Below are positions 1-44,458 of a stretch of DNA of 44,458 nucleotides, one piece after another. Position 1 is the first letter of the stretch. Each line of letters opens with the position of its first letter. Origin of the DNA: an uncultured delta proteobacterium (GTDB taxonomy: Bacteria > Desulfobacterota > Binatia > UBA9968); assembly GCA_963847445.1 (NCBI GenBank), contig CAWJZV010000001.1, positions 1 to 44,458 of the forward strand. Reading direction: 5' to 3'. The notes under the pieces are model-generated. The model was given only the letters and a program-made list of their open reading frames with translations, was not told where the DNA came from and did no database searches. The position numbers and the translations under genes were made by a program.

Positions 1-949
1 CTTGGCGATCTGTTCCACGACGCGATGCTCTTCGCGAATATCGGCAATCAGCTTGTCCGGCGATTCGTAGTCGGCGACCATGCCGAGATTGCCCAAGCGC
101 GCGGCGACGGCGGGATCTTTGATGACTTTCTCTAGGGCGGCGATCAAAGTCTTCGACACTTCCGCCGGCACGCCGGCCGGCGCGAAAAACGCCGACCAGA
201 CGCCCAAGAGATTTTGTTTGTAGCCCAATTGCGCCAGCGTCGGGATCTGCGGGAACTCGGGCATCTTGCTCGACGCCAGGATGCCGCGCATGGTGCCGGC
301 CTTGAGATGTTCGGCGACCACGCCTTGAGCCGCGGCGGCACCTTCGATATGGCCGCCCAATGCGGCGGTCACGGCCGGGCCGGCGCCTTTGAACGGGATC
401 ATCGTCATATCGGCGGGGCTGAGCGAGTTGACAATCTCGACGGTGAAATGGCCGACGGAACCGGGGCCGACGGTGCCGATGCGAATACCGCCTGGGTTTT
501 TCTTGCCGTAGTCGATCATCTCGGCGAAGTTCTTGAACGGCGCGTCTTTGTGCACCGCCAAAACGATCGGTGTGCGCGCGGCCATGCCCAGCGGTGTCAG
601 ATCTTTGTAGGGATCGTAGGGCACCGCATCCGGCGTGAGAACACGGTTGAACACCATCGAGGCATTATTGGTGATGAGAATGGTATAGCCGTCTTTTGGC
701 GCCTTGACGGCGCTATCGGTGCCGATGGTGCCGCCGGCGCCAGGCCGATTGACCGCCACCACCGGGACTTTGAGCAGTTTCGATAAACCTTCGCCGATGG
801 TCCGCCCGGCGACATCGGTGGCGTCGCCCGGGGCGAGGGGGATAATCAAGTTGATCGGCTGTTTGGGATAACCCTGTGCGTGCGAGTTGGCTGCCAAACC
901 GAAACAGCGAAGCCCAAGGAAAATCGCGGCGGCGAGATAGTCTTTTCAT
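1..949 (-). CDS. Bug/TctC tripartite tricarboxylate transporter substrate-binding protein (runs off window; frameshift near N-terminus)
   Basis: Manual translation gives AQGYPKQPINLIIPLAPGDATDVAGR, VNRPGAGGTIG, APKDGYTIL and IPFKGAGPAVTAALGGHI, all Bug-family motifs; ATG at 949. Confidence 0.88.
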
Positions 950-1087
950 AATTAGTTCCCCTCCGCAGTTGCGCATACATCCGCTCGTCGCCTAAAGTCA
1001 AGTTAACTTTTTCTAGTTGTAATCGCGCTAAGGTGCCGGATAGTATCGGCCAGCGGTCAACGACCAACGTAGGAGGATCATCGCGCG

Positions 1088-2065
1088 ATGAAGCGAATCT
1101 TAATCGTCGTTTTGGCGCTATCTTTCACTATCGGCTTATTACATGCTTCTGCCGACGCCCAAAGCTTCAAAGTCGGCATGACTTCAAAGACGCTTTTCTA
1201 TTTGCCTTTTTACGTCGGTCAAAAGCGCGGCTTTTACAATCAGGAGAACGTCAAGGTCGAACTGGTGCTGATCGGCCGCACCGATGTTCACCTGCAAGCG
1301 CTGCTCAGCGGCGAAATCCATTTCGGCACCCTCAACGCCGACAGCGTCATCGCCGTCGCCGAGAAAGGCGCCATTCTCAAGGTCGTCGCCGGTGTCGACA
1401 ACGCCGCGCCATACTTTCTCATCGGCGGCAAGAACTACAAAAAGGTCGAAGACCTGAAAGGCGCGCGGCTTGGCGTCTCGAGCTTGCGCGGCGGCGCGAC
1501 CTCGATCTTGCTTGAGTATTTGAAGAGCAAGGGGCTGTTCTTCCCACGGGATTTTATCTTGACGGTGATCTCCGGCGGCACGGTGAGCCGATTGACCGCG
1601 TTGGAAAGCGGCGCCATCGCCGGGGCGGTGTTGGGTTTTCCCTATTCGGACATCGCCGTCGACCAGGGATTCACGCGCTTGGGCGACACCATGGAGGTGA
1701 TCTCCACCTATCAATTCAACGGCCTCACCGTGAATCCATCCTGGGCGGAGAAAAATCGCGCCAACGTGGTGCGCTTCTTGAAAGCGCATATTCGCTCGCT
1801 GCGCTGGATCCACGAACACCCGGACCAAGCCGCCGACTTATTCACCGCGGAGATGGGCATCAAGCCGCCCTACGCTCGGCGCGGCGTCGATTATTTTACC
1901 AAGAACAAAGTGTTTCCCATCGACGGCTCGGTGACCATGGAAGGATTGAAAGCCAATATCGACATCCAATTCAAAGACGGCGTGCTCAAAGAACCGCTAC
2001 CGACACCGGATCGGTACGCCGACCATAGTTATGTGCGCCAGGCGCAGAAAGAACTGGGGCTGTGA
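1088..2065 (+). CDS. NMT1/THI5-like (SsuA/TauA-type) ABC substrate-binding protein
   Basis: Signal peptide ending ADA-Q; motifs KRGFYNQENVKVEL and DLKGARLGVSSLRGG; AGGAGG RBS. Confidence 0.9.
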   Translation: MKRILIVVLALSFTIGLLHASADAQSFKVGMTSKTLFYLPFYVGQKRGFYNQENVKVELVLIGRTDVHLQALLSGEIHFGTLNADSVIAVAEKGAILKVVAGVDNAAPYFLIGGKNYKKVEDLKGARLGVSSLRGGATSILLEYLKSKGLFFPRDFILTVISGGTVSRLTALESGAIAGAVLGFPYSDIAVDQGFTRLGDTMEVISTYQFNGLTVNPSWAEKNRANVVRFLKAHIRSLRWIHEHPDQAADLFTAEMGIKPPYARRGVDYFTKNKVFPIDGSVTMEGLKANIDIQFKDGVLKEPLPTPDRYADHSYVRQAQKELGL

Positions 2066-2136
2066 AAGGCTTAAGCCTGCGTTAACTGTCGCAAAACGCC
2101 GTGACGTTTGACGCCCCATGAGCGATTTGTTATCCG

Positions 2137-3163
2137 ATGAGAATGATTAACCTAGCCAAACTACTGCTCTTGGTCTCATTGTTGATCGCTTCCGCGCAGG
2201 CGCCGGGTGAGGTCAACGCTCAAAGCCGGCCGCGCGTCGTCATCGGCCACGCCTCGATGAGTTCCGTCGTGCTGACCCTGTGGGCTGCCCAGGACAGAGG
2301 GTTCTTTGCCAAGAACGGAATCGATGCCCAGATGGTTTTTATCCCAGGTTCGCCGACCTTGATCGCTTCGCTCAACACCGGCGATGTCCATTTTGGCTTT
2401 ACCGGAGGCACCGCGACTTTGGGTGCGGCGGTGGCGGGACTCGATGTCAGAGTGATCGCCGCCTTCGCCGACCGGGTGCAGAGTGAACTGGTGACCCGGC
2501 CCGAGATTAAGACCGCCGCGGATCTCAAGGGCAAGCGCATCGGTGTCACCAGTATCGGCGGCACCGGCTGGATGTCGGCGCTCTTGGTCCTCGAACAGAT
2601 CGGCATCAACGTTGAGCGCGACAAGATGCAGCTCTCCTCCTTTGGCGACCAACGGGTGATCAGCAACGCCCTCGAAACCGGAACGATCCAGGGCGGGGGC
2701 GTTGGCGGGTATATTTAGTCGGACACTAGCCAGGAAAGGTTACTGGATTCCCGGCGAGCCGGCCAAGATTGCACTCACGGGAACGGGATTGGTGGTCAAG
2801 GCCGATTATCTTCAGAATCACGCGCCGATCGCGAGAAGTGTCCTGCGCAGTTTGGTCGAAGGCCACGCCTACGTATTGAATCCGGCCAATAAGAGCAGCT
2901 CCATGGAGATTCTGTCCAAACGGCTTGGGATAAAAGACCAAAGCGCCGCCGCCGACGGCTACGAAGATTACGTCAGCGGTGTCGTGCGCAAGCCTTACGT
3001 CGGCCTCGACGGTTTGAAAAACATTCAACGTTTCATGAAGCTGCGCAATCCCAAGATCGCTGAACTCAATCTCGAAAAATTGATCGACGAGAGTTTCATG
3101 CGCGAGTTTGAGAAAAGCGGTTTCCTCGATCAGCAATTCGGCGTAAAGTCTGGAGTCAAATAA
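2137..3163 (+). CDS. NMT1/THI5-like substrate-binding protein (frameshift near 2700)
   Basis: ORFs 2137-2718 and 2702-3163 join in a G-rich run; GFFAKNGID, DLKGKRIGV and C-terminal NPK...SGF tail. Confidence 0.88.
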
Positions 3164-3191
3164 TCAACGGAAGGTTATAGCAGGAGGAATT

Positions 3192-4284
3192 ATGGCAATC
3201 GACGGCATGAAGGTGATCGATCTCGACAGCCACTTAGTCGGCGACTTGGAGAGCTGGGACCAAACCATCGAAGCAAAGTATAAAGAATACCTGCCGCGCA
3301 AGCTGCCGACCAAGGACAACGAGCGGCGCAAGACTCTGGTCGGCAATCAAATCATGATCGGCTCCGAGCTTGGCCGGCAAAAAGCGGAAAAGAAAGAATG
3401 GGTGACGCCCGCCGATCTGACGCCGCAGGGGCGCGTGCGCAACATGGACTTGGACGGCATCGATGTCGCCGTGCTGTCGCCCAACTCGCCGGCACTCGAC
3501 ATTCTTTGGTTCGCCGACGATCCGGAGCTCGCGCGCGGCCTACGCCAGGGCGCAGAACAATTACATGAACTGGTACGCGTCGCAGCAAAAGGGCCGGCTC
3601 ATGTGGGCCGGGGTGATCCCGCTGCAAGATCCCAAGGAAGCGATCAAAGAGCTGCACCGCTCGCGCGAGTTGGGCAGCAAGGCGCTCAACGTCAAAGCGA
3701 CGCCGATCCCTGGCAAGGAATGGTCTGACCCGCACTTCGATCCGATCTTCGACGAACTGGAAAAAACCAATACGCCGATCATCTTTCACGATACCAAGAC
3801 CGGCTCCATGGGCCATGAACGCTTCGCCGACAATTTTTTCTTTTCCCACATGGTCGGCCGCACCATCGAAAGCATGGTCTGTTTGATGATCTATCTGTGC
3901 GGCGGCGTCATGGAGAAGCATCCCAATCTGAAAATCATTTGTCTCGAAACCGGCGCCTCGCAAATGCCCTGGTGGCTGTCGCGCATGGATGAGCACTTCG
4001 AAAAGCTGCCCCATCTCGTGCCCTGGCAGAAACGCAAACCGACGGACATTTTCAATGAGAGCGTCTTCGTCGGCTGCGAGCCATTCGAGGACGGGCTGTT
4101 CGAGTGGGCGGTGGAGTATTTAGGCGGCGACCGGCTGGTGCTGGCGACCGATTCGCCGCACTGGGACTCGTCGGTGCCGGGACAGGTGACCGGTCCGGTG
4201 GCTAACAGCACGAAGATTTCCCAGGACAACAAGCGCAAGGTGCTGGGCGAGAACGCGATCAATTTATTGGGCCTGGGGCTGTAA
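3192..4284 (+). CDS. Amidohydrolase family protein (Amidohydro_2 type; frameshift near 3540)
   Basis: IDLDSH metal motif, MDLDGIDVAVLSP, IIFH, LETGASQMP, LATDSPHWD, KVLGENA. Confidence 0.88.
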
Positions 4285-4303
4285 GCGTCTTCGTAGGCAA
4301 TCT

Positions 4304-4333
4304 TGTCATTCCGAACGCAACGTGAGCAATCTC
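4304..4333 (+). repeat. YGTCAT-headed palindromic repeat, solo copy
   Basis: TGTCATTCCGAACGCAACGTGAGCAATCTC resembles 5405-5432. Confidence 0.65.
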
Positions 4334-4371
4334 GTGATGCGAATTCTTTCGACCGTGAGACGGGAGGCCCA

Positions 4372-5387
4372 ATGGCGAGTTCGATCCTGGCAATCGTCTT
4401 AGTGCTCGGTTTCCTGACTGCTCCAGAAAGTGTTTTCGCCGCGGCAGCCGGCAAGAAACTCGTCATCGCCTATGCCGCCATGAACGCGCGGGTCTGCCCG
4501 CTGTGGGCGCCGCGCGAACGCGGCTTCTTCGCCAAATACGGCTTTGACGCTGAAACGCTCTTCGTGCGCGGTGCGCCGACCTTGGTCGCCGCCATGGCCT
4601 CCAACGATATCGAAGTCGGTTACACCGGCGGCACCGCGGTCATCGGCGCGGTGGCGTCCGGTGCCGATCTGAAAGTTTTGTCGGCGCTGACCAACCGGGT
4701 TACCTACGACCTGGTGGTACGGCCTGGCATAAAATCCCCCGAAGATCTGCGCGGCAAGAAATTCGGCGTGCAAGCGATCGGCGGCACGGTGTGGATGGGC
4801 GCGATCCTAGCGCTCGAACACCTTGGCCTCGATCCAGACCGCGACAAGATCGCCATCATCGCCGCCGGCGATCAAACCGTGCTCGCCCAAGCGGTGGCCA
4901 ACGGCACCATCGACGCGACCGTGCTCGACGGCGTGCAGAGCCGGCCGTTGCAGGCGAAGGGCTTTCCGATTCTTAGCCGAGCTCGATAAAGCCCAAGTTG
5001 CCGATCTTGAGTTCTTCGATCGTCGTTCGGGAACCTTACCTTCAGAAAAATCCGCAGATCGTCGAGAATGTATTGCGCGCGGTGATCGAAGGCGCGGCCT
5101 TTTGCCTGTCTGCCGCGCAGAAACCTAACACACTGAAGATTCTGCAAAAGTATCTGCGCATCTCCGAGAAGGACGCCGAGGAAGGCTATCGCGATATGGT
5201 CACCGGACTCGACCGCAAACCCTACGCCAACCCGGCGGGCGCGACCAACGTCATCCGGCTGATGAAACGCAGCAATCCAAAAATCGAGAGCGTGAAACCG
5301 GAAAATCTCATCGACGACCGGATCATGAAGAAGCTCGACCAGAGCGGCTTCATCGATGAGATCATGACCAAGTATGGAGTGAAATGA
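4372..5387 (+). CDS. NMT1/THI5-like substrate-binding protein (frameshift near 4975)
   Basis: GGGAGG RBS before ATG 4372; signal peptide; GFFAKYGFD, DLRGKKFGV; continues in ORF 4998-5387 with NPK...QSGF tail. Confidence 0.88.
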
Positions 5388-5404
5388 CGACCACCCAGCG
5401 TGGT

Positions 5405-5483
5405 CGTCATCCCGAACGAAGTGAGGGATCTCGATGTGCTGGCAGAATGTCAGTCTTGTCATTTCGAGCGCAGCGAGAAATCT
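5405..5483 (+). repeat. Two tandem YGTCAT-headed hairpin repeats (5405-5432, 5457-5483) directly upstream of the GIY-YIG gene
   Basis: CGTCATCCCGAACGAAGTGAGGGATCTC and TGTCATTTCGAGCGCAGCGAGAAATCT; the second abuts the ATG. Confidence 0.85.
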
Positions 5484-5757
5484 ATGCTGGCAGAGAACTG
5501 CTACTACGTCTATTTGCTGACCAGGAATAACAAAGTCATGTACGTCGGTGTAACCAATGATCTCACAAGGCGAGTTTACGAACATCAGAACAAGTTGTGA
5601 AAGGTTTCACGAGAAATACAACGTCAGCAAGTTGGTTTACTACGAACAAACTACTGACGTATTCAGCGCCCTGACTCGAGAAAAAGAGATGGCGCGGAAA
5701 AGAACGCTTGGTCATCAGCTCAATCCTCATTGGAATGATCTGAGTAATGCGATCTAG
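5484..5757 (+). CDS. Small stand-alone GIY-YIG nuclease (frameshifted near 5595 and probably near 5690)
   Basis: YYVYLL...VMYVGVTNDLTRRVYEH, then in the next frame KYNVSKLVYYE...ALTREK...NPHWNDL. Confidence 0.9.
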
Positions 5758-5782
5758 ATTTCTCCCTGCGGTCGAAATGACA
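5756..5782 (-). repeat. Inverted copy of the 27-bp repeat at 5457-5483, overlapping the GIY-YIG stop codon
   Basis: Reverse complement TGTCATTTCGACCGCAGGGAGAAATCT is 25/27 identical to the left copy. Confidence 0.9.
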
Positions 5783-5825
5783 GGCCGGGAGTGGCTGCAA
5801 TAGTATGCGTGAAGGAGATTGAGCA

Positions 5826-6938
5826 ATGTACATCGACGGCGATACCCACTACTGGCCGCTGCGTTTTATCGACAAGGTGAAGCATCCCGGCAAAGGCCAT
5901 CTCGAAGTGGTCGAGGACAAGGGCGACATGGTGCGCTACGGCGAAGTGGTGCCGGGCAAGGTGGCGACCTATTACCGCGACGGCAAGAAAGTTCACTCCT
6001 TCAAAGAAGGGCGCTGGAGCATTGCGCTGCGCGCCGAGTTCATGAAAAAAGACGGTTTCGACAAGCAGGTCTTGATTCCCGACAACCGGCCTTTGATCTA
6101 CGAGTGCGATGCCGAACTCGGGCGGCAGCTAGCGCGAGCCTACAACGACACGGTGGCCGAGGACATTCAGGGCGACGATCGTTTCATCGGCTGCGCCTGG
6201 ATTTATTTGCCGGACATCAAGGAATCCGTAAAAGAACTGCGCCGCGCGGTGAAAGATCTTGGTCTGAAAGCGGTGAAGTTCAACGGCGGCTGGGGCGACG
6301 GCGACTTGGACAGTGAAGTGCTGTATCCGCTTTACGAAGAAATCGCCGACTTGAATATTCCCATTCTGCTCCATCCGGCGGCGCGCGTCTATGAAGCGCA
6401 GCACAGCCATCCCTGGCTGGTCGGCAGCGAGCGCTATCAAGGCTACCAGCATTTTCCCACGGCGCTGGGCTTTCCGCTCACTTACATGGTCAGCGCGTCG
6501 CGTCTGATCTTCGGCGGCGTGCTCGATCGTTTCCCGACGTTGAAGTTCGGTTTCTTCGAAGGCGGCATCGGTTGGGTGCCCTGGCTCATGCACACGCTCG
6601 ACGCCCATATGCCAAATGACAGACAGGCTGTCCGTATCTGTCCAACAATTTTTCGAAGGCAAAAACGCCATCAAGAAAAATGCCCAGCCAGTACTTCGAT
6701 CAGTTCTTTATCGCCTGCGTTTCCTGGGAAACCTATATCGCCGACACAGTGAATGGCTGGCCCAACCACAACATTATTATTGGCAGCGATTTCGACCACG
6801 GCGACGCCGTCGCCACCTGGCCGCGCACCGTCGACGTGATCAAGCAGATGAAAGTCTTTGTCGGCCGCCGACAAGGAAAAGGTTTTGGGCGGCAATGCCA
6901 TGCGGATGTTTGGGATGAATGGCAACGAAGCCCACTGA
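5826..6938 (+). CDS. Amidohydrolase family protein (frameshifts near 6630-6680 and 6860)
   Basis: IDGDTH, ILLHP, FFEGGIGWVP, IIGSDFDHGD, KVLGGNAMRMF; GAAGGAG RBS. Confidence 0.87.
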
Positions 6939-7001
6939 TGAACTGTCGGATCCAAGGGCGGAGGTATTCAGGCTTCCTCGTTATTGGATTATTTCTTAGT
7001 T

Positions 7002-7086
7002 CCGTCATTCCGGCGGAGGCCGGAATCCAGGTTCATTCTGGTCCAGCGAATACGAAGATGGATGCCGGTTTTCACCGGCATGACGG
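7002..7086. repeat. CGTC-type REP inverted doublet
   Basis: CCGTCATTCCGGCGGAGGCCGGAATCCAG ... ATGGATGCCGGTTTTCACCGGCATGACGG; relatives at 10836, 29330 and 43220. Confidence 0.85.
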
Positions 7087-7107
7087 ATCTAACGGTTCCG
7101 ATGTCTG

Positions 7108-7227
7108 TTACCGATACAGCGCCTTGATAAACCCGCTGTCCTCCAGCGGCTTGATCAAACTGTTGTCGATGAACGAGTTGGGATCGGCGGTCTTGGTTTG
7201 TTGAAATATTGCGCTCAGTTTGGACAT
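7108..7227 (-). pseudogene. 39-codon mini-ORF matching only the C-terminal tail of the NMT1-like SBPs
   Basis: MSKLSAIFQQTKTADPNSFIDNSLIKPLEDSGFIKALYR* versus KSADPASFSDPTILKSIEDSGFIKSLYE in the 29624 SBP. Confidence 0.75.
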
Positions 7228-7290
7228 TGTTCGATTGTCCCTGTTCTCCGTCATTCCCGTGACGAGGCAGTCCCGCTTCGATTTCCAAAT

Positions 7291-7322
7291 GATGGGTATC
7301 GCTACGCTCCGTCCATCTTACG
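7291..7322 (-). repeat. GTAG-type REP, degenerate solo copy
   Basis: Reverse complement CGTAAGATGGACGGAGCGTAGCGATACCCATC forms a GATGG...CCATC hairpin. Confidence 0.6.
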
Positions 7323-7331
7323 GCGAGCCAC

Positions 7332-8057
7332 TCATGCTAGCGCGGGCCAGTCACCCAGCAACCTGCCATATCCCTTGACCGACTCCTTCACACCGAGTTT
7401 CGATAACACACTCCAGAACATCGCCGGATTGCTGGCGATGACCGGTACTTTCAATTCGTTTTCCAGTCTTTGAATGATCGGCAGCGGGTCCATGGTGGCG
7501 CCTTGGAAATAGATCGCATCCGCGGGCGCAAAACTGCGATAAGTTTTCACCACCAGATCGAACAGCTCGTCCGGCGTCAGATCGACGCCCGACCCAGCCT
7601 TGCGCCCTTCGAAGGCCGGGCCTAACTGGACGGTGAAGCCGAGGCTATTCAAGTGATCATTGATCACTGCATCCGACTTGGCGTCGAAGGGCGTCATCAA
7701 CAGCACAGATTTGGCTTTGTAGATATTGAGCGCGGCGACTGCCGACGACACGGCAGTCGCCACCGGCAATTGGATTGCCTCACTGACTTTGACATCGATG
7801 CCGGGATTGAACAGTCCGATGAACCCGCCGGTGAGCACCAGACCGTCGACTTTGTTGCGCGCGACGAAATCTTTCGCCTTGGCGATCACGATTTCAGCCT
7901 TGCCGGCGAGATCCTGATAGGCGTCGCCCAACAAACCGAGCCCTTCATGAATCAGTGAGACTCCCGGAGGCAACAGCGCATCGACATGTTTAAAGTGCGG
8001 TTTGTTCGGCGTCGCCGGGGAGAGGAGGCCGAGAGTGATATTGCGGTTTGTGGTCAT
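7332..8057 (-). CDS. Arylmalonate decarboxylase / maleate isomerase (Asp/Glu racemase fold) family protein lacking cysteines
   Basis: LPVATAVSSAVAAL, VLLMTPF, ADAIYFQG, LENELKVPVIASNPAMFW, GYGRLL. Confidence 0.85.
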   Translation of the reverse strand: MTTNRNITLGLLSPATPNKPHFKHVDALLPPGVSLIHEGLGLLGDAYQDLAGKAEIVIAKAKDFVARNKVDGLVLTGGFIGLFNPGIDVKVSEAIQLPVATAVSSAVAALNIYKAKSVLLMTPFDAKSDAVINDHLNSLGFTVQLGPAFEGRKAGSGVDLTPDELFDLVVKTYRSFAPADAIYFQGATMDPLPIIQRLENELKVPVIASNPAMFWSVLSKLGVKESVKGYGRLLGDWPALA

Positions 8058-8100
8058 GTCGATCTCCGTATAAAACAGCTCGGCGTATAACATGAATGAT

Positions 8101-8173
8101 GGTTAGGGGTGAAGGGTAAAGGGTGAGGCGTCCGGTCCGGAATCGCTTTACCCCTTACACTTCACCCCTTACG
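8101..8173. repeat. Heptamer-periodic purine/pyrimidine foldback element (AGGGGTR units)
   Basis: GGTTAGGGGTGAAGGGTAAAGGGTGAGG-spacer-TTTACCCCTTACACTTCACCCCTTACG; inverted copy at 9183-9254. Confidence 0.85.
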
Positions 8174-8189
8174 CGTGTCTCACAGCGCT

Positions 8190-8221
8190 AGATTGACCCG
8201 CGCAAGTCAATCTCGCATAGT
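8190..8221 (+). promoter_or_regulatory. Putative sigma70 promoter with overlapping operator-like palindrome
   Basis: TTGACC-17 nt-CATAGT; AGATTGAC-N8-GTCAATCT perfect inverted repeat over the -35. Confidence 0.5.
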
Positions 8222-8254
8222 CGAGTTTCACAACCTGTGCTCCCGGAGGTTCCC

Positions 8255-9178
8255 GTGCAGTTTCGCATCGCAGCCGTGGATTTGGTCAGCAACACTTGTT
8301 TTCCCGCTCTAGCGGCGGATGAGCTGGGGTATTTCAAGAGCGAGGGTCTGGATGCGCGCATCGAGCTGGTCGCCATGTTGGGCGCGACCAAGGCGCTGCG
8401 CCAGGGCAGCGCCGACGCGATGATCGCCGGTTCGGTTTTCGATCTTCTCACCGAGTTTCCCAATTGGCAGGGCGCCAAGATCGCGGTGGCGCTTTCGCAG
8501 GGAACGCCGTGGTTGCTCGTGGTTCGAAGTAATCTTGCCGCCAAGCGCGGCGATCTGAACGCACTCAAGGGTCTGCGCATCACCGCCGCCGAAGGTCCCG
8601 ATCTGGTGTTGAAGCATTTGTTGAGATGCGGCGGTCTGGAAGTCGGCCGCGACATCGAGATTGTCGAGTTGCCGGGGGCAAAGTCGCGCGATGTTTCTTT
8701 TGGCGTCTTCGCGGCGCGGGCGCTGCAAGCTAATCAAATAGACGGCTTCTGGGCCAACGCCATGGGCGGCGAGACCGCCACCAGCAGCGGCGCGGGAAAA
8801 ATTCTTGTCGACGTGCGCCGCGGCGACGATCCGGCGGAAGTGCGGTTTTGCACTTTTGCCGGTATGGCGACGACCGATGATTTCATCGCGCGCGAACCGG
8901 AAGCGATGGCGGCGGCGGTACGCGCCATTGTCAAAGCGCAGAAAGCGCTGCGCGCCGATCCTTCGCTTGCGCGCGAAGTCGGCCTGCGCAAATTCCCCAA
9001 AGAGGCCGCCGAACTGATCGCCAACGTGGTTACGCGCGACGCCGAGTTTTACGATCCAGCAATCAGCGAAGAACGCATCGCCAAGATGAACCGCTTCGCC
9101 GAATCCGTCGGACAGCTAACGGCGCCGGTGAAGTACGAAGAGGTGGTGGCCGTTAGGTATCGGGAGCTGTGGAGATAG
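8255..9178 (+). CDS. NMT1/THI5-like SBP-fold protein without signal peptide
   Basis: GGAGG RBS then GTG; begins directly with FRIAAVDL...LGYFKSEGLD; ALKGLRIT. Confidence 0.85.
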   Translation: MQFRIAAVDLVSNTCFPALAADELGYFKSEGLDARIELVAMLGATKALRQGSADAMIAGSVFDLLTEFPNWQGAKIAVALSQGTPWLLVVRSNLAAKRGDLNALKGLRITAAEGPDLVLKHLLRCGGLEVGRDIEIVELPGAKSRDVSFGVFAARALQANQIDGFWANAMGGETATSSGAGKILVDVRRGDDPAEVRFCTFAGMATTDDFIAREPEAMAAAVRAIVKAQKALRADPSLAREVGLRKFPKEAAELIANVVTRDAEFYDPAISEERIAKMNRFAESVGQLTAPVKYEEVVAVRYRELWR

Positions 9179-9182
9179 GAAT

Positions 9183-9254
9183 CGTAAGGGGTGAAGGGTT
9201 AGGGGTAAAGCGTCTCGGACCGGACGCCTCACCCTTTACCCCTCACGCCTGACG
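9183..9254. repeat. Heptamer-periodic foldback element, inverted copy of 8101-8173, containing the MFS stop codon
   Basis: Shares the asymmetric spacer CGGACCGGACGCCTCACCCTTTACCC with the reverse complement of 8101-8173. Confidence 0.85.
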
Positions 9255-10499
9255 GTTTTTTCACCATGGCGTACAGCGCGCTGGCGACCAGCAACAGCGC
9301 CGCCGATGACCAGATCAATAATTCGTAGCTCTGAGTTCGATCGTAGACGAGGCCGGCAGCGACCGGGCCGATGACGCTGCCCCAGGTCGACACGAAGCTC
9401 ATCGAGCCGCGAATCTTGGCGAAATTCTTCCTGCCGAAATATTCTCCCACCGTCGACCAGTTGACTGGAAAGGTCGACTCCACCGTGCTGAACAAAGCGG
9501 TGAACAGCAGGATCGCCCATTCGGTTTGCACCACGCCCAGGAGAATCATCGAGGCTAGCGCTGACAGCATGCAGCCAGCCATCAACTTGGGCTTGTTGAC
9601 CTTGTCGCCGAGCCAGCCGAACAAGATATGCGACGGCAACGCCATAAACGCTTGAGCGGCCAAGAAGAACGCCGCGCGCTGTTCGCTCATGCCGGTCCAG
9701 ACCATCAGCGCAACGTAGTGAACGTTGACGGCGCTCAGAACGATGACGCGGATCGCCGTGGCCGCGGTGATAAACCAAAATGCCGAGGTGCGCAGGCTTC
9801 GCGCAGGGTGAAGTCGGCTTCTTCGGCAGCTTGGCGCTGTCCGCTATTGATCTCATGCAACACAGGCGGTAACGGATCGCCGTCCGGTTGCAGCCCCATG
9901 CTCTCCGGCGAGCGCCGCACGAGCAGAGCCAACGGCAGGCCGATGACAATAAAAGCGATACCGCAGGCAAACGCCGCCGGCCGCCAGCCGTAGGCATGCA
10001 CCGCCATCGACAGGAACGGCGTGAAGATAAACCCGCCGATGCCGATGGAGCCGCTGATCAGCGCCATCGCCATGGTGCGCTGGCGGATAAACCAGGTGTT
10101 GGCGATCAACATCGGCGCATCCATGAAGCCGGCGTGAAACGCCAGCGACACCACGCCCATGTAGACCAGCAGCAGCATGACGTAGCTGTTGACGCCGGCG
10201 AGCAGCATATGGCCGATGCCGGCGCAAAGAATCGCCAGGATCATCAACGGCCGCGGCCCATGGCGGTCCATGAAGTAGCCGGCGAACGGGCCTTCAAAAG
10301 CCCCCTGCGCGCGGGCGAGAGAAAAAACCAGGGAAGTCGAAGCACGGCTGAGGCCGAGGTCCTGGCTCAGCGGCAGAAAGAATACCGAGAAGCCGTAGAA
10401 ATATAATCCGCCGCCGAGCACGCGCAGCACCGCGCCGACGGCGACCATGCGCCAACCAAAATAGAGACCACCAATCCGATAGTAGAGCGAACGCAGCAA
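9229..10499 (-). CDS. MFS transporter (frameshift near 9790)
   Basis: YFGWRMV, FSVFFLPL, GYFMDRHGPR, GWLGDK, GEYFGRKNFAKIRG, GLVYDRTQSY; probable TTG start at 10499 after AAGGA. Confidence 0.87.
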
Positions 10500-10597
10500 A
10501 TGAATCCTTGATGAATTTAATATGCCGGAAGATCCCGTGCGGGATGACAAGCGAGAGGTTTCAAAGTAACTGAGCCAGTCGGCGAATTCAACAATGC

Positions 10598-11053
10598 GAG
10601 GAAAGGAAGAGAGAGAGGAGAGGAGAGGAGAAAGGGAACTGGCCGCAAATGACGCCAAGTTCGCAAAGGAAGACATCGGATCTGCAAATCCCTGTGGTTG
10701 ACCATCCGAGTAAATTGAAGCAAATGGGGCGCGTTCGAATTAAGATCCCGAACCATCGTTCGGCGTGACAGCTATCTCCGCGACAGGTTGTCATTTCGAC
10801 TGGAAGGAGAAATCTATTCGATTCCGAATTCCCCGCCGTCATTCCCGCGCACGCGGGGATCCAGGTTTATTCCCATGAATCGAAGATGGATTCCTGTTGT
10901 CACGGGAATGACCGAATGAGGCTGCGGCGCGATGCGGGATTTGGTGCGAAGAGAGAAGTAAAGGTTACGAAGGATTAGATGGGTTCACCAAGAAGAGCAC
11001 ATCTGTTGGAATAATTTTCCGAACTTCGTGCTCTTAGTGTACTTCGTGAGCGA
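10598..11053. repeat. Cluster of mixed repeats: purine tract, CGCAAAG unit, 27-bp YGTCAT repeat (10789-10815), CGTC doublet (10836-10912), CACGAAG-type foldback (10985-11053)
   Basis: Most units match copies elsewhere in the window; no credible ORF. Confidence 0.8.
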
Positions 11054-11067
11054 AAGATCTTTTCTGA

Positions 11068-11787
11068 CTACTTCCCCAGGCCGAACTCGCGCAGCACGCT
11101 TTCCAACGTGTCGAAGTCGGCTAACGTGCGCAGCGACGCGAAGGTCGGGAAGATCATCGGTAGCTCGCCGCGATTGCACAGCTGCAAGGCACGGTCGGGA
11201 GTGAGCCAGACGCTGTGGGCGACTTCGTAGGAAGTCGCCAGCGGCGTCTGGCCCGGCGGCAGAGCGGCGAGGAAAAAGCGCGTGTCGAAGCGCATGGCGA
11301 ACCGCGCCGGTGTCTGCCAGTAGGAGAAATGGCTCAAGCTACCGAGATCGCAGTAAAGCTGTTCTCCTTCCAACAGTGCAGTGAAGCTGAGGGTTTGGTT
11401 TGACAACTCGCCATGGCGCTCGGCCAAGCGCGCGGCGCGTTCTGGGGTCGTGGAGAGTTTCGCGCCGGACGGTTCGGCGGCGAGAAGCACGCCGACTTCC
11501 TCGAAGACTTCGCGCACAGCGGCGATCCACAGACCGATGGCTTCTTCCGGCGCAAAAGCGGCGCCGATGATTTGGCGCGCCTGTTTGGGCGTACGGCCCA
11601 CCGTCCGGGCGATCGCCGCCGCGCGGCAGTCTTGTTTGCTCACGGTGCCGCCGGGATAGCAGTACATGCCGCCTAAAAATGGCATGGCGTCGGGCCGGCG
11701 GGTGAGAAATACTTCGAAGCCGCGGACCTCGGCTGGACGCAGGAGAATCACGGTGGCGGCCTGTTTGGGTTTGCCCGGCTCGCTCAT
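11068..11787 (-). CDS. NUDIX hydrolase, NUDT19-like
   Basis: AATVILLR, YPGG, long insertion, AAVREVFEEVG, W-TP...RFDTRFF, MIFPT. Confidence 0.87.
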   Translation of the reverse strand: MSEPGKPKQAATVILLRPAEVRGFEVFLTRRPDAMPFLGGMYCYPGGTVSKQDCRAAAIARTVGRTPKQARQIIGAAFAPEEAIGLWIAAVREVFEEVGVLLAAEPSGAKLSTTPERAARLAERHGELSNQTLSFTALLEGEQLYCDLGSLSHFSYWQTPARFAMRFDTRFFLAALPPGQTPLATSYEVAHSVWLTPDRALQLCNRGELPMIFPTFASLRTLADFDTLESVLREFGLGK

Positions 11788-12561
11788 CGGATCGCCAAAC
11801 TCACCGGGCCGGTAAAACTGTTTTGACAAGGCGGGCCGGGACAGAAAAAAGTCTCGAAGCGCGAGCGCGCCGCTGCCAATGCGACCACGCTCGACGACAC
11901 CGTGCCAGTACTCTCGCGGTGCACGCAAATGGCGTCGCCGGGGTCGTTGGAGCCGTCACGCAACGTGTGATCGGCGAGCACGGCACGCTAGCTCGCTCAG
12001 CCAACTCTCCGGCTCGGCGCGAGCCGTCGGTATGCGATCTTTCAAATGGGCGAAGCGCGGATGGGCGCGATCGGCCTTGGCGGAGTTCAAATCGAGCTCC
12101 GCGGCGCTGCTGAAAACATGGAGGCCCGGTTCCAGCTGCCTGCTGACGATCTTGCTGTCGTGATTATTGTAAGCCACCCAGGCTGATTGACGGTCGGCGA
12201 AAACGACCGTGAAAGGATTGTAAGCGGTGCTGTGACCGGCGATGAACTGCACGCCCTCGGCGGCGCTTTTGCGCTGCAACAGGTCCATGCACAACAAGCC
12301 GCGCGAACGGGTCAACGTCGGTAGCAGTCCATCGCTTCCATTCTCATTTTGACGCCGATTCAAGATGCCGACCAACACGCCATATTCGTTGACACCCAAC
12401 CAGGTGCCGCCAACGCGCAGATCGCGCCCGGCAACGATGCGCGGATCGCCGGCTATCTCCGTCGGCGGCGCCGATGGCCGATCGAAGTGTTCGTCCCGAT
12501 TGGCCGCCACCAGCAGCGGCAAATCGGCAAAAACCTGTAGATAAAGCGCCAAGGTGCACAT
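11784..12561 (-). CDS. NRDE/TANGO2 family protein (frameshift near 11985)
   Basis: MCTL, VAANRDE, GRDLRVGGTWLGVN, SRGLL, YNPF; C-terminal ICVH...GTVSSS in ORF 11784-11981; ATGA overlap with the NUDIX start. Confidence 0.9.
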
Positions 12562-12611
12562 GATTCAATGATTTACCGAATGGCCGGCGCTTGTGCAAAC
12601 TTCGACCATTT

Positions 12612-12940
12612 CATGCACAACGAAGGACCTAGCGCGGCGAAGCCGCAACCGAAATCGGAATATCTCGCGCAAAGCACGCAAAGGGCGCAAAGGTAAGGGA
12701 GATATGTCATTTCGACCGAAGGGAGAAATCTTGCCGATACCCCTCGCATCCGATCGGGATGACCGGCCTCGGCCCGTCACTTTGCGATCTTGGCGTCCTT
12801 GGCGCGAGGAATATCCGAATCCGAAACGTCCTGGGCCAAGCAAATTTGCGCAAGCCGCGCTAATTTCGAACTTTAGCAATACGAAGAGCACGAAGTTCCG
12901 AGTGTTGATCATCCCCAACCTTCGTGCGCTTCGTGGTGCC
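12612..12940. repeat. Nested composite repeat: CGCAAAG foldback element containing a 27-bp YGTCAT repeat (12705-12731), followed by a CACGAAG foldback
   Basis: AGCCGCAACCGAAATCGGAATATCTCGCGCAAAG... / ...CTTTGCGATCTTGGCGTCCTTGGCGCGAG; related to 21640-21797. Confidence 0.8.
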
Positions 12941-13049
12941 CACCAACTTGGCTTTTTGCGGCAGGGAAAAGCTTTTAACGCTCGCTCTAAGCCTTGATTG
13001 TTGTTGAATATTGATTGTGTTAGCTTCGATAAATTCGGAAAGGGCAACC

Positions 13050-14006
13050 ATGTTTCAATCTGTTGACGAAGTGATCGCCGGACTGGCTACGCAGAAGTAT
13101 CTGTGCAACAAGAACGTCGCTACCGTGGTCTATCTGGGCACGTCGCTGCAGAAGCCGCTGTTGGTCGAGGGACCGGCGGGGGTAGGGAAGACCGAACTGG
13201 GCAAGGTGCTGGCGGACTCGCTGGGCATGGAGCTGATTCGCCTCCAGTGCTACGAAGGGCTCGACGAGGCTAAAGCCCTGTACGAATGGGAGTACGCCAA
13301 GCAGCTGCTCTACACCCAAATCTTGAAAGACAAGATCGGCGAGATCCTGGAGGGCGCCAAGACCTTACAGCAAGCGGTCGACCATGTCGCTAACCAGGAC
13401 GGCGTGTTTTACTCCGATCGCTTTCTCCTGCCGCGGCCATTGCTGCGCGCGGTCTTGTCGGAAAAGCCGGTGGTCCTGTTGATCGACGAGATCGATAAGT
13501 CGGACGCCGAGTTCGAGGCATTTTTGCTCGAAGTGTTGAGCGACTTTCAAATCACGGTGCCGGAGATCGGCACGCTCAAGGCCAAGCATATTCCGCTGGT
13601 GGTGCTGACCAGCAACAACAGCCGGGAAGTGTCCGACGCGCTCAAGCGCCGCTGTCTGCATTTATTTCTCGACTTCCCCGATCCTGAGCGTGAAAAAGAG
13701 ATCATCAAGCTCAAGGTGCCCAATGTCGGCGACAAGCTCGCCGATGAAGTAGTGCGCTTGCTGCACCGCCTGCGCAAGCTCGATTTAAAGAAGACACCGA
13801 GCATCAGCGAGAGCCTCGACTGGGTGCGCGCTTTGACATTGCTCAATATCAAAGACCTCGACAACGAACTGGTCGAGCAGACCATGTCGGCGCTGATGAA
13901 GTATGAAGCCGACATCCGCAAGGCGCACCAGGAACTCAAGAGTTATCTAGCTGAGAAGCAAGCCCGGCGTCCCGACGCCAGCAACGATAAGGATCATCTG
14001 CATTAG
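13050..14006 (+). CDS. MoxR-family AAA+ ATPase (CoxD-like)
   Basis: Walker A GPAGVGKT, RLQCYEGLD, LYEWEYAKQ, Walker B LLIDEIDK, DALKRRC. Confidence 0.93.
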   Translation: MFQSVDEVIAGLATQKYLCNKNVATVVYLGTSLQKPLLVEGPAGVGKTELGKVLADSLGMELIRLQCYEGLDEAKALYEWEYAKQLLYTQILKDKIGEILEGAKTLQQAVDHVANQDGVFYSDRFLLPRPLLRAVLSEKPVVLLIDEIDKSDAEFEAFLLEVLSDFQITVPEIGTLKAKHIPLVVLTSNNSREVSDALKRRCLHLFLDFPDPEREKEIIKLKVPNVGDKLADEVVRLLHRLRKLDLKKTPSISESLDWVRALTLLNIKDLDNELVEQTMSALMKYEADIRKAHQELKSYLAEKQARRPDASNDKDHLH

Positions 14007-14034
14007 CCGCTAGCGCGCGGCGTTCACCAAGACT

Positions 14035-15441
14035 ATGCAAGCGCGGGTTATCGAGTTCGCCAATGTTTTACGCCGCAACGGCATCCGTGTGTCGTTGTCG
14101 GAAAACATGGACGCGTTCCGCGCGCTGGAACTGATCGGCATCGCCGACCCGCAAATGTTTCGCAATGCCTTGCGCACCACTCTGATCAAGCGCACTAGCG
14201 ACCAGAAACCCTTCGACGAACTATTCGATTATTTTTTCCTGGGCATCGGCCAGGCCCTCGATGCCATTGACCGCAAGATCATGGAAGAGCTCGGGCTATC
14301 GCCGGAAAAGTTTCAGGAGATGCTCGAGCAGATCCAGAAACTCATGAAGGAGATGGAGGGGGATCTAGCCGATCTCACCAAGGCGCTGCTCAACAATAAC
14401 CGCGCCGAGCTTGAGCGTTTGCTGCGCCAAGCGATGCAGCAGGAGACTCAGGACGGCACGCCGGACAGCCTGCGCCACACGCCCTACACGCGCATGATGA
14501 TGCGCCTGGGGCTCGACCGGGTGCAGAGCGAGATCGAGCGCTTCCGCGGCATGCTGCAAATGCTCGGCGAGAATGGCGAGGATCTGCAAAACGTCTTGCG
14601 CTATTTAGACGAGCGCATGCGCGACTTGAACCGGCTGTTGCGCGAAGTGATCCAGCAGGAGCAGCGCAAACAGGGCGCTGAACCGCGGGATTACTCCCAG
14701 CGCAGCGCGCTGGCGGACAAGAGTTTTTCTTTCTACACCGAAGACGATATCCGGCGCATGAACGACGCCGTGGCGCGCCTGGCGCAGCGCTTGAAAAACC
14801 GCCTATCGGTGCGGCGCAAAAGAGCCGCCCGTGGCCGCTTCGACGTCAAAGCGACCTTGCGTAAAAACATGCAATACGGCGGCGTGCCGTTTCTGATTCA
14901 ACTCGACCGGCGCAAAAAGACCAAGCCGCAGGTGATGGTGCTGTGCGATATTTCCGACTCGGTGTTGAACGCCTCGCGCTTCATGTTGCAGTTCGTCTAT
15001 TCCATCCAGGATCTCTACGCCAAGGTGCGCAGCTTTGTCTTCGTCGCCGAGATCGGCGAGGTCACCAAGCTCTTCGAAGAACATGACATCCAGACTGCCG
15101 TCGAGACCGCTTTGAAAGGGGATGTCATCGACGTTTTCTCCCATTCGAACTTCGGCCGCGCCTTCGAGCAGTTTCACCGCAACTTTTTCGCCTCGATCAC
15201 CAGCAAGACCACCGTTTTGGTGATCGGCGACGGGCGCAACAATTACAACCGCCCCAACGAATGGGTGCTGCGCGAAGTCAAGCAAAAGGCCAAACAGTTG
15301 ATCTGGCTCAACCCGGAAAGCCGCATGACCTGGGGCATCGGCGACAGCGAGATGCCGCGCTACGCGCCCCATTGCCATATCGCCGAGGAGTGCCGCAGCA
15401 TCAATCAACTTTATAAGATCGTCGATTTGATCGCGCCCTAA
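14035..15441 (+). CDS. VWA domain protein (CoxE-like)
   Basis: FANVLRRNGI, MIDAS-like LCDISDS, VIGDGRNNY, IWLNPE, WGIGDSEM. Confidence 0.92.
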   Translation: MQARVIEFANVLRRNGIRVSLSENMDAFRALELIGIADPQMFRNALRTTLIKRTSDQKPFDELFDYFFLGIGQALDAIDRKIMEELGLSPEKFQEMLEQIQKLMKEMEGDLADLTKALLNNNRAELERLLRQAMQQETQDGTPDSLRHTPYTRMMMRLGLDRVQSEIERFRGMLQMLGENGEDLQNVLRYLDERMRDLNRLLREVIQQEQRKQGAEPRDYSQRSALADKSFSFYTEDDIRRMNDAVARLAQRLKNRLSVRRKRAARGRFDVKATLRKNMQYGGVPFLIQLDRRKKTKPQVMVLCDISDSVLNASRFMLQFVYSIQDLYAKVRSFVFVAEIGEVTKLFEEHDIQTAVETALKGDVIDVFSHSNFGRAFEQFHRNFFASITSKTTVLVIGDGRNNYNRPNEWVLREVKQKAKQLIWLNPESRMTWGIGDSEMPRYAPHCHIAEECRSINQLYKIVDLIAP

Positions 15442-15445
15442 CGTT

Positions 15446-16813
15446 ATGCCGAAAAAGCTTTTTATCCAGACCTACGGCTGCCAGATGAACCAATACGATT
15501 CGGAAAAAATCGCCCAGGTCCTGGCGCGCCGAGACTATGTCCGAACCGAGCGCATCGATGGCGCCGATGTGATCCTGCTCAACACTTGCAGCGTGCGCGA
15601 CAAGGCCGAACAAAAAGTTTACAGCGCGCTCGGTAGCTGGAAGGAATTCAAAAACTACCGCGACGGCGTAATCATCGGCGTCGGCGGTTGCGTCGCCCAA
15701 CAGGAAGGCGAAAATCTCTTAAAGCGCATCCCCCATTTAGATTTGGTTTTCGGCACCCACAACATTCATAAACTGCCGGAGATGATCGAGCAGGTGGAAA
15801 GCAGCCGGGCACGTCCGGTGGAGACCGCTTTCTACCGCGATCCGGCTTACATGGACGATGGCGAGCTGCGGACGCAAGTCGACGGCGTCAAGGCCTTTGT
15901 GACGATCATGCAAGGCTGCAACAAAGTGTGCAGCTTCTGTATCGTGCCCCATGTGCGCGGCCGCGAAGTGAGCCGGCCCAGCGCAAAAATTCTCGCTGAA
16001 ATAGAATCTCTGGCGCGCCACGGCGTCAAGGAAGTCATGCTGCTCGGCCAAAATGTCAATTCCTACGGCAAGCTCACGCCTGGCGAGCTGAGCTTTGCCG
16101 AGCTGCTCGCCCAGGTCGACCAGATCGCTGGCTTGCGACGCATTCGCTTTACCACTTCCCACCCGCAAGATTTGTCGCCCGAGCTGATCGAGGATTTCGC
16201 CACGTTGCAAAATTTATGCGAGCACCTGCATTTGCCGGTGCAGTCGGGTTCGGACACGGTCCTCGCGCGCATGCGCCGCGGTTATACCAAGGCGGAGTAT
16301 TTGGCCCGGCTCAATCGTCTGCGCCATCGTTGTCCGAAAGTGGCGCTGAGCACCGACATCATCGTCGGCTTTCCCGGCGAAACCAATGGCGAATTCGCCG
16401 AGACGCTAGAATTACTCCGCGCGGTGGAGTACGATGATATTTACTCGTTCACCTATTCGCCGCGGCCGCAAACCGTCTCCGCGAAAATTTATCCCGACGA
16501 TGTTCATGACGACGTGAAAAAAGAGCGTTTAAAAATCGTGCAAAAATTGCAGCGCGAAATATCTTTGGCGAAAAACCGCCAACGCATCGGCGACCGCGAA
16601 GAAGTTCTGGTCGAGGGAACGTCGAAACTAAAAGCCGAACAAATCATGGGCCGCACCCGCGCCAACCGTATCGTCAACCTCACCAGTTCTACCAGTTTGA
16701 TCGGTGAGTTCGTGCAAGTTCGGATTATCGGCGCCACCGCCAACTCATTGCTCGGCGAGTTGATGTGCGCTAATGCTGCATTAGAGTCCCAGCAAAAAGA
16801 GGATAGGCAATGA
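15446..16813 (+). CDS. miaB: tRNA-2-methylthio-N6-dimethylallyladenosine synthase MiaB
   Basis: TYGCQMN, NTCSVRDKAEQK, GCVAQQEG, CNKVCSFC radical-SAM motif, RFTTSHP, C-terminal TRAM domain. Confidence 0.95.
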   Translation: MPKKLFIQTYGCQMNQYDSEKIAQVLARRDYVRTERIDGADVILLNTCSVRDKAEQKVYSALGSWKEFKNYRDGVIIGVGGCVAQQEGENLLKRIPHLDLVFGTHNIHKLPEMIEQVESSRARPVETAFYRDPAYMDDGELRTQVDGVKAFVTIMQGCNKVCSFCIVPHVRGREVSRPSAKILAEIESLARHGVKEVMLLGQNVNSYGKLTPGELSFAELLAQVDQIAGLRRIRFTTSHPQDLSPELIEDFATLQNLCEHLHLPVQSGSDTVLARMRRGYTKAEYLARLNRLRHRCPKVALSTDIIVGFPGETNGEFAETLELLRAVEYDDIYSFTYSPRPQTVSAKIYPDDVHDDVKKERLKIVQKLQREISLAKNRQRIGDREEVLVEGTSKLKAEQIMGRTRANRIVNLTSSTSLIGEFVQVRIIGATANSLLGELMCANAALESQQKEDRQ

Positions 16814-17337
16814 GCAACAAATCAGAATGTATAGAGATGTCGGTCGGCGGTTTAACCCTCGACCCGGTGACCAAGACACCCATCGTGATCCTCAAAGACA
16901 GCGAAAACAAACTCAATCTGCCAATTTGGATTGGCCTCCTGGAGGCCACCGCCATGGCGACCGAGATTGAGGGCATAACCATGGCCCGGCCGATGACCCA
17001 CGATTTGCTCAAGACCTTATTGGGCGAGGTCGGCTGCTCGGTGCAGTCCATCGAGATCACCGAACTCAAAGAAAACACTTATTACGCGGCGATTAATCTA
17101 ACCCTGGCGGGCGGGCGCCCACTCATGCTTGACTCGCGCCCCAGCGATGCCATCGCATTGGCGCTACGCGCCAAATGTCCAATCTATGTCGCCAAGGCGG
17201 TGCTGGAAGCATCGAGCGTCTTGCAGCAGGACGAAACCAAAGACGTGCCGGTTGAGAACGTCTCCAACGTGTCCCAGGAAAAATGGGGCGAGATTCTCGA
17301 AAAAATGACGCCGGACGATTTCAAGTACAAGCAATAG
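16810..17337 (+). CDS. Bifunctional nuclease family protein (DUF151)
   Basis: LPIWIGLLEA, RPMTHDLL, DSRPSDAIALALR. Confidence 0.93.
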   Translation: MSNKSECIEMSVGGLTLDPVTKTPIVILKDSENKLNLPIWIGLLEATAMATEIEGITMARPMTHDLLKTLLGEVGCSVQSIEITELKENTYYAAINLTLAGGRPLMLDSRPSDAIALALRAKCPIYVAKAVLEASSVLQQDETKDVPVENVSNVSQEKWGEILEKMTPDDFKYKQ

Positions 17338-17410
17338 TTCAATTTTGCTAGCAAGCTAAATTGATAGTTCAAAAATTCTTGAAAAACCCTTGTAATCACA
17401 ATGCAATCCA

Positions 17411-18097
17411 ATGGCCACAACCCAAACTAGAAGAATCAGCCGTAAAGAACTGCGCCAGCCTGATCGCTTTCAAGTCGCCACTGAGAAGGCGCTGGAATAT
17501 ATCCAATCCCACAAGAATTTAGTCTTCGCTGTGATCGGCGTGCTAGTGCTGCTCGGTCTGGCAATCTTGGGCTGGCAGCTATTTAAGGAAAGGCAAAATG
17601 ACGCGGCGGCGCTGGAGTTCACCGACGCCACGGCGCTGTATCAAGCCGAGAAGTACCGCGAGGCGCTGACAGCCTTCGAAAAGGTTCAGTCATATCGCTG
17701 GTCGCGTTACGCCGGATTGGCCCATCTTTATCAAGCCAACAGCCATATAGCGTTGGGCGAACTCGACAAGGCGCTGAGTTCGGGTCAACGCGCGGTTACA
17801 GCGAGCCGGCCCAACACGCTGTATCGCCAACTAGCTCTGATGACCTTGGCCAACGCCGCGGAGCAAAAGAACGACTGTCGCCAAGCTATCGAGTCTTACG
17901 ACGAAGCGCGGAAAATCATCGCGGCTCAGCAAAGTGAAGCATTACTCGGTAAGGCGCGTTGCCTGGAAAAGACCGGCGATGCAAACGGCGCCTTGGCGGC
18001 CTATAAGGAATATGTAAAAGACCAGCCGGGTTCGATGGCGAGTGCTAAAGTTGCCGAGCTTGAGGGTAAGATCTCGGCGGCGCCGGTGGCGAAATAG
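17411..18097 (+). CDS. Membrane-anchored tetratricopeptide repeat protein (YfgM-like)
   Basis: RKELRQPD N-terminus, one TM helix, Ala/Tyr-patterned TPR helices. Confidence 0.8.
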   Translation: MATTQTRRISRKELRQPDRFQVATEKALEYIQSHKNLVFAVIGVLVLLGLAILGWQLFKERQNDAAALEFTDATALYQAEKYREALTAFEKVQSYRWSRYAGLAHLYQANSHIALGELDKALSSGQRAVTASRPNTLYRQLALMTLANAAEQKNDCRQAIESYDEARKIIAAQQSEALLGKARCLEKTGDANGALAAYKEYVKDQPGSMASAKVAELEGKISAAPVAK

Positions 18098-18106
18098 TAG
18101 AATTAA

Positions 18107-18134
18107 GAGTCTGATAAGATATATTATGTAAACT
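18107..18134 (+). other. dif-like chromosome dimer resolution site (XerC/XerD)
   Basis: GAGTCTGATAA-GATATA-TTATGTAAACT: 11-6-11 layout with ATAA-N6-TTAT core; right arm identical to the B. subtilis dif arm; AT-rich and intergenic. Confidence 0.85.
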
Positions 18135-18244
18135 TTGATCGGAAAGGTGCTTCGGTTTCTACTGGTCCCCTGGGGTCGCGGCACTCCCCTCCAAAGCAAA
18201 ACTGCACTCCCCCTCCCCGCTGAACTCTGATATCGACCGCTGCC

Positions 18245-19237
18245 TCATCGCTTTGCTAACTGATCGATAAAGCCACTGTCGTCGAGTTTCTTTAGTATCG
18301 AATGGTTGATTACCATCTCAGGTTTGACCTTCGCCACTAACGGATCGGTTTCAGCGATGAATTCGATCATCGATGCGATGCCAGTGCTGTCGACATATGG
18401 TTTTGGCGGCAGCACTTTGAGCGCCGATTGATAATGTTCCTCAGCCTTCTCGACTCGATCGAGTCTTAAAAACTTGGCGATGACTTGCTTGACCCGTTCC
18501 TTGTTCCGCGGGTCCAGGCTGTAGCTATTGCCGGCCACGATGCCTTTTAGCGCCCGCTCGACAAACTCCGGGTCATTCTTGATTGTCCGCTCACGAATGC
18601 TCATAGTTTGCTGTGGATAGGGAATCGGCAGCTCGGTGAAATCGGCCAGGATCGAATTACCACGTTCCTTCAGCACCGACCCGAGACCGGGATTGACGAT
18701 GATCGCGTCGCTGCCACCGGACTGCAACGAACCGACCCGCGCGGCTTGATTGCCCAATTGAAGAATCGTGATGCGGTCGCGCCGGGCATCGAGGCCCCAA
18801 TGCTTCAAACCAAGTAACACGGCGTGATAAGACGCCGTGCCGGCTTGCGCCGCGCCGATCCGCCTGCCTTTGAGATCTTCAGGTTTCTTGATCGCCGCTG
18901 AGGTTACCAAGATGTAATTCATCTTGTTGACCATGCCGGCAAACATGGTCAGATCCGCGCCGCGTGCGCGCGCGCTAATCACCGGCTGGCCCGACATGCC
19001 CATGATCGGTATGTCTCCCGAAATCAACGCCTGGGCTCCCCTTGTGCCCCCTTCGATCAAAATCAAATCGGGATCGCTGCCGTAACGTTTAAATAGCCCC
19101 TCTTCTTTAGCTACCCAAAGCGGCGTTTGATTGGAACTGAAGGACGAATAACCGAGCAGAAACTTATTCTGCGCCAAACCTAGAGCCTGATAAAGGAGTA
19201 CGCAGGTGCCAAATATGAGACCAGATATTCTCCTCAT
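18245..19237 (-). CDS. NMT1/THI5-like substrate-binding protein
   Basis: Start MRRISG after AAGGAG; LWVAKEEGLFKRYG, DLKGRRIG, C-terminal DDSGF. Confidence 0.9.
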   Translation of the reverse strand: MRRISGLIFGTCVLLYQALGLAQNKFLLGYSSFSSNQTPLWVAKEEGLFKRYGSDPDLILIEGGTRGAQALISGDIPIMGMSGQPVISARARGADLTMFAGMVNKMNYILVTSAAIKKPEDLKGRRIGAAQAGTASYHAVLLGLKHWGLDARRDRITILQLGNQAARVGSLQSGGSDAIIVNPGLGSVLKERGNSILADFTELPIPYPQQTMSIRERTIKNDPEFVERALKGIVAGNSYSLDPRNKERVKQVIAKFLRLDRVEKAEEHYQSALKVLPPKPYVDSTGIASMIEFIAETDPLVAKVKPEMVINHSILKKLDDSGFIDQLAKR

Positions 19238-19310
19238 TTTAAGCTCCTTGGTTGGCGATATCCAATCTAAAACTAGAAATCTAAAACAGGCAACGCTCGG
19301 GCGGACGCCA

Positions 19311-20402
19311 CTACGGATGGACATCCTGGGTAAACCACTCCCCCGGCACTTCTCGCCCCAACCCCTTGGCCAGCGCGGCATCGTAAACCTTTTTCCCCAC
19401 CGCGGCGAATTGCGCGCCCATGCCGATGTTATTGACGAAGCCGGTGATTTGCCGATCATTTTCGCGTCCCGTGATCCGGCCGCAAAGGAGATCCGGCAAG
19501 GTCGGCAGAGACTGCCAATCGATGGACCGTGTCATCGGATGGTCGCGCAGGGTGAAATCGTCGCGCTCGAAATGGGCCAGCGCCGAAGAAGTCACATTGT
19601 TCTCAGTCGAATGCGTGTGCAGCACCAACGGTTGGCAGGCCATTAACGCTTCGTCGTCGAATTCATCGCGCTGCATGGCGCTGATGTGCAAGCCTTCGCG
19701 CAACGCCCACTTGCCGAGAAACGGCTTGCGCGCATTGGTCGAGGTGATCAGGATGTCGACATCCTGCGCCGCCGCCTCGTAGGAATCCACCGGAACGATT
19801 TCAACGCTGACTTTGGCGCTGGTTTCCTTGGCGAAATTTTCCCGGTTGGCTTTGGTCGGACTGTAGACTTTGATGCGCTTGATCTTGCGCGCCTCGCACA
19901 CGGCTAACACCTGGGTGCCGGCCTGCCAGCCGGAACCGATCAGGCCGACGGTTTCGGCATTGGCCCGCGCCAGGTATTTGGTCGACACGCCGTTGGCGCC
20001 GCCGACGCGGAAGCGTTGCAAGACGCCGTCGTTCATCACTGCCAGCAACTCACCGTTGGCCGAACTGAAAAGCAAAATGACTCCCATCCAGCGCTGCCCC
20101 GGCAGCATAGGTAGCTTTTCCCGGCGCATGCCGCCGGCGGTATCGCGCCAGGCGACGATGTCGGAGGAAAAGCGCAGCGCCGCGGTGCCAAAGTGCGGAC
20201 TGGCGCCGCTCATGCTTTTTAAATAGTGAGCCATCGGCCCCTCGGCGTTCGCCGCCGCGGCGGTCGGACTATGAACATCGGACCGGGGCGCGGTGACCGC
20301 CACACCCTGGCCCATTTCTCGATAGAGAATCTCCAACGCCTCCATCGTGTCCTTCATGGTGATCAATTCACCCACTTCATCGTTGTTGAGAAATAATGGC
20401 AT
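19311..20402 (-). CDS. Ornithine cyclodeaminase / mu-crystallin family protein
   Basis: LFLNNDEV, GLIGSGWQA Rossmann motif, VYSPTKANRE, GMGAQFAAVG. Confidence 0.9.
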   Translation of the reverse strand: MPLFLNNDEVGELITMKDTMEALEILYREMGQGVAVTAPRSDVHSPTAAAANAEGPMAHYLKSMSGASPHFGTAALRFSSDIVAWRDTAGGMRREKLPMLPGQRWMGVILLFSSANGELLAVMNDGVLQRFRVGGANGVSTKYLARANAETVGLIGSGWQAGTQVLAVCEARKIKRIKVYSPTKANRENFAKETSAKVSVEIVPVDSYEAAAQDVDILITSTNARKPFLGKWALREGLHISAMQRDEFDDEALMACQPLVLHTHSTENNVTSSALAHFERDDFTLRDHPMTRSIDWQSLPTLPDLLCGRITGRENDRQITGFVNNIGMGAQFAAVGKKVYDAALAKGLGREVPGEWFTQDVHP

Positions 20403-20496
20403 GCATACCTCGGCTTCGCGGTCATGGCTCCCGATCGTGCTCGTTGATCGAAACTAAAATCCCTAACGAACATGAGCGACGAGCATGATCACGGTT

Positions 20497-21597
20497 TTAA
20501 TCCCTGATATCCTGCAAGAACCACTCGGTCGGCAGTTCGCGTCCGAGCCCGCGCTCTTTGGCAAGTTCATAGACCTTCCCGGCAACGGCAAAAAATTGCG
20601 CGCCCTGAATATTGCCGCGCTCCGAGTACGTTACCTGCTTGTCGGAACTGCGCCCTGTTTTCGCCCCGCTAAGTATCTCCGAAAAAAACAGCGCGCGATC
20701 TTCGGCGATGACGCCATGACCGCGCTTGCCGGCACGCTTCATTTGAAAGCCGGCGTAATCCTTAGGCTTGGCCGCGTAGGTAATGTATTCATCGGCCAGC
20801 CCGAATTCCGGCAGCCCCCAAGGCGCTGGCGCATTGCCCAGTCGCAACGAAACATCGATGCGTTTCAACGTGTCGTCGTCCGGTTTGCCGCCGACGCAGG
20901 TGACATGGGTCCCATCTTCCAACCATTTGCCAATGACGATCGGCACGGCGGAGTCGGTGCAACCGGCGACGATATGCGCGCCTTTGTAAACGTCGCGCGG
21001 GTGGCTCATCGGCACGACTTCGAGACCGAATTCCACGCTGATTTCCTTGGCGTAGGCTTCGCGGTTTGCCTTGGTCGGGCTGTAGACCTGAATCTTTTTA
21101 ATTTTGCGCGCCTGCAGAAACGACTCGACATGGGAGCGCGCCATGCCGCCGGAGCCGATCATGCCAACGACGCTGGCGTCTTCCCGCGCCATGTATTTGG
21201 CGCCGATGCCGGAGTCGGCGCCGACCCGCATATGCTGCAGATAGCCGTCATTGATCAGCGCCAGCGGCTCGCCGTTCTCGATGCTATTCAAGAGAATCAA
21301 GCCGCAAAAGTTACCGGGCCGCACGCAGTATTTTTCCTGGGTGATCGCGCCTTGATATTCCTGCTCGTAGATCACGTCCGATTTCATGCGGATGGCGAAG
21401 TAGCCGGATATGGAGCCGCCTTCCATGGTGCCCCACTGATAAATTTTGTCCGGGTCGGTGGTCGGAATCTGAATATCGATGCGCGGCCGGCAGACCGCTT
21501 CCTGGCGCGCCAATTCCCGATAAGCCTTGTCCAGCGCGTTCATGGTCAGTTCCATGGTCAGCACTTGTTTCACGTCATCGTTGTTGAGAAAAAGCAT
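20497..21597 (-). CDS. Ornithine cyclodeaminase / mu-crystallin family protein (paralog)
   Basis: GMIGSGGMA, VYSPTKANRE, QGAQFFAVAG, WFLQDIRD. Confidence 0.9.
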   Translation of the reverse strand: MLFLNNDDVKQVLTMELTMNALDKAYRELARQEAVCRPRIDIQIPTTDPDKIYQWGTMEGGSISGYFAIRMKSDVIYEQEYQGAITQEKYCVRPGNFCGLILLNSIENGEPLALINDGYLQHMRVGADSGIGAKYMAREDASVVGMIGSGGMARSHVESFLQARKIKKIQVYSPTKANREAYAKEISVEFGLEVVPMSHPRDVYKGAHIVAGCTDSAVPIVIGKWLEDGTHVTCVGGKPDDDTLKRIDVSLRLGNAPAPWGLPEFGLADEYITYAAKPKDYAGFQMKRAGKRGHGVIAEDRALFFSEILSGAKTGRSSDKQVTYSERGNIQGAQFFAVAGKVYELAKERGLGRELPTEWFLQDIRD

Positions 21598-21639
21598 CTT
21601 GCTCCCCTAGGACTGGCCAATCGAACTCATCGCCAATTC

Positions 21640-21797
21640 ATTTCACCACGGAACTCCGAGCACGACACAGCCGCAACCGAAATTCGGAATATCTCCCGCA
21701 AAGACGCTAAGCTCGCAAAGGTCGGAAAATAAGATGGTGCAACCGTTTTTAATAGTCCTATTTTTTTCCTTTCCGAACTTCGTGTCCTTCGTGGTAA
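21640..21797 (+). repeat. About 150-bp dispersed element (CGCAAAG/CACGAAG family)
   Basis: Close match to the reverse complement of 39925-40068. Confidence 0.85.
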
Positions 21798-21807
21798 GTA
21801 TTCCGGT

Positions 21808-22803
21808 TTACGGATTGCGGCCCCACAATTTCACGAAGAACCCTTCATCGACCAATTCTTGAACAAGACTGTTGTCGTAGAACTGGCCCGGCTTAGCTTG
21901 TTTCGCCTTGGGGTTGGTCCGGCCGATCTCATCGAGAGTTACCTGGAATCCAGCAGCTTTAACGAACGGGACCTTCTCCATAAACTCGTAGCCGTATTTC
22001 AAGCTGCCGTCGAGGATTCTTGGATCAGTGACCTTGGTGTATTTAGCGAATATCGTCTTCGTCTCGGCCGGTCGGTTGTAAATGAAATGCATCGCCTTGC
22101 CGTAGGCGCGCAAAAAAGCTTTCGCCGTTGGCCGCCTTTCTTTGACGAAGCGTTTGGTGGTCGTCAGAGTCAAGTGAACGAAGGGAATCTCATCCTTGGC
22201 GAGATTGGCCAGCACCTTTGCCCCTCCCTGTTCAGCGACATAGACCATCGGATAAGACATTGGCGCCGCCGCGATAATCTTCTTGGACAGCGCCGCGGCG
22301 ATCTCGGGCATGCCGCCGATTTGAATGAACGCTACATCCTTATGAGCTTCGAGCCCATGCTTCGCCAGAAACATGCGCATACCGAAGTCAGTGGCTGCGC
22401 CAAAACGCGAGACACCGATAGTTTTGCCTTTGAGGTCGGCGACGGTTTTTATCTCAGGCGTGGCCATAACATAGAAAGGCACGATATTCACCGTCGCCCC
22501 AATCGCCACCAAGTCGCCGCCTTGGAGCCCCGAGTCCGCAATCACCTGGCTATTTTGCGCGCTAATAACCACATCACCGGCCAGCGTCGCTTTCGCCGCC
22601 ACCGGTGAGCTGGCGATATACATGGTATCGACGTCCAAACCTTCTTCTTTGTAGAATCCTGCGTCGTTCATGATCCAAAACGGCGCATTGAACGCGCTCA
22701 CCGCAGTCCAGGCAATGACCAGCTTTTGAGCCTGAGCCGGCGCGATGCCGAGAGCGAGCAGCAGAAGTACGATCGCAACGCCAGCACGAACGCGATTGTC
22801 CAT
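21808..22803 (-). CDS. NMT1/THI5-like substrate-binding protein
   Basis: Signal peptide AQA-Q; GFYKEEGLD, DLKGKTIGVSRFG; close paralog of its upstream neighbour. Confidence 0.92.
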   Translation of the reverse strand: MDNRVRAGVAIVLLLLALGIAPAQAQKLVIAWTAVSAFNAPFWIMNDAGFYKEEGLDVDTMYIASSPVAAKATLAGDVVISAQNSQVIADSGLQGGDLVAIGATVNIVPFYVMATPEIKTVADLKGKTIGVSRFGAATDFGMRMFLAKHGLEAHKDVAFIQIGGMPEIAAALSKKIIAAAPMSYPMVYVAEQGGAKVLANLAKDEIPFVHLTLTTTKRFVKERRPTAKAFLRAYGKAMHFIYNRPAETKTIFAKYTKVTDPRILDGSLKYGYEFMEKVPFVKAAGFQVTLDEIGRTNPKAKQAKPGQFYDNSLVQELVDEGFFVKLWGRNP

Positions 22804-23792
22804 CACGGCGCCCTCCCCCACAGTTTCACGAAGAAACCTTCGTCGATCAGTTCCTGCACCAGGCTGTTATCGTAGAACTGTTCGGGCTTGGCGCTCTTCG
22901 CTTTGGGATTTTTTTTGGCGATGTCGTCGAGCGTGACCTGAAAAGCGGCGGCCTTTACCAGCGGCACTCTTTCGATGAAGTCGTAAGCGTACGTCAGACT
23001 ACCCTCGACCATGCCTTGATCTTTGATCTTGGTGTATTTGCTAATAATCGCTTTGCTGTCTTCCTTTTTAGTATGCATGAAGTGGACGGCGCGGCCGTAG
23101 GCGCGCAGATAAGCTTTAGCCTGGGCGCGCCGTTCGCGCATGAACTTGCGCGTCGTGGTCACGCCGACATGGAGAAACGGAATGTTTTCCTTCGCCAGAT
23201 TCGCCAACAGATGCGCCCCGCCCTGCTGTGCGACGTAAGCTATGGGTTGAGAAAATGCCGCGGCATGCACCGTGCGCTTGCCCATCGCCGCAGCGATCTC
23301 GGGCAGCCCGCCGAGTTGAATCATCGGCACATCCTTCACCGGTTCCAAGCCGTATTTAGTTAAAAACATGCGCATGCCGACATCGCCGGAAGAGCCGAAG
23401 CGGGTCACACCGACGGTTTTCCCCTTGAGATCGGCGATGGTTTTTATTTCCGCCGTCGCCATGATGTAGAATGCCACGACATTGGTGATGCCGCCCATCG
23501 CCACTAGATCGCCGCCCTGCAGGCCGACATCGGCGACCACTTGGCCGTTGGCGGGTGAGATCATCACCTCGCCGGCAAGCGTCGCCTGGGCCACGGTCGA
23601 TGAACTGGGAATGTAGACCAGCTCGGTGTCGAGCCCTTCTTGCTTGGCGAATCCGGCATCCTGGATAATCCAGAAGGTCGCGTTGAGCGCGCTAATTGAT
23701 GAGTATGCTTGCACGAACTTTTGCGCCTGTGCCGCAGCAGGCAAAAGCAGCAAGGCGAGAGCGATTAAAAATTTCCCCAGTTGATTTTTCAT
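22803..23792 (-). CDS. NMT1/THI5-like substrate-binding protein (tandem paralog)
   Basis: Shares QFYDNSLVQEL-DEGFFVKLWGR with 21808; TGATG coupling at 22801-22805. Confidence 0.92.
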   Translation of the reverse strand: MKNQLGKFLIALALLLLPAAAQAQKFVQAYSSISALNATFWIIQDAGFAKQEGLDTELVYIPSSSTVAQATLAGEVMISPANGQVVADVGLQGGDLVAMGGITNVVAFYIMATAEIKTIADLKGKTVGVTRFGSSGDVGMRMFLTKYGLEPVKDVPMIQLGGLPEIAAAMGKRTVHAAAFSQPIAYVAQQGGAHLLANLAKENIPFLHVGVTTTRKFMRERRAQAKAYLRAYGRAVHFMHTKKEDSKAIISKYTKIKDQGMVEGSLTYAYDFIERVPLVKAAAFQVTLDDIAKKNPKAKSAKPEQFYDNSLVQELIDEGFFVKLWGRAP

Positions 23793-23832
23793 TTCCGTCC
23801 TATCCGACTTATCCGTCCGATTCTTTCCAGCA

Positions 23833-23907
23833 GTGGTACCGGCACCTCACAGCGCTGTCAAGCCAAGCAAGATTTTCCTTGAAATGATCCGACAGCTATC
23901 CTATGGT
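23833..23907. promoter_or_regulatory. Putative divergent sigma70 promoters
   Basis: Minus: TTGACA(23861-23856)-17-TACCAC; plus: TTGAAA(23879)-17-TATGGT(23902). Confidence 0.45.
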
Positions 23908-23932
23908 CCCGGCTGAAATCATTGGACGGACT

Positions 23933-25126
23933 ATGAGCATAACAAACAAAGCGGCAATCGTTGGCATCGGCGACACTCCGACGGATCGCTTGGGCTCCAA
24001 GCCCGGCGAGCCACGCAAGTCGAGCGCCGAATATCTAGCTTGGGCCATGCATCTCGCGTTGGAAGACGCCGGTTTGAGCCTCAAGGATTTCCAGGGACAG
24101 GGACTCGGCGTGACGATTCCCACGGCGTATCCCCAACCGTTCTGGCCGGAAGAGGTCAGCGAGATCCTCGGAATCACGCCGGGCTTCTTGCTCGGCGGCG
24201 CTACCGGCGGCGCCGGTGCGGTGTCGCTGATGGGCGGCATGAGCGCAGCGATCAACTCGGGATTGATCGATCTCGCGCTGGTGATCGGCGCGGCCGCGCC
24301 CTTCTCCGAACATTGGGGCGGCGGCATTCAGCCCGGTGACATGCGCGACTGGGAAATCCCCTACGGCACCATGGGACCTAATAGTAAAATCGCCATGGTC
24401 ATGCGCCGGCATATGCATGAATACGGCACGACCCTCGATCATCTCGGCAAGATCGCCGTCACGGCGCGCTATCACTCAAGCTTGAACCCGCTCGGCTATC
24501 TGCGCTCGCCGATGACTATCGATGATTATAAAAAGTCCCGCTTAGTCGCCGATCCGGTGCGCTTGTTCGACTGCGTGATGCCGGCCAACGGCGGCAAGGC
24601 CTATATCTTGGCCTCGCCTGAGCGCGCCAAGACATTGCGCAAGAAACCGGTGTGGGTCAAAGGCTTCGGCGAACGCAGCAATCCCTCCTACGGTCCGCGC
24701 GCCGGTTCCGATGCTCTAATCATGGGCGTCAAAGACGCCGGCCGAGTCGCCATGGAGATGGCCGGGGTAAAGCATAAGGACATTAATTTTTTGCAGCTTT
24801 ATGACGACTACGTGATCGTGGTTTACTTGCAGATCGAAGACCTGGGCTTTTGCCAGAAAGGCGATCTTAAATTCTTCGAGAATACCGACTTTACTTTTAA
24901 AGGCCAACTGCCGATCCAAACCGGCGGCGGCATTATCAATTGCGGCCAGCCATCCACCGCCGGCGGCGTGCATCATATTTTAGAGGGCGTGCGCCAGTTG
25001 CGCGGTGAAGGCGGCGAGCGCCAGGTGCCCAATGCCAAGATCGGCTTGATCTCCGGATTGGGCGTGCTGCCCTACGGCAAGAATCTCGGTTGCTGTGCCG
25101 TGGCGATTTTGGGCAACGAACTGTAG
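23933..25126 (+). CDS. Thiolase-fold (SCP2/Ltp2-like) protein
   Basis: AAIVGIG, RRHMHEYGTT, PVRLFDC, QLYDDY, IEDLGFC, PIQTGGG, EGVRQLRGEGGERQV. Confidence 0.9.
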   Translation: MSITNKAAIVGIGDTPTDRLGSKPGEPRKSSAEYLAWAMHLALEDAGLSLKDFQGQGLGVTIPTAYPQPFWPEEVSEILGITPGFLLGGATGGAGAVSLMGGMSAAINSGLIDLALVIGAAAPFSEHWGGGIQPGDMRDWEIPYGTMGPNSKIAMVMRRHMHEYGTTLDHLGKIAVTARYHSSLNPLGYLRSPMTIDDYKKSRLVADPVRLFDCVMPANGGKAYILASPERAKTLRKKPVWVKGFGERSNPSYGPRAGSDALIMGVKDAGRVAMEMAGVKHKDINFLQLYDDYVIVVYLQIEDLGFCQKGDLKFFENTDFTFKGQLPIQTGGGIINCGQPSTAGGVHHILEGVRQLRGEGGERQVPNAKIGLISGLGVLPYGKNLGCCAVAILGNEL

Positions 25127-25183
25127 AGACATAAAATCCGTTCGTGCTTGTCGAAGCGCGAACTCGGCGAAAAGAATAAAACC

Positions 25184-25612
25184 ATGGCTGAACTAGACGT
25201 AAGAAAACCCCTGCCGGCGATCACCAACGAAGCAAAAGCCTTTTGGGACGCCGCGGCGCAACAGCAACTTTCCATCCAGCGCTGTCAAGATTGCCGCGCC
25301 TGGGTCTGGACCCCGCGCCCCTCGTGTAACGAGTGCGGCAGCCAAAAAGTCGTGTGGACGCCGATGAGCGGCAAGGGCGAAATCTATTCGTTCACGGTCA
25401 TCCGCCAGGTCGTCGGCCGCGCCGCATCGAAGGCCTTCGAGCCCGACATCCCCTACGTCATCGCGTGGGTGGACCTCGACGAAGGCCCGCGCCTGATCAC
25501 CAACGTTATTGGTTGCCCTGTGGAAGACGTGAAACTGGGAATGAAAGTAACCGTGCAATTCGAGAAGGCGTCCGAGAAAATTTGGCTGCCGAAGTTCAAA
25601 CCGGCGGCCTAA
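25184..25612 (+). CDS. DUF35-type Zn-ribbon/OB-fold protein
   Basis: FWDAA, CQDC...PRPSCNEC, SGKGEIYSFT, PYVIAWVDLDEGPRL. Confidence 0.92.
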   Translation: MAELDVRKPLPAITNEAKAFWDAAAQQQLSIQRCQDCRAWVWTPRPSCNECGSQKVVWTPMSGKGEIYSFTVIRQVVGRAASKAFEPDIPYVIAWVDLDEGPRLITNVIGCPVEDVKLGMKVTVQFEKASEKIWLPKFKPAA

Positions 25613-25772
25613 CCGCCGACAAAATTTCACAGTTCGGTTCATCTGAATTCAAGGAATAGACGAAGATCTTCGCGTGCTCGAAAATTGCCAGTTCGTCCTG
25701 CCGGCGCAGGGCACTGAGCGCCGATCCGTAATCATGCTCTGCCAATGCCAGCCCCTTTCCGCCGAGGCGCCG

Positions 25773-26006
25773 TTAGCTGCTGGTGATGACAATGCCACAT
25801 TCTTCGCAGCGATAACGTGCGCCCTTGCCGCCTGTCTGTGCGAGTTTCTCAAAATCGAAGTTCTTAATGCCGCTGGTATCGAAACACTCTGGGCAATGAC
25901 CATCGCCCAAATCTTCGGCGGCCAGGGTCAGATGGCAGAGGCGGCAGCGCATGGTGCTTTTGCGCTCGGCGAGCAGTTCTAAAGTGGAATGTTTGCAATC
26001 CGTCAT
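25773..26006 (-). CDS. Small Cys-rich putative zinc-finger protein
   Basis: 77 aa with CKH, CRLC, CPEC and CEEC; starts 17 bp after the uup stop. Confidence 0.7.
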   Translation of the reverse strand: MTDCKHSTLELLAERKSTMRCRLCHLTLAAEDLGDGHCPECFDTSGIKNFDFEKLAQTGGKGARYRCEECGIVITSS

Positions 26007-26022
26007 CGCCGCGAAGGGTCCA

Positions 26023-27941
26023 TCAGTTATTGGCAGCCACCGCCACTAGCTCTAAAACCTGCCAGCGCGCATAGCAGGATTCCAACTCGCTTTTAACCGC
26101 TTCGATGCGGGCCATGGTCGCGGTATATCTTTTCGTTGCCCTGGCGGTAAAACTCCGGCTCGCCCATGCGCGCGTTGAGCTCCGCCTGCCTCTGCCTCAA
26201 GGGCTTCAATTTTCTCCGGCAACGCCGTCAATTCACGCTGCTCTTTGTAGCTGAGCTTGCGCGGCTTTTCAGTTCGCTTGCTGTCAGCCGGTGGCGGCAT
26301 CGCGACGCCATTGGCGCGCTTGTTTATGTCACTGGGTGCGTCGGGAATTTGCCGTTGGTAGCGCGCCCAGTCTTCGTAGCCGCCGGCGTATTCGGTGAAC
26401 TTGCCGTCGCCTTCGAAGACCAGCGTGCTGGTGACGACATTGTCGAGAAAGGTGCGATCGTGGCTGACCAACAGGAGCGTGCCTTCGTATTCGGACAAGA
26501 GTTCTTCGAGCAGTTCCAAGGTGTCGACATCGAGGTCGTTGGTCGGCTCGTCGAGCACCATCAGATTAGCCGATTGAGTAAATAGTTTCGCCAACAGCAA
26601 ACGGTTGCGCTCGCCGCCGGACAGCGCGTTCACCGGTGAGTCGATGCGCTGGGGTGGGAACAGAAAATCCTTCAAATAGCCGACCACATGGCGCGAGCGG
26701 CCGCGCACGGTGACGATATCCGAATCGCTCAGGTTCGCGCGCACGGTTTTTTCCGGGTCGAGGGTGCGGCGATGCTGATCGAAGTAGGCCACCTGCAGCC
26801 GGGTGCCCAACAACACTTCGCCAGTGGTCGGCGCCAGCTCGCCCAGGATCAATTTGAGCAACGTGCTCTTGCCCGAACCATTGGGGCCGATGATGCCGAC
26901 ACGGTCGCCGCGCATGTATTCTTGTCGAGAGCTCGCGAATGATCGCATGCTCACCATAGTGAAACCCGACCCGGCGCAGGTCGACGACCAGCTTACCCGA
27001 GGACGCGCCGGCGTCGAGGGTGAAACGCGCCTTTCCCTGGGCATCCAGGCGGTCGGCTTTTTCTTTACGCAGGGCTTGAAGCTCGCGCACCCGGCCCTCG
27101 TTACGGGTACGGCGGGCCTTGACGCCCCGGCGAATCCACGACCTCTTCCTCGGCGAGTTTTTTGTCGAACTTGGCCGACGGCCCGTTCCTCGATCGCCAA
27201 GAGCTCGTCTTTTTTCTGTAAGTAGCGATCGAAATCGCCGGGAAACGACGTAAGCTTGCCACGGTCGAGCTCGACGATGCGCGTCGCCAAGCGCCGGACC
27301 AAAGTCCGGTCATGGGTAATGAACATGACCGCGCCTTGGTAATTGAGCAGATATCTTTCCAGCCAATCGATGGCATTGATATCCAGATGGTTGGTCGGCT
27401 CATCGAGCAGCAACAAATCGGGCTCGCTGGCGAGTGCGCGGGCAAGCATCACCTGGCGGCGTATGCCGCCGGAACAATCGGCGAGCCGCTTATCCTCAGG
27501 CAGATTCAATCTTGTCAGCACGGTCTCGACTCTTTGATTGATGTTCCAGCCGCCCAGGGTCTCGATCCTGGCTTGCAAGCGCGCCAGCTGCAGCAACGAG
27601 TCGCGATTCGCCAGCTGACCACCATGGGTTAGATTGTGATATTCCGCTAATAGCGCGCCGATCTCGCCGATGCCGCCGGCGACGACTTCGAAAACCGACT
27701 GGTCGGTGTCGGGCGGCACTTCTTGTTCCAGGTGCGCCACGCGCAACGACTCGGCGCGCCAGATTTCGCCCTCATCCGGTAACAACTGCCCCGCGATCAC
27801 GCGGAACAGCGTGGTCTTGCCGGTGCCATTGCGCCCGACCAAACAGACCCGCTCGCCGGCGTCGATCTGAAAACCAACCTGAGACAATAATGGAATATGG
27901 CCGTAGGCGTGGGAGATGTTATCGAGGCGAAACAGAGGCAT
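26023..27941 (-). CDS. uup: ABC-F family ATPase Uup (several frameshifts)
   Basis: GRNGTGKT and GPNGSGKS Walker A motifs, DEPTNHLD and DEPTNDLD, LSGGERNR, C-terminal KLSYKEQREL...YARW. Confidence 0.88.
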
Positions 27942-28008
27942 GCTTGAATATGGTTTCCTATCGTGACAGGGAAATTTTGCCGCACAGGCGGCGCGGGTTA
28001 CGACGCCG

Positions 28009-28305
28009 TTAGCGCATCAACGCCGCCGCCAAAGCGATCGCGGCAATTGTCGCGGTGGCGATCAGTGCGATGAGGAAAAATTGCACGGTCTTGCGCAGCT
28101 TGGCCAGTTGCGCCTGCAACACTGTGATCTGCACGTCCATGGTCGCGTTGAGCTCGTTTTGAATCTCGAAACCCTTCTCCAGCGCCGTTAGCCGATTCGC
28201 GCTGTCATCGGATCGCAGGTCGCCAAGCCGCCTACGCAGCGCTCCCACCGCCGCCGTCCCGCCGGCCACCACCAGCGGTCGCAATTTCGTCAATAACTGT
28301 CTCAT
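28009..28305 (-). CDS. Hypothetical coiled-coil protein with C-terminal TM helix
   Basis: Heptad-like RLTALEKGFEIQNEL...LQAQLAKL then FFLIALIATATIAAIALAAAL; start uncertain. Confidence 0.6.
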   Translation of the reverse strand: MRQLLTKLRPLVVAGGTAAVGALRRRLGDLRSDDSANRLTALEKGFEIQNELNATMDVQITVLQAQLAKLRKTVQFFLIALIATATIAAIALAAALMR

Positions 28306-28384
28306 CGCTAGGTTCTAGCTACCCTGGTCATGATTGGGATCTTACCCTAATCGCCGGCCCGGATAAACTCGCCACCTGGTGTCT

Positions 28385-28552
28385 CTAGCGCAGGATATCG
28401 TTGAGCAATCGGTTGTCGAAGAATTCTTTCGGGTCGGCCGCCGCGGCCTTGGGATGATCGAGATAACGCAACAGATTGGCGTAGCTGCGCTCATCTACGC
28501 GCAGGGTTTGCGGGAATTGGTCTTTGAAGAACTCGAACGAAGCTTGCAGCAC
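28385..28552 (-). pseudogene. 55-codon mini-ORF matching only the C-terminal part of an NMT1-like SBP
   Basis: GGAGG-7 nt-GTG; VLQASFEFFKDQFPQTLRVDERSYANLLRYLDHPKAAAADPKEFFDNRLLNDILR* versus NPKAKSAKPEQFYDNSLVQEL. Confidence 0.7.
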
Positions 28553-28658
28553 CACCCCTCCTCCCGTTTGTCCCCTACGTTTTGCACGGCTTGCTTTCGA
28601 TACACTCAGGCCCTGAGCACGCCGAAGGGAACGATTGGAACATTTTGCACCGCCATCT

Positions 28659-29192
28659 TTATGGATCGTGATAATTCATCGCGTTGTGCTGGATCGAGTT
28701 CATGAAATAAAGATGCAGTGGCCGGCCGGTCGCTTCCGCCGCCGCGAGCAAGCGCGGTGAGGTCTCGTAACGACGGAAGAAGTTCTGATAACCGAGCCGT
28801 TCGTAGGCGCTCTGCTCCGGCAGGCTGCTGGCGAAGATGATTCCCGAGGACGCCGCGCGCAGCCGCTGTGGCACCGCCTGCGCCAGCGGCAGACCCTGTC
28901 CGGCGTTGTTGCCGATGACGACGTAGTCCACCGCGTCGGTCAACTCTGCCAGAGTTTTGACCATGCCATGCAGCGAAACCTCGTCCCAATTTCTCATTTC
29001 CGCTTTGCCCAGCGCCGCGTTCAACACCTTGGGATATCCGTCGGCAATTTGAAACACGCCGCCAACCTGGATGATGCGCGCCCAGGGCAACGGCGGCTCG
29101 GTGACGAACTCGCCGACGGTGACTTCGTTATCTAGGATCAGAGCCACGAACTGCTGGCTTCTCGCCTGCTGAAGCTGTGTAGCTAAATTCAT
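28659..29192 (-). CDS. Hypothetical protein
   Basis: Uninterrupted protein-like ORF; GGAAGGA RBS before ATG 29192; VDYVVIGNNAGQG motif; family not recognised. Confidence 0.7.
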   Translation of the reverse strand: MNLATQLQQARSQQFVALILDNEVTVGEFVTEPPLPWARIIQVGGVFQIADGYPKVLNAALGKAEMRNWDEVSLHGMVKTLAELTDAVDYVVIGNNAGQGLPLAQAVPQRLRAASSGIIFASSLPEQSAYERLGYQNFFRRYETSPRLLAAAEATGRPLHLYFMNSIQHNAMNYHDP

Positions 29193-29329
29193 CTGTATAT
29201 ATTCCTTCCGAACTTTGTCGTCATCGAAATAACCAGATCCCATCTCACCACGAAGTGTCCATGAACTTACGCTCGCCTACAGAGCATGAAAATGGTTCGC
29301 ATTCCTAGAAGTTGCTTCCCTTTTCGATT

Positions 29330-29568
29330 CGTCATTCCCGCGCAGGTGGAATCCAGGTGACGGACAGAGTCCGTCATACCGTTGAAAAACGGTATCCAGG
29401 TGGATGATGGCTCTGGATGCCGGCCTGCGCCGGCATGACGTGGCCCGGAGGCTCTTCATTGTGCATATCATCCCCTCACATGTATTTTCTAAGGAGCTCA
29501 CGTAGAGCACCAAGTTCGGAGTTTTGATCATCCGAAGCGTCCTGTCCGTTGTCTTCTTCGTGGTAAAT
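29330..29568. repeat. Three CGTC-type REP units (29330-29356, 29371-29399, inverted 29413-29440) plus a degenerate CACGAAG foldback (about 29490-29568)
   Basis: CGTCATTCCCGCGCAGG..., CCGTCATACCGTTGAAAAACGGTATCCAG, CTGGATGCCGGCCTGCGCCGGCATGACG. Confidence 0.82.
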
Positions 29569-29623
29569 CCGTCGTCAATTCCTCGCTTGGTGAAGATCTT
29601 ACTTCGGACACTTCCAGACATCG

Positions 29624-30660
29624 CTATTCGTACAGACTCTTGATGAACCCGCTATCTTCGATGGACTTGAGGATAGTCGGATCGCTGAACGACGCCGGGT
29701 CGGCAGATTTAGCTTTGGGAAACTCCTTGGCGATGGAGTCGAGCACGGTGCGAATGCCGCTCACGGAAGGATACGGCACGCGGTCGAAATAGGTGTTGGC
29801 ATACTGGTCGTAGGTGCGCTCGGCGTATTTCTCCTTGTCCGCCTCCATGCGCATTTTCTTCAGGATGATGCGGATGCTTTCCTTCTTGTTGCGCTTGAAA
29901 TAGGCGATCCCTTCGACGTAGGCGCGCATCACTCGAGTCGCCTGATCACGGTTGCCGCGCAGGTAGCCGCGCGTCGACACCAGCATGCTTTGCAGATAGT
30001 GAATGTTCATCTTGGCGAGATCCGCCAAAACGCGGAAGCCATTGTCTTCGGCGATGAAATAGGACGGGTCGGTCAGCACCGCGCCGTCGACGACTTTCTT
30101 TTGCAAGCTCACCAGCATGGTCGGCGACGAACCGATCTGCAAGACGTTCAAATCCTCCTGGCGCAGGTTCCAATGATTGAGCAAGAGGGTCAGAACCGTA
30201 TGGGATGCGGTGCCAAAGGCGGTAATGGCGATGCGCTTGCCTTTTAGGGCCTCTGGCGTATCGACATCCGGCCGCACCAGTAGCCGATGCACGCCTTTGT
30301 TGTTGAGCGCGGCGATCATCGTCACATCGCTGCCCTTGAGCATGGAGCTAATCACCGGCCCGCCGCTGGCGCTGGCGAACTGAATATCGCCCGCCAATAA
30401 GGCGTTAATGCCGCGTGCCGCCCCACCGCCGATGAAGATCGCCTCGACGTCGAGACCATGCTTTTTGAAAAAACCGCGTTCCTCGGCCACCCAGATCGCG
30501 CTATTGCTCGGGCTAAAAGCGCCCATGCCGATGCGAATCTTGTCCATGCGCTTGGGCGTATTCTGGCGGGCTGATGAAGAATACATTCACCACGAAGGAC
30601 ACGAAGAGCACGAAGGTCGGAAAATTACTTGACCGAAAACTTCGTGCTCGGGACCTATGG
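29624..30660 (-). CDS. NMT1/THI5-like substrate-binding protein; leader apparently in a shifted frame through a repeat, start uncertain
   Basis: Mature part MDKIRIG...WVAEERGFFKKHGLD...EDSGFIKSLYE; upstream frame reads FVLFVSFVVNVFFISPPEYAQA. Confidence 0.85.
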
Positions 30661-30818
30661 TGAGCGTAGGTTTGTAGGATGTGGTGACCAAAGGGAACCG
30701 CATCGTTGGTAAGTCGCATTCGTTCGATGCGGTTCGCGGACTCACCACATCCTACGGGTTTCGCCATTTTGATTTTCCGCAGGTGTGCGTAATCACATGA
30801 AACACTTCGTGGTGAAAA
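30586..30818. repeat. CACGAAG (9-nt period) foldback with a nested GTAG REP inverted doublet (30674-30755)
   Basis: TTCACCACGAAGGACACGAAGAGCACGAAG ... CTTCGTGGTGAAA; GTAGGATGTGGTGA...CCGCATCG / CGATGCGG...TCACCACATCCTAC. Confidence 0.85.
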
Positions 30819-30839
30819 TGAATTTGTCATCATAATTGA

Positions 30840-31538
30840 TCAACTCGGCCACTCGGCCAGCAGTTTGCCGTAACCTTGGATCGGCGCGCGGCGGCCCAAT
30901 TGCGAAAGTATCTCCCAGAGCATCGCCGGATTGCTGGCGATGGCGGTGATTTTTAAGTCGTTTTCGATCTGTTGCAACACCGGCAATGGATCGAGCACGG
31001 CGCCTTGAAAGTAGATGGCGTCGACAGAGCCGACTTCGGCCAACGCCTGTAGGGTGAGATCGTAGACCGCTGCGGCCCCAAACGGCCGGCCTCGCCGATA
31101 TTGGCGAAGGACTTAGGCGCGCGCACCGAGAAGCCGGCGTCGGTCAAATATTCTTCGATCATGCCGTTCAAGCGGGTCTCGAATGGCGTCAGCAGCAGCA
31201 GACGCCTGGCGTCGTACTGTTGCAACGCATGCACCGACGCCGTAAAGCGGTGGTCACGGGGATTTGCAGCGCCGCCTTGAGTTCGCGCGAACAGTCCGGG
31301 ATTCATCACCTCGGTGGGCGCGCCGATGAGAATGACCGCATGCCACTTCTTTGCAGCGGCAAGTTCACAGACACGGCGCACGACTTCCTGTTTCTTGCCG
31401 ATGATTTCGTAAAGCGATTGGCCGAATAGTCCCAAGCCGTGAAAGTCGAACTGCACAAAGTCCGGCACCAGCTTCATGAAAGCCGTCGTAATGCGGCCAG
31501 GTCGCCGGCCCAGGGCTGACGAATCCGATATTGAGCAA
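30840..31538 (-). CDS. AMDase / maleate isomerase fold protein, paralog of 7332-8057 (several frameshifts)
   Basis: GLGLFG, LLLLTPF, DAIYFQGAVLDPLP, IASNPAMLW, GYGKLL. Confidence 0.82.
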
Positions 31539-31655
31539 TAGAGATTTGATCGGTCAATTCCGTGTCTGTCACTAGTGAATCAATAGCATAGCGAGTCAAG
31601 AAAACCAGGTTCGGCGATGAGTTGTATTGTCGCTGAAGGCCGGGCTAAAGAGAGG

Positions 31656-31793
31656 CTAGCAGCCTGCTTAAAGACCAGTCGGAATGCTTCGAGTGTCTCG
31701 GCATGAACGGAAAATCATCGATGATTTCAAATCCCCTCCGTTCGTCCTGAGCGATGTCGAAGGACTCTGCGAGGGTTTTCAGCCACCTGCTAG
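31656..31793. mobile_element. MITE-like element with CTAGCAG termini enclosing an inverted CCGTTCRT repeat pair
   Basis: CTAGCAGCCTGCTTAAAGACC versus reverse complement of right end CTAGCAGGTGGCTGAAAACCC; inner arms 31685-31710 and 31738-31764. Confidence 0.6.
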
Positions 31794-31821
31794 AAGAATA
31801 GCACCATGGAGATTACTTTTC

Positions 31822-33176
31822 ATGACCGAACTTAACCGACACTCCCCTCGAAGATCGCCTGATCGAGCTCATGCGTCACCTTGGCATCGAGCGCGCTCAT
31901 TTCGCCGCCTGCATGCCGCGCGATTGGGAGGGACTGCTTACATCGGCACGCGCAACGCGTCGCCTCGCTGACTTTGATCTGCCCCATGGGCATCAACTCA
32001 GCGCCTGTGTCCGACAAGCCGCCACCGCTGCTCGTCGTCACCGGCGACCACGGACGCGGCGGCATTGGACGCGATCAGAGGATGCGGCAAAAGATCGCCG
32101 GCGCACGCTCGCTGATTCTAGCGAATTACTTTAGCCCGTCCTGGGCCGACGCCGATTGGCGATCGACGCGATGCCATCGGAATGCCATGAGGGAATTTAT
32201 TCGACACCAACGCTCTCAGGATCTCGCGCGTCGACAAAGTTCTCTGCCGACGAGTCCGAAGGCGAAAGTGCCGACATCACCTACAGCATTCGTGGCAGGG
32301 CGAGCCGTTGATTGCTCATGCCGCTGGCATTCTCGCCTTCCCAGTGGCAACCGCTAATCGAGCGAGTTCGAGCGAACACTTCTGCATATTACGCTGGGCG
32401 GCAAGCATCTGGCATGGTCGCCCATCTCGAAATCGCGCGCCCAGTCGAGTTACATGCGCGTCATCGATCAACTGTTCGACGAATTGAATCTGCAGACCGG
32501 GACAATCGCTATTGGAGGTTGGCTGCGGACCAGGCGCGATCGTGCGTCGTCATCGCTGCCCGCACCCGCGGCGCGAATCCGATCGTCGCCGCTGACGTGA
32601 ATCGTTATCTGATGCGCGAAGCCGCAGCGCTGGCAAAGCGTGAAGGGCTGGACCGGTTTATCGAGTTCCACGTAGGCGACGCCGAGCCAATTGCCCTTCG
32701 CCGACAACCAATACGATTGCACGATCTCCTGCACCGTGATGGAAGAAGGCGACGCCGATCGCATGCTGAGCGAATTCGTTCGGGTCACCAAACCAGGCGG
32801 CAAAGTCGGCGTGGTCGTTCGCTCCACCGACCTACCCAGGTGGGTCAATCTGCCACTTGGCAGTGCGCTAAAAAACAAGGTTGAAGTGGCGACCTTCTTC
32901 AGCGGCAACGTCACCGACAAAGGCTGCGCCGACGCCAGCCTCTACCGGCGCATGAATCGCCGCGGGCTAAAAGATGTCGCGATGCTGCCGCAATGGGCGA
33001 GTCACAAGGACGGCGAAAGATTGGACTACCTGCATGATCGCATCATCGGCGTTACTCAAGCCGGACGAACTCACGGAATGGCGCGCCGCTCTGCGATCAG
33101 GCCAAAGCCGAAGGGACGTTTTTTATTTCCGAACCGTTTCACTGTGCGGTGGGGAGTGAAGCCAGGTAAGGGGTAA
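31822..33176 (+). CDS. Alpha/beta-hydrolase-like N-terminus fused to a class I SAM methyltransferase (many frameshifts)
   Basis: HLGIERAHFAACMPRDW, VASLTLICP; LEVGCG-like motif, LPFADNQYDCTISCTVMEEGDADRMLSEFVRVTKPGG. Confidence 0.7.
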
Positions 33177-33240
33177 AGGGTTAAGAGTCAAGGAGTCCGT
33201 CGATCCGCAACCCCTTACCCCTTACCTATTCACTCCTTAC
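33165..33240. repeat. Heptamer-periodic foldback element between convergent genes
   Basis: GGTAAGGGGTAAAGGG...CCCCTTACCCCTTACC; same family as 8101 and 9183. Confidence 0.75.
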
Positions 33241-33244
33241 TGTT

Positions 33245-34236
33245 TTATGAGCGCAGCGCCGGCAGCACTTCTTTGCCCAACAGATCGATCTGTTCGTACC
33301 AGTCGTTGAAGCGCAGGCGCAAGTCGTAGACGATGTGATTGGCGCCGGCGGCTTCATAGGTTGCGCTTTCGCGCACGATGTCGGCGGGCGAACCGGCGAT
33401 CAGCACGCCGCCCAGGTCTTCGAGGGTTTCAAATTTTCCCGACGGCGGTTTGACCCAGGTGGACGAATTGTGCGCTTCGTCCAACAGCCTTTGAGGTCGA
33501 TGCCGCGCAGCGCGCTCGTCGGCATCCTTGCCGATGGTGGTAAACGGCATCACCGCGGTTTCAACCATCGGCCGGCCCGACTCGACGCAGAGCGAGCGCA
33601 GGTATTCTATCCGTTTGCTGAACGTCGGGTAATTGATCCGCGCCGGCATCCAGCCGTCGCCAAGCGCCGCGGCACGGCGGCATGCCGCCGGCGTGCTGCC
33701 GCCGATCCAGATGGGAATGGTTTTGTCAGGCCGCGGTTTTAGGGCGACATCTTTGAAGTCGAAAAAACGCGCTGCGATGGGATAGCGTTTCGCCGCGCCA
33801 CAACGCCCGGCAGATTTCGATATTGATCCGTGCCAGTTCGGCGCGCTCGGCGAGCCCACTCGGTCGACCGGCAGCGGCAAACTCATGGGGAAAGCCGCCT
33901 AACCCAAGACCTAAAATCAACCGTCCTTTGGAGATTTCGCTTAACGCGGCGCAGGATTGCGCCAGGTGAATCGGATGACGATGGCAGATCGCCATGGCGG
34001 TGCCGAATTGCAATCGTGGTCGTCAGCGGCGCCAATGACGCGAGCAGCAGCAGGCTTTCCAGATGATTCGCGTCGCCGCCTTCGCCGGCATGCGGTGTGA
34101 AAACCAAGTGATCGCGCACCCAGACCGAATCGAAACCGTAAGCCTCGGCGCGCCGCGCGCCCTCGCGGCAGTCGGCGATCGACATATGGGCGCCGAAGTG
34201 GGGCAGCAGCAGACCGAATTTGAATTTTGACGTCAT
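33245..34236 (-). CDS. LLM-class flavin-dependent oxidoreductase (several frameshifts)
   Basis: KFGLLLP, AEAYGFDSVWVRDH, SKGRLILGLGLG, PIWIGGS...RRAAALGDGW, GSPADI. Confidence 0.87.
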
Positions 34237-34303
34237 GATGTCATGTCTTGCAAGTGGATCGATGGTAGTCGCGCTGAGGAAAGCCGGTAACGAAAACTAA
34301 TCG

Positions 34304-34831
34304 TTAAAAATCGATGTTGTACTCTTGGCCCGTTCTGGCTTTTACAGCGGCCGAAACCGCTGCCGGTGTACGAGGAGCCGATGAGAAAGCAACCGAGCAC
34401 GGTGCGCCGGTCGCCTTGCAGCGAAGCGACCCAGTAAAACAGCGGCCCGGTGATCGACTTGGTCGGCCGTCCCTCGGCGGCCGCAGCCGGATCGGCATAG
34501 GCGGTTTCATGAAATCCCGATGTCGGTCCCAATAACCCCGCCTAGAGTTCCGACATGGCGCGACAGGTCCGGGCCGTCAAGCTCGATGGTGCCGCGGCCG
34601 AAGGTTTTCTGATAGTTTTCGACAAATGCCGTCCGGCCGACTCGGTAGAAGCGGCCGAGCAGCACTTCGTTTTCCGGCCCATGAATTTGCATCAGACCGC
34701 TGTCTTCGCGGCCGAAACGGTAACGTCCGTCGTAGGTCACGCCTTCAGGCGATCTCATGGTCATCGGATGGGAACAGCCGCCGAGCAGCAAGAGCGACAA
34801 GACCAGGCCCGAGATAGCGCAACAATTTCAT
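34304..34831 (-). CDS. Hypothetical lipoprotein (frameshifted)
   Basis: Lipobox LLLLGGC; C-terminal LGCFL...GSGFGRCKSQNGQEYNIDF assembled from several frames. Confidence 0.6.
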
Positions 34832-34973
34832 TCGGCCAAATCTTAACATGCTTTGCGCGTGACGAGAAATCCAGCCGCGCAAATTCCGCGGTCCAAGGAC
34901 TTCCTGCGCTTCGCCAAATCGTGCTAAAGGTCGAGTTCTACGAACAGTTCAGCAATCGGGAGTCAATCTTCAC

Positions 34974-36104
34974 ATGGCACAGAACCCACGTATCGAAGCT
35001 TTGATGGCGGCTTTTCGCAAGACCACTTACTTTCGCTGGATGGCCAAGGAAGCCATCCCGGTGGTCGACGGTTATGGCGTCGAAGATGTGCGCGATGTCG
35101 CCATGGCCCCTTGGTCGCGCACCGGAGGCAAAGCGGCTTTCTTAAATCTCTACGGCATGGAAGGCGTCACCGGCATGTATGTCGGCGAGATCCCCGCCGG
35201 CGGCGCGTTGAACCCGGAGAAGCATTTCTATGAAGAAGTGATCGTTGTCCTCGAAGGCCAAGGCGCCACGGAGGTTTGGCAGGATGGCGGCAAGAAGCAG
35301 ATGTTCGAGTGGGGCCCCTGGAGTCTGTTCGCGCCGCCACTCAACACCTGGCACCGATTGATCAATGGCGGCCGAGACGCCGGTCAAATACTTGTCGGTG
35401 AGCAACGCGCCGCTGGTCATGGACATCGTCCACAACGAAGATTTTATTTTTAACTGTCCGTATAATTTCGCCGATCGCTACGCCGCCGCCGACGGCTATT
35501 TCAATCAGGGTCTCAAGCGCTACGAGGCCGGCATGCAGCATATCTGGGAGACCAATTTTATCAGCGACATCCAGACCGCCAACGTCGACAGCCGCGAAGT
35601 CAAAGGCGCCGGCGTCGGCATCACCCAGTTCGAAATCGCCGGCAATAGTTTGATCGGCCATCTCGCCACCTGGCCCGCCGCGCGCTATCACAAAGCGCAC
35701 TATCACGGCGCCGGGGCGATTCTGCTGGGCCTGCAATCGTCAGGATATGTCTTGCTGTGGTCGAAAGAGCCAGGCACCCATCCGTTCGCGAACGGCCATG
35801 GCGATGAAGTCGTCGAGGTCAAATGGAAGGCCGGCAGCGTCTACTGCCCAGGCGGCGGCTGGTTCCACCAACACTTCAACACCGGCGCCGATCCGGCGCG
35901 CCACTTGGCGCTGCGCTACGGCAGCCGCATCCACCCCATCGGTTTCAAGATCGCCGACAAACGCAGCGAAGACGGCGTCTACATCGACGTCAAGCAAGGC
36001 GGAACCTGATCGAGTACGCCGACGAAGACCCGTATATTCGCCAGCACTATGACGATGAGTTGAAGAAGACCGGGGTGAAGAGCGCGATGCCGGCGCTCAA
36101 ATAA
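34974..36104 (+). CDS. Bicupin protein (frameshifts near 35380 and 36005)
   Basis: EKHFYEEVIVVLEGQG...PLNTWH and HKAHYH...GGWFHQHFN cupin motifs. Confidence 0.85.
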
Positions 36105-36105
36105 T

Positions 36106-36181
36106 CGTTCAAAAGTTCAAGGTTCAAGGGTTCAATCCGAATCAGAAAACGTTGAACCTTGAACGCTTGAACCTTTGAACG
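36106..36181. repeat. GTTCAA 7-8-nt periodic foldback element
   Basis: Four GTTCAA units, a spacer, four TTGAAC units; degenerate copy near 39552-39635. Confidence 0.85.
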
Positions 36182-36196
36182 GAATCGAAAGAGGCT

Positions 36197-37545
36197 ATGC
36201 CGGAAAGCAAACTGCGCGACAAATTTTCCACGTCGAGCCAATTTCTCAAAAGCGATATTTGGCGCCTCCAGGCGAGCAAATTAAATCGGCGAAAACTATT
36301 TTACATCAACCCGCTCAGGATCCTGCTGTTGGCGATCCGCCGATTCTACGACGACAAGTGTGAATTGCGCGCGTCGGCGCTGACCTTTTACACCTTGCTG
36401 TCGATCGTGCCCGTGGTCGCGATGGCGTTCGGCGATCGCCAAGGGATTCGGCCTGGAGAAAATGCTCGAGGCGCAGCTGCTCGCCAAATTCGAAGGACAG
36501 CCGGAAGTCGCCGATCGCCTACTCGGCTTTGCCCGCACCCTGTTGGAGAACACCAAGGGCGGCGCCATCGCCGGCGTCGGTGTGGCGGTTTTGTTTTGGT
36601 AGCGTCATCAAAGTCTTAGGCAACATTGAAAGCGCTCTCAACGATATTTGGGGCATTTCCCAGGCGCGCACCTTGGGGCGCAAGCTGGTCGATTATTTAT
36701 CGATGATGATGATCTGTCCGGTGCTGCTGATTATCGCCAGCAGCGTGACGGTGTTAGTGACCACGCAAATTACCGCGATGGTCGAAAAACTCGCCTTCCT
36801 CGGCCCTGCCGGCGGCATGATCATTTTTCTCATCAAGCTGTTGCCGTACACGGTGATCTGGTTCTTGTTCACCTTCATGTATGTTTTCATGCCGAACACG
36901 AAAGTGCAGTTGAAATCCGGCAATCTGGGGCGGGATCCTCGCCGGGACGATCTATCAACTGACGCAGTTTGCCTACATCAAATTTCAAGTCGGCGTCTCC
37001 AGCTATGGCGCGATCTACGGCAGCTTCGCGGCGCTGCCGCTGTTTCTGGCATGGCTGCAATTGAGCTGGCTGATCGTTCTATTCGGCGCCGAGGTCTCCT
37101 TTGCCCATCAGAATGTCGCCGCTTATGAGTTCGCCGCCGACTGCGCCAATCTCAGCCATCGTTTCAAACGCACGGTGGCGCTGTTCATCACCAATCATTG
37201 CGTCAAGGCGTTTGTCCATGCGACAGAATGCGCCGACCGCCGAGGCGATCGCCCAAGAATTGGAAATCCCCATCCGTTTAGTTCGTTCCACTCTTTTCGA
37301 ATTGACGGAAGCGAGGATTCTTGCGGAGATTCGCCATGGCGACAGTCGCGGAGGTCGCCTACCAGCCGGGCTGCCCACTCGACCATCTGACGGTAACCAA
37401 GGTCTTGGGCGCGTTGGACCACCACGGCGAGGACACTCTCCCGCTGGCGGATTCCCCCAGCCTGGACAAGTTGCGCGAGATCACCAGAAAGTTCGACGAG
37501 ATCTTGGAAACCGCGCCGGCGAATCTAAAGATTCAAGACCTGTAA
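36197..37545 (+). CDS. YihY/BrkB family membrane protein with C-terminal winged-helix-like extension (several frameshifts)
   Basis: RASALTFYTLLSIVP, IESALNDIWG, YVFMPNTKV, YGAIYGSFAALP, SWLIVLFGAE. Confidence 0.85.
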
Positions 37546-37641
37546 GCCAAGCACAGCCTAAGGAGTCTCGCCTTCCCGCCATGGCATGAAGATCATTCGC
37601 GAGCGCTTGCTCATGGCAATGTTTAGCTCTACGATTGGCTC

Positions 37642-37809
37642 ATGAATTACCAAGACATCATCACCATTGAACCTGGGAAGCGCGGTGGCAAACCATGCAT
37701 TCGGGGGATGCGGATTACTGTCTATGATATTCTAGAATACCTTGCCTCCGGAATGTCACATCAAGAAATTCTCGAAGACTTCCCTTATTTGACCGAAGAA
37801 GACATTCAG
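37642..37809 (+). pseudogene. DUF433 putative antitoxin, C-terminally truncated
   Basis: ITIEPGKRGGKPCIRGMRITVYDILEYLASGMS..EILEDFPYLTEEDIQ, then similarity stops. Confidence 0.85.
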
Positions 37810-38113
37810 CGGGGCAGTCGATCATGTGACATCGCGCGGAGACCGGCAGGAAACGATCTTTCGGACGACAATCAGATACCACGCAGCGTTTTTGAAACTG
37901 CTAGCGGGAAGTGGTTTTACGGTTTCGCTGGCGCTGTAATGCCTACTGCCTGATCGGGAACCATTACCACCTGATGATCAAAACCCCGGAAGCGAATCTG
38001 ACCAAAGGGATGAGGCAGATTAAACGGCAGTTAAACGGCGTGTTGCTCCCGAGATGGTCCAACCGGCGCCGCCAGCGCACCGGCCAGTTTACTTCAAGGC
38101 ACTACAAACACTG
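37809..38113 (+). pseudogene. Y1/HUH (IS200-like, RAYT-type) transposase remnant
   Basis: GAVDHVTSRGDRQETIF and RFRWRCNAYCLIGNHYHLMIKTPEANLTKGMRQ, SNRRRQRTGQ; no start and truncated. Confidence 0.82.
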
Positions 38114-38144
38114 ATTGTAGTGGAACGTAGTACGGTAATAGATC

Positions 38145-38205
38145 TGACTCTAGTCTTTTTCTAGTCCTTTTTGACTCTAGTCTTTTGGCTAATCTTTTGG
38201 ACCCC
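38145..38205 (+). repeat. Short tandem repeat (GACTCTAGTCTTTT-like, about 4 degenerate units) ending GACCCC
   Basis: TGACTCTAGTCTTTTT CTAGTCCTTTT TGACTCTAGTCTTTT GGCTAATCTTTT GGACCCC. Confidence 0.75.
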
Positions 38206-38547
38206 GCTTCCTGCAACGTCCCTCTCTTAGAACGCCGCGGGTTCACTCGTTCCAGCTCCGTCCCGCCACTTCGTGCCTCCACCCACCTACGGTTTTCAAC
38301 TCGGAAGCACGTTTTCTTCGATACCCCGTTGCTTTCGGCGAGGTTCTTCAATAGCGAGATGGGCTCCCGCCACAAGATTACCAAAGCGTAATTTTACGAT
38401 CATCTTCCAGATTAACTTCCGTTGCTAAAGTTGCCCTCGAAAGGAGGCGCAACATGGAAGCTTGTTAAGACCCCCGTGAACGCTCGGCAAGGAGTCCAAC
38501 CTAAACCGCAGGCGATCTCAAACTAACCACGTTATCTCGAGGGATCT

Positions 38548-39312
38548 ATGAACAGGACGAGTACTTGAAGCAAGCCGGCTTGATCGCGTTGATCGTGACA
38601 TTGTGCCTGGGATTAAGCTTGCGAGTGGGTCCGGTAAGAGCGAATGTTCCCGGCGGAACGCCGACCTTCAGCACTCCACTAAATATCACTAACACTCATC
38701 ATCCGTTTCAAGTAGGCGGTCTGAAGGTCTTTCAAGGCGCGGATGGCCCGGGCCAAGACGGTCGGCGTTCATATCTATCTCGCCGAGACTCGTTCATTTG
38801 ATTGGAATGGCGCCGCCTGTGCAGTGCCGGGTACTGCGCGAGGTAGCGTTTGAAGACGGCCAATTGCTGGAGATCTCGGACAACTATTTCGCACAGGCGG
38901 ACGACGGCACCGTGTACTATTTCGGCGAGGTGGTGGACAACTACGAGAACGGCGTAGTTATCAACAACGACGGCAGTTGGCTGGTGGGTGGCCCTACCCT
39001 GCCGAGCGATCCGCTGACAACGGCCAATGCCGCCAATCCGACGGTTTTCATGCCGGCCAATCCGGAAGTGGGAGACGTTTTCAAGCCCGAAAACTTGCCT
39101 CCGGTGGTGGATGAAACCGCTGAAGTCGAGCGCCTGAATGTCAGCGTAAAAGTGCCTGCAGGCCGGTTTAGCGACACGATCAGGATCAAAGAAACGTCGT
39201 CACTGTCGCCGGGCGCGACCCAAAATGGTACGCACCGGGCGTGGGTGTCGTAATGGAGAAGGCCAAACAGGAATATCTCAATCTGATTTCCTCAACCCTG
39301 GTCTCGCCGTAG
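38548..39312 (+). CDS. Hypothetical secreted beta-rich protein (frameshifted)
   Basis: Signal peptide ending VRA-N; YFAQADDGTVYYFGE, MPANPEVG, VKVPAGRF, KWYAPGVGVV across three frames. Confidence 0.75.
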
Positions 39313-39345
39313 CGCGCTTGACCAAAAAGTGGCTTACCGTACGAT

Positions 39346-39382
39346 GCCGATGGCGAGCTCGACCTTCGAGCTCGCCATCGGC
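39346..39382. terminator. Perfect 17-bp GC-rich hairpin (possible terminator or stabiliser; no U-tract)
   Basis: GCCGATGGCGAGCTCGA-CCT-TCGAGCTCGCCATCGGC, 33 bp after the stop at 39312. Confidence 0.45.
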
Positions 39383-39769
39383 TCAACCAGCGATGAATCA
39401 ATTACTCGAGTCGCGCTACACTGAATCGGGTTTGTGGAACGGCCTTTGAGCGACGCGCACCGCGCTGGGCTGGACGCACGCGGGCGAAGCTCCGATGTTC
39501 ACAAGCACGCGGGAGACGAAACCAAGAACACCTGCGCGGTGTCGGCCATCAAATAATCGTTCGAAGGTTCATGTAGTCAAGTTTCAAAGTATTCGGACTC
39601 GGATCGAACCGTTCAAGATTAAGCCTTTGAACTATTTGATAACTCAGCAAACTTCCCTGCCGGGATACGCACGCGGGTGTACTTATCTTCCAAGTGATTT
39701 TTCGCCTTGTGATACTGGTCCACGGTCATGTTGTTCTTGGCGGCGCGCGATTGCCACTCCACTAACCCA

Positions 39770-39792
39770 AGGCGTATGCCATACGCCCCTAC
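39770..39792 (-). repeat. GTAG-type REP, solo copy
   Basis: Reverse complement CGTAGGGGCGTATGGCATACGCC. Confidence 0.7.
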
Positions 39793-39904
39793 GCTCGGAT
39801 TTCATCTTGGGATTTTTTTGTGCCCTTTGTACTACTATAGTTGACAATTTGCCCGGCTCGCGCAAACTTTGGGGTGATCTGCAATATCCGAAGAGTGGAT
39901 CGAC

Positions 39905-40068
39905 TCTCGCCAAGGCGCAAAGCACGCCAAGTTCTGAAAGGAAAAAAATAGGACTCTTACAAACGGTCTTTACGATCTTATTTTCCGACCTTTGCGAGCT
40001 TAGCGCCTTTGCGGGAGATATTCCGAGTTTCGGTTGCGGGTGTGCCGCGCTCGGCTCTTTGTGGTTAA
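39905..40068 (-). repeat. About 150-bp dispersed element, inverted copy of 21640-21797
   Basis: Shared CCGCAACCGAAA-TCGGAATATCTCCCGCAAAG-CGCTAAGCTCGCAAAGGTCGGAAAATAAGAT...AGTCCTATTTTTTTCCTTTC. Confidence 0.85.
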
Positions 40069-40087
40069 CACTCCGAATCCTAATCGA

Positions 40088-41071
40088 CTATCTACGCCCA
40101 TAGAGCTTGTCGATAAAGCCGCTGCTGCGCATTTGATCGACGAAACGCAGGTCGACGAAATCCTCGGCTTTCGCCTTGGCGACCTTGGGATCCCAGGACG
40201 ACTGGATCTCCAGCGTGTTGCGCAAGCCTTCGATCGTCGGATAGGTGTCTTCGACGAATAATTTGTTGTAAGCCGTGTAGGCGCCTTCGAGGATGGTGCG
40301 ATCGGCGCCGCGAGTGTATTTACTCAAGATCTTAATCGTCTCTTCCTTGTTGCTCTTAAAGAAGTGAACCCCGGCGGCGATCGCTTCGACCATGCGCCGC
40401 ACGGTGTCAGGCTGCTCGCGAATCATTTTGAGCGAAGTGACGGTGCAGGTAAATTGAAACGGCACTTTGAGTTCGGCGATATCGATGATGACTTTCTGAC
40501 CGACCCGTTCGCCTTGAATTCTCTCGGCGTCGCTGACGATGGTGAATTCCGCCTGGCCGTTGATCAAGGCGCCGATGCGCGCCGGCCCGCCGCCGACGGT
40601 GATCGCTTTGATCTGATTGTACGGCAGGTTGATGCTCTTAAGCGCAAGCCGCAAGGCAAAGTCTGCCGCCGTGCCGGGAATATGCACCGCCGCGATGCGG
40701 CCTTTGAGATCGTCGCGCGATTTGATCGCCGGATTGCCGATGATGTAGTAAGGCAGCGTGTTGACTATGCCATTGATGATCGCGATGTTGCCGCCGGCGG
40801 TCTTGCCGTTGATCGCCGAGGTCCCCACCGCTTCGGTGAAGCCGAGATCGCCGGCCAAGAGCGCTTGAATGCCGCGGGTGCTGCCGTCGATAAAGACCAG
40901 ATCGATGTCCAGCCCATACTTTTTGAATATCCCGGTTTCCTTGGCGATCCACTGGGGCACCGATGAGCTCGGCGAGTCGGAGATATAGGCGATGGTGATC
41001 TTGGCCTGCGCTGGTGAATACAAAAGCAGCATTATCAGCGACGATAGAGTGGCTCGAATCAGTAATCGCAT
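40088..41071 (-). CDS. NMT1/THI5-like substrate-binding protein
   Basis: Start MRLLIR; signal peptide AQA-K; WIAKETGIFKKYGLD, DLKGRI, C-terminal SSGFIDKLY. Confidence 0.9.
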   Translation of the reverse strand: MRLLIRATLSSLIMLLLYSPAQAKITIAYISDSPSSSVPQWIAKETGIFKKYGLDIDLVFIDGSTRGIQALLAGDLGFTEAVGTSAINGKTAGGNIAIINGIVNTLPYYIIGNPAIKSRDDLKGRIAAVHIPGTAADFALRLALKSINLPYNQIKAITVGGGPARIGALINGQAEFTIVSDAERIQGERVGQKVIIDIAELKVPFQFTCTVTSLKMIREQPDTVRRMVEAIAAGVHFFKSNKEETIKILSKYTRGADRTILEGAYTAYNKLFVEDTYPTIEGLRNTLEIQSSWDPKVAKAKAEDFVDLRFVDQMRSSGFIDKLYGRR

Positions 41072-41317
41072 AGAAGCTCCAGTGGCTGAACGCGGCGGAC
41101 GTTTTTGATCTAGCGGTGGAAAGGGATCGGCAAAGATAGGCGCTGGCAAGAGAATTTGCCAAGGGATAAGCGAAAAGAACAGTCGAGTTTTTATCGATCG
41201 CATAAGCAGCGCCTCCAGCAAGTTTCCACTGCGTCAGCCGTAGTGGCTTACGGTTCCTTGTACGTTTGAAGCGCGCGCGAAGTCAATCGACAATTCGGCG
41301 AGGAAGTGGCGGCGGTA

Positions 41318-41826
41318 TTACTTGCGCGCCGACCGGCGGTGGCGGCTGCGCATGGTCAGTTCGTCGAGCTTTGCGATGTTGAGGACTTCCTGAATGCGGC
41401 TGCCGTCGGCAATTGGTAATCGAGATGGACTTCTGCATCGCCCCAGGAGATCCGAAACTTGTGGGGTTCGACGCGATCGAGATGGCGGCCGAGCGAGCGC
41501 ATCAGCTGGGCCAGACTCTTCGTGCTGCTCGCGTGCCCGGAAAATCGATTGTGCCGTTTGCGCTGGCCTTGGGTTTCGAGCCAGGAAATATAGTCGGCGT
41601 CGTAGCGCAGCACGCCATCCTCGCGAAACAGTTTGGCCTGCCGCCGCGAGCTCGCCTCGATCTCCCAAACCTTTTCCGAAAGATTCGCCTTAGCCAACTT
41701 CGACGGGTCGAGCGGATCGCTGGTACGAACGGTGACGCCTTGCCCGGCCTTTTCTAAAGTAAAGGTGCGCACGCCGAGGGATTCGAGCGACTCACCGACG
41801 GTTCTGAAGGTTTTTGCATGTGCCAT
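41318..41826 (-). CDS. Hypothetical protein (frameshift near 41400)
   Basis: Protein-like ORF with internally similar motifs FRTVGESLE / MRSLGRHLD; C-terminus in the 41318 frame. Confidence 0.65.
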
Positions 41827-41897
41827 TTCAAGAATTATAGCCGATTATGCTGCGGTTTGAAGACACTTTCGGTTTCGCCGGTAGATTCCTGTTTGGC

Positions 41898-42716
41898 TCA
41901 TTCCTTCTCCAGTTTCATCGTCCCCGACACCGGCCGGAGTTTTTTCTCGACGAACTGCTCCAGCCCGGGCCGCCCGCCCTGCTCACGAATGATCCGCTCG
42001 GAAATAAAGTTGGAGATCGTGAAGCCGACCTCCGGTGAGGCTTTCATACTCGTGTACCATGCCTCTTTAACGGCTCGTAGCGCCCGCGGGCTCTTTTCGG
42101 CGAGGCAATTGGCAAACTCGTTCACTTCGTTATCGAGTTCGGCGCGCGGCACCACCCGCGAAATCAAACCAATGCGTTCGGCTTCGTGAGCCGACATCAT
42201 CTTGCCGGACAAGGCGTAATAGAGGCCATGCTTGGATTGTAAATAGTTGGCCAAGATCGGTGTCGTTTCGCCGGCGGGAAAATGGCCGAAGTTGACCTCC
42301 GGCAGGCCGAACTTGGCGTCATCGGCGGCGATCGCCACGTCACAGCCCACGGTGACAGTGAGGGCACCGCCCAGACACCAGCCGGCGATGCGCGCGATGA
42401 TCGGTTGCGGCAAGGCGCGCAGGAGCTCAGTGCGCCACTTGCGGACTTTCTCGCGAATTTCGTCTTTCACCCACTCGGGCTGGGACTCCATTTCCAAGCC
42501 ATACTGTTTCAAATCTTGACCGGCACAGAAATTATCCCCGGCGCCGGTGAGAATCACGACCTTGGTCTGCTTGTCGTAGCGTAGTTCGGTCAAGACCTGA
42601 TACATCTCGCGATGCAGTTGCGGACTCATGGCGTTGCGTTTTTCCGGACGATTAAAGGTAATCGTCGTGATGCCGTTGTCGCGGGTGAGCAATAAAGTGT
42701 CAAATGTCTCGGTCAT
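41898..42716 (-). CDS. Crotonase-family enzyme resembling hydroxycinnamoyl-CoA hydratase/lyase
   Basis: NRPEKRNAMSP, FCAGQDLK, GWCLGG, FGLPEVNFG, LYYALSG, GLEQFVEKKLRP. Confidence 0.85.
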   Translation of the reverse strand: MTETFDTLLLTRDNGITTITFNRPEKRNAMSPQLHREMYQVLTELRYDKQTKVVILTGAGDNFCAGQDLKQYGLEMESQPEWVKDEIREKVRKWRTELLRALPQPIIARIAGWCLGGALTVTVGCDVAIAADDAKFGLPEVNFGHFPAGETTPILANYLQSKHGLYYALSGKMMSAHEAERIGLISRVVPRAELDNEVNEFANCLAEKSPRALRAVKEAWYTSMKASPEVGFTISNFISERIIREQGGRPGLEQFVEKKLRPVSGTMKLEKE

Positions 42717-42811
42717 GGGCTCTCCTTTTGATCGTTGGAATTAATTTGACACAGACGAGCGCACTCGGCTAGGCTCCATTCGACTCTGTCTAACGGTCAA
42801 GAGGAGCCGCC

Positions 42812-43147
42812 ATGAGTACCCTCGCTCTCGGTCCTGGTTTGGTTTTATCCGCAGAACCCCTGTCGGCACAAGACTCCTTTTTCGCCGGCAAGACGATTCG
42901 CATCGTCGTCGGTCTGCCGGCCGGCGACGCCTACGATATCTACGCCCGCATGTTGGCAACCTATATGGGCAAGTATATTCCCGGCAACCCCACGCTCATG
43001 GTGCAAAACATGCCGGGAGCATCGAGCATGATCACCGCCAATTATGTTTACAACGTCGCCAAGCCCGATGGCCTGACCTTCGGCTCGATCTTGCCGTCGC
43101 TCTACTTTGATCAGTTGCTCGGACGTAATGAAGAGCTTTTGAAGTAA
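42812..43147 (+). pseudogene. Truncated Bug/TctC-family receptor (N-terminal third)
   Basis: FAGKTIRIVVG..GDAYDIYAR..GKYIPGNPT.VQNMPGA...AKPDGLT; no continuation found, repeats follow. Confidence 0.82.
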
Positions 43148-43219
43148 ACTGAACGACCTTCGGTTATGGGCCCAGGCACTTTGCTCGCGACGACTAGAAG
43201 TCGGCTGGCTCTTTTTCAC

Positions 43220-43302
43220 CATTCCCGCGAAGGCGGAATCCAGGCTTTTTTTGAACTTGAAGCGAAGCCGAAGATGGATGCCGGCCTGCGCCGGCATGAC
43301 GG
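43220..43302. repeat. CGTC-type REP inverted doublet
   Basis: CATTCCCGCGAAGGCGGAATCCAG ... ATGGATGCCGGCCTGCGCCGGCATGACGG; right arm matches 29414-29440. Confidence 0.85.
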
Positions 43303-43419
43303 AACTCGTCAAACTTCACCACCAGTTAGAATGGCCAAGTGCCATCCAATGAAGTAGCCTTCACACAGCTGAGAATCTAGATCAGTAGTCTATAAAAATG
43401 CCTTCTCCGAGTTGTAAAC

Positions 43420-44365
43420 TTACTTACCGCCTAACATGTTGATGAAGCTGCGGTCGATCATCTCGTCGACAGTGATGCGCCGTTTGAGCCGGCCGTTTTC
43501 AAACTCTTGATCGATGACCGTGGGAATCGCTTTCTCGGCGATGGCGCCGTTGAGCGGGAAAGAGGTTCGGTACTGATCGTAGCCCGCCGGCGCGTAGGCG
43601 GGATCGATTTTGACGTACTTGCGCATGGCCCGCACAGAGTCGTCCTTGCTGTCCCAGGTATGTTTGACGCCGCGTTGATAGGCGCGTAAAAATTTGATCA
43701 CGTCGCCGCGCTCCTTGGCTAACCATGATTCGCGAGCGGCAAAGGTCTCGTAGGGCCATTGGGGGAACATATCTTTCAAGTCAAAGAGCTTGCGAAAACC
43801 CTGGGCTTTGGCTATCTCGGTGACCGGAAACCAGACCACAGAGGCATCGACGGCGCCCGCTGAGAGCGCGGCAAAGCGCGCCGGCGTGCTGCCGATTTGC
43901 AATATCGTCACCTCTTTGGGATCGATCCCATGGTGCTGCAAGGTGGCGCGGGTTAGGAAGTCGGTGAGGGAGCCAAAACGGCTGATCGCAAAGCGCTTGC
44001 CCTTGGCCTCTTTTAACGAAGTGAACTTGGCAGTGGAATAAAGTTCGAACGGCATCAAGTTCAGATGCCCCAAAAGTTCTTGATGTCGTAACCAGCCGCG
44101 CGTCCGCCCAAAGTTTCGACGAAGGCGCTGCCCATCATCTGGATGTCGCCGCCCATGAGCGATTGCAGATTGGTCGAGCCGGCGTTGAACATGACGAACT
44201 GAACGTCGAGGCCTTCGTCTTTGAAGAAACCTTTTTCCTGGGCGACGTAGACCGGCAGAAATGCGATGTTGACGGATGAGAGACCGATGGTAATGCGCGC
44301 TTCACCGTGCTCGGCCCGGCAAACAAGAACAACCAGAGCAGAGATAAGCGCTTCAACTGTTTCAT
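43420..44365 (-). CDS. NMT1/THI5-like substrate-binding protein (frameshifts in 5' third)
   Basis: AAGGAG RBS; PVYVAQEKGFFKDEGLDV, KGKRFAISRFGSLTDF, LQIGSTPARFAAL. Confidence 0.85.
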
Positions 44366-44458
44366 GGCATCGCTCCTTAGATCGGTTAAAGCACTTTTCG
44401 CTAGATATGTTGACCCCTCAACTCTGCTTCGGATTCTTTTAATGCTCGCCAAACCCGC

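What the first reader, a model, noticed from the sequence alone, without database searches (positions are those of the whole stretch)
30540..30665. A palindromic repeat appears to encode the signal peptide of an SBP
Seen: the SBP at 29624 has no leader in its own frame. One base out of frame, the minus strand reads RSRARSFRSSNFPT-FVLFVSFVVNVFFI-SPPEYAQA, then one extra C, then MDKIRIG. That is a basic n-region, a hydrophobic h-region and the same AQA cleavage motif used by paralogs at 21808, 22803 and 40088. The core FVLFVSFVV is encoded by TTCGTGCTCTTCGTGTCCTTCGTGGTG, the 9-nt-period repeat arm found non-coding near 11020, 12920 and 21780. Inference: the repeat has been co-opted as a secretion signal, assuming the 1-nt shift is a read error like others here.
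Basis: partly seen in the sequence, partly recalled or inferred. Interest (0 to 1): 0.72.

Follow-up and report, generated by a model that had tools for sequence, protein, structure and literature searches.

The report
Palindromic repeat translated as signal peptide
A selfish hairpin-forming DNA repeat sits in frame at the start of a transporter binding-protein gene and very probably serves as its export signal, one arm giving the basic part and the other the greasy part; this is a well-supported new example of a phenomenon already described in other bacteria.

Summary
An NMT1-type binding-protein gene (29624-30547, minus strand) is preceded, one base out of frame, by an open frame that runs through a copy of a dispersed ~80-base palindromic repeat built of 9-base units.

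The extra base at 30547/30548 is most likely an error of this contig. It is missing from a 95%-identical sister contig of the same assembly, from contigs of 3 of 3 public runs that cover it, and from five related species. All of these read leader and mature protein in one frame.

In the compact orthologs the left arm is read as an Arg-rich n-region and the right arm as the Phe/Val h-region, followed by a small-x-small cleavage motif directly before the mature domain. More distant orthologs (85% and 77% identity) have ordinary, unrelated leaders. All seven repeat-bearing rows form one clade, and their mature parts are under strong purifying selection (dN/dS 0.03-0.13).

A second, unrelated exported-protein family in the same genus shows the same thing in three genomes.

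Export itself was not tested. [quoted passage not shown] This is therefore a new member of a known kind.

The parts
29624..30547 (-). Mature part of the NMT1/SsuA-type substrate-binding protein, plus stop codon
   Evidence: Pfam PF09084 E 1e-21. The mature start aligns with the residue after the cleavage motif of three paralogs. dN/dS against orthologs is 0.026-0.125.
30548..30548 (-). Extra base that separates the leader frame from the mature frame in this contig only
   Evidence: Absent from sister contig C37. One base is left out at 30547 (X2, X8) or 30548 (X1) in all 3 of 3 covering public runs. Five species have a continuous frame.
30549..30572 (-). c-region of the leader (8 codons), ending in Ala-x-Ala; lies outside the repeat's core
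   Evidence: Translation. Homologous in all six repeat-bearing genomes (alignment A2).
30573..30614 (-). h-region of the leader (14 codons). The first 9 codons are the right arm of the repeat; the last 5 come from its outer flank.
   Evidence: Best 11-residue Kyte-Doolittle mean is 2.63, within the range of ordinary leaders.
30586..30664 (-). This copy of the dispersed palindromic repeat: three 9-base units in the right arm, a loop, one intact unit and a decayed remainder in the left arm
   Evidence: Family listing with flanks. Inverted and direct repeat families. RNA fold -41.5 kcal/mol, z -3.28. 97% identical to the C37 copy.
30615..30656 (-). Basic stretch before the h-region (14 codons, 4 Arg, no acidic residue), coded by the loop and the proximal left arm
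   Evidence: Net charge +4 in the 20 residues before the hydrophobic core.
30674..30755 (-). A second, unrelated 82-base palindromic repeat nested in the leader ORF, in frame and without stops
   Evidence: 11 copies covering at least 80% of it at 87-100% identity in the assembly. High summed depth of public contigs over it. Absent from the G003, G014, G002 and G021 orthologs.
30805..30833 (-). Ancestral start codons (30833-30828) and the displaced outer end of the repeat's left arm (30816-30805)
   Evidence: The same start context and left-arm end lie directly next to the rest of the repeat in G014, G002, G003 and G021.
30549..30833 (-). Whole open leader frame of this genome (95 codons from the first ATG); which start codon is used is unknown
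   Evidence: Read in one frame with the mature part in C37, kept as P0006.
30840..31538 (-). Upstream gene (weak arylmalonate-decarboxylase-like matches), broken into several frames in this contig; its stop lies 6 bases before the leader's first ATG
   Evidence: Pfam PF17645, E 4e-5 and 8e-4, both below the curated cut-off. Intact over 244 residues in C37 but only residues 32-167 in one frame in C1. Indels at 31072, 31243, 31285 and 31482 are contradicted by public contigs.

Best explanation
A copy of a dispersed, roughly 80-base palindromic repeat was inserted into the 5' end of an ancestral binding-protein gene. Its arms are made of 9-base units whose constant heptamer is CACGAAG on one arm and CTTCGTG on the other. 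The repeat has since been translated as most of the protein's Sec-type signal peptide.

How the parts are read:
- The left arm gives an Arg-rich n-region in the frame used.
- The loop gives a short polar linker.
- The right arm gives a Phe/Val-rich h-region.
- The flank gives a c-region ending in a small-x-small signal-peptidase site, directly before the mature domain.

Because the unit is 9 bases (3 codons), gain or loss of units does not break the frame.

In the window's genome the leader was later lengthened by a second nested repeat. The single extra base that breaks the frame in this contig is an assembly error, probably a merged A/C strain polymorphism at the first mature codon.

Shown here: the anatomy, the continuous frame in every other copy, the clade distribution and purifying selection on the mature part.

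Inferred: that the leader is translated from an upstream start, that it directs export, and that it is cleaved at the proposed site.
For: (a) Frame. C37, 100% identical in the mature part, and G014, G002, G021, G003 and G010 all read leader and mature part in one frame. All 3 of 3 covering public runs leave out one base at 30547/30548. One restores an ATG codon and two restore a CTG codon, the two forms seen in the orthologs. C1 differs from C37 by dozens of scattered 1-nt indels. The upstream 244-residue gene is intact in C37 and three species but broken in C1.

(b) Anatomy. In G014 the 45-residue leader (P0005) contains the whole palindrome. Ten left-arm residues include 6 Arg, and nine right-arm residues are Phe, Val or Ile except one Ser.

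(c) Signal-peptide features. Across the 6 repeat leaders of this gene plus the window copy, the hydrophobic core scores 2.35-3.37, against 1.92-3.13 for 10 ordinary or other leaders. Net charge before the core is +3 to +7. Position -1 is Ala and -3 is Ala, Val or Thr. The site abuts the mature start defined by paralogs.

(d) History. The 85% and 77% orthologs have unrelated leaders of 24 and 22 residues. The seven repeat-bearing rows form one clade, support 81/94. Of the 114 of 120 listed public cluster representatives that have a called leader of at least 11 residues, the 15 that are 90% or more identical in the mature part have long leaders (median 43 residues) that by eye derive from the repeat. 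The 99 below 90% have ordinary ones (median 25 residues).

(e) The gene stayed functional. dN/dS is 0.026-0.125 at dS 0.19-0.98 among carriers. The three leader indels among carriers are -9, +24 and +123 bases, all multiples of 3.

(f) Start codon. The mature part has no usable start codon in G002 and G010 (CTG) or in G021 (CTC).

(g) Recurrence. A second family (P0007, no Pfam match) carries the same repeat in frame in its leader in G023, G009 and G008. Six other species have ordinary leaders of 26-30 residues.
Against: - No experiment and no trained predictor (SignalP) was available. The features were scored only with a hydropathy window, a charge count and the -3/-1 rule.
- The leaders are long: 43-54 residues in compact forms and 95 from the first ATG in this genome. 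The start codon is not established, and the internal candidates in the window lack an obvious ribosome-binding site (read by eye).
- In G014 the two arms form a near-perfect hairpin in the mRNA (-74.7 kcal/mol, z -6.06), beginning about 15 bases after the start codon. This could hinder translation.
- In the window's own assembly no other gene was found to use the repeat this way. Long open frames in the Phe/Val frame (36 of 150 codons or more) were not clearly more common than in the Leu/Arg frame (29), and on inspection were spurious or started later.
- A search of the large protein collection with the leader alone found nothing.
- The public runs may include the sample the window was assembled from, so they are not certainly independent.
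Confidence: 0.8

Rival explanations
1. The repeat-coded segment is translated and targets the protein to the membrane but is not cleaved. It acts as an N-terminal signal anchor that tethers the binding protein to the outer face of the membrane.
For: The uncharged hydrophobic run coded by the right arm and its flank is long, about 17 residues in the window and C37. This is at the upper end for a cleaved signal peptide. The c-region is 8 residues and contains two Pro and one acidic residue.
Against: A small-x-small motif sits exactly where paralogs and ordinary-leader orthologs end their leaders. It is kept in all six repeat-bearing genomes.
Confidence: 0.12
2. In this strain the extra base is real. 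The window copy is a recently inactivated pseudogene, disrupted at the leader/mature junction, while the sister copy is the working gene.
For: The base is in the assembled contig and is not in a homopolymer. The assembly holds a second copy of the region (C37), so one copy could decay.
Against: C1 and C37 differ by about 90 mostly single-base indels. These also break neighbouring genes that are intact in C37 and in other species. Public contigs 98-99% identical to C1 lack this base and four further C1 indels nearby. C37 is about 95% identical over more than 20 kb in the same order, and the assembly has 6.9% contamination. It therefore looks like a second strain, not a paralogous duplication. 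The mature part of C1 has no further defect.
Confidence: 0.08
3. The open frame through the repeat is incidental. Translation starts at or just after the mature N-terminus (ATG in this genome, or the conserved Met eight residues further on). The protein is then not exported through this leader, and the repeat is only a 5' untranslated hairpin.
For: An ATG begins the mature part in G000 and G003, and a Met eight residues later is conserved in all orthologs. Young repeat copies are open in this frame wherever they lie: most of the 269 matches in the genus are in short intergenic frames. One copy lies in frame upstream of a gene that has its own ordinary leader (L022).
Against: G002, G010 and G021 have CTG or CTC at the mature start. 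All three indels in the leader are multiples of 3, and the 123-base nested insert has no stop. Diverged leaders in 15 public relatives keep a basic-then-hydrophobic pattern and a cleavage-type motif while the repeat's DNA sequence decays. A periplasmic binding-protein family with ordinary leaders in all other members would lose function without export, yet dN/dS is 0.03-0.13.
Confidence: 0.07

Closest known systems
Yersinia RU-2 (YPAL) small mobile repeat forming part of the predicted signal peptide of YPO1552 (Delihas 2007, PMC2759123; also PMC2229807). Passages of both were read.
   Same: A palindromic, multi-copy intergenic repeat lies in frame at the 5' end of a gene. [quoted passage not shown]
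   Different: - Unrelated repeat family and phylum.
- Here the host gene is a well-defined family (NMT1 binding protein) with ordinary-leader orthologs in the same genus.
- The repeat supplies both the n- and h-regions from its two arms.
- The state is shared by at least six species and 15 public sequence clusters, under purifying selection.
- A second gene family shows it.
- The Yersinia case rested on SignalP; this one could not be run through SignalP.
Rickettsia palindromic elements (RPE; Ogata et al. 2000, not read itself; as summarised in passages of PMC10969869)
   Same: Selfish palindromic repeats inserted in frame into protein-coding genes that stay open and apparently functional.
   Different: - RPEs are about 150 bases and sit inside mature proteins of unrelated metabolic genes.
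- Here the repeat is about 80 bases, is built of 9-base tandem units, and sits in the disposable targeting peptide.
- No sequence relationship was tested.
REP/REPIN elements mobilised by RAYT (Y1) transposases (general knowledge, recalled)
   Same: Short dispersed hairpin-forming repeats, mostly intergenic, tens to hundreds of copies per genome. Y1-transposase homologs exist in this assembly.
   Different: No link between any Y1 transposase and this repeat was examined. The arms are tandem 9-base arrays, not a single REP. The nested second repeat (30674-30755) looks more REPIN-like than the first.
Pentamer coding repeats in the leader-peptide region of Neisseria opa genes
   Same: Tandem repeat units translated within a signal-peptide-coding region.
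   Different: The opa units are 5 bases, so copy-number change switches the frame (phase variation). Here the unit is 9 bases, so copy-number change (as in G021 and G010) keeps the frame and only alters leader length.

Membership tests
Sec-type signal peptide cleaved by signal peptidase I | Positively charged n-region | tested here: met
   Net charge +3 to +7 in the 20 residues before the hydrophobic core in the 6 repeat-coded leaders of this gene, and +4 in the window copy.
Sec-type signal peptide cleaved by signal peptidase I | Hydrophobic h-region | tested here: met
   Best 11-residue Kyte-Doolittle mean is 2.35-3.37. Ordinary or other leaders of orthologs of the two families score 1.92-3.13. 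The 15 public relatives score 2.35-3.35.
Sec-type signal peptide cleaved by signal peptidase I | Small uncharged residues at -3 and -1, directly before the mature domain | tested here: met
   Ala at -1 and Ala, Val or Thr at -3. The site abuts the mature start defined by alignment with paralogs.
Sec-type signal peptide cleaved by signal peptidase I | Call by a trained predictor; export and cleavage shown by experiment | not testable with these tools
   No SignalP or similar predictor and no experiment was available.
In-frame intragenic palindromic repeats (RPE-like, RU-2-like kind) | Multi-copy dispersed repeat that can form a hairpin | tested here: met
   183 arrays in the assembly and 49 full listings with both arms. 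Folds: z -6.06 for G014 and z -3.28 for the window.
In-frame intragenic palindromic repeats (RPE-like, RU-2-like kind) | Lies inside an ORF that stays open, and orthologs exist without it | tested here: met
   Open in C37 and 5 species. It is broken only in C1, by the disputed base. Orthologs in G008 and G019, and 99 public relatives, have no repeat-type leader.
In-frame intragenic palindromic repeats (RPE-like, RU-2-like kind) | Sequence homology to RPE or RU-2 themselves | not tested
   No RPE or RU-2 sequence was at hand. The claim is same kind, not same family.
MITE in the strict sense | Terminal inverted repeats with target-site duplication and a related autonomous element | not tested
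   No target-site duplication or parent element was looked for. Flanks vary and often adjoin other repeat families.
REP/REPIN with RAYT | A Y1 transposase gene flanked by, or associated with, the repeat | tested here: inconclusive
   Four PF01797 matches in the assembly, 3 over the cut-off, one of them a broken one in the window at 37854-38105. Their flanks were not examined.
NMT1/SsuA-type periplasmic substrate-binding protein | Match to the family profile over most of its length | tested here: met
   PF09084, E 1e-21, profile positions 5-214 of 216.
Tat (twin-arginine) signal peptide | Twin-arginine consensus followed by hydrophobic residues | tested here: inconclusive
   The left arm yields several Arg-Arg pairs. 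By eye, the residues after them do not follow the recalled consensus. No Tat predictor was available.

The most novel reading that the evidence does not exclude
The coding potential of this repeat family may not be an accident. A palindrome whose one arm reads as Arg or Lys in two of three frames and whose other arm reads as Phe-Val, with a 3-codon unit length and start codons in its outer ends, would be a ready-made, length-adjustable export cassette. On this reading, signal-peptide-coding 5' ends are its preferred safe harbour, and it repeatedly overwrites ancestral leaders. At least two gene families in this genus show this, and unchecked notes of this scan report look-alike cases in other phyla. 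Selfish repeats would then be a general source of new and exchangeable signal peptides in uncultured bacteria. The mRNA hairpin between the n- and h-region codons might also couple translation rate to export.
Probability: 0.2. Interest if true: 0.7.

Novelty: new member of a known kind. Interest (0 to 1): 0.45.

Why it matters
The case shows how a signal peptide can be replaced wholesale by a piece of selfish DNA and then kept for a long time. Synonymous divergence among carriers reaches about 1, while the mature protein stays under strong constraint.

Practical consequences:
- Gene callers mis-start such genes. Public records of close relatives begin anywhere from 18 to 58 residues before the mature part.
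- Repeat maskers would hide the leader.
- A single consensus error at such a junction makes an exported protein look leaderless.

For signal-peptide biology, the diverging repeat-derived leaders are a natural series. They show which features are kept while the DNA repeat decays: basic residues, then a hydrophobic core, then small-x-small.

Tried and rejected
(1) Genome-wide frame test in the window's assembly. There are 423 arms with up to 2 mismatches. Frames open for 150 codons or more downstream number 36 in the Phe/Val frame, 29 in the Leu/Arg frame and 10 in the third frame. On inspection, only the C37 copy of this gene (and the broken C1 copy) is a true fusion. The rest are chance matches inside genes, antisense frames, or genes that start later. 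So there is no general co-option in this genome.

(2) Search of the 5.8-billion-protein collection with the 45-residue leader alone. Two candidates were found and none scored. Exact look-up of P0005, P0006 and P0007 found none in the collection.

(3) Long open frames around repeat copies in other species of the genus. Of the 150 of 269 matches listed, 11 lie in frames of 300 residues or more:
- 4 are orthologs of this gene.
- 1 is the second family (G023).
- 1 (G021, L022) is in frame upstream of a gene that has its own ordinary leader.
- 4 are antisense or C-terminal chance frames.
- 1 (G007:C123, with a stop) was not examined.
Six further frames of 198-267 residues gave no convincing fusion.

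(4) Whether the G008 insertion in the second family is independent of the one in G023 and G009. The tree is an unresolved polytomy, so this cannot be told.

(5) RNA evidence.

(6) Run X4 did not cover the junction. Joints reported at 30621/30805, 30669/30845 and 30818/30586 involve the repeat itself and were not interpreted.

(7) A Tat reading of the Arg pairs was considered and left open.

The table was computed from stored files instead.

(9) Earlier notes of this scan on this genome and on this sequence: none.
Full report
WHAT IS THERE

The window is the whole of contig C1 of a 7.19-Mb, 48-contig assembly. On the minus strand, the ORF 29624-30586 encodes an NMT1/SsuA-type substrate-binding protein (PF09084, E 1e-21). 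Its first 13 residues are polar. Residue 14 onward aligns with the first mature residues of three paralogs in the window, each of which has an ordinary leader ending in the same Ala-x-Ala tripeptide.

- a stretch with four Arg;
- a 14-residue Phe/Val-rich core;
- eight further residues ending in that tripeptide, at 30549;
- one extra base (30548), and then the mature start.

The 27-mer that codes the core is at 30588-30614.

THE REPEAT

The core belongs to a dispersed palindrome. Its arms are tandem 9-base units, each a constant heptamer plus two variable bases: CACGAAG on the left arm and CTTCGTG on the right. The arms are separated by a loop of about 25 bases with a short inner stem.

Copy numbers:
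- The assembly holds 183 arrays of two or more exact units, 49 of them with three units. Most have the complementary arm alongside.
- With one mismatch allowed, the three-unit pattern matches 67 times in this genome. The backwards control matches 0 times.

The window copy spans about 30586-30664. Its right arm is intact, and its left arm keeps one unit and a decayed remainder. It still folds better than shuffles (z -3.28).

Distribution:
- A peptide reading of the repeat matches 269 times in 18 of 31 genomes of the genus, mostly in short frames.
- Three-unit arrays occur patchily in 11 of 201 sampled genomes of the phylum, with six or more copies in 7 of them.

THE EXTRA BASE

The assembly contains a second contig, C37, collinear with C1 over about 20 kb at 88.5-97% identity (mostly about 95%). 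The assembly is rated 6.9% contaminated, so C37 is most simply a second strain.

In C37 the mature part is 100% identical at the protein level, the extra base is absent, and leader and mature part are one frame.

C1 and C37 differ by about 90 mostly single-base indels that are not in homopolymers. The 244-residue gene just upstream is intact in C37 and in three other species, but in C1 only residues 32-167 lie in one frame.

Contigs of four public runs from four studies were laid on 29600-31600. Three cover the junction: X1 biofilter, X2 sediment, X8 soil. They are 98-99% identical there, and all three leave out one base.
- X1 leaves out 30548, which restores an ATG first mature codon as in C37.
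- X2 and X8 leave out 30547, which restores a CTG codon as in other species.
- X4 has no cover there.

Those of these runs that cover the sites (X1, and X2 up to 31285) also contradict C1 at 31072, 31243, 31285 and, in X1 alone, 31482.

The window's reading looks like both alleles of an A/C polymorphism merged into one consensus. One of these runs may be the source sample, so they are not certainly independent. X1's 1085-base contig bridges 29618-30698, so the repeat-in-leader arrangement is present there too.

ORTHOLOGS

Searching 40 relatives with the protein gave orthologs in eight other genomes. I read their 5' regions.

Repeat-bearing orthologs:
- G014 (96.7% identical in the mature part) and G002 (94.5%) have a 45-codon leader that starts at an ATG about 15 bases before the left arm and contains the whole palindrome. 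In G014, ten left-arm residues include six Arg. Nine right-arm residues are Phe, Val or Ile apart from one Ser. Then come 13 residues ending in Val-x-Ala (P0005).
- G021 (92.2%) has a decayed copy that is one unit shorter, with a GTG start (43 codons).
- G003 (96.5%) has a 24-base insert in the left arm (54 codons).
- G010 (94.8%) has a decayed right arm and an ATG in the former loop.
- G000 (both contigs) is like G003, with a further 123 bases in frame and without stops. These bases include a second, unrelated 82-base palindrome (30674-30755; 11 copies in the assembly). From the first ATG (30833) the leader is 95 codons (P0006).

All three length changes (-9, +24, +123) are multiples of three.

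Orthologs without the repeat:
- G008 (84.7%) and G019 (77.5%) have unrelated ordinary leaders of 24 and 22 residues and different upstream genes.

On a maximum-likelihood tree of the mature DNA, the seven repeat-bearing rows form one clade (support 81/94) and the two ordinary-leader rows lie outside it.

PUBLIC PROTEIN RECORDS

Of the 120 best cluster representatives, 114 have a called leader of at least 11 residues. The other six (P0036, P0115, P0122, P0124, P0125, P0126) are truncated and were dropped.
- The 15 that are 90% or more identical in the mature part have leaders of 18-58 residues (median 43).
- The 99 below 90% have leaders of 12-74 residues (median 25).

By eye, all 15 derive from the repeat in various states of decay, and several are cut short by the gene caller. 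A blastp-short test against the 28 repeat-coded residues flags only 5 of the 120 at E 1e-3 or better, so the count of 15 rests on my reading. Their hydrophobic cores score 2.35-3.35.

IS IT A SIGNAL PEPTIDE?

No predictor was available. A simple scoring, read from stored loci, gives:

| Feature | 6 repeat leaders of this gene | 10 ordinary or other leaders of the two families |
|---|---|---|
| Best 11-residue hydropathy | 2.35-3.37 (window copy 2.63) | 1.92-3.13 |
| Net charge in the 20 residues before the core | +3 to +7 | not comparable (see caveat) |
| Residue at -1 | Ala | not compiled |
| Residue at -3 | Ala, Val or Thr | not compiled |

For ordinary leaders, the charge count can include untranslated residues, a caveat.

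The site lies directly before the mature domain. The mature part has evolved under strong constraint among carriers (dN/dS 0.026-0.125 at dS 0.19-0.98). For a periplasmic binding protein this implies that export still works. G002 and G010 (CTG) and G021 (CTC) have no start codon at the mature N-terminus, so translation must begin upstream.

Points against:
- The leaders are long.
- The start codon is unproven in the window's genome.
- In G014 the arms form a near-perfect 30-bp hairpin in the mRNA (-74.7 kcal/mol, z -6.06).

A SECOND GENE FAMILY

One long open frame around a repeat copy in G023 turned out to be a different exported protein (P0007). It has no Pfam match and belongs to a family with hundreds of copies in the genus.

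Repeat-bearing orthologs:
- G023: the repeat lies in frame between the ancestral ATG and a c-region ending in Ala-x-Ala. The leader is 56 residues from that ATG, and an ATG in the loop would give 26.
- G009: the same, with two nested inserts, still open (70 residues).
- G008: a repeat copy read in another left-arm frame and a decayed right arm (46 residues).

Orthologs without it:
- Six other species have ordinary leaders of 26-30 residues.
- Two (G003, G022) carry a different small palindrome in frame in the n-region.

dN/dS is 0.04-0.07. The tree does not resolve whether G008 is an independent event. The genus therefore shows at least two acquisitions, one per family.

WHAT DID NOT SHOW IT

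- In the window's own assembly no other gene uses the repeat this way, and the Phe/Val frame is not clearly over-represented among long frames.
- Among other long frames in the genus, one copy lies in frame upstream of a gene that has its own leader (L022). The others are chance or antisense frames.
- The leader alone found nothing in the protein collection.

MECHANISM, AS FAR AS SHOWN

The palindrome's composition explains the fit:
- The purine-rich heptamer reads as Arg-Arg/Ser or Thr-Lys in two of its three frames.
- Its complement reads as Phe-Val in one frame.
- The consensus loop length puts an Arg frame and the Phe-Val frame in phase.

The 9-base unit makes copy-number change frame-neutral. 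The outer ends of many copies carry ATG or GTG a few codons before the left arm. These points are read from the sequences. That they matter for spread is inference.

COMPARISON WITH WHAT IS KNOWN

In-frame palindromic repeats are known from Rickettsia (RPE; passages of the review PMC10969869; the original 2000 paper was not read). That review has no occurrence of the words 'signal peptide'.

Delihas (2007, PMC2759123; passages; also PMC2229807) described in silico a Yersinia repeat, RU-2, that forms part of the predicted signal peptide of YPO1552. Homologs in other genera have unrelated signal sequences. This is the same kind of event.

My four searches turned up no other printed case, and none for this repeat family. 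Subscription journals are largely outside the library searched.

Unchecked notes of this scan report look-alike cases in at least eight other genomes of several phyla. They are leads, not evidence, but they lower the claim to novelty.

VERDICT

By kind it is a new, unusually well-documented member of a known phenomenon.

The unpublished genome G005 enters only the tallies.

Noticed in passing
window 10718-32376 versus contig C37 of the same assembly: C37 is a second, 88.5-97% identical (mostly about 95%) collinear copy of about 20 kb of this contig. It differs by about 90 mostly single-base indels. Several C1 genes are split into consecutive frames (for example around 16100-17240 and 31070-31580). 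C1 looks like a poorly polished consensus, perhaps of mixed strains.
   Followed up: partly
window 30674-30755: An 82-base palindrome of a different repeat family is nested inside the leader ORF, in frame and without stops. It has 11 copies at 87-100% identity in the assembly and begins with the tetranucleotide typical of REP heads (the latter is recalled).
   Followed up: partly
whole assembly G000 and genus: There is an extreme expansion of orphan binding proteins. At least 150 matches to this NMT1-type protein at E 1e-20 or better occur in one genome. The second family, P0007, has no Pfam match, with 26 matches at E 1e-60 or better in G000 and hundreds in the genus. No permease or ATPase gene for it lies beside the gene studied.
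   Followed up: no
window 10644-10671, 12668-12695, 21696-21732, 39916-39943: A sister repeat has the same 9-base period but a different heptamer (direct-repeat family D6). That heptamer is about three times over-represented in the genome.
   Followed up: no
window 21642-21738 and 39972-40068; also 21742-21789 and 39920-39967: Two long inverted matches (97 and 48 bases, 88% complementary) lie just past the 3' ends of two paralogous binding-protein genes. They look like composite clusters of several repeat families.
   Followed up: no
window 6998-7090, 10837-10918, 29330-29445, 43217-43306; 5457-5484, 5755-5782, 10789-10825, 12705-12741; 8099-8173, 9181-9253: At least three further families of short hairpin repeats fill the intergenic spaces of this contig (families D3, D14, I6; D10, I9, I10; D7, I4, I8).
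   Followed up: no
window 37854-38105 (+): A weak match to the Y1 transposase family (PF01797, 23.6 bits) is interrupted by two stops. Two better copies lie elsewhere in the assembly (C2:49291-49620, C7:138324-138647). They are possible mobilisers of the hairpin repeats.
   Followed up: no
L037 (G003) and L039 (G022), about 60-110 bases before the mature start of the P0007 ortholog: A different small GC-rich palindrome sits in frame in the n-region of the leader of the second gene family. The leader region of one gene has therefore taken up at least two kinds of repeat in different species.
   Followed up: no
L022 (G021:C191), about 90 bases before the start of another NMT1-type gene: A full repeat copy lies in the productive frame, with no stop before a gene that has its own ordinary leader and start codon. 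This may be a pre-adapted state, or chance.
   Followed up: no
L003 (G010), upstream of the ortholog: The upstream decarboxylase-like gene appears reduced to its first few codons, which are joined to another repeat family. This suggests a repeat-associated deletion.
   Followed up: no
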